NCBI RefSeq assembly: GCF_004010195.1 | Contig: NC_057718.1 | Location: 45,558,322 to 45,622,321, forward strand | DNA length: 64,000 bases | Direction of reading: 5' to 3' | DNA from: Chiloscyllium plagiosum | Taxonomy: Eukaryota | Part shown: piece after piece, positions 1-64,000 of the stretch | Layout: each line of letters opens with the position of its first letter | Position numbering within the stretch: the stretch's first letter is position 1 | The notes under the pieces: generated by a model | Database searches by the model: none | What the model was told of the DNA's origin: nothing | What the model saw: only the letters and a program-made list of their open reading frames with translations | Made by a program: the position numbers and the translations under genes

Positions 1-1185
1 CTTCCAATTTAGGTGCAATCCATCCTTCTTGTACAGGTCACTTCTACCCCAAGAGATTCCAATGATCCAAAAATGTGAATCCTTCTCCCATACACCAGCT
101 CCTCAGCCATGCATTCATCTGCTCTATCCTCCTATTCCTGCCCTCACTAGCTTGTAGCACTGGAAGTAATCCAGATATTACTACCCTGGAGGACCTCCTT
201 TTTAAATTTCTGCCTAACTCTCTGTAATCTCCCTTCAGAGTCTCAACTTTTCCCTTCCAATGTCGTTGGCTCCAATGTGGACAATGACCTCCTGCTGGCC
301 CCTCTCCCCCGTGAGAACATTCTGCACCCTCCGAGACATCCTTGATCCTGGCAACTGGGAAACGACACCATTCTGCTTTTTCTCTGCTGGCCACAGAAAC
401 AGGTGTCTGTACCTGACTACAGAATCCCCTAACACAATTGATTTCTTGCAAGCCGACGTACCCCTCGTTACATTAGAGCTAGTCTCAACACCAGAAACCT
501 GGCTGTTCCTGCTACGTTCCCCAGAGAATCCATCACCCCCTACATTTTCCAAAACAGCATATCTGTTTGAAATGGGTATATCCACAAAAGACTCCTGCCC
601 TAGGTGCGGACCTCTCACCCTTCCTGGAGTTAACCCATCTATGTGACTGGATCTGAGACTTTCCCCCCTTCCTATAACTGCCATCCATCACATACCGTTG
701 CAAATTCCTCATCGCTTCTATCTGTCTCTCCAAACAATCCACTCGATCTGATAAGATTTGCATCCAACAGCATTTATGGCAGATATAATCCACAGTAACC
801 CTTAAACTCTTTAACCTCCCACATCTGACAAGTAGTACAGATCACTGCAAAGACCATTTTTGCTCCTTCACAATCTACAGACCCAGAAAATAACACCATC
901 TTATTCCTCTCCAAACACTGCCCCAGGTTAAATTAATAGCTATGGCTTATATTTTCAGTTTAATCAAGAGACTTATCTCCAAAAACTATACTCACTACTG
1001 CAGCCTCTCTCTTGGACAGACTTAAAACAACAATTAACTTATCTGATTCTGTGCTGTGAACTTCGCTCAATAGCTCCTCCAAGATTAGTTGTGAATTTCA
1101 CTGTTTGTTAAACTTTCCCAGATGCACTCAGATGTCCAGTGATACACTAATTCAAACAGCAAAGGCGGTAACTGTGCAGGTTCTC
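1..1185 (-). mobile_element. CR1 LINE 5' portion (5'UTR and frameshifted ORF1 zinc finger/SGNH esterase), continuing off the left edge
   Basis: ORF pieces 533-793 (YICHKCC), 235-684 (SIVLGDSVVR, VIVHIGANDIGR) and 44-451 (VVISGLLPV...NAWLRSWC...FLDHW) carry the GDS and GxND blocks of the CR1 ORF1 esterase. Confidence 0.9.
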
Positions 1186-1254
1186 TTACCGACAAAAACT
1201 GTAGTACAATATTTTGTCCAAAAGTGTGACTCTAACCAGCTGAGTGTCTTCAAA

Positions 1255-3265
1255 TTTACTCCTACTGCCTTTATACTCTAAGGATTCACTCGATCTATCC
1301 TGTCCATACTTGACATATGTTTCCTTCTTTTTCTTGTCAAAGCCCTCAATTTCTTTAGTCATCCAGCATTCCCTATACCTACCAGCTTTTCCTTTTACCC
1401 TGACAGGAACAAACTTTCTCTGGACGCTCATTATCTCATTTCTGAAGGCTTCCCATTTTCCAGCTGTCCCTTTACCTGTGAACATCTGCCCTCAATCAAC
1501 TTTTGAAAATTCTTGCCTAATACTGTCAAAATTAGCCTTTCTCCAATTTAGAAATTCAACTTTTAGATCTGGTCTATCCTTTTCCACCACTATTTTAAAA
1601 TTAGCAGAATTATGGTCGCTGGCCCCGAAGTGCTCCCCTACTGATACCTCAGTCACCTGCCCTACCTTATTTCCCCAAGAGTAGGTCAAGATCTGCACCT
1701 TCTCTAATAGGCACATCCACATACGGAATCAGAAAATTTGTGTGTACTCACTTAAGTTCCTCTCCATTTAAATCCTTAAACATTGTGGCAGTCCCAATCT
1801 ATGTTTGGAAAGTTAAAATGCCCTATCATAGCTACCCTATTATTCTTACAGATAACAGATCTCCTTACAAATTTGTTTCTCAATTTCCCTCTGACTGTTA
1901 GGGGGGTCCATAATCCAATCACAATAAGGTTATTATCCCTTTCTTATTTCTCAGTTCCACCCAAATAACTTCCCTGGATGCATTCCGGGAATATCCTCCC
2001 CAAGTACAGCTATAATGCTATCCCTTACCAAAAGGGCCACTCCCCCTCCTCTTGCCTCCCTTTCGGGAGCATTTGTAACCTGGGACATTAAGCTGCCATT
2101 TCTGTCCATCCCTGAGTCATGTTTCTGTAACTGCTATGATATCCCAGTCCCAAGTTCCTAACCATGCCCGGAGTTCATCTGCCTTCCCTGTTAGGCCTCT
2201 TCCATTGAAATAAATGCATTTTGTTTTATCAGTCCTACCTTGTTCTCGGCTTTGTCCCTGCCTGCCCTGACTGTTTGACTCTCCTTTGTTCTCATCTGTA
2301 CCAGTCTCAGATTGATCTCTTTCCTCACTATCTGCCTCCATCCCATGCCCCCACCTTACTAGTTTAAATCCTCCCAAGCAGTTCTAGCAAATCTCCCTGC
2401 CAGTATATTAGTCCCCTTCCAATTCAGGTGCAATCTGTCCTTCTCGTACAGGTCACTTCTACCCCAGAAGAGATTCCAATTATCCAAAAGTGTGAATCCT
2501 TCTCCCATACACCAGCTCCTCAGCCATGCATTCAAATTGCTCAGTCTTCCTATTCCTATCCTCACTAGCTCACAGCACCAGGAGTAACCTAGATATTACT
2601 GCTCACGAGGATCTCCTTTTTAAACTCTTGCCTAACACTCTATTATCCCTTCAGAATCTCATCCTTTTCCCTTCCAATGTCATTGGTTCCAATGTGTACA
2701 ATGGCCTCCTGCTGGTCTCTCTCCCCCGTGAGAACATTCTGCACCCTTTGAGACATCCTTGATCCTGGCACTAGGGAAGCAACACACCATTCTGATTTTT
2801 CACTGCTGACCACTGAAACGTCTGTCTGTGCCTCGGACGAGAGGGTCCCCTTACACAATTGATCTCTTGGAATCAGATGTACTCCTCATTGCATTAGGGC
2901 CAATCTCAATCCCAGAAACTTGGGGCTGTTTGTGTCCATTCACTTCCTACATTTTCCAAAATAACGTACTTGTTTGAAGTGGGGATAGCTACATACGACT
3001 CCTGTACTACCTGCCTACCTCTCTTACTTTTCATGGGGTTAACCTGTGACTATATCTGCGCCTTTTCTCCCTTCCTATAATTGCCATCCATCACATCCCC
3101 TTGCTTTTGTAAATTCTTCATTGCCTCCAACTGTCTCTCCAACCAATCCATTCGATCAGATAGAATTCACAACCAATGGCATTTATTGCCAATATAATCC
3201 TCAGTAACCCGTAAACTCTCCCTAAACTCCAACATCCGACAAGAGCATACATCTCTGACTTCTCA
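1255..3265 (-). mobile_element. Second CR1 LINE copy: ORF1 esterase plus ORF2 APE endonuclease, 3'-truncated and frameshifted
   Basis: Contains IVHIGTNDIG and DRLHLN (esterase DxxH), CIYFNGRGL...DIIAVTET (APE endonuclease start), and GEHFGASDHN. Region 2420-3260 is clearly homologous to 1-840. Confidence 0.9.
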
Positions 3266-3374
3266 ATGATGGCATGAATAGTGGTGTATTGTGGCTTCAC
3301 AAGGTGTACCTCATTTTGGGAGAGTCCTGGTGCTGTTCAGGGTACACTCTCCTCATGGAGATTGGATTTGACCT

Positions 3375-3475
3375 CTGATGATGAAGGGCTTTTGCCCGAA
3401 GCGTCGATTGTTCCTGCTCCTCAGATGCTGCCTGCCCTGCTGTGTTTTTCCAGTACCACACTCTCAACTCTGACT
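3375..3475 (+). mobile_element. Penelope-derived terminal repeat, family A (single arm), with degenerate hammerhead core
   Basis: ctgatgatgaagggcttttgcccgaagcgtcg...gatgctgcctgccctgctgtg, homologous to the copies at 20.3, 24.4, 39.1, 49.9 and 63.2 kb. Confidence 0.75.
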
Positions 3476-3619
3476 TGATAATAATAGAGGGAGGGATAAG
3501 CTGGCCCATGAGCTTATCAATTGCAATCAAATACAATTCCACTATGCCTTCTGATGCCATCTGAAGCTGTTTAGCAAGACAGTAGTGCCACATTACATCA
3601 TGATGAACATCCTCAAGTT

Positions 3620-4730
3620 GAAATAAAAACAGAAAATGCTGGAAATACTGAACGGTTCAGCCAGCAGCTGTAGCAAGTTATTTATTTATTTGGTGAGCCT
3701 ATTGAGATGAAAGGCTATCTTAGACTTATCATACCGCCTGGCCTCAAAACTAGACCAATGTCAAACTTAACAGCATTCAATTCAACATTACATACAATAG
3801 ACAATCAGAAATTCAGAAAACCCCAACAGTGTGGAAGCAGGCCATTCAGCCCATCACATCCAAAGTGACCATCAGAGCTTCCTACCCTACCTGTAGTGCT
3901 GCAATTCCCATGGCCAATCCACCCAACCTGCACATCATTGAACACTATGGGTAATTCAGCCTGGATAATCCACCTAACCTGCAAACCTTTGGCCTGTGGG
4001 AGGAAACCAGAGCAACTGGACAAAATCCACGTAGACAATCCCAATAAGGTGACCATTCCTTTCTTATTTCCCAGTTCTATCCAAAGTAACGTTCTTGGAC
4101 ATACTCCCATGAATATCCTCCCTAAGCACAACTATAATGCTATCCCTAAATCAAAAACGCCACTCCTCTCGTCCCCCTTTCTCTCCTTCCTCTTACATAT
4201 ATACCCTGGAACATTAAGCTGCCAGTCCTATCAAATCAGGTTGACAACAAACCCTTCATTATAACAGAGGAAAACGAAATACAACAGGTTTTATGCAAAT
4301 AAAAAAAAGGGCTGTAAAGAACCAAAAAAAACTGGATTGTAGTAGAAGCCAAGAGAGATTAAAAGATCAAAATAGGGTTTGCAGTGAGGTTAAAGCAAAA
4401 GAAACAAAAAGATAAGCTCAAATGGACAGCAGCCATCTATACGGAAACTAGTGACTAAAGAAACAAATTAAACAACAAAAGAGAGGCAAAGCTGATGATC
4501 TAAAAACTGCTGAACTCCATGGTGAGTCCACAAGGCTAAAAAGGAGTACAGCAAAGAAAGAAGATGCTGTACCTCAAGCTTGTATGAAGCTTCATTGGAA
4601 CACTAACACAAAAAAACAAATCAAGAGTGGGAACAAGGTGGAGAACTGCAATGACAAACAGGAAATTCAAGGTCACATTTGTAGACTGGGCAGAGGTGTT
4701 CTACAAAACGGTTACCTGATCACAGTTGGT
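3620..4730 (-). mobile_element. Fragmented Penelope-like element: GIY-YIG endonuclease C-terminal remnant plus terminal repeat, interrupted by SINE and CR1 pieces
   Basis: Minus strand at about 4500-4610 reads roughly CSNEASYKLEVQHLL...PCGLTMEFSSF, resembling the PLE ORF end LQCSSEAQRKLEEQHLIFRLGTLQPSGLNIEF (recalled consensus). The terminal-repeat-type sequence aaaacagaaaatgctggaaatact lies at 3625-3670. Confidence 0.6.
3805..4035 (-). mobile_element. HE1/V-SINE-type SINE, 3' part
   Basis: Homologous to the 3' two-thirds of the copy at 5604-5915. Confidence 0.7.
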
Positions 4731-5209
4731 CTCTCTTACATATGTGCGTATCTTCTAAAATCTGTTATGGTCTTTACTTAAAAAAGTAAAATTCCTTTAA
4801 AGGTTATCTTACCACAAAGCCAAAGACATCAAAGCCAAGCTTATGAATGTTGCACTTCCTCTGGATATCCTCTTTAAAAGAGAAGTTGCTTCTTAAATGA
4901 CCAGGAATAATCCAAAGTTAATTTTTTTTCTCCACTGATGGAACACTGACTAACTGCAATATGCCACTGTCCTCCTTACGGAGGATAGCTAACTATCTGG
5001 GACATTCCACACCTCCGGAGTGAATTTCTAATCTGCCTCACTGATTCCTAAATTTACCAGAGAGAAGCACTTCTTGCATACTGCATGCTTTAGTGATGGA
5101 TATAAAGCAACGCAGCCAATTAAATTACTTGAAGGAGGTTCCTGGCACACTTACAGATGTCATTTTCATATTGTATTATTTCTGAATAAAGCACAAACTT
5201 GAATCTTAC

Positions 5210-5273
5210 CTGACAGGTTACATTGCAGTAGAATGCCAGTTTACAACGACCACACTTTGCCAAACCCTCTTTT
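5210..5273 (-). CDS. SMYD2: SMYD2 coding exon 2 (MYND zinc finger)
   Basis: 64-nt exon with a polypyrimidine tract and acceptor tcttctcttccAG, and donor CAG|GTAAGA. Encodes (R)KEGLAKCGRCKLAFYCNVTCQ. The phase fits exon 1 (CG+A = Arg). Intron 1 is 5274-12384. Confidence 0.95.
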
Positions 5274-5603
5274 CTGGAAGAGAAGAGATGACACATGAAC
5301 TGGGTCAAAGGCTTTACAGAAGCAGCTTAGTGGTGAGGCTCATGATTTGGCACACTGCAATTCCCTACTTTTCTCGGTGGAGTCTGAATTGTCTGCACCC
5401 AGAAAATCACCAGCACAACCATATCCAGTAGTTGAGGGTTATAAATTTTGTACAACTTATCTTCCAATGTACATAAAAAAAGTCTGACCCAATTTAACCA
5501 AGGAATCCCAAAACAGGAAAAATTGAAAGCTTAGACATATGGAAACGGCAGAAACATAAGAGCATCTTGGAGTTTCCAGCTCAAGTGCAGTCACCAGTGA
5601 CTT

Positions 5604-5915
5604 TAGATTACTTACAGTGTGGAAACAGGCCCTTTGGCCCAACAAGTCCACACCGACCCGCCGAAGCGTAACCCACCCAGACCCATTCTCCTACATTTAC
5701 CCCTTCACCTAACACTACGGACAATTTAGCATGGCCAATTCACCTAACCTGCACATCTTTGGATTGTGGGAGGAAACCGGAGCACCCGGAGGAAACCCAC
5801 GCAGACACGGGGAGAATGTGCAAACTCCACACAGAGAGTCGCCTGAGGCGGGAATTGAACCTGGGTCTCTGGCACTGAAGCAGCAGTGCTAACCACTGTG
5901 CTACCGTGCCGCCCA
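5604..5915 (-). mobile_element. HE1-like tRNA-derived SINE (V-SINE superfamily), near full length
   Basis: The 5' head GGCGGCACGGTAGCACAGTGGTTAGC (A box) ... GGTTCAATTCC (B box) is followed by the V-domain TGTGTGGAGTTTGCACATTCTCCCCGTGTCTGCGTGGGTTTCCTCCGGGTGCTCCGGTTTCCTCCCAC and a CR1-like 3' tail. Confidence 0.9.
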
Positions 5916-6230
5916 CTGAAGTACAACATTCAAAAATCAGAGGCAAACAGCATTGCCAGACTTAGCCACCACTGAACCACGGCTGACAAAAGTGGAAAGC
6001 ACTCTTGTCACAACCAGGCATTCTCTAACCAATCTGCTCAGATATTACTACACACCCCTAGAATAGGTGGGATTTGAACTCAGACTTTCTGGCTCAGAGG
6101 TTTCTCCCATGCAATATTTACCCTTCAACCAGTGTAAATAAAACATACTTGTTCATTACTACATTGCTGTACAAGAGATCTTGTCTTGTGCACACTGACA
6201 GCTATTTCCAATCCACCACAAAATTTCTAA

Positions 6231-6391
6231 GTTTAAAAATCACAACACCAGGCTATAGTTCAACAGGTTTATTTGGAAGTACAAGCTGTCGGAGCACTGC
6301 TCCTTTGTCAAGTAGCTGATGGACTTTAGCCTGGTGTGGTGATTTTTAAACTTTGTCCACTCCAGTGGAATACTGGCACCGCCACATCATT
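6231..6391. mobile_element. Penelope-derived palindromic mini-element, family B, with 10-bp TSD
   Basis: Inverted arms aaaaatcacaacaccaggcta / tagcctggtgtggtgattttt. Direct repeat aaatttctaa at 6221-6230 and 6392-6401. Confidence 0.75.
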
Positions 6392-6689
6392 AAATTTCTA
6401 AAGTACTTAATTGGCTACAAATATATTTGAGATAAGTAAGATACATTACAAAAGGTGAGTAAACTTTGTGACAATTCAGGATAATAGCCACCAACCACAG
6501 ATTCTAGTGAATGCAAAAAACACAAGGAGCATTCAAAATTTAGAACCTTCCCAAAAATTGCAACTGATGGTAAATCAACTGATGATTTTTAAAATCAGAT
6601 TGATGGAATCTGATGCCCAAAGATTGATGGAAAGAGGTTATTCCTATTTACAGAGGGATCGAAGGCTGAAGTGACCAATACTGTGCACA

Positions 6690-7200
6690 GTACTCCAGAT
6701 GAAGCAGTGCTCTGCATAACAGAAGCGTAAGCTTTCTACTTTTATATTACATTTCCCTGTAATAAATGATAACATTCATTAGATTTGCTCATTAAATACT
6801 GTACCTGCATATACAGGGACAAAGATACTCATCCATTTCATTGCTCTGCAATCTCTCATGATTTATCATTTGTAAACAGTTGAGATCCCAGCACCAATCC
6901 CTGTGGAACACCACTCATTATATCTTGCCAACCTGAAGAATTTACATTTAAATCGCTGCTTCCTGATCACCAGCCAAATCTTCCATAATGTTACACCCTA
7001 CACCATGAGATTTTATTCTCTATAGGAATGTTTCACGTGGCACCTTATCAAAGGCCTTCAGCAAATCTAAGCAGTGGTTCATCTTTTCCATAGCAGGTTA
7101 TTTGCTCAAAAGACCTCCTTCAAACATAGTTTGCCCTTCACAAAACCATGTTGACTCAGCCTAATTATTATTTTGAACTTTTCCAAATGCCTTGCTCTAA
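6690..7200 (-). mobile_element. Degenerate CR1 RT fragment
   Basis: Reverse complements of GVPQGLVLG (gatcccagcaccaatccctgtggaacacc), FDKVP and QHGFVKGK motifs. Confidence 0.7.
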
Positions 7201-7209
7201 ATTTCTTTA

Positions 7210-7455
7210 ACAGCATCCCACCCGGACCCAAATCCCATCTTATCCCAGTTACCCCACATTTCCCATGGTGAATCCACCTAATCCGCACATCTTTGGACTG
7301 TGGGAGGAAACTGGAGCACCCAGTAGAAATCCATGCTAACATGGGAGAATGTGCAAACTCCCGAGAGATAGTCACCCAATGTTGGAATAGAACCCAGGTC
7401 CCTGGGGGTGCTGAGCAGCAGCAACACTAACCACTGAGCCACTGTTCCACCCACA
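7210..7455 (-). mobile_element. HE1-like SINE
   Basis: tRNA head and V-domain homologous to 5604-5915. Confidence 0.8.
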
Positions 7456-8899
7456 GACATCATCTGGCCTGCCTAAATCCCCAACCTCAGCCAATGTGTC
7501 TCTCCTATTTGAGCCGAAAACATATTGCTCAAGGAAGTTTTACTGAATACATTTTATAATTCTTTCTACTCCCTGTCTTCCATTTACTTGAACTATTTAA
7601 ATATCAATTGGAATAATTAAAAGTCCCCTAGTACTACTACTTGCACATCTGATTTCCCTTTCAATATTTTCAGATTTAATCGAACATCCCCAGTCATCCT
7701 CAAATTTAAATCAAAATAATTCAATTTTTCACTCCTCAAAAAGGATACCCTTATTTCCAACACTACTTTTTGCCACCCCACCTTCCTCCCTATTATCCTT
7801 CACTACCTTTTCCAAGCTAATACATCCCTGAATATTATTCATTCGCTCCAAAATCAGATTCCATTAAAATGTCTTTGAAAGCATATCCCAAAATCATTAT
7901 AAGTAGAAGTCTTTTCTAACAATGACCAAAGAAATAGAATTAAGAAGAAAAAAGAAAAAACTTAAAATCTCTCCACATCTATGACTGAAATTCTTCTACT
8001 GTCAAAAGGTCCATCAGGACCAGGGCACTCCTCAACCTGCAGCTTCAACACTTGTAAAATCAAATTCTGCATCAATGCTACAATTCTTCTGTTCTACTCA
8101 AGCGCACAATTTTAATAAGAGTCCTCTCAATAGTCAATCATAGCAACCTCAACAAGATTTAAAAAGTGCAAACAGTAACCATCCTAAATTTATCTTTCAG
8201 CATTAAATCAGGATGGGCATGGATGAGGCTGCTCGTCGGATGCTGCCTGAATTGCTGTGCTCTTCCAGCACCACTGATCCAGAAGATGGATGGGGAGACA
8301 GACAAGGTTTTTTCCCTGGGGTGTGAACATCCAAGGATAGAGGGGATAGATTTTAAAAAAGGGACCTAAGGTGGGGATCTTTTCCACACAGACTGGTGAG
8401 TGTATGTAATAAGCTGCCAGAAGAAGTGGAGGAGGCTGGGACACTTACAGCATCTGGATGAACATATGAATATGAAGAGTCAAATGGGACTGGATTTAAT
8501 TAGGATATCTGGTCAGCATGTTGGACTGAAGGGCCGGTTTCTGTGCTGCATACCTCTATGACTCTGCAAGTTCCTTTTGAGCAATACGTGAGAAAGAAAA
8601 TAGAATGAAGGCTGATATAAGTCTGACAAAAAATTGCAGATTGATACAAGCCTACGAAAATTTTTATTTTGGAAACATTTCCAGAGAATGAACAGATATA
8701 CATTTGCTAACCAACCTTTAACCCCAAATTTCGATGCTCACTAAATTTCTGCTGTAGCAGAAATTCTCTGGCTTTTAAAGAAAATGCACTTTCCTGGTCA
8801 AGATGGTGGCACTTCTTATGATCAAATCTGAAAGTAAAATTTACAGAGAAGACAGGAAAAGAAGTGACTTAGAAAAAACAAACATGTCTATTTGCTCTA

Positions 8900-11300
8900 G
8901 TTCCACAAAAACAAAAATCAGCATTGCAGTTGTGCATAAGCACCCCCCACAGCATGACCCAATTGAGAACACTGCAGGTGTGCTGCCGACTATACCTGAC
9001 CATCAACAGTTATAGCAGCAACACATCACTTCCCAGGATGAGGCTGTGTTCAGTTTAAGTTTTTAAAAAGAACAAAAGAAGCAGAGAAAAAAAACTCAAA
9101 CTGGAAAAGGAGTCTGCGCTTCGGCTCCCTAGATAACCAAAGACAGAGCTTAAAACAAAGAAGGGGGAGAAAAAAAGCTGACTGAACATTTTAGTTGAAT
9201 TATTCAGTAGACAACTAAACTGAATATATAAAAAGAACAGAGGAGAATTGAAGAGATGAATAAATGAAGGTGCTGGAGAGAAAAGGTATCGGGACAGATT
9301 AATAGGCAATGTGAAAAGGAACTCCCAGATGACTTGACTCCCTTATATCAAAAGTAGGTTTTGGGGAAGAGTCAGACCAATTAGGTACAATATGGAGAAT
9401 TCTTCTGCAGGTAGAGGGTATGGTTGCAATATGAAAATGAGCACTTTGTTTTCACTGTAGATATAGCTGCCAATGTAACAACAAGGAGACAGAGAAAGTG
9501 GATGGATAAAAGGGAGGTATTTAAAATGTTATCCACAATCAAAGAAGTCACCTATCTGGGTAGATAGCACAAGATGGAAGAGGAAAACTCTAGTCATAAT
9601 CTTACAATCCATTAATACAGAGAAAGAGCCATAGATTTGCAAATGGGGCTCGCATATTCATATTCAAAATGAGAGAGAGTGAGGTAAACACAGCTATTAC
9701 AGACCAGTCAGTCAATCAAGTGTTTGTGGTAAACTAATACAGATAATATTCCGAAAAAAAAAAACTTTCACTTGAAAACGTGTGTCAATAATGTCAGCCA
9801 GCATGGGTTTGTTAAAAGCAGTCAATCACATCAAACAGAACCGGAGTTCTTTGAAAAACAAAGAGAACTGAAAGTTTTGAAGTTGATATTGCGTATATCG
9901 ATTTTCAACAGGTGTTTGGTGAAGTACTGTATAATAAGCTAATGAGAAAAATTATGTGCAAGGGATTAAGTGGACAGTGGCAATAGTGATATAAAATTGG
10001 CTACAAGAAAACAGAGAATATCAGTAAATCATGTTTTCTTGTGATGCAGCAGTAATATCCCTACCGATGGATCTCAAGGCCCAGCTTCAAGTCTAACCTG
10101 CTCCAGAGGTGTGTACTAACATATCAGAACATATGAGAAAAACGGTTTAAAATTTTAGAAAACATAAAAGGGAAGGGTAGAGTGACCAGATGTCAGCATG
10201 ACTACTCTTTACTTTCTTATGTGGATATATGAAAACGGAACAATTGCAAAATTGCTGGACGATGTGTAGCTCAAACAGCTGCAAGATATGAGCCGAGTAA
10301 AAAGGAGGATATATTGGCAAAATGAGCCAACACGACAGATGCAATATAGAATTTAAAAGAGAGACGTATTGAGGAAGAATGGGGTTGTTAAAAAGGACAC
10401 AGAATTATTGGCTTTATAAGCAGAATTTTAAGTTATCTTGGGAATGTGACTTGGAAGTAGTTCTGAGATTTACATATTATTCGAAACCTGCAGCCCATTC
10501 TAAAAGATGGGAGACTTAACAGCAATCTAGGTTTGTTCAATATCTTATCAGTTGCATGACAGTATGATCTTTTACTATAAAGTCTGTGTCTTATGATCCT
10601 GCCCCACTTGCTACCCGACAAAGGGGCAGTGCTCCAAAAGCTGATACTTCCAAATATACCTGTTGGAATATAACCTGGTGTTGTGATATTTAACTTTGTC
10701 CACCCTAGTCTGGCACCAGCATCTCCTCATCATCATAGATTACAAAAACAGAGAAATGGTGTTTATTCTTTCTTAATTGAAAAAAAAAGGTGCAGCCGCA
10801 GTTAGAGCATTGTAGCTAATTCAGGTTACCATTTTTTTGGCAGAAATGATGTCACTTGGGACAGATGGCAGAAGACATACTCGAATAGTACCAGAGTTGC
10901 AAAAATACAATTAAGGGACACAAGAGCATTTGGGGCTGCTTCTGTTAAAGCAGAAACATTCATGGGAAGATTTAATGGAAGGGGTTTAAGAGTAAATGAA
11001 GCAAAACGTGTCAGTAACTACACAGCAGAGATTTAAAATTTAATCAAAAAAAATGCAGAGGGTCCAATAAACAGAATTTAAAAGAAAAAGAAAAAAAAAG
11101 TTTTAAATTCACTGAAATGTACTGCTTGAAAGGATGCTGGAAGCAAGTTCAATGGTAACTTCCAAAATGGAATTACATCAATCTTGAAGGGAGAATGTTG
11201 CAAAGTTCTAGAGAAATACAGAGAAATTAGGCTAATTCAATAGCTCTTAAAACAGCTAGCATAGGCATTATGGACCAAAAGATTGCTGCAGCAATCCTAT
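8900..11300 (+). mobile_element. Old, heavily decayed CR1 LINE (ORF2 remnants and 3' end), containing nested small insertions
   Basis: QHGFVK (cagcatgggtttgttaaa, about 9800), DIAYIDFQ (gatattgcgtatatcgattttcaa, about 9890), and CR1-type 3' region at 10740-11300. Confidence 0.6.
10600..10735 (+). mobile_element. Penelope-derived terminal repeat, family B (single arm, degenerate core)
   Basis: cttccaaatatacctgttggaatataacctggtgttgtgatatttaactttgtccacc matches the right arm of 23456-23666. Confidence 0.7.
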
Positions 11301-12379
11301 GAACCAGTACTCCTGCAGGGTTGCTTATTTTCAGGTACTGATTCAACATCAACTGTACTTAGGCAAAAAAAGTCAAGCTTTAATACAACTACAACCTGCA
11401 CTTACAATATGGCTGCATCGATATGGGATTAGGCCCTGCCACCAGAGGGCAATAAATAAAGTGTCCATCTAACATCAAAAGTAGAAAATTCATAGAATCA
11501 GATAATTCAGCCCATCATGCTTGCAACGTGCCAGATCTTACAAACAGTTCCACTCCCTGCTCTTTTCTCATGGCCCTGCTAATTCTTTGCACTTCAGATA
11601 TCTACCTAACTCTCTTGAAAATTACTATTCAAACTAACTCCCATCACTAGTGCATTCAAGATCATAACATCTCTAAAATTCTCATCTCTGATCTGCTTAC
11701 TTTAAACATATAGCTACTGGCTACCACCTGCCACTACAAACATTTTGATTGTCTGAAATCATGAAGGATTTTAATAATATAAGTGTCTTATAAATTTATC
11801 TGAATTCTCCTCATCCCAGAATCATTTTCACACGAATTCCTCATTTCTCACATTATTAAGAATTGCAACAGCAGTTACCCTTCAGAGCAAGCATTTAATT
11901 TGCTGCAAAACAGTTTTCAAAAAACCTTTATCATATGAATCGTCTTTTCACATTCAGAACCTCTCCAAGTCTTCAACTTAAATGAACCCTCAGATTCCAT
12001 ACCAGTTGCAATTTGAGTGAAACCCACTTCAGTTCTAGTTACGAACACACAATACAAATAAAAAAACTCCAAGCAATATAAGGAGCAAGGATCATATTTA
12101 GAAGAGTCAGTGCTCATATAGAGTTAAAACATCCCATTATGATACTACAGTAACAATTAGACCTGCAAGTACTTATTCTCTGACAATACTTGATAAATTC
12201 CACTAAAATGCTTCTTTTTTTTGCAGCACTGGCAACCTTTGTGAACTTAGTGTGGTTACTCCACGTAGTAGGAACCAGAGTGAAAGCGTTGCAGTTATAT
12301 TATGGGATCCCACTGACTATTGAGAAAACATTGTTCACAGTCCCAGCAGCTGCAACGCCAGAGGTTCCAATACAACCCA

Positions 12380-12825
12380 CATACCGAGCGAAGCAGAGTT
12401 CGCAGTGATTTCCCCGTTCGTTGACAGTCAGGACATGGGTATAGGCTGGGCACGTGAAGACCAGCTCTCCGATCGCGAACTCTTTGCGAGCCTGCAGCCC
12501 CCGTCCTTTCCCCTCGCTCAGGAACCTCTCCATGGGCCCGGCTGCTGCTACCGCCACGGGCTCCTTCTGCAGCAGCTAGCGCAGGCCTTCTCTCAGCCCA
12601 ACCCTGCTTCAGTCTGTTCCGCAGAGAGCACACTCCATAGCTGCCGGCCTTACTCACACACTCAGCGGCGACCAGCAGCAGCTACTTAAATGGAATCGGC
12701 TGAGCGCTCCCTGCTGATTGCTGCAGTGACGGGCTCCTCCCGCTTCCCTGCTCCTCCCCAGGTCCAAGCGCTCGCCTCTATCCAGGATGTTCCTCCTGCG
12801 CTAGGATAACCCCCCGGGGGTATTT
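12380..12825 (-). promoter_or_regulatory. CpG/GC-rich promoter and 5' UTR region of SMYD2
   Basis: The clearest CpG-dense non-repeat stretch in the window, overlapping the first coding exon. It has a TATA-like ATTTAAGT (minus, about 12684-12691) and GC-box-like GGGAAGCGGGAGGAG just upstream. Confidence 0.7.
12385..12533 (-). CDS. SMYD2: SMYD2 (SET and MYND domain lysine methyltransferase) coding exon 1
   Basis: Translates to MERFLSEGKGRGLQARKEFAIGELVFTCPAYTHVLTVNERGNHCELCFAR, which matches the vertebrate SMYD2 N-terminus (S-sequence GKGRGL, then the start of the MYND finger). ATG is at 12533, with an in-frame upstream TAG at 12576-12578. The exon ends in phase 2 at CG|GTATGT (donor 12384-12379). 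Confidence 0.95.
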
Positions 12826-13199
12826 ACTACAACTCATTGACTTCTTTCTCTCTCTCAATCTCACCGAAAAGTTCAAAACCTAGTTTTTACATCGGTGCAA
12901 TTTTGGTGCTCAAAAGGAACAAAGTGGAGTATGTTTAAAAACCATGTGTCTACAAGATTTAACTTTCTTTAAAAAAAATAGAGATTCAAAACTTAGTGTT
13001 TAAATCGGTGCAGTTTTGGGGATTAAAAGGAACAAAGCGATCTGTATTGAAAAAAATGTGTATTTAACTTTTTTTAAAAAAAGTATTGGCGTTCATCCTG
13101 TCCAGCACGTTCCCCAACACCATGTTTTTCAATTTTGTTCTGTTCCTCCTGTTTGGGCGGGGGCAGAGGGGACTCGTAGATTTGAGGGAAATGAAAATA

Positions 13200-13480
13200 T
13201 GCATTTGTTTTACACCATCCATAATCATGTCCCAAAGTGCTTTACAGCCAATGAAATATTTTTGAAGAATAGTCCCTGGGATGAAGTAAATGCAGCAACC
13301 ATTTTGTATATAACAAGCTCTGGATTGGGATCCTCTGCTTCCGTGATGTAGAGATAAAAATTTACCAGAACGCCAAGGTGAATTTCCCTGATCATCTTCA
13401 AAATGGAGCCATAGTATCTTTTACATCCACCTGAGAGTTCAGATTGGGCCATATTTCATCAAAAAGGCAACATCCACAAA
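13200..13480 (-). mobile_element. DeuSINE (SacSINE1/AmnSINE1-type) remnant
   Basis: gccatagtatcttttacatccacctgagag and cccaaagtgctttacagccaatgaa resemble the reverse complement of the Deu domain and tail (recalled consensus). Related remnants are at about 30715-30890 and 35110-35270. Confidence 0.6.
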
Positions 13481-13651
13481 AACTTCAGAACTGCCAAACT
13501 TTTTATACAAAAAGCAAATTAATTTCATTCACAAAAATTAGCTTCTTTGAAATGAAGACAGTAGGAGCTTATCAACATGTTGAGTATTTTAATTTTACAA
13601 TGCTTAGGTCATACAGTGGGACTTGAGTGCACAATTTGCATATTCAGATGA

Positions 13652-14552
13652 GAGAATTTGATAAGGTTCCCCATGGTAGGCTCATTCAGAAGGTCAGGAG
13701 AAATGGAATACAGGGGAACTTAGCTGTCTGGATATAGAATTGGCTGGCCAACAAAAGACAGCGAGTGGTAGTAGAAGGAAAATATTCTGCCTGGAAGTCA
13801 GTGGTGAATGGTGTTCCACAGGGCTCTGTCCTTGGGCCTCTACTGTTTGTAATTTTTATTAATGACTTGGATGAGGGGATTGAAGGATGGGTCAGCAAGT
13901 TTGCAGATGACACAAAGGTTGAAGGTGTTGTTGACAGTATAGAGGGCTGTTGTAGGCTGCAGCGGGACATTGACAGGATGCAGAGATGGGCTGAGAGATG
14001 GCAGATGGAGTTCAACTTGGATAAATGCGAGGTGATGCATTTTGGAAGGTCGAATTTGAAAGCTGAATACNNNNNNNNNNNNNNNNNNNNNNNNNNNNNN
14101 NNNNNNNNNNNNNNNNNNNNNNNNNNNNNNNNNNNNNNNNNNNNNNNNNNNNNNNNNNNNNNNNNNNNNNNNNNNNNNNNNNNNNNNNNNNNNNNNNNNN
14201 NNNNNNNNNNNNNNNNNNNNNNNNNNNNNNNNNNNNNNNNNCATAGATAGAGTCGATAGCCAGAGACTATTTCCCAGGGCAGAAATGGCTAACACGAGGG
14301 GTCATAGTTTTAAGCTGGTTGGAAGAAAGTATAGAGGGGATGTCAGAGGCGGGTTCTTTACACAGAGAGTTGTGAGAGCATGGAATGCGTTGTCAGCAGC
14401 AGTTGTGGAAGCAAGGTCATTGCGGACATTTAAGAGACTGCCGGACATGCATATGGTCACAGAAATTTGAGGGTGCATACATGAGGATCAGTGGTCGGCA
14501 GAACATCGTGGGCTGAAGGGCCTGTTCTGTACTGTACTGTTCTATGTTCTAT
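13652..14552 (+). mobile_element. Relatively young 5'-truncated CR1 LINE (RT C-terminus and 3' tail) spanning an assembly gap
   Basis: Open frame GVPQGSVLGPLLFVIFINDLD...KFADDTK...WQMEFNLDKCEVMHFG, then TRGHSFKL...FFTQRVVRAWN, and a (ttctatg)n tail. Confidence 0.92.
14071..14241. other. Assembly gap (171 N)
   Basis: Run of N in the sequence. Confidence 1.
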
Positions 14553-14594
14553 TACTGTTAATTACTGTTAACTGATCTCACCTGGATCAGGTGT

Positions 14595-14870
14595 TAGCAG
14601 TCCAGTGAGTTTTCCTGCCTGTGCATAATTGGACGTGCATAGTGTCCAGCTCTTGGTGTATGGACATGGACTGCTTCAGTATGTGAGGAGTTGTGAATAG
14701 TATTGAACTTTGTGAAAACATCAGCAAATATCCCCGCTTCTGACTGTATGATGGAAGGAAGGTCATTGATGAATAAGCTGAAGATGGTTGTGCTTAGGAC
14801 ACAACCCTGAAAAACTCCTTCAATGATGTCCTGACATCGACACCCACATCCCATGAACACATTTTAAAAA
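14595..14870 (-). mobile_element. LINE RT fragment (second non-LTR family)
   Basis: GVFQGCVLSTTIFSLFINDLPSIIQSEAGIFAD. Related 3'-end sequence occurs at 33890-34200, 40145-40880 and 44670-44755. Confidence 0.75.
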
Positions 14871-16394
14871 TTGTTCTACGCAGTTTGTTTCAAAAGTAGG
14901 TTTCTTTAAACTTAATACCATGTCACTCACAGATGGCAGTCTTGACATTTGGACTAAAATTATTAGCTTTTTGTGATAAACATGTTTTCAGCTATACAAA
15001 TAAAATGCAACTAGATTACCTCCTTCAAGTATATCAAGGACTACAGTCAATGCAAACAAAATAATGCCCTAAAATGCTACCCAATTGCACTGATTCATGG
15101 AAGATTTTGTATTTGGCAATAAGCAACAAGGTTTGGGTGGTAATTTGTATAAAAATAAACTTCTGAAGATGTATGCAATTTTGAGTAAAACTTGTGGCTC
15201 TGCCAGCAATTGTATTAAATTTTGAAAATATTTAAGATGAGTATTTATTAATGCCCAGACACTAGAATTTTAATGAGCCCCATAAATTGCTCTCCATTCA
15301 TTTCAGGAGGTCCTGTAAATGTTATGTTCAATTTAAATGTCTGTGAAGTTTTTATCCAAATTACTTGAATCTTATAGATTGCCTCTCTATAGGAAGCTAC
15401 ACACAAGCATTGGCGTGCGCTCGAGTTAAACCTGCATTTTGTTATATTGGAGCTAGTTTCTGGATTTGAAGACCCTCCTCAACTCAAATCTGTGTGGTCT
15501 TTGCTATTAAGAGTCCTCCATAAGTGTCAGTATGCTATTCCATCACGAGAGATCTTTCAGCAAATCCTATTACATCCTTACCTGATACCTAGAAACAGTA
15601 ATTTCTAATTTGGAATCTTTGGATAATGATCAGGAATAAGATCCCTGATTTTCTTGCTCTTTCCTACTCTCACGCAATAAGGCTAATAAAGAATATCTTC
15701 ATCTCTGCTCAGCTGAAGACACTTTCTTCAGCACAGACTATGGATAGAATCTAGGATCTTTCTGGTCGACATGACTCAACATCAATTGACTTTAATCAAG
15801 TGAATCATTGGAAAAAGAATACTTTTATTTCAACAGATTGAAGAAAGGGTCTGCTGTGAGGAGAGTGACTCCTGGCCAAAGAAGCAGGTATGGAGATGAA
15901 GGCAAAGGAAGAAGAGTTAAACTTTGTGTCCAACTTGAAAGGCTTTTCTGGGAAGGATCTGAAATGAACAAGACTAAATTTGGAGTCAGTGCAGAAAAAG
16001 TCAAGAAATACTGAGTGAAGGCATGACGAGTGGTCAAATTGTAAGGATGGATGGGGTCAGAGGAAAGACTCCAGGAGGGAATTGTTAATTTTGAATTCTT
16101 GAAGCTTGTGGTTATTGACATCTGAAAGAGCAGAGAAAAGATTTTCATTAAAGCATCAGCTGAAGAGAATAATGTAATAGAACTATGTCCTAGAATGGTT
16201 TTGAAATGCAGCAAGTCAGTGTTGCTGAACAGAAAAGCTGAGAATGTGCATGGTGATAAACACCTATCAATGTGGTTTATGGTTTTCTGTGTGTTAGCTT
16301 GTGTAATATATACCCCAGATAGTCAAATATCTTAAAAAGTTTGTTTACAAGGGTACATTATTAGAGATTTTACACACATAATGTGATTTCTGTG

Positions 16395-16675
16395 CTTACC
16401 TGGTGACTCAATGATTATCACTGTGTCTCACAGTGCCAGGGCCTTTGGGTTTGATTCCAGTCTTGGGCTACCATTTGTGTGAAGTTTGCATGATCTCCCT
16501 GTGTCTGTATGGGTTTCCTCCCACAGTCCAAAGATATACAGGTTAGGTGGATTGGTCAGTGGGTTAATTATGATAAATGTGAGGCTATGGAGACAGGATA
16601 GGATGTTCTTCAGAGGGCTGGTGAGACTCGATGGGCCAAATCCGCTATCTGCACTGTTGGGATTCTGTGATTTTG
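16395..16675 (+). mobile_element. HE1-like SINE, diverged
   Basis: Degenerate A/B boxes and V-domain tgtgtgaagtttgcatgatctccctgtgtctgtatgggtttcctcccacagtccaaaga. Confidence 0.75.
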
Positions 16676-17099
16676 GATATTACTGTACATTATACACACA
16701 AAACTGACTGATTGCATGACACAGGTGAGGTGGTACCGTTAGACCAGAATGTCACATGCCATGATACCATGTAACTCTTTTAGAGGTACAGGTGTGGTTG
16801 ATGCCATAATTCAGCATTTCTCTTTTTTTTGTTTAGGAGGAGGATTATTTTATGATATATACAACGATACTTATAAACAACCTATATGTTCTGATAACTA
16901 TATAGTAGTTAATGTAGTTAACTACTGTATAGGAGTTCTGATAACTTAAACAGTAATCACAACTTAGTGGTGTAGTTTCAAGCTGCAATGTGCTTGTTGT
17001 CATGGATGGATGTGTATCATTTGTTGTGGATGCGTGACTGTTGTTTGGCATGGTACCTTCAGTATCCAGTTGTAATCCTGTTTTTATCACTATATACAG

Positions 17100-18800
17100 T
17101 CTCATGGATTGTTTACAGTGCAAAAGGAGGCCATTCAGTCCATATTATCGATGCTGGTCAACAAAGGTTGGGTTAAAACAGAAATTGGTGGAGAAATTCA
17201 GCAGGTCTGGCAGCATCTTTGGAGAAAAAGCAGAGTTAACATTTCAGCTGCAGTGACCCTTCTTCAGAAATTTGGCTACACTAATCCCATTTTCCAGATC
17301 TTGGCCTATAGTCCTGCAGGCTATGACAATGCAAGTGAATATCTCAATAGAGATTCAATGCTTTGAGAGTTTCTGACTCAATTAACCTTTCAGACAGTAA
17401 GTTCCAGACATCCACCCAATCTATGGATGAAAAGAAAACTTAGCTTTCTACTTCTTACTTTAAATCAATATCCCCTGGTTATTGACCCTCCAGTAACAGA
17501 AAAAGTGCCCTGCTATCCAACTTGTCTCCATTCCTCATAATCCTATACATATTAGTATCAGGTTTCCTCTGAACCTTTGCAATGATAAGGAAAACAATCC
17601 CAGGCTATCCAATCATTCCTCATATCTCAGACCCTCTAGCCAAGGCAGCATTCTGGTAATTCCTGTATACACCCTCTCTGGTGCAATCATATCCTTCTTA
17701 TGTGGTGTCCAGAAGTGCACACAGTACTCCAACAGAGACTTAATTAGCAGCTTAATCAACAATTCCAACACAGCCTTCTTATACGTGCACTATATGCCTC
17801 AGCTTATATAGGCATTGGTTAATTTTACTTGCCACTGCTCTGCTAAGCTGACCAGGGTATCCTCCTCACTATTTACCACTTTACTAATTTTTGTGTCACA
17901 CATAAACTTCTTGATCATAGTCTCTTCATTTGAGTCCAAATTGTGTACATCACAAATAGCAAGGGGTGCCAGCACTGCAGAACCCCACTGAGAACACACA
18001 GTCGCAGAAATGTTACCCTCTGCTTCCTGCCTCACAGCAAATTTTAGATCCAATATGCCAGTTTGCCTTGGATCCCATGACCTTTACTTTCTGAGACAAT
18101 CTGCAAGATCAAAAATATCTTATCAAAAGCCTTACTGAAGTCCAAGATGATCACATGAAATGCATTACCATAATGCATTGATCTATCATGCCACTTTGCC
18201 TTAGATGCCATGGGCTATTAATTTCTTGAGTAGTCTGCTATGACAAACCATATCAAAAGCCTTGCTAAAGTCCAAGGAAACCATGTCAAATATATTACTC
18301 TTATCAACACTTCTGGTTACCTCCTTCAAACATTTTCTCAATGTGTCAAACACAATCTTCCCTTAACAAATCCTTGCTGACCATCCCTGATTAATCCATG
18401 TTTCTCCATATTCTGTCCCTCAAAATTCTTTCTAATGATTTCCCCACCACTGAAGTTAGACTGACTGGCCTGTAATTTCCTAGTCTATCCCATCCACCCT
18501 TTGGTTTTATTTAATAGGACAAGGTTAGCAGTCCTCCAATCCTTCAGCACCAATCTGTGGCCAGAGAGGATTTGAAAATTACTGCCAGGTCACTGATATC
18601 CTTTCCCTTGTCTCCCTCAACAACCTGGGACACAACTGAACCAGGACTGCGGATTTATCCATTTTAAGATTGCTAAACCCATTAGTACTTCCTCTATGTT
18701 ATTTCAGTCCACTATTTCCCAGCTCTCCATTCTGATATTTATATCTGCATTATCCTTTTCTACTATGAAAACTGACACAAAGTAATCGTTGAGGTCCTCA
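17100..18800 (-). mobile_element. Decayed CR1 ORF2 with a nested family C Penelope repeat (17175-17270) and an internal ~133-bp tandem duplication (18055-18300)
   Basis: Reverse complements of YRPVSLTSVVGK (ccccaccactgaagttagactgactggcctgtaatt) and DFSKAFD (tcaaaagccttactgaagtcc, present twice). Confidence 0.75.
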
Positions 18801-20264
18801 CATTACCTCTCTGGTGTCTAATGAGCCTGGTTCTTTCACTAGATTTTCTCTTGTTCTTATATATTTTGAAAAAAAAAACTTTCTGGACTTACCTTTATTC
18901 TATTTTTGTCACTCTTCTAGATTTCCTATTTTCCTTTTAAAGTTCCTAACTGCATTTTATTTACTCAGCTGTATTAAGCCCTTGGTATCTGCTTTTAGCT
19001 TGACCATTGTTCATTACATTGTATGATCCAGGCTGCACAAAATGACATAATGTCTTTCCATGGATCCAAGGAAATCCCAAATCAAAGGCCTTGTTCCATT
19101 TCCAATTTGGACACCTATCTGCATACTTACTGATCAGACTCTTGTAATTTTTTTTCCCCTTCTTTCCAACAATCTATCATGAACATGTGGTTGGAATGTT
19201 GAGATTGTGGGAGCTATGAACCATATGGATCTGTCACCTAAACATGAGGGCTGTTGATAAAGGTAACCCATTGTCTGAAGGAGTAGTGTGTGAATTTAAC
19301 ATAGCTATCTGAAAATCTTGACTAAGTTGCTTGTTATTTCATGATAATGGATTTTGCAGGACAGAAACTGTGTTGTGAAAAAGTTCCAACAGAAGGTAGA
19401 GAAGATGTAACAAGACATTCAAACATATGGAAAGTCCAGAGATCACAGAGCAAAGACTCTTTCTTTCACTGGTATCAGGTCATTACAAAGAGCAAGGGAA
19501 ATTAGTGATAAAAAGGAAACTGCTTACAGTGCATGCATGGAACAAAATGTTTATGTTATATTAAGCTGCAGATTGCTTTGTCTATCTGCATCATAACTTT
19601 CCCATCATTCCTCCTTTCACCAACAACACCTTCATTCCCAGCAAGAGGCCATTTGACTGACTGCTTTAACTGCCATCCCTCACTGTCACCATCTACTGGT
19701 TGGAGGTCCTAGTGAACTGCTCAGCTCCCTTAGAGCCCCTTATCACCATTGCCACCTATTGCTGGAAGGTCCATTACAAGAAGATGTTGAAAACCCTATT
19801 TCCGGCACATGGCCAGGAAGAGTACACTACTGCCACCTTCAGGACAATTGCCAGACACAACTTGTGAAGTACACCAAAAATACTGAACATAGCAATCGGC
19901 ATGGTAACGACCAATTGCACTCTATCTTTGATATGTCACATAGAAGGGAACTTGGTGAAATAGTCAGTCACCAGAAAATAATTTGGCTCCGTGGATATGA
20001 GAAATATCAATTTCACACTTGCACAATGGTTCCGAGGGAATCTAATGTGGAATGAGCGTAGCTTGGGATTGTTGAGTTTGATAGATATGATATATTTTAC
20101 ACAACTTGATCAGTTGATCGATGCCCTTATTAATGCTGAGCCACTGTATAGATTTACTTTATGGATATGCACCAGTGAGACCTACATGTATTGTCTTGAT
20201 GTAGAGCTTGTGGAGTTGCAATTTGTTTACCTTTGAAAGTGAGTGTTGGGGAGGTCCAGTCAGT

Positions 20265-20477
20265 TAGGAGAAAGTGAGGACTGCAGATGCTGGAGACCAG
20301 AGTTGAAAAATGTGATGCTGAAAAAACACAGCAGGCCAGGCAGCATCCGAGGAGCAGGAGAATCAACGTTTCGGGCATAAGAAGGCATAAGAAGGGCTTA
20401 TGCCCGAAACGTCGATTCTCCTGCTCCTCGGATGCTGCCTGGCCTGCTTTGTTTTTCCAGCATCACATTTTTCAACC
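20265..20477. mobile_element. Penelope-derived palindromic mini-element, family A, with imperfect 14-bp TSD
   Basis: Near-perfect inverted arms around 20380-20392. Flanks are gaggtccagtcagt (20251-20264) and gaggtatagtcagt (20478-20491). Confidence 0.85.
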
Positions 20478-20539
20478 GAGGTATAGTCAGTCTCTGAATG
20501 AACAGAAAGAACACATTAGCTTGTGGAAATGTTGAGGTC

Positions 20540-20920
20540 ACAGGAGGCACTAATAGAATAGGGTGGACAGTCATAGACTTGACTTCCTTCACCTCAAGGA
20601 AAGGCCAGATGGCTGTGATGTTAGATCAGATGGCAGGATTTGCAGTCTTTTAAAGACCTGTTGCTTGCTGGACCTTGTGGCCAGTCCTTACCAGTGACTG
20701 TAAAAATGACCACTACTGTCAATACCTTTACCTCTCTGTCCTTCCAGGGCACTATTGGTGACATATCCAGAGTCTTACAGTTGACTACACATAAACATGT
20801 AAGACAAGTTACTGATGGATTGTTGCCTGGGAAGTCAATTACGTGAACTTCACCTGCAACAACAACGGATCCTTGGGTTTGCAGTTCTGACTGCTTCCCA
20901 CAAATCCAGGATGATAGGAA
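20540..20920 (+). pseudogene. PIF/Harbinger transposase remnant (HARBI1-like N-terminal half)
   Basis: LPVTVKMTTTVNTFTSLSFQGTIGDISRVLQLTTHKHVRQVTDGL resembles the Harbinger HTH segment (LPVAVKVTAALNFFASGSFQ...GISQ...CIRQVTDAL, recalled). It is followed across frameshifts by GFAV..FPQIQ (compare GFPxVxGxID). Confidence 0.75.
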
Positions 20921-23082
20921 CTTGAGACAGTTGGCAATCCACCTGACAGTCACAAATCTTTGTCAATCACAAGAGGGCATAAAGCTCTGCAGAAGTGATT
21001 TTGAGAAACTACTGTTGGCAGAATCTTTCCAGTTCCTGTACAAGGTGCGGCACAGTGAGAAGTAAGGGAAAACTGGGTGAGACATGCAGCAAGGGTCTTC
21101 CTGAATTCAAGATCAAAAAGCCACATTTTCCAAACAAGTGTTGGATAGCAAGTTGAGAATCTCACTAACTAGTGATGATAGGCCTTTATGCATGAATTAT
21201 TGTTCATTATCACCCTCATTACTATCTAATCTCCCCTCACTAATATGCAGCTAGAAACTGGACATTGAGAATTCTTGACATAAATGTCAAGCTGGGACCT
21301 GACAACTCCAGCTCTGGAACTCTGCATGTTCCTCCATCTCAGACATCAATCACCAACATCTCAAGACATCAACCACATGAATCCCATGACATGGACATTG
21401 ACGTCTGACACGTACCAACCTCACCATATTAACATGGTACATCTCCAATCTACTTACAGTGTGCTTCTGCTCTTTATTGTTACAATCTGGAGCACATTGA
21501 CATCTTTCATTGGAATGCTGCTGCCAGGACACATAGCACAAAGCGACATGCTCCCAGTTCTTGGACTGGATTTGATGCCTCTCAGGAATCCTTGTGCAGA
21601 CTGTTAGTGATTTATTCCTAATTGACGATCATAGCATCCATACCTTGCCTTGCCATGCCTTTTGGCACTTTCAGAGAAATCACCAGCTACTCCTTGGAGT
21701 CCAAGGATGAGCAGGCTAAGTAGATTAGCTATGGTAAATGCAGGGTTACAGGGATAGGGTAGGCGGGGCTGGGCTTGGGTGGGATGCTCTTTGGAGAGTT
21801 AGTGCAGACTCGATGGGCTGAAAAGACTCTTTACACATTGGAGGGAAACTATGATGAAGGGGGTCATGGTCAGTCCTAAGGGTCTAGCCATTAAAGGTCA
21901 ATGGCAGGTATCAAGGGATTCTGCTGTAGGGACGGAACCTAATTGTGTGGATTGGAGGCAGAATGCCGCGATGCAGAGGGGATCACAATTGTGAGGGAGA
22001 TAACAGTATATAGTTGGGGGAGATGATAGGGCATTGGTGCTGGAGCAGGATCATTCATAGTGAGCAGCTCCCTGGTTTTGATGAGGGGCAGTGGACTAGT
22101 AGAAGTAGCCAATTTACTCCTTGTGACAAAGGGACACTGGCTGTGTGGTCAAAATTCCCGATGCCCTTCATGCCTTCCAGTAAGTGTTGAGCACCAATGG
22201 CTAGAGCAATGCAAGACTGCACTGATCCAGCAGGTCCTGAGGGAACTGGACCTGGCTCTCCATGACAGCCACCAATCTGTTGATCAATGCAGGCAGATGC
22301 TCATGACCCTAAAGAAGTAGAGATCCATCCACAGTACTCCAGACTCCGTGACGGTTTGAACAGTGCCTCTAACAAACCTGCCTGTCGCTCCTGTGCATTT
22401 TGATGAAGTCACACCATGGGGTCATCACCTACCCAGGGCTCAGCCAATGCCTGATCTCCAGCAATCCTCAGTGTGCCCGCAACCTGGAGCTTTTCTCCTT
22501 TGGCCAGCTGCACACAATGTGGCAGTGAAGTGTTCACCACTGTGTGCTCTTGATTCCAATCTCGCTGAAATACCTGTGGTGGCGTCAGTATCTGAGCTGG
22601 TGGGTGGGTTTTGTGGGGCAGGAAGCAGGGCTTCCTCTGATAGATCTGTGCTCTCTTCCTCCAGAGGTGGTGGAGGGAATGTCTTGTGGCACTGTCCTCT
22701 TGACTGTGGAAACCGTTGGATTGCTGCTGGTGCTTACATGGAGACAGGGCAGACAATGCATCCCAGACGAGGGAAAGACATTGTGGCATGTTATTAATAC
22801 ATTCACAGTGGAGATAATGGCAGAGTAACACAACAATGGATAATGTTTCTAACTTGATTGCCAGGACATGCATTTTTCAGTGACTTCACAAGCCAGTCCC
22901 TGCCCTCATATTGAGGTCCACCAATCTCTCCTGATAGGGGATGAGGAGCCAAATATTGGGCACCCTGCTAACCATTCCAATCGAGCCCTGTATTGGGCTA
23001 TTTTCCCCTTGATAGAGGCAAAAGAAAGAACTAGCCGAGATGGAAGTAGGTGGAGTGTCTCTTAGTGGTGGAAAGTGTATCA

Positions 23083-23385
23083 TAGAATCCCCAGAGTGTG
23101 AAAACAGGCCAGTCAGCCCATCCCATCAAAGAGCAACCCACCCCATCCCTGTAACCTTGAATTTCCCATGGCTAACACACCTAACCTCCACATCCCTGGA
23201 CACTGCAATTTAGCATGGCCAATCTACCTAACTCGCACATCTTTGGACTGTGGGAGGAAACTCATGTAGACACGGGAATGGGGTCGGTGGAAATGTGCAA
23301 ACTCCACACAGACAGTCGCACGAGGCTGGAATCAAACCCTGGGTCCCAATGTTGCGAGGCAGCAGTGCTAACCCCTGAGCCACTA
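23083..23385 (-). mobile_element. HE1-like SINE
   Basis: Homologous to 5604-5915. Confidence 0.8.
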
Positions 23386-23455
23386 TGCTGGACTGGGTGC
23401 AGAGGTGACTTGAATGAGTGAGTAGGCAGTGCAGAAAGCATACAAAATTATTAGT

Positions 23456-23666
23456 TATGATGTGGAGGTGCCAGTGTTGGACTGGAGTGGACAAAGCTAA
23501 AAATCACACAACACCAGGTTATAGTCCAACAGGTTTATTTGGAAGCACTAGCTTTCGGAGCACTGTTCCTTCTTCCTACAACCACCTGAAGAGAGAGCAG
23601 CGCTGTCCGAAAGCTAGTGCTTCCAAATAAACCTGGTGGACTATAACCTGGTGTTGTGTGATTTTT
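23456..23666. mobile_element. Penelope-derived palindromic mini-element, family B, with hammerhead core and 12-bp TSD
   Basis: Inverted arms 23499-23560 / 23607-23666. Core CTGAAGA(23586)...GAAAGCTA(23609-23616). Flanks are aaaattattagt (23444-23455) and aaaattgttagt (23667-23678). Confidence 0.85.
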
Positions 23667-24334
23667 AAAATTGTTAGTGTGAGGGGGTTTTGGCTAGGAG
23701 AGTGCCAGTGAGGGAAAATTCTGCATGAAATAGTGAGAGTGGTAGAGTATGAACTTCGGTAGGAGGTCAGTCCAGTAGCAGAGATTGAGTGAGTTTGAGG
23801 TAGCAGTGAGAAGATAGTGGCATTCCTGATGGAGTGAAGAGGATCATCACCTTGGTGCAGCATTGCTGGGTATTCCTGGGTATTCCTCCCAATGTCTACT
23901 ACTGCACTGATCCAGCTGACAGCCTCAGACCCCGATTGGGGCCATCTCCGACAATCCTGGAGTGACGAGGACAACCCTCCCCTTCACCACCCCATCCACT
24001 AGCACCTCACGGTCTCTATCCGCAAAGCATGGCACCCATTTCCAGTTGTCTGCCGTGTACCAGGGGAAGAATGTCTCAAACCATGCAGGACAGCTCTGAA
24101 CTGCCAGTTATTGAGTACGTGATGGCCTTTTAAAATATGGTGCCAGTGCCAGGTACCCCAGGATCGCCAAAGCATTGGTGAGTATTCCCACCTACAGTGA
24201 GTAGGAGCATTAGGCTAACCTTGGATGAGCAGGGCACCATAGGGGCATGGCATCTAGTTAACAAGATGAATTTGGGATGATAATATGAGTAAATACGTGA
24301 GAGAAACTCCCTATGAAATACAATGAATAAGACA

Positions 24335-24507
24335 GCATCCAGGGAACAGGAGAATCGACGTTTCGGGCATAAGCCCTTCTTCCTGAAGAAGGGCTTATGC
24401 CCGAAACGTCGATTCTCCTGTTCCCTGGATGCTGCCTGACCTGCTGCGCTTTTCCAGCAACATATTTCCAGCTCTGATGTCCAGCATCTGCAGACCTCAC
24501 TTTCTCC
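24335..24507. mobile_element. Penelope-derived palindromic mini-element, family A, with intact hammerhead core and perfect 15-bp TSD
   Basis: Perfect inverted arms centred at about 24382. CTGAAGA-A-GGGC-TTAT-GCCC-GAAACGTC at 24383-24410. acaatgaataagaca at 24320-24334 and 24508-24522. Confidence 0.9.
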
Positions 24508-24829
24508 ACAATGAATAAGACACCTACCTGATTTCTGGTAAGATTCAGGCTTTGTGACACTGGAAACATTCTGGAAAAAATTCTAAATTTGAAGAAGTGC
24601 TTCAGAATAGGAGCCCAAGCAACTTGGATATGTGATTAATTTATTTTCTCACCAAGTCAAATATATATAAGTTATTAGTGTTTTAATTACTTACTGTTTA
24701 ATTAATTGATTAGACCTTGGGGGATTAGATCATAATGATCTAAATAGAGGATATGAACATTAAAGAGTTCCAGATTTTCAGTAAATTTAAAGCTAACAAG
24801 CAGAAATAATAAGAGGGAAACAAAAAGGT

Positions 24830-25158
24830 TGGCATGTGGCTCAGTGGTTAGCACTGCGGCCTCACAGTACTAGGGACCTGGGTTCAATTCCCACCTCCGG
24901 TAACTGTCTGTGTGGAGTTTGCACATTCTCCCTGTGTCTGCATGGGTTTCCTCTGGGTGTTCTAGTTTTCTCCCACAATCCAACGATGTGCAGGTCAGAT
25001 GAATTGGCCATGCTAAATTGCAACTAAATTGCTAGGTGCATTAGTCGGGGGAAAATATTGGGTAGGGGAATGGGTCTGGGTCGGCTACTGTTCGGAGGGT
25101 CAGTGTGGACTTGTTATGCCGAAGGGCCTGTTTCTATACTGTGGGGAATCTAATCTAA
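24830..25158 (+). mobile_element. HE1-like SINE, full length
   Basis: gtggctcagtggttagcact...gggttcaattccc, V-domain, and aatctaatct tail. Confidence 0.88.
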
Positions 25159-25609
25159 AAATGGTTAAATTTAGGAACTGCAAAACAAGCAAAAAGCAAG
25201 AACAAAGCAAAGAAATGGCAATTGCAACAACGAAAATAGGAGTTCTTTAAAAATCTAATTTAATTAAGTAATACAAGGTTTTCTTGGAAGGTCAGCTGTA
25301 TTCACAGCTACTGCATGTGGGAATTAGCTGAGATCATCATGACCTGGACATGACACCTGCAATAATTTAAAGGCAAAGGGGCATGTAAAATTGTCTGTAT
25401 TTGGAAGAAAGGAAAGTGACACAGACAAAAAGGAGACTCTATGTTCCACTTCCACCTCTGAGGAGAAAGCTACTGATCGTACAGAGGATGCACTGGCAAA
25501 GCTACACACTAATCATGAACAAAGACAGGTGAGAAAAACACTCCAAAGATGACAAATGTAATGTTGAGTGATAACAACCAGCAACAAGAAAACAAATTGT
25601 GAGGATAGG

Positions 25610-25718
25610 AAGGGAGAACGTGCAAACTCCACACAGTCAGTCGCCTGAGGCGGGAATTGAACCCGGGTCTCTGGCACTGTGAGGCAGCAATGCTAACCAC
25701 TGTGCCACTGTGCCGCCC
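25610..25718 (-). mobile_element. HE1-like SINE 5' half
   Basis: Nearly identical to 5810-5915. Confidence 0.85.
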
Positions 25719-25729
25719 AAGGTCTAATC

Positions 25730-26200
25730 AATTACAAGGATGTTGACAGGGTTGGAGGGTTTGAGCTACAGGGAGAGGCTGAATAGGCTGGGGCTGTTTT
25801 CCCTGGAGGGTCAGACAGTGAGGGGGTGACCTTATAGAGGTTTATAAAATCATGAGGGGCATGGATAGGGTAAATAGACAAGGCATTTTTCCTGGGGTCA
25901 TGGAGTCCAGAGCTAGAGGGCATAGGTTTAGGGTGAGAGGGGAAAAATTTAGAAGGAACTTAAGGGGCAACTTTTTCACGCAGAGGGTGGTGCGTGTATG
26001 GAATGAGCTGCCAGAGGAATTGGTGGAGGCTGGTACAATTGCAACATTTAAAAGGCATTTGGATGGGTTTATGGATAGCAAGACATTAGAGGGATATGAG
26101 CCAAGTGCTGGCAAATGGGACCAGATTAATTTAGGATATTTGGTTGGCATGGATGAGTTGGACCAAAGGTCTGTTTCCGTGCTAAACATCTCTATGACTC
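25730..26200 (+). mobile_element. CR1 LINE 3' end
   Basis: RGHRFRVRGEKF...NFFTQRVVRVWNELP...FKRHLD and a ctctatgact tail. Confidence 0.9.
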
Positions 26201-27284
26201 CACAACTCTGTTTGATGCATGGTTAGTATAATTGTCCCTAACAGGGGCTCAAAATCCAAGGTTTATGCCATACTCCTCCCCCAAATATACAGTATCTTAC
26301 TCCATCCACTCTGTATATGGTCACAGCCATTCTGGGTAGTTATTGTGTGGTTGACTTTTGATCAGACACAGCAAGATTCCAAATTTGTGTTAGTGTGAGT
26401 GGTTTGCAAGCTCAGGTGTGACCCATGAATTTATCTCTTTCACATTCCCCTTTCTATTGCTGTATCTATGCCCTGTAGTCCTTTCGGTCTCCAGCCATTG
26501 AGGTGAATCCTTTACATAACTATCAATATACTGACCTTAAACCCCCCAGCGTCCATGACTCTGGAAATTCTCGAGTCCTTGTTGGTCCTGCACAATCCTC
26601 ATGTAGAGACCAGAGTGACTGGTCCTGTTTGAACCCTCCTCCGAGAGCTCTCATTCTCTTCCCCATTCTCTCGGAGGTCTGACTGTATGATCATTAATTC
26701 CCTCTTTCACTGGTATCATTCCCACAAAGACCCATACACTGAAGCATATCCCCAGCCTTGAATTGCTGCATTTCACAGTACTCCATGCACTGCCACTGGG
26801 CAGCCTCCTGACTTTCATTGCCAATCCCTCAAGATTAACCGTGGCCCACCATTACGCCCGGAAGATTGATTTGGCAAGACATCCCCTAATGACCAGAACC
26901 CAGCGTCCGGACTGTACAGCATCCTGATTGACCGGCTTGTAATCCCTGCCTGTATTTGACCTGCAGAACTGACCACGCCGACCATTCCTGGACGCCAAGA
27001 ACATAGATCAATGGGATTCCCAGACTCGAGGAGGACCAAGTGCCTGACTGACTATGACCAACTCCCTGTAGTGTTCCTGGACAAACCCCTTGACTGACTG
27101 TGCCAATACTCCGTGACTGACTATAGTCTCTCTTTGCCCTGTGAATGACTGCTCCCCTTTGGATTTCACACATCATCATTGCTTCAAATATATTCCATTT
27201 GTTTGATCGGTGTCACACACTGTCGTCTGATGTTGACATAATACAGTTCAGAATAGTGACATGTCAACCCCCTGTCTGACTAAC

Positions 27285-27800
27285 AGAGTCATAGTCATAC
27301 AGCACAGAAACAGATCCTCCAACCATGCCGACCAAGTTTCCCAAATTAAACTAGTCCCATTAGCCAGCATTTGGTCCATATCTCTCTAAACCTGTCCAAA
27401 TGTCTTTTAAGTGTTGTAACTGTACCTGCATCTACCATTTCCTCTGGGAGTTCATCCCACATGCGAAGCACCCTCTGTGTGAAAAAGTTGTCCACAGGTC
27501 CATTTTAAACTTTCCCCCTCACCTTAAACTTATAGCGTCTAGTTTTGAACTCCCAAACCAAGTGAAAAAAACCTTTGCCATTCACGTACCTCTGCCCCTC
27601 ATGATTTTGTAAACCTCTGTAAGGTCACCACTCAACCTCTGAGGCAAATTCCTAGTCGATCCAACCTCTCCTTATAACTCAAACCTCCCAGTCCTGGTAG
27701 CATCCTTGTATATCCTTTCTGTACCCTTTCCAATTTAAAAACATCCATCCTGTAGCAGGATGGCCTTTTGAATTGTACGCAGTACTCCAAAAGTGGCAGA
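27285..27800 (-). mobile_element. CR1 LINE 3' end
   Basis: agagtcatagtcatac tail (reverse complement) and ORF2 C-terminal homology. Confidence 0.85.
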
Positions 27801-28082
27801 TTCATGTTCAGTGATGTCTACTGCCACAATCTGCTTGTCTCTTCCTCTGCACTGAAAGACAATCCAAGCCACAGAGGGCAGGCAGCCTGTAGTTGAGTGT
27901 TAAAGATCTTATCTGCCAAGAAGGCAATGAGAATCACATAGAGATGGGCAGCCTGTAAGGTAGTGCTGGCGTAGGCTAAGAAAGCAATTGCTATTCACCT
28001 TATTTCTGCCCCTCATAATTTTGTAAACCTCTATAAGGTCACCACTCAACCTCCGAGGCAAATTCCCAGTCTATCCCCCCTC

Positions 28083-28310
28083 TTCTTTACAGAGAGTTGT
28101 GAATGCATGGAATGTGTTGTCAGCGGTGGTGGTGAAAGCAGAGTCATTAGGAACATTTAAGCGACTGCTGAGCATGCACATGGATAGCAGTGAATTGAGG
28201 GGTTCGTAGGTTATGTTATTATATTTTATATTTGGATTAAACCTCAGCACAACATTGTGGGCCAAAGGGCCTGTTCTGTGCAGTACTTTTCTATGTTCTA
28301 TGTCCTATGA
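28083..28310 (+). mobile_element. CR1 LINE 3' terminal fragment (same subfamily as 14350-14552)
   Basis: tctttacagagagttgtgaatgcatggaatg... and a (tctatgt)n tail. Confidence 0.8.
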
Positions 28311-29499
28311 AGTACACAGAGCTTGGAAGCTTCCAAGAAAGCAGCAAAGTATGTGAGTGCTGAAAAAAAACAAGCTGAGGACCATGTGATGTGTGATGTT
28401 ATCAATGTCAAAGTATTTTATATAAGTGCTCACAAATTCACCTGGCACAAAGTTACCCCGAACACCAAATTCAAGTGTTGAAGGGCTGAAGCAATGTCAG
28501 AGTTGCTCTGAGAACAGGCTTGAGGATGTGGTGAGGTTGGTAGTTTTCCAGTGTTGACTTGTATGGCTAAAGAGTTGAGGTGGCTGGTGGCATGGAGCAT
28601 GCTGCGATGTTGTGCAGAAGAAGCCATTGCATCATGAACAGCGTAAGCATTCAGTGATCTGTAGCTGTTGGGTACATGCTCAGGAATTCAAGTCATCTGG
28701 TTTCTCAGAGGAGGAGAGGTCAATTGGAAATGGAGTACAAGTAAGGCAAGTTGGAATTTTAATGAGATGCAAATATTTGAAAATAATGAAATGGTTGCTC
28801 AATGACGAGATTCTGAAGTCACCATTTAAGGCTAGAGGGGAAATTTGGGAAACTTTTTCTTGATGTTGAGAATTCTCACTGTATTTTCGGTCTTTCCTCA
28901 CCATTACTCACTCCACACCAGGGTGAGGAAAGCTCCATCCATGGATTCAAGCCCACTTCCTGCCTGAGCAGGATTTTTACTGCTTCTGTGAGATTAATTA
29001 ATCTCCTTGCCTTTGAGTTGGATGGTTATAGTGATCTGGCCCTTGAATGTGAGGACTGTGCCTCCTGGCCTTTGATGTTTTAATTTGGGTGGCTGCATCT
29101 TGACTTCATACAGCTATTCCAAGTCAGACTCGAGCCCCTGTGTCAAGTTAGAATTGTCTCCAGGATCCTTTAACTTCCAGTTCTACCAACCAGAACTTCT
29201 GATGGTTATTTTTTTATTTCACTAAGAAATCTTAAGTTTCAATTTATTTATTTTTGCTTCTGTGCATTCTTTACTTGTTGGAAGCATATTTCAGACTTTC
29301 TTTTCTAAATGCATTTTTGGATCTGTAAAGTTGATTGAAAGAGAAAATGTTTGGCACCCCCTGCTGGGCCTTCTGCTCTGGGATGAGTTATTTTGGGAGC
29401 ATTTCAAAATGGCTGAAGTAGTGTTTCCCTGCTCTTTCAGTGTCTCTGGCAGGATTTTGGTGGGATTCTTAAAGAGTGGAGCTCTCAAATTTGCATCTT

Positions 29500-30300
29500 T
29501 TCCTAGCTGGAATGTTGTGTACAGATCTGGGTGCCACACTTTAGGAAGGATGATTTCACTGGAGAAAGAACAGTCAAGGTTTATGGGAGTGGTGCCAGGA
29601 ATGAGACACTTTAGCTATAAGAAAAGGCTGGACAACTTGGGGCAGTTATCCTTAGAAAGGAGAGGCCAAGAGGAGATTTGATAGAATATTTTAAAATCAT
29701 GAGGGGTTTGGACAGAGCAGATAGGGTGAAACTTTTCCCACTTTTAAATAGATTGAGAACTGGAGGGCGCAGTTTTAATGTGTTTTGATGAAGAAATTAA
29801 TGTGAAGTGAGACAAAACTTTCCACATATGAGTTGTTGTTGTGCAAGAAACGCAGCCTGAAAGTGATTATCAAAACCGAAGCAATGTGCAACAACTGAAT
29901 TTGATTGGAATAGATCCTGAGTTAAGAGAGCTCTCTAAAGAGGCAGTGATGTACAATAGGCCCATATTTTCCAGCATTTAGAAAACTGACAGCAGATCTG
30001 ATAGAAACATCCAGGATGAGACAGATAGGAGAATCTTGTTTCCCAGGCCCGGCCAGGCCAGAAATAGGGATCAGATCTTGGAAAGGATACCAGCCAGGTG
30101 GGATTAGTTTGGGAACATGGTTGGCATGACTGGTTGGACCAAAGGATCTGTTTCCGTGCTGTATGACGCTATTAACAATCTATGACTCTATTATGGGGAA
30201 AAGGCAGGTGAGTGGCAGTAAGTAAAAATGCTCAGGGAGCCAGTGCAGATTTGAAAGGACAGATGGGTTACTTCTGCAAGGTAACATTTCTGTGATACTG
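29500..30300 (+). mobile_element. Cluster of decayed CR1 3' fragments
   Basis: LEKEQSRFMGVVPGMRHFSYKKRLDNLG and an atctatgactcta tail. Confidence 0.7.
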
Positions 30301-30889
30301 TTCCAGAGACTTTGAGGAGGATCAGCTATTTGGGCTTACTCCTTCAATCCTAAACTGTTCTGCCCAAGAGTTCAACTGTCATTATTGCAATGGGTGGTGC
30401 TTATGGCGTGAGTAAATGTTAACTCTTTCAGATTCCTGTAAAACACAATGTACTGATATCCTCATTGTAGGATATTAAGTTCTCCTGGTCACCTTGCCTC
30501 ACCATGACGTATGCGAACATTGGCACAAAGTACAGATCTGGTATTTGTGTGTTTTTCTTTCCTGTAAACCTAAAGCCACTTCAGTACATTTTAAACTGGC
30601 ATTTTCAGAACTTTCATTATTTGCAGAAAGTTGTTAAAGTTTCTGAGTTGCTGGAGAAGGGGTAGTGAATGTTGAGTTAATGTAGGTGACTTTAATAGTA
30701 TATGGTTAAGCTCTTACCAGAATGCCACGGTAAAAGATCACCCAAGCTGACATTTTAATGTCTCATGTGAAAGATAGCAGGTCTGACAGTGCAATGCTCA
30801 CTCAGAATTGTACTGGAGTGCCAGACTTGGTTTTTTGCTCAAGCTCTGTTTGGAGCTTAAGCAATGATCGTTCTGGTTCTGAGTGAGAA

Positions 30890-31880
30890 GAGTCATAGAG
30901 TCATACAGCACAGAAACAGATCCTTCAGCCCAATCAGTCCATGTCGACCATAATGCTAAACAAAACTAGGCCCCACCTATCTGCGCTTGACCTCCAAACA
31001 TTTCTTATTCATGTACTTATCCAAATTTCTGTTAAATGTCATAACTGTGCCCACATCCACCATCACTTCCTCTGGAAGTTCATTCCACACACTAACCACT
31101 CTCTGTGTAAACAAATTGTCTTTTCTAAATCTCTCTCCTCTCACCTTAAAAAATTCTCCCTGGTCTTGAAATCATCCACCCTAAGGAAAAGACACCTGCC
31201 ATTAACCTTATCTAGACCCCTCATGATGTTATAAACCTTGATAAGGTCACTCCTCAACCTCTTGTATTCCAGTGAAAAAAACATACCAGCCTATCTAGCT
31301 TTTTCCTACAATTCAAACTCTTCTGACCTGGTAACATGCTGGTAAATTCCTTCTGAACTCTCTCAAGCTTAATAATATCCTTCCTCTAACAGGATGACCA
31401 GAACTGCACATAGTACTCCAGAAGAGGCCTCATCAGCAACTTCGAAATGATGTCCCACCTCCTATACTCAAAGGTCTGATCATTGAAGGCAATTATGGTA
31501 AACGCCTTCTTAACCATGTTGTCTATATATGATGCAAACTTCAAAGAATTATGTATCTGAATCTGTAGGTCTCTCTGTTCTATAACGCTACCCAAGAGCC
31601 TACTTTTAATTGTACAAGTCCTGCCCTAGTTTGTTTTACCAAATGCGATATCTCACATTTATCCTAATTAAACACAATTTACCACTCCTTAGCCCATTGA
31701 CCCAATTGATCAATATCTCTTTATAATCTTAGATAACCTTCTTCACTGTCCACTATACCACCAATTTTGGTGTCATCTGCAAACTAACCATGTCTGCTAT
31801 ATTCTCATTTAAATCACTTCTATAAATTATAAACAAAAGTAGACCCAGCACCAATCCCTGTGTAGATACAGATTGCCACT
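30890..31880 (-). mobile_element. CR1 LINE (RT to 3' tail)
   Basis: STQGLVLGLLLFIIY, ADDTK-like ggtgtcatctgc, RPLLEYYVQFWS, and an (agagtcat)n tail. Confidence 0.85.
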
Positions 31881-33104
31881 CCCAGTCCTTTGTCTTTATG
31901 GAAGTAGAGAGCTCCTCATTTCTGACAGGAAATTTCATTCAGGACGCCTTCAGGAATGCAGAGTCATGCTTCATTCTGACAATTCTTATGCAGCACACAA
32001 CTGTGGGGGAAGCCAAACCATGCCCTCCTTTCACAACAGGAAGTTGCTGTATTCTGGAATTAAAAGGGTGGCAACCACATTCAGCCACTGTCACAGCTGC
32101 TGTCAAAGTTCATGAGTATGAGGTTAGTGTACCAGGAGGGTAGGAGGTGTCAGGCTGTGGCCCTGACAGGGAGTGACAGAGGCTGACTCGGTCCCAAGGA
32201 AGGGAGAGGTGGTGGCAGGAAGAGGGGAGGTCAGGTTTGCTGCTGAGGAATGAAGGTAGGGTCAGGAGCAAGCTGGGTCCGATCCTGGGAAAGTGGAAGG
32301 GGAGATCAAGTGGGAATAGGTGAGAGGAGATGCCAGGTGCAGAGTGGGTCCAGGTGTTGAAATATGGGGAGAGAGGTGGTGTCTGGTCAGAGTCTGGAGT
32401 AGGTGTAACTGGGGGTGTGTGTGTGTAGTCATGGGGTTAGTTGAATAGTTACTCCTTAATTAGACTATATGGTTAAATAGTCCAACTTTTCCTGAAGTTA
32501 TTTAATTTCATCAGATTCTCTGAGTTAAATACAGACTTTCATGAGTAGGGGAATTGCTTAGCGGAATCTTCAATTTCCAGGGCAGTCCCCTTAGAGTCTT
32601 CTGTGATGCAGATTCCATAGGAACCCGATGTGAAATTTTTTATCTCCACTGGATTAATAGCTGTCTGCACCATCGAAAAACAGGTCTCATTACAATAGGT
32701 AGCAGTCCTGTAACACTGCATTCAACATCAAATTTACGACACATCATTGTCCAATGCAAGCTGTGCATCAGTTGAACAGTTTGCCACAACAATGAGTTAA
32801 ATTATCTTGAGGAACTCATCCCAGCTCCTCATTTCATTGGGATGATTTAGCTGGGAGTTCACAGGAGGATTAGTGTTAATTCACTGCCATCTACTGGTCA
32901 TCAGTAGAATAAACAAGGAAAGCGGCTCATTTGTCCGATTCCAAGACTTTGTCACACCCCATCCTTTATGACCTAACATTTAGTTTATCGGATGATATGT
33001 GCTACATGTATACTACATGAACACTCTTAATATGTGAACAGAATGATGTAATCTTGCATTGACCTGAAGATAAGTTTTCATATCTTCTGAAGGTGGTCTT
33101 TGAA

Positions 33105-34740
33105 ACATAGGAACAGAAGGAGGCCATTTTGCCCCTCAAACCTATTCCACCATCTAAATTAGATCATGGCTGATCTGTGACCAGAATCTCAATACTTGCC
33201 TTTGCCTGATATTTCTTAATATCTATTGATAACTAAAACCTATCAATCTCAGACTTAAAATTTGTAGAAGAGTATTCCAATCTTCCCACAACTCATTGGT
33301 CTCAATGTATTTCCTATTTTCACTCCTGAAAGATCTGGCTCTAATTCTTTTCGAGAATACCTCCCCAATTCTAATCTCTGGAACCAATAGGAAGAGTTTC
33401 TCTTCATTTAGATTGTCTGCTTCCCTTAATATCCTGGAAGTGTCAATCAAGTAACTCAGTAACTTGCCAAATTCCAGAAATACAACCCTAGTTAGTGTAA
33501 TCTTACCTCTTAATTTAGCCATCAAAGTCCAAATATCATTCTAGTGTAGTTTTGCTAGATTTCTTCCAAAGCCAATGTCTCCTTCCTAACGAATAGTATC
33601 CAGAACTATTTGTAGTACTCCAGATATTTCCAACCAGCACTTCGTATAGTTGAAACATGTCTTCTAGGCCTTTTTTTCTTAGTCCTTTAGTTATAAAGGC
33701 CAGCAATCAAATGGACTTTTTGATTATCTAATCTAAGTTCATGGCATTTTAATGAACTATGTACTTTCGTCTATTTCTAGCTTTTCATCATTTAGAAAGT
33801 ACATAGTTCTATCCTTTTTCAGTTCAAAGTGGATTATCTCACATTTGCCCACATTAAAAGCCATTTGCCACAATTTTGCCTGTTCAATTTTTTTTATCCA
33901 TTCATTGGATTCTGGCTTTGCTAGCTAGGCCAGTATTTATTGCTCAGTTAAGAGTCAACCACAATGCTGTGGGTCTAGAGTCACATGTAATCCAGACCAG
34001 GTAAGGTTGGCACTTTCCTTCCCTAAAGGACATTAGCAAACTAGATGGGTTTTTCTGACAATTGCCAATTTATTAATGGTGATCATTAGATTCTTTATTC
34101 CAGATTTTGTTATTGAATTCAAATTGTACCATCTGCCTGTGTCTCCAAAATATTAACTGGCTGTCCTGGATTAGTGGTGTAGGGATAATTTCACTAGATC
34201 ATCACCTCCTTTACAGTATGTACAATCTTATCTATTTATAATTTAATAGGAACATGGGAAATGGATGCAGGAATAGGCTTGCTGCACCATTCAACATGAT
34301 TATGGCTGACCTTCCATTTCCACACTGTTTTCCTTCTGTAACCCATATCCTTCATGGCTATTTTTAGATAAAAATTGATTGATCTCTGTCTGGAATGTAC
34401 TCAGTGACAGGGTGTTTACAATCCTCTGGGGTAGAGAATTCCAAAGACTTACCACTTTCAGATTGAAGAAATTCCTCCTCATCTCAGTTCTTAATGACCT
34501 ACCTCTTATTCTGAGGCTGTGTTCCTTGGTTCTAAACATACCTGGGGAAACATCTTTCCTGCAGCTACCTTGTCAAACCCTGTAAGAATTATGTGTTTTT
34601 AATGAGGTCACCTCTCATTCTTCTAAACTGGACATGATACAGGGCCTGCCTTCCCAGGAGAGACCTGTCATTCCAGGAACCAGTCTGGTGAACCTTCATA
34701 GTGGTCCCTCTATTGCAAGTTTATCCTTCATTCGGTAAGG
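33105..34740 (-). mobile_element. Stacked CR1 3' fragments with a nested second-family LINE end (33890-34200)
   Basis: HSLRIRGRSLRTEMRRNFFNLKVVSLWNSLP and gaaacataggaac tails. Confidence 0.75.
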
Positions 34741-35414
34741 ATGCCAACCTCTATGAAAAATCCACGTCTAGAATTTTAGGAAGATATCTTTATTCCTGCA
34801 AATCTTCTAGCAATAAAAGTTATTGTTATTATTTATTCTTCCATCTGCATTATTTAGAATGATGTCAATCTTTACCACATCTACAAATTTAGATATCTAA
34901 CGTTCATCATATCCTCCACAGTGTATATAATCCACAAACGAAATGAGGTGATTGTAAATGAACTTGTGGATGTATTTTATTGTAATATTTCAAAAAACAA
35001 GAGTACAATATTGGGGTAGTTTTGAACTGGGCATTGCCAGATTAGCCATCTCATTATACATTTCATTCAATTTTCATCTTAGTTGATTTTTAAAAAAACC
35101 CTCGATTGTAATACCATGGGATCCAGCAGAGAGGCCTCAGTCTAAAATCTGATTTGAAAGACAGCACATCCAGACATAAAGCACAGCCTTTCACCCTTCA
35201 GTGAAGTGTCAGCCTAGATTACATGTTTACTCTCTGCTACATGACTATATGATTCAGAAGTGGAAGTTCTACCAGTAACTTAATTCCTCGTGAGCTGAAC
35301 ATAACTTCACAATACTTTAATCACAATGATGTGAAAACTCGTATCAAAAATTTTAAAACTTGAAACCATTTAGATTTTCCTTCATTTTCTAAATATTTCC
35401 TGTCACTTCACAAG

Positions 35415-36160
35415 TTAATCTAGTCCCTTTTACTAGCCATTATCTCTCTCAACCTTTCCTATTCATGTACAATTCAGATGCCTTTTAAATGTTGTAATTG
35501 TACCAGCCTCCACCACTTCCTCTGGCAGCTTATTCCATACACGCACCACACTCTACATGAAAAAGACGGCCCTTAGGTCCCTTTTATATCTTTCCCCTCT
35601 CACCTTAAATCTGTGCTGTCTAGTTTTGGACTCCCCTATCCTGGGAAAAAGACCTTGGCTATTCATCCCTATTTATGCCCCTCATGATTTTATAAACCTC
35701 TGTAAGGTTACCCCTCAATCTCCGAATCTCCAGGGAAAATAGCCCCCACCGCTTATTCAGCTGCTCTCTATAGCTCAAACCTTCAAATTCTGACAACATT
35801 CTTGTAAATCTTTTCTGCACCCTTTCAAGTTTAACAAGTTCAGCAGGGAGACCAGAATTGACCACAGTATGACCAAAGGGGCCATCCAATGCCCTGTAAC
35901 ATCACAACTCCAATTCTTAATGCACTGATCAATAAAGACAAGTCTACCAAACACCTTCACTACCCTGTCTGCCTGTGACTCCACTTTCAAAGAACTATGA
36001 ACCTATATCCCAAGGTCTCTTCATTCAGCACCACTCCCCAGAACGCTACAATTAAGTGAATAAGTTATAATCTGGTATGCCTTACCAAAATGCAACACTC
36101 ATATTTATCTGAACTAAACTCCATCTGCCACTTCTCAGCCAATCGGCCCATCTGATCAGT
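35415..36160 (-). mobile_element. CR1 LINE 3' part
   Basis: KLERVQKRFTRMLSEFEGLSYREQL...FSLEIRRLRG. Confidence 0.85.
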
Positions 36161-36479
36161 GTCTGCTTCTGCTCAGTGAAAGTTCATTCATTCCCAACTA
36201 TTCATAATAGCATCTAGAAGGTTGCATATTACACTTTAATGCATCACCCAATAATATCTTATTCCTACCTGTTCTCTTTGATCTATCAGCACCATTGGAT
36301 GTGAATGATTGAGACCTCCTCCTATATTGCACATCCTCTGTCACCAGGTCCCATTGGACTGTAGTTATGCAATTTCTGTTTTACTTAGTCAAATATGAAC
36401 TTGACATAATAGTCAGGAACTTCAAAAAAGTTGCAAAGGTTGGTTCAGTAATTATAAACCAGTCAGTTTAACTTCAGTG

Positions 36480-37280
36480 GTGACAGAATATCAGGAAACA
36501 GTTATTTGAAACTGAATTAATAGTCATATGGAAAAATATGAGTTGGTTCTGAAGAGTCAGCATGGATTTCATAAGTGAAAATTAACTCCAACTAACTTGC
36601 TGGAGTTTTCTTTTGTAAGAAGTGATGGTAAGCTGATAAGGGGAAGGTTGTTGATGTTATATATGGACTTCCAAAAGGCACTTGGTACAAAGTTGAACAG
36701 CATGCTTGTGAGGCAAGTTATAGGTCATAGAATAAAGGGGATGGAAGCAGCACAAATACAAAATTGGCTGAAGGATTGTTAATGGATGCTTTTTGGACTG
36801 GAAGAAAGGTTGCTGAGTTCCTGAGGAGTCAATGTTGGGACCCTTGCATTTCCTGATTTATGTAAATAATCCAGATCTTCACGTGCAGGGGACAATTTTA
36901 ATTTTATTCATATCTCTTCAATTTACAGCTGCTAAAATTGTAAACAGTGAGGAGGGCAGTATAGCACTTCAAGAAGGTATTGACAAGTTGGTGGAGTGGA
37001 TGGATAGTTGGCAGATGAGGTTTAATGTGGAGATGTTGAGGTAATACATTTTGGTACAAAGATCACGAAGGTGATTAAAAATATTTTTCACAAAGCAAGT
37101 ACACTGTCTAGAAGAATGGTGGAGGCTGGTTCAATTGCTAGGGGAAATAGGATGATTATCTAAATAGAAAATATGAGGAAAAGACAGATAATTGGCTCAG
37201 TGGTCAAGTGGTGACAGCACTAAATTGAAACGCTCAGGAGCGAGAGCAGACACCAATAGGACAAGTGGCCGCCTTGTGCA
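36480..37280 (+). mobile_element. Decayed CR1 RT fragment
   Basis: YMDFQKA, LGPLHFLIYVN, WMDSWQMRFNVE. Confidence 0.75.
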
Positions 37281-37359
37281 CACCACCAATAATTGTTTCT
37301 CATTATTTCCCTGCATAGTCACACAGACTTCTGAGAATATAACACTATTGTCCTTTTCT

Positions 37360-38730
37360 TAGAGTCATACAGCATGGAAACAGACCCTTCTGTTTAACTA
37401 GTCCACACCAACCATGTTTCCAAGATTAACTAGTCCCACTTGTCTGCACTTGGCCCATGCCCTTCCAAACCTTTCCTATTCATGAACTTATTCATATGTC
37501 TTTTAAATGTTCAAAATGTGCCTGCATCTATTACTTCCTCTGGCAGTTCATTCCATACACAAAGCACTCTCTTTGTAAAAATTTTGTCCCTCATGTCCTT
37601 TTTTAAAACATTTTCCTCTCACCTTAAAAAAGATGTCCTCTAGTTTTGAACTCGCCTACCCTAGGGAAAAGACCTTGCTATTCACCTTATCTATGTCCCC
37701 CTGATTTTATAAATGTCTGTAAAGTCACCCCTCAACCACCTCCAGTGAAAACAGTCCCAGCCTATTTTTATAACTCAAACTCTCCATTCCCAACAACATG
37801 TTGGTAAATCTTTTGTGAATCCTCTTCAATTTAATAATATCCTTCTTATAACAGGATGACCAAAACTGCCCACGGTACTCCAGAAATCCTCATCAATGTC
37901 ATATACAAGCTCAGCGTAATGTTCTAACTCATATACTCAATGGTCTGAGCAATGAAAACATGTGTGCTAAATACCTTCTTAACCACCTGTCAAACTGTGA
38001 TGCAAATTTCAAAGTATTATATACATGAACCCTTAGATCTCACTGATCTACAACACGAACGAGGGCAATAACATTAATTGCATAAGTCCTACCCTTGTTT
38101 GTTTTACTAAAATGCAATACCTTGTGTTTATCCAAATTAAACTCCATCTGCCACTCCTCAGCCCATTGGCCCAAGTTATGAACACAGCTAGATTATTATA
38201 CAAGCCAACCTCCCATCCATTGATTCCATCTACATTTCTTATTACCGCGAAAGACTGCCAACATTATCAAAGACCCCTCTCATCCCGGTTATAATCTCTT
38301 CCAATCTCTTCCATCAGGCTTAAACATATGTGTCAACTGTTCAAGAACTGCTTCTTCCCCGCTTTTATTAGACTGCTGAATGGACCTCTCAGATTTCAAA
38401 TCTAAAGTTGATCTTGCTTTTTGTACATCCTCTGTGCAGCTGTAACTTTGTATGCCTTGCTGTGTTTAATCACCGTATGATCTGTATGTCCTTGCATATT
38501 ATGATCTGCCTGTACTGCACATAAAACAAAACTTTCCACTGTACTTAGGTACATGACAATAATAAAACAAATCAAATGAAACAAATTGATCAAGATGTCT
38601 TTGTAATCTTAGATTTCTTTCTTCACTGTCCAATTATATCACTAATTTTGGTGTCATCTGCGAACTTGCTCACCATCTTTTCTATATTCTCATTCAAACT
38701 GTACGAATGACAAACAAAAGTGGATCCAGT
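37360..38730 (-). mobile_element. CR1 LINE interrupted at about 38180-38580 by a plus-strand Rex1/Babar-like LINE 3' end
   Basis: CR1 sequence ccattggcccaa stops at about 38175 and resumes as ttgatcaagat at about 38586. The insert ends in aataataaaacaaatcaaat. Confidence 0.7.
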
Positions 38731-39094
38731 TTGCTGCCCCTTGGTAAATCATTGTCTTGTGCAGGGGCAGCTTCCAAGTCATTCAACTCTCATTCCTCAC
38801 TAATCATTCTACACCTTGGGCCATCTCCATGCTGTAGGAGTGCTGACGCTGGTTGGATTCAGCATTGTTTTGGCCCTGAAGTTAATTAATGCTGGATTTT
38901 GAAAACCTGCATGACCCCACCTTGACCTAGCCAATGTCCCTCTTGTCTTTGTAAGGACGGTTGCCCACCAACAGTACCTTGACATTTTACATTATACCAG
39001 TCATATTAAGGGCAAGACATTGCTGTTGGGTCTCACTGTGATGCATGATTTTTTTCATTGAACTCCTGTATGAACCAGTACATATAATATGACA

Positions 39095-39221
39095 AGAGAA
39101 AGTGAGGACTGCAGATGCTGGAGATCAGAGTCGAGAGTGTGGTGCTGGAACAGCACAGCAGGTCAGGCAACATCCGAGGAGCAGGAGAATCGACGTTTCA
39201 GGCATAAGCCCTTCATTCCTG
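39095..39221 (-). mobile_element. Penelope-derived repeat, family A (single arm), with probable degenerate TSD
   Basis: gagaaagtgaggactgcagatgctggagatcag...gacgtttcaggcataagcccttcattcct. Flanks are catataatatgaca and catattgaatgaca. Confidence 0.8.
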
Positions 39222-40144
39222 CATATTGAATGACAGCCTATAAATGTTTGATCAATCAGTTTGCAGTACCAACACATTTTCACTTACAAGAAGTAATTTT
39301 TGATACTTGCCTGGATAAATACTGATACTGCTATATTATAGAGATCCAATTCCAGAGTCAGATGTAAGCTGCAACCTCTGCCAGAGTATTCCCTTGCAAG
39401 TTGTACTGGCACAGAAAATGGATTCTCCAGCTGTAGGCTTCATGCTACCGTACCTCTTGAATCAGACCAGTATAAAACAGCTGCCTGGAAGTCACGTTAC
39501 TTGCAGGCCGAATGGTTTCTTATCAAGTGAATGCTAATAGGGTGGTATCTTGTTTGATCTGCTCCACTATGACTGAAGGAAATAGTTTAGCTCTGAGTCT
39601 AATTACATGTGGTGGATATGCAGAAAAAAATCTTTCAAGAAAAAGAATTCACATTAACTACTTCAAAAGGAGAACAGTAGAGATAAGTATACACAAAGGT
39701 GATGAAATACTTCATGGAACATAATGAAGCTATTTCGGATTGAAGGGCACGACTCCTGGCAGAATGATAATGTGTTCAAATAACTTTAATTCCAATGGTC
39801 ACTATAGTCTCAAAATTATTCACAGCTCCATGTACAGATTTGGATGGGTAAAGGAGCACAGTTGCAGTAATGGTGGAAAATTGCAGACAGCTGCAAATTA
39901 AAGGGATATGGATAATTAAAGGGAAATTCTAGGAACAAGGGGTTTAAATTCTTACAAGTCTTTAGAAAGGTTCAAAAAGTATTTCAAACTACTGACAGTG
40001 TGTTTTGAGGCTAGAGGCAGAAAAATGACAAGAGTAAATAAAACTGAAGGAAACTCAAAAACATGAGTTTGCAGCGATGTAATGGAGGAGGCAAGAACCA
40101 ACTCCCCTGTTTAATGGCTGCGGAAGTGACAGTGAACCATGGTT

Positions 40145-40880
40145 TTTTTTTTGTTAATACTCGTTTATGGAATGTAGGTGTCACTCGTTGGGCTAGCATT
40201 TATTGCTCATCCTTAAGTGTCCTGGCGAAGGTGGTGGTGAGCTGTCTTCCTGAACTACTGCAGTCCTTCAGGTGTGTGGACACCCACGATGTTGTCACAA
40301 AGGGAGTTCCAGGATTTTGACTCACACAGTGAAAGAACAATGATATAATTTCAAGTCTGGATGGTATGTGGCTTGAAGGGGAACCTGTAGGTGGTGGTGT
40401 TCACATGTATCTGCTGCCCTTGTGCTTCTGGCTGGTAGAATGAATTGACTTGGAAAGAACTGTCCAAGGAACCTTGGAGTAAAACTGCAATGCATGTTGT
40501 AGATGGTACACAGTACTGCCAATGTGCATCAATAGTGAAGGGTGTAAAGGTGGTGAATGTGGTACCGTTCAAGTGGACTGCTTTCTTCTTCAGGGTGTCC
40601 AGCTTTTTAATGGTTGTTGGAGCTAAATTCATCTATAGCTCAATATGGAATATTCCTTCACATTCCTGATTTGTGCCTTGGTGGACAGGCTTTGGGGAAA
40701 CAGGTGAATTATACACCACATAACTACTAGCCCCTAACCTACTGTTGTAAGCCACAATATTGACTACTTCAGTTTCTGATAGTTCTTGGGATGTAGTAGT
40801 TAGGAATTCAGCAATGGTAATGTCATTAAACATCAAGGGACAACGATTCTCCCTTGTTGTGAATAAAGTGGACTGATTGG
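40145..40880 (-). mobile_element. Second-family LINE 3' part
   Basis: MNLAPTTIKKLDTLKKKAVHL-type C-terminus, with a 3' UTR shared with 44670-44755. Confidence 0.75.
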
Positions 40881-42087
40881 TCATCTAGTATCATGGAATC
40901 ATAGAATTGTTGCAGCACTGAAGGAGGCTACTTGGCCCATCATGCCTGCATCAATTGTTCAAATAAGTGTTGTTATCTAGTGCCAACCTCCAGCCATTCC
41001 TCTTTATCCTTGTACATGATTTCTATCCAAATAATGATCCAATGCTCTCTTGAATGTTCTCAGTTGAATCTGCCTTCATCACATTTCCAGGCACTATATT
41101 CCAAATCCTAATTTTCCTTTGTTTGAAAACATTTTTCATCACATCACCCTTTTCTCTTTTGCATGTTATTTTAAATCTATGCCCTCTTGTTCTTTTCCCC
41201 TTTTACAAGCAGGTACAGCTTCACCCTATCTTCTCGATCCAACCGTTCATGATTTTGAAAACATTTATCAAATCTCCTCTCAGCCTTCCTGTCTCCAAGG
41301 AGAACAGTCCCAACTTCTACTATCTATCCCTATATAATATTAGATTTCCATAAGTCAGCTATCCAACAGGTCCTGAATGGTGTGAAAACAGATGAGAAAC
41401 CACAGTTAACTTATTGCAATTTTGCTGGATGTTATTACAGATATCCTAGCATCAGATGGCATACTTTGCATTGGTCTCTCTATTGACCTAGAGTTTGTTA
41501 AGACATTTTCCCACAGCTATTGTTAGACAGGAACAGAAATGTTTGCAGATACATTTAGTAGATTTTTTATTTGCGGATATAGTCAGTTGGGCCAGGTTTG
41601 CTGTTAATTATTTAGACCTTCAGAAACCTTCATGTTTTGTAAGACAGGTGCTTCTGAAGAAACCTCCAGCAATATTATTTGTCGAAACTTCTCACATGTA
41701 TCTGCACCAATCTACCTACTCTTACAAAACTGATTGAGAGTTGCAGCTTTCATGTTCACTAATTCTCAGTGAAACTGTCTATGTTAACATCAGTGGGCCA
41801 ACGGAGGACATTACTCATGAATCTGGGCCTACCTAATACTCCTCTGGTTGAGGCCTTCCTCCGCCTTCTATCTGCCTCCTCCCTCCTTTTGGCTTTCCAT
41901 GTATTGGCTAAAAAAACGGTCTTCTGGATGAAATTTAAGAGTGCTATTCCCTCCCTACTTTGCACTCTAAAACTATCTCAGTTAATAGTTGGGTAATTAA
42001 AATCCCCCACTGCGGTTACTATAGCATTTATTTTTCTTAGATATTTTTGAAATATGTTAACACATTTGATCCCTGATCTCTCTCTGA

Positions 42088-43300
42088 CATAACTGAGTTT
42101 TTTGAACAAGTAACAAAGAGGATAGATGAAGGCAGAGCGGAGGATGTGATCTATATGGACTTCAGTAAGGCGTTTGACAAGGTTCCTCAAGGTAGACTGT
42201 TTAGTTAAGTTAGATCACAAGGAATACAGGGAGAACTAGCCATTTGGATACAGAATTGGCTGAAATGTAGGAGACAGAGGTAGTGTTGGAGGGTTGCCTT
42301 TCATAAGGAGAGTGCCACAAGGATTGGTTCTGGGTCCATTGTTTTTCATCATTTATATAAATGTTTTGAATGTGAACATAGGTGGTATAGTTTGTAAGTT
42401 TGCAGATGACACCAAAATTGGAGGTGTAATGGACAGTAAAGAAGGTTATCCAAGAGTACATTGAGATCTGGATTAAATGGGCCAATGAACTGAGGAGGGG
42501 TAGATGTAGTTAATTTGGATAAATGTGAGGTGCTGCATTTTGGAAAGGCAAATCAGGGTAGGACTTATACACTTGATGGTCAGGTCCTGGGGAGTATTGC
42601 TGACAAAGAGACCTTGGAGGGCAGGTTCATAATTCCTTGAAAGTGGAGTCACAGGTAGATAGGATAGTGAAGAAGGTGTTTGGTATGCTTTCCTTTATTG
42701 GTCAGAGCATCGAGTATAGGAGTTCGGAGGTCATATTGCGTCTGTACAGGACTTTGGTTGGGCCACTGTTGGAATATTGTGTGCAGTTCTGGTCTCCCTG
42801 CTATTGGAAGGATATTGTGAAGCTTGAAATGGTTCAAAAAAGATTTACAAGGATGGTGCCAGGGTTGGAGGATTTGAGCTATAGGGAGAGGTTGAATAGG
42901 CTGGGGCTGTTTTCCCTGGAGCATTGGAGGCTGAGGGGTGACCTTATAGAGCCTTATAAAATCATGAGGGACATGGATACAGTAAATAGACAAGGTCTTT
43001 TCCCTTGGTTGGGGGAGTCCAGAACAAAAAGCATAGGTTTAGGTTGAGAGGGGAAAAATTTAAAAGGGACATGAGGGGCAACCTTTTCATGTAGAGGTTG
43101 GTATATGTATGGAATGAGCTGCCAGAGGAAGTGATGGAGGTTGGTACAATTACAAGATCTAAAAGGCATTTGGATGAGTATACGAATAGGATATGGGGCA
43201 AGTGCTGGCAAGTGGGACTAGATTAGGTTGGGATATCTGGTCAGCATGGATGAATTGAGGGGTCTGTTTCTGTGCTGTACATCTCTATGACTCTATGACT
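42088..43300 (+). mobile_element. 5'-truncated CR1 LINE inserted into an older antisense CR1 endonuclease fragment
   Basis: YMDFSKAFDKVP, FADDTK, LYRTLVGPLLEYCVQFWSP and a (ctatgact)n tail. The host fragment (VGDFNYP, minus) at 41960-42088 resumes at about 43300. Confidence 0.9.
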
Positions 43301-46300
43301 GTTTTGGTGACCTACAGTAAACACCCAACTACTGCCTTCCCCTTTTTTGTGCTTTTTACTTTAACCTAAAAGCCTCTTTCAATGAGGTAATTAATGAACA
43401 TAGTTAATGAGATTAAAATGCAGAATATTGTGTGAGAAGAGTCAGTCTGAGCCATGACAGACAAGGCACCATGAATTAAACTCAATGAAACAATTTAAGT
43501 CAAAATGGGAATTTTCAGCCCTAAATTATTTTTCTCAGACAGAAATGTCCCAAGAATATCTTATAATTCTTCACTTCTGTAGTGGGGAAGTAAGGCCTTT
43601 TCTGTTTTGCCATCTATTATTGCAAACACTGCACATGCTTTGAAACTCTGCAGCTGCTTTTGGTGATCTGAAAATAGAGATGATGGCCCTGAAAGCACAT
43701 CAAAAGGCATTAGATTGGGCAGAAACACTGTCACCTTGATCAACAATACAGTGGTAGCGTATGATCAAGGAACCAGGAACACGTTCCTTTTAACGGAAAA
43801 CTGCTCTGTGATGATCAAGAGCAGTTGGATGGTTATTGGATGGTTATTTTGATGAGATCAGTGTTTGCATTCATAATGCACAAGCTTTCCTGATAGTTAC
43901 TCAGAAGTTTGAGCGTCTCTTGTGCAACTAACACAGGTTCCCTAAATCTCCAACTTAAAATGCTGCCAGCAGAAAATAGACAAATTCCTTCCAAAAGTTT
44001 CATATCTAAAAGCAATTTGGTTTTGTTATTTCTCACCTCATCGCTGTCGTGAACTGAGTGAGATGAAACAGTAAGATGCATTCATATCAAAAGTGTATGC
44101 GCTGTTAATGTTGCCTTTATTTTCTCCAGACTCCCTCTGCTGGTAGTTGTGTGTAAGTTAGCCTTGTGCAGACACAATGCACAGTGCATTCTTTAATATA
44201 CTGTACTGACATCCAATGTTCTTCTCCTCCCCTCGCCCTCAAATGGGTAGGCAAGCTGCCAAAGAAGATTTGCTTATTTCATGCAAAGCATGCATAAACA
44301 AGTACACAACTAGAACAAGTCACCCATTTTGTCCTGAGTTTCAGACGATTGTTTAATTAAGACTAACTTCAGTCCTTATGTAGAATAAAATAATCACTTT
44401 TTTTCTTTTACTTTTGTTATGCTAAGATGGCGGTTGAATTGGTTATCTCTTTTCATCCTTAGCAAAGATTCGTGTTCTTTAGAGTGTGAGGCTACACTTC
44501 TTGGCAATTAAAATGGAGTTAACTGCCTCAACCAGAAACAATAAGGAGCCAATTACAAGGTTTCCTTGAGTAAAGGCAAGAACAATTTTATTTCCTGCAA
44601 ATCCCAAGAAAAATGACAAAGTTACGATATCTAGAATGCATGCATACACACAGCAATATGGTTGACACTTAATTGAACTCTGGGCAAATAAGGATGGGTA
44701 ATAAATGCTGGCCTAGACAATGACAGCCTCATCCTGTGAATCAATAAAGAAAATTAAAAAGGAATGGTTCTAGTACAAAAGGACGATGAAAGGAATATCC
44801 AGTTTGAAGTCCTTAGGATATCTTTAAAGCATAAGATTTTAACCTGTGAAGAGTCATCAGCAGTTTTGAAAATTGCAGAGATACTTTTCAATTTCTCAGT
44901 TCTCAAGTTCTCTGATGCTTCTGTCCAGTCAGTACTGTCACCAGGCACTTTACTTTCTTGAGAGGTCATGAGAATGATTCCTCCAGCTTGAAATGCAAAC
45001 TTGTTTTGTATGTTCTGTCTGCTGAGGTTTTGTTTTTAAGTTTGCTAATTCTAGTTGAGGTTCCGTCTCCATTATCAAAATTTCCCGTAATTGTGTAAAT
45101 CAAATCAAGAAATGAGGATCTCTTTATGACTGACTGGATCGACTAGTTTCAGGGCCTTTTGATAGTTTTTAATTTCAGGTCAGGTGGTTTAATTTATTTC
45201 ACATTGGTTTCATGAATTTTGACTAACCTGTGTAGTGAGGTGTTTGCTGTGTTCATGTTAAGTCAGTGTTTTGTCCCTTGTTGAAAACTGTTTTAGTGCA
45301 TAGAATTCCAACATATTGATTTTAGAGGGTGAAATTCATAAATCAGTTGTCCATATTTTGTCAACATCATTAAACTGTGCAACTAAGAAAGACTGGACAA
45401 GTTCACATTATTGTCCTCAATGACTAAACATGTAGAAATTCAGTTGCTTTCCTTATTTTCTGATGACATTTTAACAAGCAATAACACAGTGAATTGTCTG
45501 CTTGTGTTACTGTTCTCAGCAAATTGCATTTTCTTCCTGCAACTTTACAGAGAAACCAGAATAGATATTGGATTGTTGTTATTTGACCTTCAGTGAGAAA
45601 TTACTGAAATATTCAGACATTCATAAACGTTGTTAAATTAAATGCTTGATCTAGGCTGGCTGCCAATGGTGAGGCTTTGGATGCCAAAATGACTTGCATC
45701 TGTCACAGGATTGATTGACCCATTTTGAACCTATCATATGCATAAATCAGCACATGAAAAATTATATGAGAAAATTAGAGAATCATTATTTGAAAATCAT
45801 AAGGATCAAAAATAACAATACGCTACACTTATGAATAATTATTTCTGGACATATCAAAACAATAATTATATAAGGTTGTGTCCATCACACATGCTGTTCT
45901 GAGATTTTATTTGTGACATTATGAAGACTGTGATAATTTGATTAATTGTGCCTGTTACTTTTTGACTGTTAAATAATAGAGGTCGATATAAAGATCAAAT
46001 TTGTGGACAGGACTAAATGTAGGTTTGTCTCTAGGTGTTGGTACTAATCTAGTTAACAGCACAGTGTATTGAAATAAAGGAATAAAACTAAGCATAATAT
46101 TAAGTCTGGGTAAGTGGTGGAGAGGTGCCTTGGCTCACAGCTGGAAAAATGGATGTGCTGCTGTGTGAGGTGTGTACTAAGAGGATTGTTTTATTTCAAA
46201 GTCAGCGTGACGTTTACAAGCTGCAGTAAATGGATGCAGTTACTGGGGAACACACATATTTAAAGGAAGATGGAAAGCTATGAGTAAATAACAGTACTGT

Positions 46301-48459
46301 GTTTCATGTAGCATTGTCAACTTTATCATTTTCACTGCTCACCACATCAAGGATTCAGGCAACCTTACTTTTAGCAAACTTATCTAGATAGAGGATATAT
46401 CTGGGCAATTGAAGGCCTAGTTACAGCCATCAGAACTCCATGGGGCTGAAATATAGGAGGTGTGGGCTTTTGGAGGTTGGGGTGGGAGGGTTTGCAGTTT
46501 TTCATGGAGGAGTGTAAGGATGGGAATCACAACTCCCATGGATCTGAAGAATCCCAACAGCTTGACCTGATGGTTCTGAAAGTGTTAATGTTGCAGATGA
46601 ATTTGCTCACTCAAATCTGATGATGTACCACAGTCCTTAGGTGGAGAATCAAACAATCAATCACAAGAGCTCAATACAACAGATACCGTCATCTCTAGCT
46701 CTGATACTTGTAGTCGGACCTAACTAGTTAATGTGAATTGTACGGGCTGCTATCATGAAATAAACAACATCTTGTTATGTCAGACAACTGCCTCTACACA
46801 TTAAGATTCTCTAGTGGATCATCTTCTACCAATGATAGATAGCCCTTATACTCAGCATTGAAAGGAGAATTAGTTGCAGTAAATTATCCCATCCACAAGC
46901 CACTGATTACCAGATTCCATTATGTTATGGTAATTGGTGAAATTCCCTCAAGTAACAATGGTGGAGCAAATCCATTCAACCCAAGGGAAAAAAAAACACA
47001 ATTAGAAGAAAATTAAGTTTACCACTTTAAGAACACTGCCACTTCAAGAAGATACAGGCAGTTTAGTCAGCAACTGAAATGCCAAAACTAGCCAACAGTC
47101 AGCAGCAGTTGTTAGAGCAGCAACGGGGTGGAAGTAGCACTCCAGAAAGATATTTTCATCTCAGAGCCGGTGAGAGGTGCAGGCAGAGTAAAAGCTAGCC
47201 ATGGAAAAGAGACAGAAACCTTCTGTTACAGCTCTGGAAGTAAAATTAGAGACTACAGAGGACAAGGGAGAAAACACTTTATATTAAAGTTGCAAGAAAC
47301 CAGTCAGGAAAGAAGTGAAAGGGAGTAATTACCCTTCAAAACAATCATGGCCACTACAACGAATGTAGACACCATGATGCATTGTGACTGCAGTGATTTA
47401 TAACATATATCAGAAAATTGACAATTTATTTGAAGGATAAAATACAAGTTAACAAGGTAGGTTCTAACAGAAAAAGAAATTTAGAAGAATTTCATGATTT
47501 TTGGAAATCAGACACTCACAATTTAAACCATGATTTTGACAGCAAGATCTATTAAAGTGGCAAACAAACAAGTTTATTTTTAAAGATTTACAAAGGGGCA
47601 TGCATTACGTATTGCACAGTGAGAGACAGGACAAAAACAATCCATTTCACCTGTAAAAAAATGGGAAACCTCCATCTTGGCAGCAGAAGGTTGGAAGACC
47701 TTCCAGAAGACCAGAAACCACTATGTTGATATTTTTAAAAATGCTGATTTAACCCAAATAAGCAGTACAGAGATACACTATTATCATTTAACACCATTTA
47801 AAATTTGAACTAAGTGATACAATGGAGATTGCTGGCTAACAGAGTTTAAAGGCTTATTGAAAGAGTTTTGTACAGTATTGCCAAAATGCAGAATTTAAAA
47901 GCTTACAACAATTTAATATACCGCGTTATATAGTTTAAAAGTTTGAAGAAACTTTAAGACAGTAGAATTAAAACAGCATTGATTTAATGCAAGATTTGAA
48001 GCCTGATGACAGATAATTACAAACAGCATTGAGATGTTACAGTTTTAAAAGAGTTGGAATAAATTAAGAAACAAGAAAGAGCAGGAGAAATAATATTGCT
48101 GTAATGATTTGATGTCAGAAGTGGGTCAAATACAAAACAGGACTGGGCATCTTGGAGATGGCAATTCTTAAGATACAGAATTCCTTCAAAATTAAAGGCC
48201 ACTGTGAAGCTGAACATGCTAATACACTATTGTATTCAAAAGGCCCTATAACAAATTATATTATAAATTGCCAATATATATAAGAAGGCACAGATATTTT
48301 TGAAGAAGTTCTAACAGCTTTTGATTTCAAACTGAGAACACTATGTTTTTGAATTACTAAGATTTAACAGAAGAGGAAGCTGCGTAATTAATCAACAACC
48401 TCTACAGATTAGTGGAGAACTATGATTAAAGAGATTTGAGATCAGAATTCATCAGAGAC

Positions 48460-48645
48460 AAATAAAAGCAAAGTACTGTGGATGCTGGATATCTGACATA
48501 AACACAGAAACTTCTGGAGAAATTCAGTAGATGAGGCAGCATCTGTAGAAAGACAAACAGAGTTAATATTTTGAATCCAGTATGACTCCTGTTCAGAGCT
48601 CTGCCAAACCTGTTGGGTTTCTAAAACATTTTCTGTTCTTGTTTC
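48460..48645. mobile_element. Penelope-derived repeat, family C, degenerate
   Basis: aaagcaaagtactgtggatgctgg...ggcagcatctgtagaaagacaaacagagttaa, plus a short inverted arm. Homologous to 17175-17270 and 61845-62055. Confidence 0.65.
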
Positions 48646-49024
48646 ATAAGAAACCGAATAGTTGTCAGAATCATTGAATCTTTTTGAGATTTCCTAAGCC
48701 TAAGGAAAACTTACCTTCAGAGAATGCTTTTCAAATTGGTTTCAAAGTAGAGGGCAGAGAGATCAGCAAATCTCACAGATATGTCTTGAGGAGAAAAGAA
48801 CAACCCTACAAAAAAACAACAGAGAATCAACCAAATAGCAGATATGTCAATGCTGTGGAACAATAAAGCCTAAGAGACATAGCCATGACAAAAGCAAGTT
48901 ACAACGTTTAAATTATAGGTGAGATCCAAATGATGTGCAGAAGTAGGACACCTTTTCACTCCATCAAAAGCAAAATGCTTGTTCATAAAAAGAGGTTAAT
49001 GCAACAGAACCCCTCTTTTAGAAT

Positions 49025-49265
49025 CCTGGGTTTCTGCCAGATGCTCCAGTTTGCTTCCATAGTCCAAAGATATATACATTATGTGGATTGGCCATGCTAA
49101 ATTAACCACAGTGTTCAGGGATATATAGGTTAGGTGCATGAGCTATGGGAAAATACAGGGTTACAGGGATAGAGTAGGGAGATGGATCTGGGTGGGATGC
49201 TCTTCAGAGGGTCAGTGTGGAGTTGTTGGGTCGAATGGCCTGTTTCTGCACAGTGGAGATTCTAT
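49025..49265 (+). mobile_element. HE1-like SINE 3' part
   Basis: agtccaaaga...attggccatgctaaatt...gggtcagtgtggagttgttgggtcgaatggcctgttt. Confidence 0.75.
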
Positions 49266-49935
49266 ATATGATTCCATGCTTCATTAGCAATATTGCTTCC
49301 ATTAAAAGAGATATCAGAGGCATTCTTGGGGAGGGGGATTAGTGATTCCATCCAAATGGACTTTCAGAGAACTTATCTATGTCAATACATACCATGTTAA
49401 TTTTAAGGTTCTACAGGAATGTGTGTCATTCTGCTGTATGATCAGATACCGTAGCTGAAGAAACAGAAAAAACAGTTGACAAACATGGAGCTATGTGGGC
49501 CAGATGGAACAATTACTAAAATTAAAGATATGGTCCAAGTAACATTGCAACACAAACAGTGCACAAGAGTTAGAAATATTCATGTGGTTCACAATCAATA
49601 TTCCTCACTTTTGAGTGCATGCATACATTGGCCTGAACATCCTTACAGAAGTAGCAGTTCGTTGAGTTCCTCAAAAACATTTAGTTCTGAAACAAATCAC
49701 TGTCAAACAGCCAGTCAAGGAATAGCTGGTAGAAAATTTCATTAGGCTTCCTAGATTCATGGCGGAACCCAAAAAAAGGAAAGAATCTATTGAGAGTACC
49801 TACCTTGGCTTAGGAGAATTGTTTCATACTATCAACGGGAAAGAAGTCATAGGATGTACAGGACTAGTGGAGTTTTATTCCATTCTTTTCATCATCCAGG
49901 GGCATTTCAATTCTTTGTTTCTCAAAGCAAAATTT

Positions 49936-50062
49936 CCAGATGAAGGGCTTTTGCCCGAAACATCAATTTTCCTGCTCCTCAGATGCTGCCTGACCTGCTG
50001 TGCTTTTCCAGCACTACACTCGCGACTGTAATCTCCAGCATCTGCAGTATTCACATTCGCCC
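49936..50062 (+). mobile_element. Penelope-derived repeat, family A (single arm, mutated core)
   Basis: ccagatgaagggcttttgcccgaaacatc...gatgctgcctgacctgctgtgcttttccagc. Confidence 0.8.
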
Positions 50063-50539
50063 TGATTTGTTAGTGTGTTTAGATGGAGAATCAAACAGTC
50101 TAGCATAAGGTCTTGATGAGTTAGATATGTCATCTCTGGCTCCTGATAACTGTAATTATGACAAACTAGTTAATGTGAATTATACCTATTGCAAATTACA
50201 CTTCTTATGTAAGACAGGTGCTCAGTTTGTTTTTAAAGACCCAGCAGTGGTTTATCCTCCACCACCGATGCCTGGGCAAGCCCTTAGACTCAGCATAGAA
50301 AGGAGCATTGGTGACAGTGAACTATCCCAACTACGGGTTGACAACGGTTGGTACCCTGAGCCCAATAGAACAAAAGGTACTTCCAGCAGTTTTAGGCATT
50401 CATGTGCATCATCTTAATAAGGGCACCCATAAATATTGTACAGGTATTGGGATCAATGGGTGTGCAAAGTAGACACAGAAAATTCCATTGCCACATTACT
50501 GTAAGATGGAATAAAAGACAGATTCCATACTGAATTTTA

Positions 50540-52600
50540 GGGGAATAAATGTTTTTTTTCTGGTTGGCAATCTGTATCTAATGGGGCATCACAGGGTTCT
50601 TTCCGCAGACCCTAACTATTTACAATCTATGTTAATGACTTGGATGCAGAGATAGAAAGGGTTGTATTTACAGATGGCACTAAAATAGGTAGAAAAGTAA
50701 ATTGCAATGAACAAATAGGAAATTTAAGAATCAATATGAGTAAGTTAGTGAATGGGACAACAGTTAAAGTTTAATGTGGATGTGTGACATCATCTATTTT
50801 CATTGGAGGAATGGAAAGGGAGCTAAATAGAGAGTAAGTTAAGAATGCTCTGTGCAGAGGGATCTGGGTCTCCTCATGCATTGATCATGGAAAGCTAGCA
50901 TGTAGACACAGCAAGTTATAAGGAGGCAAATAGAATTTTGGCATTTGTTGCTAAAGGAACAGATTATAAAAATAGCGCGGTATTACTGTAACATTACTTG
51001 GTATTAGTGAAGCTACATCTCGAGTAGTAAAGTACAATTATGGTCCCTTTACTTGAACAGTTCTCTAGATTGATTCCAAAGATAAGGTTGGAGAGTTTGA
51101 GCTTTAGAGAGAGGCTGAATAGGCTGGGGCTGTTTTCTCTGGAGTGTCAGAGGCTGAGGGGTCACCTTTACAGAGGTTTATAAAATCATGAGGGGCATGG
51201 ATAGGGTAAATAGTCAAGATCTTTTCTCTGGATTGGGGGAGTCCAGCACTGAAGGGCATAGGTTTGGAGTGAGAGGGGAAAAATTTAAAAGAGCCTAAGG
51301 GACAACTTTTTCGCACAGAGGGTGGTACATGTCTGGAATGAGCTACTAGAGGAAGTGGTGGAGGCTGGTACAATTGTAACAGTTAAAAGGCATCTGGATA
51401 GGTATAAAAATAGGAAGGGTTTAAAGGGATATGGGCCAAGTGCTGGCAAATGCGACTAGCTTAACTTAGGATATCTGGTTGGCATAGACAAGTTGGACCA
51501 AAGGATCTGTTTCCGTGCTGTACATCTCTGACTCTATGAGCGGTTTGTCTTATGAAGAGAGATTGAGCAGTTTAGGCCTATACACCCTTACGTTTAGAAG
51601 AATTAGAAGAGATTTATTTGAAGTAAATAAGGTGATTGACACAGTAGATATAGAAAGGATGTTTTCTCATGTGGGGCAATCTGGAACAAGTCATAGTTTT
51701 AGGATAAAGAGTAGCAGATTTAAAAAACGGATGAGGAGAAGTGACTGCTGTCAAAAGGTTGTGAATCTGTGGAATTCACATCACAGAGTGCAGTGGATAC
51801 TGGAATATTGAGTAAATTTAAGAAGGAGAGAGACAGATTTTTAATTAGTTATGGAGAGTAGACAGGAAAGTGGAGTTGAGGCCGTGATGCGATCATCCAT
51901 GATTATGTTGAATAGCAGAGCAGGCTCGAGGGGCAGAATTGCCTACTCCTGTTCATAATTCTTACATTACATGGACTGGAGAGTTTTAGTTATGAAGGGG
52001 AATTGGATGGACTGGGATTGTTTTCCTTGGAGCATAGGAGGCTGATTGTGATGTAGAAAATTATGAGAAAAGATAGACAGGCAGGAACTTTTCCTCTTGG
52101 TGGAGGGAAAGATGACCGGGGGCATAGACTTACAGAAAGGGGCAGGAGGTTTAGAGGGGATGTGAGGAAAATGTTTTTCTTCCAGAGCATAGCAGGAGAC
52201 AGGAACCCATTGCCTGTAAGGGTGGTAAAGGCAGAAACCCTTGTAACGTTTAAGAAATATTTAGATGTCTACTTGTGGTGCCAAGGCATACAAGGCAATG
52301 GGCAAAGTGCTGGGTAATGGTTTAGAATAGTTTGGTAGTTGTTTTGATCACAGCTGGAGTTCTGTTTGCAGTTCTGGTCACTGCATTATAGGAAAGATGT
52401 GATTGTACTGGACAGCGTGCACACGATATTCACCAGGATGGAGCAGTTTAGCCATGAGGAGAGGCTGGAAAAGCTCAGATTACTTTCTTTAGAGCAGGGA
52501 AGACTGCAAGAGGACCTGTCTGAAGTGCATAGGATTATGAAGGGCATGGACAGGGAGGGTTGAAATCAGCTAGTCCCCTTAATGTAAGGTATGATATTTG
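50540..52600 (+). mobile_element. Nested cluster of CR1 LINE fragments (younger copy at 51085-51538 inside an older one)
   Basis: Multiple GLSYEERL / FFxQRVV / QFWS segments and ctctatga tails. Confidence 0.8.
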
Positions 52601-52744
52601 GAGATTTAGGATAATGTTTTTTGTTGGTGCTGTCCATGAACTGAAGAATGTCATCTGTACTGTATGATTCTGTGCTGTACCCAGTCAGCCAGTAGTGACA
52701 TACTGGTGTTTTGATGAAACTAATTGATAACCACTGTCTTAATA

Positions 52745-52841
52745 TTGATTTGGAGATGCCGATGTTGGACTGGGGTCAACAAAGTTAAAAATCACACAAC
52801 ACCAGGTTATAGTCCAACAGGTTTATTTGGAAGCACTAGCT
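52745..52841 (-). mobile_element. Penelope-derived repeat, family B (single arm, core missing)
   Basis: aaaaatcacacaacaccaggttatagtccaacaggtttatttggaagcactagct is identical to the left arm at 23499-23553. Confidence 0.8.
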
Positions 52842-53019
52842 ATTAACACATTTATTTTGTATTTATTCTAAACTTAACCAATTATGGGAAAACTCTGAGA
52901 AAGTTACTTGTACCCAGAGGTTCTCATCAGGACGCGAAAACCTTTAGATTGGCTGTCTCAAACTCAGTTTATAATTGCAATTAACTGAGATGCTACAATG
53001 AAAATAAAGTGGAAATGGG

Positions 53020-53125
53020 CTCCTGTGGTGCATTGATAGTATTCCTACTCCTGGACCAGAGACCTGAGTTCAAGAGCCAATTCTTCCAGTGGTGTGTCAT
53101 AACATCTCTGAACAGGGTGATTAGA
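53020..53125 (+). mobile_element. Short tRNA-derived SINE-like repeat (related copies at 10040-10130 +, 58310-58420 +, 6045-6110 -)
   Basis: A-box-like tgtggtgca.tg.ta and B-box-like g.gttcaag, followed by the shared tail ggtgtgtcataacatctctgaaca. Confidence 0.6.
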
Positions 53126-53147
53126 AAAATAGGTAAAATAGAGTGGA

Positions 53148-53169
53148 CCCCCCCCCCCCCCCCCCCCCC
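53148..53169. repeat. Poly-C tract (22 nt)
   Basis: Direct reading of the sequence. Confidence 0.95.
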
Positions 53170-55399
53170 GCCTGCCCCAGCAAGCCTGAAAACATGTTGC
53201 TGCAGCTCAATGAATCAGGTATTTCTTCTTATGTATTTAGCATACAAGTCCTCATTCACTCTCAGGTCCATTACATTAATATATAAACCAATGCTGATTT
53301 CTTTATAGGCATCCTTGGGGGGGGCTGCCTAAAACATCTGAGCATGAATTGTTCAGCATTGGCCCTGGGACATGCACAAATGAGCCCTAGACCATTGCAC
53401 TGCTAAATTTGTCGCTGTTTTACCTGTTTCCTGCCTGAGAAACAAAGGGATCATTGTGCAGTTTCGACTCCAGTTTAGTGAAGAGAATAGAATGCCAAGA
53501 ATAGAATTAGGTTTCACAATCTGAAATTAAATCACTTTAAAATAGCTGCCCTTTCTTCATTAAATGTGTGTAATTCATTAAAAATTCGCTTTAAGAAATC
53601 CTAATATGCAAGAGGTTTACAGTAATGCACTGAACATGTTGGAGGGGGAGAGACAGAAGCTCGTTTGATTAATTTTCATGATTATCACTACAAGTCACTT
53701 TCCCTTATTAAGTCTTGTTTAATATCATAATGAAGGTTTCCTGAACAGATTTGATAATTCCAGTGAAAGTGAACTAATGCCCTTTAACCAAAGGGTTATA
53801 TATATTTCATTAAGGCTAAATTTGTTCCTGTAATTCTCTCAAAATGTGGCCTCCTTCAGAGCTCATCACCCTGCTCTAAAACATGATACTAATAAACCTT
53901 TACACATCACTGTTGGAGCTTAATGTAAACTCATGCTGTGAGGTCAGAAGCAAGCTATCATTTGTGTGTCATGCACATAATTTATTTTGCCTTTTCAGGC
54001 ACTTCCTATTATTTTTACAGCGCTTGAATGTTGAGGAAAACAAGATGAATGTTTTAATTTTTATTGCTGTACTGGGAAGACCTTGGTGTGTTGCTCCTGT
54101 TTTTCACCCTAAAAATATAAATTCTGCTGTGGGATTTCCTGCTGTCAATAGGTGGAGGGGTCAATCCTGCTATAAATTTCATGGGGTTTGTTTTTAAATA
54201 TCCCAAATTTGTGAAAGTTGGTTGATGTTTGTTAAGGGCCTGTTTTCGAAATTTCAATGTCTAACCTCCTCAAGAATTTGGTTTATTCACCAAACAACAG
54301 ATTTTTAAAAAAAAACCCTGAGGTACTAAGGAGTATTTGGTAGCAATGGAAAAACAGAAATGTAAAGCAGAATTGGTTAGAGGCCAGAATGCCGTGGGCT
54401 TGAGTGAAAACTGAGACAGAAGTGCTCAGAAATCCAGTGAGGCCTATCCTAACACGGATACAACTTGCTGCATATTTTAACCAAGTTCCAGGCATGAAGG
54501 CAAAATTTTCGGTAGGCAGAGGCAAGTGGCATTTTAAGGGGAATTATTGTTTGTTAACAACCTTTAAAACTGCACATCTCACCTCATTAGTATGGAGTTC
54601 CCTCCTACTGATAACTGCTACAAGCAAACTAGAACTAAAAATTCTTGACATGGAATGTACCTCAAAGCAAGTACTGGCAAGTTCAGCTTGCCCCTTGCAC
54701 TGAAGAATTTCCATATTGGATAAAACTCTTAGAACATGCCTCATAGACGCTAGCCATGTACACTTCATATCCATGGACATTGGCATCCATCACATGCCAG
54801 CCTCTAAGAACCATAATGGCATATTTCTGATTTAGTTACAGGATTGATACTGCACTTTGGGGGTGCAACAGCACTTATCAATGTAATACTGCTGTAAGGA
54901 TACAGTGCACTCAGGGACACGCACCCAGTTCATCAACTGGATCAGCTGCATCTCTGGGTTTCCTCTCCACTTAGCCAAAAGGAAAGAATGTAATTTTCAG
55001 CTCTTAGAGTCTGAAGGGCCTTAGGGTTTTGCAGTACTGGCACAGTTTCTGCAATTTGCAGCCAGCTGGTAAAAGGGTGACATTTGTCAGGTGTGGAGTG
55101 AGACAGTTGGGCACGGTACCTCAGGGATGAATCTGGAGGTGGTTGTGCAAGTTATATAGAATCCACATGGGTGGAGTCTGTAGTGAATGAGGTGTGTACG
55201 ATCTGTAAGGACTGGAGATGGTACACAGGAGCATCAAAAGTATCTGTGACAGGACTGGTAACACCAGAACTAACCATGGCACAAGGCATCAGCAGGATTA
55301 AACAATTGTTGAAACAATGGTGACAAGAAAAGTGAGCATTTCTGGATATCAAGCTTCCAGAAATCTCAGCCAGGAGTAAGTCTCACTGAGGAAACATTT

Positions 55400-56135
55400 C
55401 TAGAAAGTTACAATGTCATGCAATTATAAAAGGGGCAGGACCAAAGGCACCTGGGTTTATCTGTGCACAAATCACTGAAATAAGCAGAAGAGGTTGAGAG
55501 ATCAGTTAATAGGTTGTAGCACATACTTTGCATAGGTGCATAGAGTACAAGAGCAAGAAGGCAATGTTGAACTTGAAAAAGTACTTGTTAGACTTCAGGT
55601 GGAATATTGTGTACAGTTCTGGGTATCACATGAGAGGAAGGGTGTGAACACACTGAGTGTGTGCAGAAGTGGAGTGCAAGAATGATGTGGTGTGGAAATT
55701 CAGTTATGAAGAAAGATTGCAGATGTTCAGATTGTTATCGTAGGAGAGAAGAAGACAAAGAAAAATTGGGGGATGGTGGGGTTCAAAATCATGATCAGGC
55801 AGGATATAATAGATCGGGAGAAACCGCCACCACTCAGAAAAGGATCAAGAACCAGAGGGTACAGATTTAAAATGATTTGCAAAAAGGGCAAATGCAAGAT
55901 GAGGAACAAACCTTTTCACGTAGCAAGTAGTTAGGGTATGGAGTCCACTGTCTTGAAGTGTGGCTGAGGCAGATTCAACTGAGGCACTCAAAGGCAATGG
56001 TGATTACTTACAATTTGCAAGGGTATAGGGAAAAAGCAGGAGGTTAGCAGCAGATAATGACACTCATATGAAGAGCCAGTGCAGACACAATGGGCTGAAT
56101 GGTCTCCTTCAGTGCTGTAATTCTTCTGTGATTCA
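55400..56135 (+). mobile_element. Decayed CR1 3' part
   Basis: EYCVQFW (gaatattgtgtacagttctgg) and a CR1-type 3' UTR. Confidence 0.7.
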
Positions 56136-58454
56136 GATTTTATATTTATTCAAATCTGAAGAGACTGTTCTTGTGATATCTTATAGGGATCTCTTTATTC
56201 CCTTTACTCAGACCAGCAGTGTATTTTCTATGAATGCATATTCAAGGCATTACAATTTGTTACCTTATAAAAGTAAAGCCTACATGTTGTATTTTCTTAT
56301 GCATGCTGTGCTTAATGTGTATAAGTGATGGCTTCCAATTTAATTTTCATAATATTATCAGGAGGGACCAAAAGAAGGAAGCTGGCTTATGATTATCATT
56401 TTATTCTTAGGCCCCACTTGATCTTGCTGATTTGCACTTATTTTACATGAGTAAATTTTCAGAAAATATAGACAGACGTGCCTCTGGCAATGTTGCTTTA
56501 GAAACCAATGTAAATGCCTTTTAATGACCATAGTATTTATAACATGGGGTTTAAAAAGAAATAAGTGGAATTAAAATAAGTAAGTGATTGAGCCACTGTT
56601 ACTTTTGACCATTGTATTAACTCTGTTGGCAGTGCATCATGTTCTTGATTTTCATCTTTGATTATGTGCATCCTTGAATCATCTGTTACATCAGTAGTGC
56701 ATTCCAACTAATTGCCTTTCTGCATCTGTGGATTTTTCACAGCAGAAGTCACCTGCTGTTAGTCCCACACAACATCTAAGGGCAGAGAGGCAACTGCTCA
56801 TTTGAGTCTAAATTTATTACAAAGGCCTGAAATTGACAGGCAGACTCTAATGTACAGGATGCTGCATCTCAAAAGGACAAACCTGAAGTGAATGTTCGAT
56901 GATGGCATTTTAAATGATTGCCTCAGTTAAGAAAATTACTAAAGCGAAATTCCTATTTTGTTTGAAAAAAGATGGTTAGAAATTTTATTCAGGCACAGGA
57001 GGGAAATTGCCCATTGTCACATTGGTAAAAAGAGCTTGAGATGACTAGGGATGGCAAGAGTTAAAGTCTTGGAAACTGATCTTTGAATTAAAATTTTTTA
57101 TACAGCAGTTCTCTCTCTCTCTTAAATATGTAAATCCTCAATTTATCTGTGATTACTCAGTAAAAGGCTGATGTGTGAGTGTGGCAGATTATAATAATAT
57201 TCCATCCCCACCTCTGATCCTCTTTACATCTTCTGCAAGCTTATTTTTTTTCCATACCAGATATGAATAAAAGCTGTGCATGAGTTGGAAGAATGTATTA
57301 TTTTAAAAGACTTGAGCTCTGAAATTGATTTCCTTGATGAGAAAAGGAATGGTTTTCCTGTGACCTGTGAATTCACCTTGTAATCCTGCCACTGTCTGAA
57401 GCTTTCCCTTCAGGCCAAAGATGAAAATATTCTTGGTCTCAAAGCTGAAAAGGATTTAATTTTCATATTCATTACAATGGGTCTGCACAGCTGATGAGGG
57501 CTGGGCTTAGCAGAGTACATCTCCTGTGATTAGAGTGTGCTCTGCTGATGTTTTGGGGTCAGAGTGTTTTAGCTGGAACTGCACTTCTTGAAAGCAATCT
57601 TATGTTATAAGACTCAACACTCTTACTTATTAACTAATTTTGAGTTTAACTTATGATCTTAGCATTTATTATCATAGCCTTGTCCACTTTTGCAGCCTGA
57701 TGTCTTTCTGGTTAGGATGACTCAGCTGATTCTTTCACATTTTTCACATATTTCACGGAAACTCAAGAAAATCAGTTTCTTTAAAAATCTGAACATTTTT
57801 TCAGACTGTCATGCTGTGTTTAGTTCGATCCCAGTGGCCAAAGGTCTCGACTTCCTTACTATTACCGTGATAACACTTCAGTCGAATCCAGTTAGACTGG
57901 GGATCAGTAGGTGGAATCTTGTCACCTGTAAAAATAATTTTGGGCCAGGATCCAATTCCAGGGCCTGACCCTAAGCACCCACCAGCATTATCTTCTAAAA
58001 GGTAGCCTCCAAAATGGCTATTTCGGGCTTCACCACCCAACTGTGGACAAAGATGGTTATGTGAGGCTGAGCGTCCAATCGGAGGTTGTTGCCAGATTGG
58101 GACTGTCCTCCAAATAGATTTGTAAATTTTAAACATTATGCTGTGTGTGTGTTCGTTCAGTACATGAGACCTCTGTAGACAAGCCATCTCCAGATAGCTG
58201 CTAGATATAGAGGACCTGCTCACTGCCTGGAAGATCCGGGTGACTTCTCAATCAGCTCAATATATCACAATATGCCAGAAGAGGTTGATTCAAGATATAT
58301 TTTATTGTAGGGTGTTTGTGGTGCAGTGGTAATGTCCCTATCTCTGAACCTGGAGGCACAGGTTCAAGTTCCATTTGTTTCGGAGATGTGCCATAACATT
58401 CCTCAATAGGTTGAATAACATATGGAAAAATGGCCAATTAATTATTCAAATGGA

Positions 58455-58752
58455 TGGCACACTGGCACAGTGATCAGCACTGCTGCCTCGCAGCGCCAGG
58501 GACTAGGGTTTAATTCCAGACTTAGGTGACTGTCTGTGTGGAGTTTGCACATTCTCCCTGTTTCTGCATGGACTTCCTCTGGATGCTCTGGTTTTCTCCC
58601 ACAGTCCAGGGATGTCCAGGTAAGGTGGATTAGCAATGGGAATTGCAGTGTAGGGGAGCTGGGTCTGGTTGGGATACTCTTCAGCGGGTCAACGCACACT
58701 CAATGGGCTGAATGGCCTCTATCTGCATTGTCAGGCTTCTACGATTCTGTGA
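58455..58752 (+). mobile_element. HE1-like SINE
   Basis: tRNA head plus V-domain tgtgtggagtttgcacattctccc. Confidence 0.85.
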
Positions 58753-59899
58753 TTCAAACTGACTATGTGTCCATGCCAGCTGATTAGATGCTGTTGGTAA
58801 TGCTCCACTTTGAGCAAGAATGCCCCTGGAGGTGGGAATATGTCAGCTTGCTGTGCCCATCCCACTTTCATGCCTGGTGCAAATGCCATCCCTGTAAGGG
58901 TTGTCATGTGGTGACACATGCATATTCCTGTCTCTTCAACACCTGCTATCATCCACTACATTACAGAGTTGTAACTGCCCAGTCACCACTTCAGATCTGA
59001 AGAGAAACAAGTAACTGATTCAAACAATCATAACTTAGGACAAGTCAAAGAATGTGGCATATAGAGCATATTAAGACCCTTAGAATTTTCATATAGAAAC
59101 TCCCAGCTCACGTGCAGACCATTATCAAACAAGAAACATGGCTGGACTCCATGTTAGGAGTGTACAATTTCAGTACACTCCACATAAACAGGATCGTTTT
59201 ATACTGTGCAACATATTTCCAAACCAACATCAATGATTTGTTTGAAGTCAGACAGGTACTTTCAATTCTCTAACTGTAAGCTGGTTCCCCCTCCATGAAG
59301 TATCGATTCACAGGTGAAATCATAAGCAAAAGTCCCAAGTCATAAGGTTCCATTTCCCATTGATTGGATGAGAAACAGGATACATGTTCAAATATTATTT
59401 TCCTAATTATACATCAAATACCACATAGCTGCTCAAAGAGCTCAGCTAGGTTTTAGTGGCATAAGACCCAAAGAACAAGATAATTCTAAGGCCAAATATT
59501 TAGCTGGAGTTGCTAGAAGTATGGATGAAAAGGACAGCCTTGCGTACTTGTAAAATTCCCCTGAACTTATTAAGAATATTCCTTCTGAAAAATGTATTGG
59601 GCTACATGTTGATTTTTAATGCCTAAACATTTAATATTTCTTGGTCAGAAACATCCTGCAGAAAGCATGGCACTCTCCATCAGATAAGTTCAATCCTCCT
59701 TGAGTTCTACTCTTCTCTGGAATGTGTGTCCATGTGGGATTAATACCCAGAAAGTCAAGCAGAAAATCAAGGCCCTAGTGTCTAGTGACAAAGCACTACC
59801 ATGGAATGGAATAGTTTGAGTAATTTCAACAGTCGTTGTTTGATCTCACAGTCTGACTGTTACAGTAACTCACTTAGCAGAGGTCTGGTATTTCCCCAG

Positions 59900-60830
59900 A
59901 GAGCGGTTGATAGGGAAGTAGTAACTTCACAGGACATTATTAAACAAAATCTGACACCAAGTGTCACAAGGAGAGATTAGTGCAGGTGTAGATTTTAAAG
60001 GGGTAAGAAATTTGAGAGGCAGAGAGATGTAGGGAGAGAATTCCAGACCTTTGGTGTTTGGCAGCTGAAGGAGCACCATCAGTGGGAATCAGGAATGCTG
60101 GAGATGCCAGAATTAGAGGAATATAGATATCCCTGAGGGTTGTTCAGCAATTACAGAGATAAGGAAAAAAAAAGCGTTGTGAACTTTGCAAACAAAATTG
60201 AAAATTTTATATTTAAGGTGTTATTCAACCAGGAGGCAATGTAGGTCAATGAGCAGAAAGGTTGATAGCACTTAGTGACAGCTAGGAAATGGACAACAGG
60301 GTTTTGGATAATCACAAGTTTAAAAACAGTGGAATGTGCCAGACTGACTGAGGGTGCATTAGAACAATCAAATCCAGAGGTGACTGAAACATAGATGAGG
60401 TTTTTCAATGGCGGATAAATTGAGGCAGAGTCAGAATTGATCAACATTACAGAGTTGGAAATCGGAAGTATTAATGAGGGAAAGATTATAAGGCTGGAAG
60501 TTTAAATCAGGGTCAAATATAACACCAGTCTGGTTCCACTTTAGATAGATGCTAGGCAGGAAACAGGCATCTATGGAATGGAATTTATGGCAGGAGCCTT
60601 AAGCATTAGCTTCATTTTCCCCATAGTTAGTTGGGGAAAGCTTTTTTTTTCTCACCCAGTATGGTAAGCCCGACAAGCAGCCTGACAACTTAGAGGCAGT
60701 GGATGGGTTGGCAGAGGTAATGGTGAGGTACTGTTGGCAGTCATTAGTGAACATATGGAAATTGACACAGTGTTTTTGGATGATGTAACTGAGGGGCAAC
60801 ACTACAGATAAGGTAGAGGGGAGGGATACT
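59900..60830 (-). mobile_element. L2-clade LINE remnant
   Basis: MLPLSYIIQKHCVNFHMFTNDCQQYL resembles the L2 RT motif YMLPLGxIIxxHxxxFHxYADDTQLY, with LVIIQNPVVHFL...LTYIASWL toward the C-terminus. Weaker L2 traces lie at 15500-16250 and 36220-36390. Confidence 0.75.
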
Positions 60831-60939
60831 TCCTTGGATCAGTATAGGATAAACATAGCAGGAGGTGTGGTCAATGATAGTGCGGAGACAACAATCTACG
60901 ATGACAAAATATCAATTATTGCATCTTTTATAAATGGTC

Positions 60940-61240
60940 CTGAATAAATTTAAGGAGGATTTAGACAGATTTTTAAATAGTAGTGGGTTAAGGAATTATA
61001 GACAGAGGCAGAAAAGTGGAGTTGAGGCCGAGATGAGATCAGCCATGAACATATTGAATGGTGGAGTAGGCTCAAGTAGCTGAATTGCCTATTCCTGCCC
61101 CTAGTTCTTATGTTCTGATCTTTCTATTAAGGTATATGGGCCAAAGACAAGCAAGTGGGATTAGTTCAGTTTAGGTTACCTGGTCGACATGGATGAGGGG
61201 ACCGAAGGGTCTGTTTCTGTCCTGTATGACTCTATGACTG
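60940..61240 (+). mobile_element. Two adjacent CR1 3' termini
   Basis: gttcttatgttc and atgactctatgact tails with CR1 3' UTR homology. Confidence 0.7.
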
Positions 61241-61844
61241 TATAAAAATCCTGCTCCTACCTAATGTGAAAAGCCATTGGTTTAAAATAAATTTGTAAAC
61301 CCTTTGAAGTGACATAGGTATTGGTAATTAAATGGTAACTATAAAATAGTAACTATACTTTACGTACACATTACAATTGGAGGGGCTTTAGTAACTAAAA
61401 TAAATTTATTAATACTTGAACCAACATCGTGTTTTTAACATTCTCAAGTCTTTCCAGCATTGTTGATTCTTTCTTTGAATTGCTTAAATTATTATCTTGG
61501 CATATATGAAAGGATACATAGTATACTATCCTAGTGTTTGATTTCAGGCTAATCTTACTGTTTTACCAAATAATAATTGACATGGTTAAAAATAATCTGA
61601 GGTACACCCAGTATCAGTCTCATTGCTGCAGAATGATGGCATCCATTGTTATTGCAGATATTCTTCACTACTGAAATATAGAGTGGTCAATAACATTTAG
61701 TTTAGATTCAATAACTACCATTTGGCAGGATCTTAGTAATTGTATTACCTGTGCAGTCATGGAATCAATATCCCCACCATTCTACTGCCAAAATATGCAA
61801 ATATGTCATATTGGCAGCAACCAAATTATTGCATCATTTGAATA

Positions 61845-62055
61845 AAGGCAAAATACTGTGAATGCTAGAAATCTGAAACAAATAGTAAAATTACCGGGGA
61901 AACTCAGCAAATTTGGTAGCATCTGTGTAGAGAGAACACCATTCCAATTTTGAAGAAGAGTCAGAACAGATTTGAAATGTTAGCGCTGTTTCTCTCTCCA
62001 CAGATATTGTCAAAGCTGCTGAGTTACTCCAGTATTCCCTGTGCTTGCTATTGCG
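61845..62055. mobile_element. Penelope-derived palindromic element, family C, degenerate
   Basis: Inverted arms ggaaactcagca...catctgtgtagagagaac / gtttctctctccacagat...tgctgagttactcc, with degenerate core ttgaagaagagtc...gaaatgtt. Confidence 0.65.
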
Positions 62056-63198
62056 TAATTTACTTCCCTTCTTCGAAGAGGTAGCAGGATGAAATATAGC
62101 ACGCTTCTATCGCAACATTTCTTCAGTCTTTTCTGTTTCTCAGGTCTGGTTTGAGTAAGAGCCTTCCTAGGCCATCTCTGTCTTTCTTCTTCCAATCTAG
62201 ATATTGAGGTTGGGAGCAGGTGATGACTTAAGCATCCCTGCTGGGGCTCAGGTAAGTGTTCATGTTTCTCCATTCATTAATTAAAGTTGCAAGAAGATAT
62301 CAATCTGGCCTGTTCAGACCTCGATCCTCTTTCCCGCTCTTCCTGTTACCTAATGATAATGTCAATGTGGCTTCCTGCTCTGACCAGTCATCAGAACTCA
62401 AAAGTGCAATTGTAAGGAATTAACTATCAGCTTCAGTTGAGTATTTTAGAAATGGGAACTGTCAGATTCCAACAGCTGAGAGTAAATGCTCAGACAATTT
62501 GAACTGACCATTCATTCTTCTGGCAGCTGGGTGAGGGTTAAAATTGCTCCCAAAGTTTCAGTAAAATTTCAACACTCGAAGTCTAGTTGCAATGTTCAAG
62601 TGCTGTCTTTATTAAGCATGCAGGGAGCCATCACTGGACATTCCAGGTGCTTCTCCACTGAGGTTCAAATGAGCATAGTTTATGTATGTTTTCATTATCA
62701 ACTACAAGTTAACGTATTAAGTAGATGAAGGCCACAACACAAATGGCTCTGGTGGGAAATAATTATGTTCCTGTGTAGTCAATTGCATTGCAGGGTTTTG
62801 GTGTTGTTCTTTTTGGAGACAGTAAAGAATATGTGTATATCCTGCATAAAAGCTTCACAGGGTAAACCACTGACAATGGCCTTCCCCATTTCTTAATTAG
62901 GTTATCTTGTGCATTGTTTTTGTGTCTTCCATTTCCTAATGGAGTCACCCTGCACCGTTGTCTGTTTGTGTATGCTCTGGCACCTTAGCTGCTGGTCCTG
63001 GCTGGCTCTCCAAATCCACATTTTGTCCTTTCAATGTTTCTTTCAAAGATGATAGTTTATAAAAGGTACTTTGGTTTGAAGGGAAGAATGTCTTGACATT
63101 ATAGATATGCTCAAAGGGTTTACACTATATAAATTAGTCCATAGATAGCACCCACTATACAAGCTTAGCTCCATTAGAGCTGCCTCCTTTCTGCAAAC

Positions 63199-63397
63199 TG
63201 TGTTGCTGGAAAAACGCAGCAGGTCAGGCAGCATCCAAGGAGCAGGAGAATCGACGTTTCGGGCATAGGCCCTTCTTCAGGATTCCTGCCTGAAACGTCG
63301 ATTCTCCTGCTCCTTGGATGCTGCCTGACCTGCTGCGCTTTTCCAGCAACACAGTTTTCAACTCTGATCTCCAGCATCTGCAGTCCTCACTTTCTCC
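63199..63397. mobile_element. Penelope-derived palindromic mini-element, family A, with TSD
   Basis: Inverted arms. (ctcc)tttctgcaaac at 63184-63198 and 63394-63408. Confidence 0.9.
63242..63289 (-). ncRNA. Minimal type I hammerhead ribozyme motif (Penelope type)
   Basis: The minus-strand RNA reads GCAG-GAAUC-CUGAAGA-A-GGGC-CUAU-GCCC-GAAACGUC^GAUUC-UC-CUGC. This gives stem I GAAUC/GAUUC, stem II GGGC/GCCC, a complete catalytic core, a GUC cleavage triplet, and palindromic ACGU in place of stem III. Confidence 0.75.
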
Positions 63398-64000
63398 TTT
63401 CTGCAAACACCTCAAACAGCAGATAGACCAAATGTTTACATTTTATCTATTCTCACCATTTTTAATGATTGGTACACCTGATTTCTGCTACTGTTTTTAA
63501 CCTCTGCGACAATCATATAATAGTGGAGACTTTGTGGAGACTTTGTTGCATCATTTTGATTATTTTTAATAGCTCACGTTATTTTCTTGCATTTGAATCC
63601 TGTTTGTAGTTTTGGCATACAAATAAAATTAAGAAATTGAGATCTGTCATATTGAACCATCCCTATATGAAACCACAGGTTCCAACATGCCAATTGAGGA
63701 CAGCAGCTTGAGAGCAGGAGGAGAAATTGTTTGTCAAGAGCAAAGTGCCACCAACAGCTTCGCGACTCTTGGACACCAATAGCATATGTTTAACACCAAT
63801 TGTGCTGACACACTGGCTGAAAAGTCTGCAGTGCACCCCCAACACCTTTAGGAGTAGCCTTGATATATATGTGGTACTGTGAAGGAAGGAGTAATTTGAC
63901 AGTTAAGCAATATTGCCAGGTAAAAAGAATAGGCTGCTGACCACAACAAGGCTATGTGTACATAAGTAAAGGCTGCTGATGCCATGCTGACAGCTGGGAC

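Follow-up and report, generated by a model that had tools for sequence, protein, structure and literature searches.

The 64,000 nucleotides of Chiloscyllium plagiosum analysed here (the window; contig NC_057718.1) contain a palindromic unit of 173 bp that carries a hammerhead motif at its inversion point and is flanked by a duplication of its own. The question it raises is whether such units form a ribozyme-defined, non-autonomous retroelement, as an earlier note on this DNA had proposed, or are made by something already known. We find that unit 24335-24507 is a stub of a Penelope-like element (PLE). Retroelements of this class are well known and the stub is nothing out of the ordinary among their products, so it does not represent a new ribozyme retroelement.

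Anatomy of the unit and its hammerhead motif

In the element numbering used throughout, position 1 is window position 24380, C3 of the hammerhead is position 4, the predicted cut falls between positions 31 and 32, and position 128 (24507) is the last of the long arm. The earlier description of the unit as a full terminal repeat joined to an inverted truncated copy was correct, with the arms resolved at 24380-24507 (direct) and 24335-24382 (inverted) and overlapping by 3 nt (comparison for L001). The perfect 15-bp flanking duplication is seen at 24320-24334 and 24508-24522, and the intact hammerhead core is found by motif inspection at 24383-24410, both as first described. The inversion point had been placed right at this core; it does lie at the core's 5' edge, but about 28 nt away from the predicted cut. 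Coordinates of all features are collected in Table 1. Note that a 26-codon open frame at 24390-24470, with its AUG in hammerhead loop II and its stop in the pLTR, could be an upstream ORF relative to the long ORF discussed below.

Table 1. Features of unit 24335-24507 and other copies of the two families in the window.
Feature	Positions	Strand	Remarks
TSD, left copy	24320..24334	+	15 bp; final 2 nt also match the element
Tail-less inverted pLTR arm	24335..24382	-	element positions 6 to ~53-55; stops short of the usual ~94 site
Microhomology between the two arms	24380..24382	.	3 nt
Direct arm, family A PLE pLTR, positions 1-128	24380..24507	+	starts 1 nt past the inferred RNA start
Minimal type I hammerhead core	24383..24410	+	predicted cut after 24410
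PLE 'tail'	24474..24507	+	~34 nt between the two preferred outer ends, ~94 and ~128-131
TSD, right copy	24508..24522	+	15 bp, perfect match to the left copy
Family A palindrome, older	20265..20472	.	tail arm on minus strand; 14-bp TSD, 2 mismatches
Family A palindrome	63195..63398	.	core intact on minus strand; TSD 11-15 bp
Family A single arm with tail	39095..39222	-	TSD doubtful
Family A single arm, old	49934..50061	+	
Family A single tail-less arm, old	3379..3473	+	
Family A remnant	8229..8282	+	
Diverged A-like remnant	17185..17267	-	
Family B palindrome	23457..23667	.	second, unrelated hammerhead-bearing pLTR; 12-bp TSD, 1 mismatch
Family B palindrome, old	6234..6390	.	10-bp TSD
Family B copy	10421..10733	+	extends ~200 nt upstream into the 3' UTR
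Family B single arm with tail	52746..52841	-	

The hammerhead was assigned by motif inspection, using the motif rules in the parts of PMC4209133 covered here. The core reads CUGAAGA-A-GGGC UUAU GCCC-GAAAC GUC, with an extra A following A9, a stem II of 4 bp, a palindromic ACGU in the place of helix III (the dimer type) and a weak helix I, which at the native start comprises three pairs and a U-U mismatch. A search against Rfam did not detect the hammerhead family and returned six matches to miRNA hairpins, all below the gathering score. The predicted fold of the hammerhead region is no better than that of shuffled sequences (z ~ -0.2), and for a transcript of the complete unit the prediction is a 47-bp hairpin that spans the core and hides most of the ribozyme. 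A genomic trace of cut templates is absent from family A, as evidenced by the histogram of 240 arm breakpoints described below. The core is intact with a weak helix I, and dimeric self-cleavage after GUC is predicted from the motif.

Two families at the average density of the genome

The units in the window had been treated as a single family. Its 12 copies are in fact split between two unrelated families, A and B; five of the 12 are palindromic and three retain a recognisable core. The density of about 12 copies in 64 kb, singled out as notable before, is real in that the 12 copies are present, but it is simply the genome average: 100 evenly spaced 10-kb pieces (959,161 non-N bases of a 3.56-Gb genome) contained 127 A and 42 B clusters, old and short matches included, or approximately 11 per 64 kb.

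Several observations accompany this survey. A SINE-like repeat at window positions 23200-23390, which we take to be of the HE1/V-SINE type, lies directly to the left of the family B palindrome at 23457-23667, and positions 14071-14241 of the window are a run of 171 N. Nested insertions were seen elsewhere in the genome, with a family A palindrome inside another hammerhead-like palindromic repeat (L286:2597-2798) and, at L110 (~1170-1570), an arm of family A that is interrupted by a family B copy. In a further case one family B copy has 99% identical flanks on a small contig and on a chromosome (L084 and L085), probably as a haplotig or segmental duplicate.

Insertion as a unit

Of the further flanking duplications listed earlier, four are present, at 63184/63394 (15 bp, 4 of these common to the element end), 20251/20478 (14 bp, two mismatches), 23444/23667 (12 bp, one mismatch) and 6221/6392 (10 bp, exact), while the one at 39081/39222 is doubtful, amounting by eye to 14 bp with three mismatches and in a computed search to only 7 bp. 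Target-site duplications (TSDs) of at least 14 bp with at most two mismatches flank 20 of the 29 family A palindromes obtained from the genome samples and the window, versus none of 111 shifted controls. For family B palindromes, TSDs of at least 12 bp were found in 16/24 versus 2/96 controls, and for single-armed copies TSDs of at least 14 bp in 6/79 versus 0/312. When young pairs from all loci are considered, 34 of 49 have a TSD of 12-21 bp (including 1-3 nt common to the element), and none was found in the other 15. Joining the flanks across one copy of the TSD restored a continuous host repeat in 9 of these 34, at best with 98% identity and without a gap. As TSDs exceed the controls and host repeats are restored over a single TSD copy, insertion as a whole unit with its own TSD is established within this genome, and the earlier view that the units were inserted whole rather than eroded from longer elements holds. 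The young palindromes at L276, L020, L039, L017 and L034 interrupt multi-copy host repeats, presumably LINE-like, which represent paralogous empty sites.

A Penelope-like parent element

Close relatives of the long arm have the same 3' end, and in many of them a pyrimidine-rich 3' UTR, a GIY-YIG domain and an RT are found further upstream. The relation to Penelope suspected at the outset is borne out: the arms are the pLTR of an element with RT and GIY-YIG, and the direct arm (24380-24507) has 95-98% identity with the five pLTRs compared from in front of the ORF. Pfam searches on parent copies gave GIY-YIG with E 1.5e-4 and RVT_1 with E 3.4e-5, both under the curated cut-offs, and natural, broken copies of family A show the RT motif YIDD followed by a C-terminal GIY-YIG. 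The RT-EN linker in L063, L067 and L071 reads CX4CxxC. Within the parts of PMC8557442 covered here, a CX2-5CxxC linker is a Neptune feature common to Nematis; the family A linker thus appears Neptune/Nematis-like, a motif that by itself does not split these clades. The most complete copy, L291, is a broken, near-full-length element of 3.3 kb that consists of an inverted arm, a pLTR from position 0, the ORF and a pLTR ending at 93, so that one 128-nt repeat stands both before the ORF and after the 3' UTR and pLTRs are found at both ends. The long ORF of family A begins about 38 nt past the tail.

The inverted 5'-truncated copy and the one-sided tail of 30-40 bp that characterise EN+ PLEs were found in 29/29 sampled A pairs. 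The units, which as claimed before contain no coding sequence and no ORF, stand at the lower limit of a range of sizes that runs without a break up to ORF-bearing copies of the PLE, and L067 is an example of a longer truncated copy with the same kind of TSD. A search for PLEs with the same termini, suggested in the earlier note, did yield copies with RT and GIY-YIG, L291 among them, but all are broken: walking searches found no intact ORF or autonomous copy. A tblastn search across the window gave no PLE coding remnant, and a PDB search with the RT fragment returned nothing relevant. Family B has the same anatomy of arm, tail and TSD as family A; its copy L098 shows only a 3' UTR and, judged by resemblance, a possible ORF end. 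Taken together, the units are very probably de novo PLE stubs.

Two peculiarities of longer copies are recorded here. Unrelated sequence is present between the EN region and the 3' UTR in the truncated PLE copies L067 (~2120-2920) and L063 (~2300-2360), possibly through template switches or later insertions, and L194:2065-2513 is a 46-bp tandem expansion of an RT-thumb segment, in about ten copies, that keeps a long frame open.

The parent element also bears on the possibility of a DNA-transposon MITE, which would likewise be short, palindromic and abundant. Here the arms derive from the end of an element that encodes an RT, the ends are asymmetric where a MITE has symmetric terminal inverted repeats, and TSD length varies over the range given above for the 34 of 49 young pairs, unlike the fixed short duplication of a MITE. 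We consider this possibility refuted and leave it hardly any chance.

Junctions are made copy by copy

The proposal of a retrozyme-like mini-element, in which the hammerhead trims the transcript of a palindromic master that is then moved by proteins supplied in trans, draws on units that have no ORF and possess their own TSDs, and it could also account for the 831 exact matches to the junction of unit 24335-24507 that an exact-pattern search found genome-wide. Copies of a master, however, should inherit its junction and its ends, and they do not. The junctions are all distinct in 29/29 sampled A palindromes, and 49 young pairs gave 38 distinct junctions. Even among copies with the very same junction, the first 30 of the 831 matches comprise 29 distinct end pairs, four haplotypes and both polarities, the tail being on the arm that starts at position 1 in 10 copies, on the arm that starts at 6 in 16 and on neither in four (one masked, one rearranged and two with a very short arm). 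That this particular junction is seen again and again is explained by TTC and GAA, which are able to pair close to the end of the RNA. A master-copy non-autonomous family was rejected on these grounds. In addition, breakpoints show no peak at the cut, the hairpin predicted for the unit RNA would bury the ribozyme, and the units are not tandem direct repeats with one ribozyme each, as animal retrozymes are. With copy-by-copy junctions and the size series of the ORF-bearing PLE both speaking against it, the retrozyme-like family is very unlikely, and we continue with the units as PLE stubs.

The inner breakpoint and a probable RNA start

At base resolution, 121 of 240 arms start at -3 to +9, with a peak at -1, 0 and +1, whereas five start at 28-36 and a single one exactly at 32, the first position after the predicted cut. 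This histogram covers all loci including those from targeted searches, with 5'-selected targets skipped. Inner breakpoints therefore cluster on the 5' side of the predicted ribozyme cut, some 30 nt away from it, and templates defined by cleavage were rejected. In the sampled set of 137 arms, which leaves out 25 short unpaired matches, 67 start at -10 to +9, five at 29-35 and 31 beyond -10. Among unmasked pLTRs that precede the ORF, none of 28 reaches beyond -2, a significant difference from the sampled arms (Fisher p 0.003), of which 31/137 pass -10. An accumulation of 5' ends at 48-56 probably stems from short matches to related families and was dropped. It had been claimed that breakpoints lie repeatedly at or next to the ribozyme, and this is right insofar as they are non-random and located at the ribozyme's edge, but they do not peak at the cleavage site. 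The suggestion drawn from it, that ribozyme structure or cleavage defines the template or the strand switch, is not supported. The breakpoints match the 5' limit of ORF copies and an excess of G that would fit a cap.

The sequence at position 0 is TCATTCC, which we take to be an Inr-like motif. Immediately before position 0, Y-G occurs 2185 times genome-wide versus 815 times for Y-T, and with a background expectation of 0.56:1 this is a 4.8-fold excess of G. In 20 inspected G sites, a single G is plainly non-templated between TSD and element in two, while it comes from the partner arm in two, lies inside the TSD in two to three and in the native UTR in one; an earlier small tally, with G in 18/82 contexts, pointed neither way. 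Family B shows a TATAAA-like box at -32 to -36 in 13/16 copies, about 30 nt before the 5' edge, and its 5' edges fall at -12 to -2 in 16/20. Based on the 5' limit of ORF copies, the Inr-like site, the G excess and the missing peak at the cut, all of them properties of the DNA, the boundary likely corresponds to the capped start of the RNA. The hammerhead would then be found at the breakpoint only because this putative transcript start is 4 nt before the core. In the parts of the respective papers covered here, transcription of D. virilis Penelope begins at an Inr inside the pLTR (PMC2377424), and in L1 an extra G marks copying of the cap (PMC11702581).

The same clustering could arise if PLE stubs had their breakpoint set by a ribozyme fold or a bound protein that stalls the RT, and the position of the breakpoints at the 5' edge of the core in both families is what such a block would produce. 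Against it, the RT passes the point in 31/137 sampled arms but in 0/28 5' pLTRs. The presumed Inr-like TCATTCC, the extra G and the TATA-like box of family B fit a start site, and the hammerhead region is not predicted to fold any better than shuffles. Stalling is quite unlikely, and we retain the capped RNA start as the preferred reading of the boundary.

Two outer ends and the origin of the two arms

The outer ends of the arms are bimodal, at ~94 and ~128-131. One end with and one end without the tail were found in 29/29 sampled A pairs (p ~4e-9 if the arms chose independently), and clearly in 21/24 family B pairs, the other three being ambiguous. Note that the filter for the 29 pairs left out arms ending before 70, including the short arm of unit 24335-24507 itself. 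Over all loci, 60/71 pairs obey this one-of-each rule, and 11 look same-ended; five of the latter are 5' pLTRs running into the ORF, five are old copies cut by the alignment and one is complex.

The two arms of a pair also share their alleles. At four polymorphic sites, concordance between arms was 41/41, 41/41, 31/31 and 29/30, compared to permuted means of 28.1, 25.9, 15.6 and 20.7, respectively. A CpG site showed no excess of concordance, and one site is discordant between the arms at L337. An apparent allele discordance at position 84 was rejected as a selection artefact, since the loci had been picked by the variant of this copy (9 discordant among selected loci versus 0/19 unselected). 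Such concordance fits a single RNA and a pair of RNAs from one source equally well.

Identical arms are also explained by self-priming. Here a cDNA, or an antisense RNA as in the published proposal for rotifer Penelope (PMC3846280, in the parts covered), would fold over at the junction and serve as its own template. If a cDNA did so, the arm with the tail would have to extend deeper than its partner, but it is the tail-less arm that extends further 5' in 20/29 A pairs and in 17/24 B pairs. Common junctions would leave loops of only 1-2 nt, which cannot form, and the G at the start of the sense strand points to a sense, capped template. Fold-back is accordingly unlikely as the source of the second arm. 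One-of-each ends, shared alleles, the deeper tail-less arm and the biochemistry of the Anolis element PAc (see below) instead favour twin priming on one source RNA, which we regard as probable.

Proposed mechanism

With good though not full confidence, unit 24335-24507 can be described as a two-armed, TSD-flanked stub of an abundant EN-bearing PLE, likely to stem from one insertion in which a single capped RNA was copied onto both strands. The GIY-YIG nuclease would make a staggered cut of about 12-17 nt. One of the resulting 3' ends would prime the RT at an internal site near ~128 and the other near ~94, or unusually near ~54 in unit 24335-24507. With priming sites in the 5' pLTR only 95-130 nt from the transcript start, both cDNAs would either be extended to the very end of the capped RNA or terminate before reaching it, and the ribozyme, whose core would begin 4 nt downstream of the start, would be copied uncut. 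The two cDNAs could then anneal through a microhomology of 0-3 nt, and fill-in would produce a palindrome whose arms meet head-to-head and of which only one side carries the tail. The longer truncated copies would result where priming takes place in the 3' pLTR.

A further class of copies is of relevance to the run-off step. In 17/30 ORF-start copies (L294-L321), a pLTR and 170-550 nt of ORF are followed by a second pLTR that starts at -4 to +7 and is joined to varying points of the ORF, although the ORF-start query may favour such copies. They look like run-off at the RNA start with a subsequent template jump into the ORF. In its most general form, the model is that an asymmetric RNP uses both strands of a single staggered cut as primers on one capped RNA, each strand at a fixed internal site of its own, and that the run-off cDNAs, similar to retroviral strong-stop DNA, join head-to-head or jump back into the RNA. 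We give this general form an even chance; if true, one rule would cover inverted pLTRs, the one-sided tail and pLTR formation.

How PLEs acquire inverted ends and one-sided tails has been addressed by the self-priming proposal of 2013 (PMC3846280) and by the demonstration of two internal RT starts in 2024 (PMC11167929), both as described in the parts covered. The abundance of stubs amounts to a natural experiment that yields three testable rules: each strand has its own start site, both arms come from the same template source, and the 5' limit is capped and lies directly in front of a hammerhead that stays uncut. There is also a practical side, as annotation may mistake palindromes of this kind for MITEs, retrozymes or miRNA hairpins. 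Among openly accessible papers, a literature search turned up none that puts forward twin priming or a capped boundary for PLEs, and the novelty of the mechanism is not assured.

Comparison with known systems

The following comparisons refer to the parts of the cited papers covered here. The shark hammerhead resembles the minimal hammerheads of metazoan PLEs (PMC4209133) in the extra base after A9, the palindromic helix III and the short helix I, but its helix I is weaker than theirs and its cleavage is predicted. The same paper already noted dispersed solo hammerhead motifs in Schistosoma together with opposite-strand pairs 100-700 bp apart. Retrozymes share with the shark units that they are non-coding, hammerhead-bearing and, in animals, PLE-related (plant LTR type, PMC4918200; animal non-LTR type, bioRxiv 10.64898/2026.07.22.740005). 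They are direct or tandem repeats, however, with a circularising RNA that is delimited by ribozyme cuts (PMC4918200; bioRxiv 10.64898/2026.07.22.740005; PMC6765202), whereas the shark units are single or inverted head-to-head and have ends that ignore the cut site.

The architecture of inverted arm, one-sided tail and TSD is already known for EN+ PLEs (PMC8557442; Adineta vaga Pen2a, PMC3846280). Their insertion units have the head-to-head inverted arm, the tail of 30-40 bp at one end and the TSD in common with the shark stubs, as well as an Inr-like motif and a hammerhead in the pLTR. They differ in a TSD of 8-10 bp, compared to 12-17 bp for the stubs, and in that the commonest product in the shark is the bare two-armed pLTR, by rough extrapolation at several hundred thousand loci. 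That literature proposes self-priming, whereas the shark data favour twin priming.

The closest biochemical system is PAc, a Poseidon element of Anolis carolinensis that cuts and extends both strands, has two internal RT start sites bounding the tail, uses uncut RNA as template with no need for ribozyme cleavage, and is predicted to dimerise (PMC11167929). Family A corresponds to it in the two putative tail-bounding start sites, the hammerhead near the start of the ORF and the presumably uncut RNA template, and departs from it in the CX4CxxC linker and in the long ORF that begins past the tail at the distance given above. The parts of the PAc paper covered do not describe separate start sites for the two strands, nor palindromic stubs or a boundary at a capped start.

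L1, finally, shares with the proposed model the priming of a second RT on the reciprocal target end, a discrete TSD of 12-18 bp, microhomology and an extra G at full-length 5' ends (PMC11702581). In the original model of L1 twin priming the second primer lands beside the end of the first RT and the two pieces barely overlap, whereas in the shark PLE stubs both primings would occur at fixed internal sites, and the overlap of the arms is nearly complete.

Follow-up and report, generated by a model that had tools for sequence, protein, structure and literature searches.

A minimal hammerhead motif in a short head-to-head Penelope-like insertion of the shark Chiloscyllium plagiosum, likely inactive in this copy

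The window, a stretch of 64,000 nucleotides of Chiloscyllium plagiosum DNA, carries exon 1 of SMYD2 and an insertion of a Penelope-like element (PLE) that bears a hammerhead ribozyme motif on the same strand (Table 1). The motif sits in a head-to-head PLE stub of about 200 bp with a 15-bp target-site duplication. As originally described, the stub is a palindromic repeat, with inverted arms of 74 nt that are 96% complementary, and it lies upstream of SMYD2, the distance from the start codon at 12533 to the cut site being 50.7 kb (about 50 kb had been claimed). Two further head-to-head stubs of the same family, each with its own duplication, are present at 20266-20476 and 24330-24507, and the core of the latter, on the plus strand at 24383, is intact. 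Older single-arm PLE ends lie at 3379-3473, 8229-8274, 17185-17267, 39096-39214 and 49935-50061, several of them ending a few bases from the core start, while an inverted repeat at 61892-62034 (45-nt arms, 78% complementary) resembles an older PLE end. A reverse transcriptase (RT) fragment on the plus strand at 13738-14470 is presumably that of a CR1/L2-type LINE.

Table 1. Features of the insertion, the ribozyme motif and SMYD2 in the window. In parent coordinates, position 0 is C3 of the hammerhead core.
Feature	Position	Strand	Remark
SMYD2 exon 1	12372-12533	-	
Target-site duplication, left copy, 15 bp; inner bases overlap arm end	63184-63198	.	100% identical to 63394-63408
Target-site duplication, right copy; first 5 bases common with tail end	63394-63408	.	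direct repeat
Untailed arm, PLE sense, parent -2 to +88; bears the hammerhead	63191-63282	-	94.6% to natural long copy L101
Tailed arm, PLE sense, parent about +12 to +125; hammerhead 3' half only, without core	63284-63398	+	95.7% identity
36-nt tail, between the common 3' end points +84 to +95 and +124/125	63363-63398	+	
Inversion junction: other arm's tip (parent 0 to -4, antisense) joined to hammerhead arm; supplies most of stem I 5' strand	63281-63289	-	
Minimal type I hammerhead (stem I, core, extra A, stem II, palindromic stem III)	63248-63285	-	motif letters; predicted fold
Stem I, 5' strand	63285-63281	-	
Core CUGAAGA	63280-63274	-	
Extra A after core	63273	-	
Stem II strands	63272-63269 with 63264-63261	-	4 bp
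Stem II loop	63268-63265	-	
Core GAAA	63260-63257	-	
C-G-U	63256-63254	-	
C17, predicted cut on 3' side	63253	-	hammerhead numbering, PMC4209133
Stem I, 3' strand	63252-63248	-	

The minus-strand letters hold the hammerhead exactly as the original prediction wrote it, and the assignment to the minimal type I hammerheads of Penelope-like terminal repeats, with a zero-loop palindromic stem III, is upheld. The core boxes CUGANGA, GAAA and UH are present, as are an extra base between A9 and 10.1 and the G10.1-C11.1 pair, and stem III is the palindrome ACGU with no loop. An extra base after A9 together with a palindromic stem III is the published mark of PLE ends with minimal hammerheads (Cervera and De la Pena 2014, PMC4209133). 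The hammerhead numbering of that report places C17 at 63253, in agreement with the cleavage position claimed earlier. In nearest-neighbour folding, the isolated 48-mer is predicted to form stems I and II around an open core, at -16.2 kcal/mol.

The motif is not a chance occurrence. A strict hammerhead descriptor, which demanded three stem II pairs, gave 84 matches in 952,044 bases, mostly chosen for containing the element, against 1, 0, 0, 0 and 0 in five shuffles. A loose core pattern matched 13 times in the window against 8.4 expected, which is not above chance and is uninformative by itself. Finally, an Rfam scan returned no hammerhead family at E<=1, giving only sub-threshold matches to microRNA hairpins.

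No core was found on the plus strand of the tailed arm. Stem I of the untailed arm is perfect because the tip of the inverted arm joins the core directly; in long copies of the family it reads C-G, U-A, U.U, A-U, C.C, and five Watson-Crick pairs occur in only 5 of 191 family copies. The 5-bp stem I and its GCAG extension had been described as belonging to the fold: the letters are indeed as written, but pairs 3 and 5 and the GCAG derive from the inverted-arm tip and are not a family trait. The sequence at the inversion junction suggests a 14-nt deletion between two CA dinucleotides, and two other loci (L011 and L022) carry the undeleted form of the same junction. In one subfamily (L045 at about 520-735; L173, L195, L318 and L344), a single change produces four Watson-Crick pairs in stem I, and this subfamily is the best natural candidate for a cleavage assay.

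Elsewhere, the same PLE end is joined to coding sequence for an RT, recognised by its YIDD motif as a pattern, and for a GIY-YIG endonuclease (PF01541, E 1.5e-5), with a cysteine-rich linker (C-x4-C-x2-C) between them; a Pfam search of the coding fragment tested returned no RT family. The position of this end behind the RT and GIY-YIG sequences identifies the repeat as the pLTR end of a PLE with an endonuclease (EN+), and in source copies the hammerhead is placed in that pLTR. Judged by the linker only, a trait common to Neptune and Nematis (PMC8557442), the source element would be of Neptune/Nematis type. The inverted 5'-truncated copy, the one-sided tail and the target duplication of EN+ PLE insertions are all present in the stub. 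In 13 of 20 long copies (L276-L303), the AUG of loop II opens a frame of 26 codons from parent +14 onward; the long ORF lies in a different frame and seems to begin after the tail. A pyrimidine run followed by AG, resembling a splice acceptor, is found at the +90 end point.

The family is very large. The exact 36-nt tail has 27,752 occurrences in the genome against none for its reversed control, a 211-base query returned 3,352 genome candidates, 40 of which were scored, and 21 such insertions were counted in 264 kb of unselected sequence. The copy number is thus at least 27,752, and perhaps a few hundred thousand. Short stubs are also seen inserted within longer copies of the same element (L243, L269 and L271).

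End points were collected from 110 sequences, namely the window, 20 unselected stretches of 10 kb and 89 loci chosen for their exact tail within the first 9 Mb of contig C1; one locus (L155) was removed as an overlap, and arms below 85% identity were left out of the end counts. Among 97 head-to-head pairs, 86 have one tail, seven have none and four have two, and the outer ends peak at +84 to +95 and at +124/125. The inner ends of 152 paired arms fall at -10 to -1 in 60 cases, at -11 to -60 in none and further out in three, the corresponding values for 97 lone arms being 41, 6 and 11. Read depth, which is not a measure of copy number, drops at the same inner end point in the DNA contig and in RNA reads. 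In 56 of 68 pairs the flanks carry target duplications of 11-20 bp, compared with 0 of 68 mismatched-flank controls. An intron was considered as the cause of the wall of inner ends and rejected, since the nearest AG lies about 25 nt upstream of it and the copies show no upstream exon in common.

Of the copies that extend into the ORF, 28 have a readable end: 11 of these begin between -4 and +1, seven lie further upstream, ten begin further into the element, and none is at +28. A small excess of ends at +28 to +31 (13 in 4 nt, against 15 in 10 nt from +15 to +24) could represent some cut templates; this peak at the cut site is weak, may be due to microhomology and is absent in long copies. Either arm of a pair can extend further in than its partner (L133, L147 and L160, versus L137), so that simple copying of one arm from the other does not account for them. 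Agreement between the arms at subfamily sites is far above that of shuffled pairs (47 of 51 at +38 and 29 of 31 at +13), and therefore a shared origin from one RNA or one source is likely. Small overlaps are found at many inversion junctions, and the junctions vary from copy to copy. At five loci (L307, L322, L347, L349 and L208), short repeats of the element's first bases lie between the target duplication and the 5' end, as if copying had restarted.

Four families can be distinguished among the loci when those picked on their 5' letters are left out. Across them the core is constant, while concerted changes affect the pairs of stem I, stem II and the palindrome of stem III. Pairs 1-2 of stem I read C-G/U-A, C-G/A-U, U-A/U-A and A-U/C-G, and stem III is AGCU in 15 of 17 copies of another family, as against ACGU in the window copy. 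Stem II covaries too, its pairing being built into the descriptor, such that the independent covariation is that of stems I and III only. The extra A is present in 191 of 191 family copies. Within the family of the window copy, non-CpG mismatches affect 40 of 1,540 core positions (2.6%) and 225 of 9,040 flank positions (2.5%), core CpG sites show 14% loss, and the motif is intact in 60 of the 117 arms that span it. The original prediction had staked the ribozyme on preferential conservation and covariation of core and stems across genomic copies: at the level of copies it falls by its own condition, for they show no preferential core conservation, whereas between families the core is kept and the stems covary. 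Selection acted on the source elements; the stubs are not under selection. Three further PLE families have minimal hammerheads of their own, among them families B (L191, L194, L239 and others) and D (L068, L089 and L200), and in these two a TATA-like box lies 40-48 nt before the core.

Our main reading, to which we give a probability of roughly 0.85, is that the window holds a short head-to-head insertion of a PLE end with the family's known minimal hammerhead, predicted to be buried and likely inactive in this copy. For its making we propose a two-cDNA mechanism. In this proposal, the element's protein would make a staggered cut about 15 bp wide, and each nicked strand would prime reverse transcription at one of two internal RNA sites, at about +90 and +125. 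Both cDNAs would run about 100-130 nt to the 5' end of the RNA, a point likely 4 nt (range 1-10) ahead of the ribozyme core, and their ends would then be linked in head-to-head orientation, leaving small overlaps, deletions or fillers. As the copies extend across the cut site, their template RNA would not have been cleaved by the ribozyme. With an anole PLE in vitro, both target strands are cut and extended, and reverse transcription of uncut RNA begins at two internal sites whose spacing equals one tail (PMC11167929); the single tail per pair and the outer-end peaks observed here match these two start sites. Two cDNAs, one per nick, running off the RNA 5' end before being joined would be the simplest reading of the ends.

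A more tentative extension, whose chances we put somewhat below even, takes the stubs as a fossil map of RNA 5' ends. The RNA would start at the A four bases before the core, the hammerhead would sit at the capped 5' end, and only uncut RNA would be integrated from both strands; cutting would remove the cap and the first 32 bases, and the hammerhead would be an off-switch rather than a tool for releasing template. The base at -4 is the A of a pyrimidine-flanked motif, which we take to resemble an initiator. Of 60 starts at -4, 34 belong to lone copies, compared with 4 of 20 at -3. In the listed copies, with letters counted by hand, a G precedes the start in 57 of 100 cases at -4 against 17 of 100 at -3 and a background of 24%; 12 of 36 such Gs are explained by the inverted arm and 6 by the target duplication. 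A single clean extra G was found in two lone copies by script and in four by eye, versus one extra A; a first pass for such a G gave 4 of 11, which is not convincing, and the control set held only 4 lone copies among 20. As a sign of a copied cap, the G enrichment would be suggestive only, being confounded by the arm and the duplication. The seven of 28 long copies that extend further upstream than -4 stand against the start-site mechanism. From the sharp end points it can be predicted that the RNA begins between -4 and -10 and its reverse transcription near +90 and +125, that the cut is staggered by about 15 bp and that the template is uncut.

The making of the stub can also be explained in two other ways. 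The second arm of the same element could have arisen by cDNA fold-back or by self-priming on antisense RNA, the wall at -1 to -10 then being a stall of the RT and not the RNA start. The agreement of the arms at subfamily sites fits such copying, as it does later conversion; the small overlaps at many junctions are likewise in its favour, and self-priming has been proposed for head-to-head PLE palindromes (PMC3846280). We consider this unlikely, however, in view of arms that each can hold sequence absent from the other, of lone copies that end at either 3' site and favour -4, and of a second family in which a TATA-like box lies at about -40 and short copies begin near -10 (few copies, judged by eye). 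The palindromic stub might also be taken for a non-autonomous element that copies itself, similar to a MITE or a retrozyme, given its very high copy number, its regular size and the derivation of retrozymes from PLE ends (bioRxiv 2026.07.22.740005). This is improbable and already largely refuted: the junctions differ between copies, long arms with coding sequence show this layout too (L056), and the stubs are not tandem, are without the terminal repeat pair of a DNA transposon and have duplications of variable length.

In the stub that two cDNAs would have produced, the inverted arm base-pairs along the entire 3' half of the ribozyme, a feature lying outside the 48-nt frame of the original prediction. 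According to nearest-neighbour folding without tertiary or dimer terms, the hammerhead-ready state is 27.8 kcal/mol above the hairpin when both arms are transcribed; the hammerhead-ready share is predicted at about 2e-20 for the whole insertion and at 9e-6 with just 11 more upstream bases, while for a transcript that begins with the hammerhead arm the hammerhead-ready state would predominate (P about 0.69). When the window and the next 100 kb (164 kb in all) were searched with a regex covering two of the families, no same-strand partner motif was found. The stub is without the upstream pLTR, the promoter region upstream of -4 being absent. Since the both-arm hairpin is favoured, a same-strand partner is missing from that interval and the upstream pLTR is lacking, the window copy is likely inactive, probably buried in a 74-bp hairpin.

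RNA data were consulted as a weak test, about 2% of a poly(A) single-cell run (X6) being read: 501 reads aligned, 500 of them only partly, with none on the unique flanks of the window copy. RNA ends at the cut site had been put forward as a sign of cleavage; the RNA reads show no pile-up there or at -4, in libraries not designed to show such ends. PLE hammerheads cleave poorly even in favourable constructs or need protein, their cleavage as dimers or with protein being low (PMC11167929, PMC4209133), and dimer cleavage was addressed by Lunse et al., as cited in PMC6765202. The ribozyme likely worked in the source elements, either as a dimer or aided by protein, and not in the window stub.

The original prediction nevertheless held that this copy could still self-cleave after 63253 by pairing with a second motif. 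Every core base is intact, the 48-mer alone folds as a hammerhead, the junction happens to yield a perfect 5-bp stem I, and the low cleavage reported for PLE hammerheads as dimers or with protein lends the idea some footing. We find it unsupported, and cleavage of this copy in vivo very improbable: the inverted arm is transcribed first and buries the motif, stem I is partly junction-made, the core decays like its flanks among the family's copies, the 164 kb hold no partner on the same strand, the promoter region is gone from the stub, and the X6 reads argue the same way within the limits of that sample. That the copy has been kept as a regulator of SMYD2 is exceedingly improbable. It does lie on the same strand upstream of the gene, but with 21 such insertions in 264 kb of unpicked sequence one is expected near any gene, no flank transcription was seen in the 2% of X6, and the divergence of the copy is ordinary. 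We found no functional link between the window copy and SMYD2, and the proximity, while true, is incidental.

The motif, the element class and the layout are all already known, and the window copy is real, ordinary and likely inactive. As one of at least 27,752 copies with a published motif, in a context that speaks against activity, it matters little singly; the family matters slightly more, as it bears on the role of PLE hammerheads and on the making of inverted PLE insertions (PMC11167929, PMC8557442). With subscription journals and Repbase/Dfam entries outside the scope of the literature search, no report was found on shark or palindromic PLE stubs or on a hammerhead start site. The passages of PMC5753468 consulted contain nothing on palindromes that would link the stubs to the human palindromic UCON/Eulor repeats, and two searched supplement files of PMC4209133 contain no shark term; supplement file 1, outside that search, may list shark motifs.

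The stub resembles the minimal hammerheads of metazoan PLEs (PMC4209133) in the core boxes, the extra base between A9 and G10.1, the G10.1-C11.1 pair, the palindromic 15.2-16.2 without loop III and the short stem I, and also in the pLTR placement, the many lone copies from truncated elements and the opposite-strand pairs. It differs in that stem II has 4 bp and that the family's own stem I contains a U.U mismatch, the perfect one being junction-made. Non-LTR retrozymes (PMC7229834, bioRxiv 2026.07.22.740005) share the type I hammerhead, the PLE origin and the non-coding nature, and tandem ones have been described in one cartilaginous fish (bioRxiv 2026.07.22.740005). Theirs, however, are direct tandem units, each with a hammerhead and permitting dimer cleavage, whereas the insertion here is a single inverted pair with one core.

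The anole Poseidon PLE PAc (Frangieh et al. 2024, PMC11167929) likewise carries its hammerhead close to the junction of pLTR and ORF, shows two 3' end points separated by one tail length, is copied from RNA that was not cut, and has shown no RNA ends at the cut site. In contrast to PAc, the shark element has the cysteine-rich RT-endonuclease linker of Neptune/Nematis (PMC8557442), and while the PAc ORF starts at stem II (PMC11167929), the loop II AUG here opens only 26 codons in those 13 of 20 long copies. Finally, the head-to-head inverted 5'-truncated pLTR copy, the one-sided tail (optional and 30-40 bp there) and the target duplication are shared with EN+ PLE insertions (PMC3846280, PMC8557442, PMC2377424), from which the shark stubs differ in being about 200 bp long and very abundant, in having duplications of 11-20 bp as opposed to 8-10 bp, and in inner ends that pile up just before the ribozyme.
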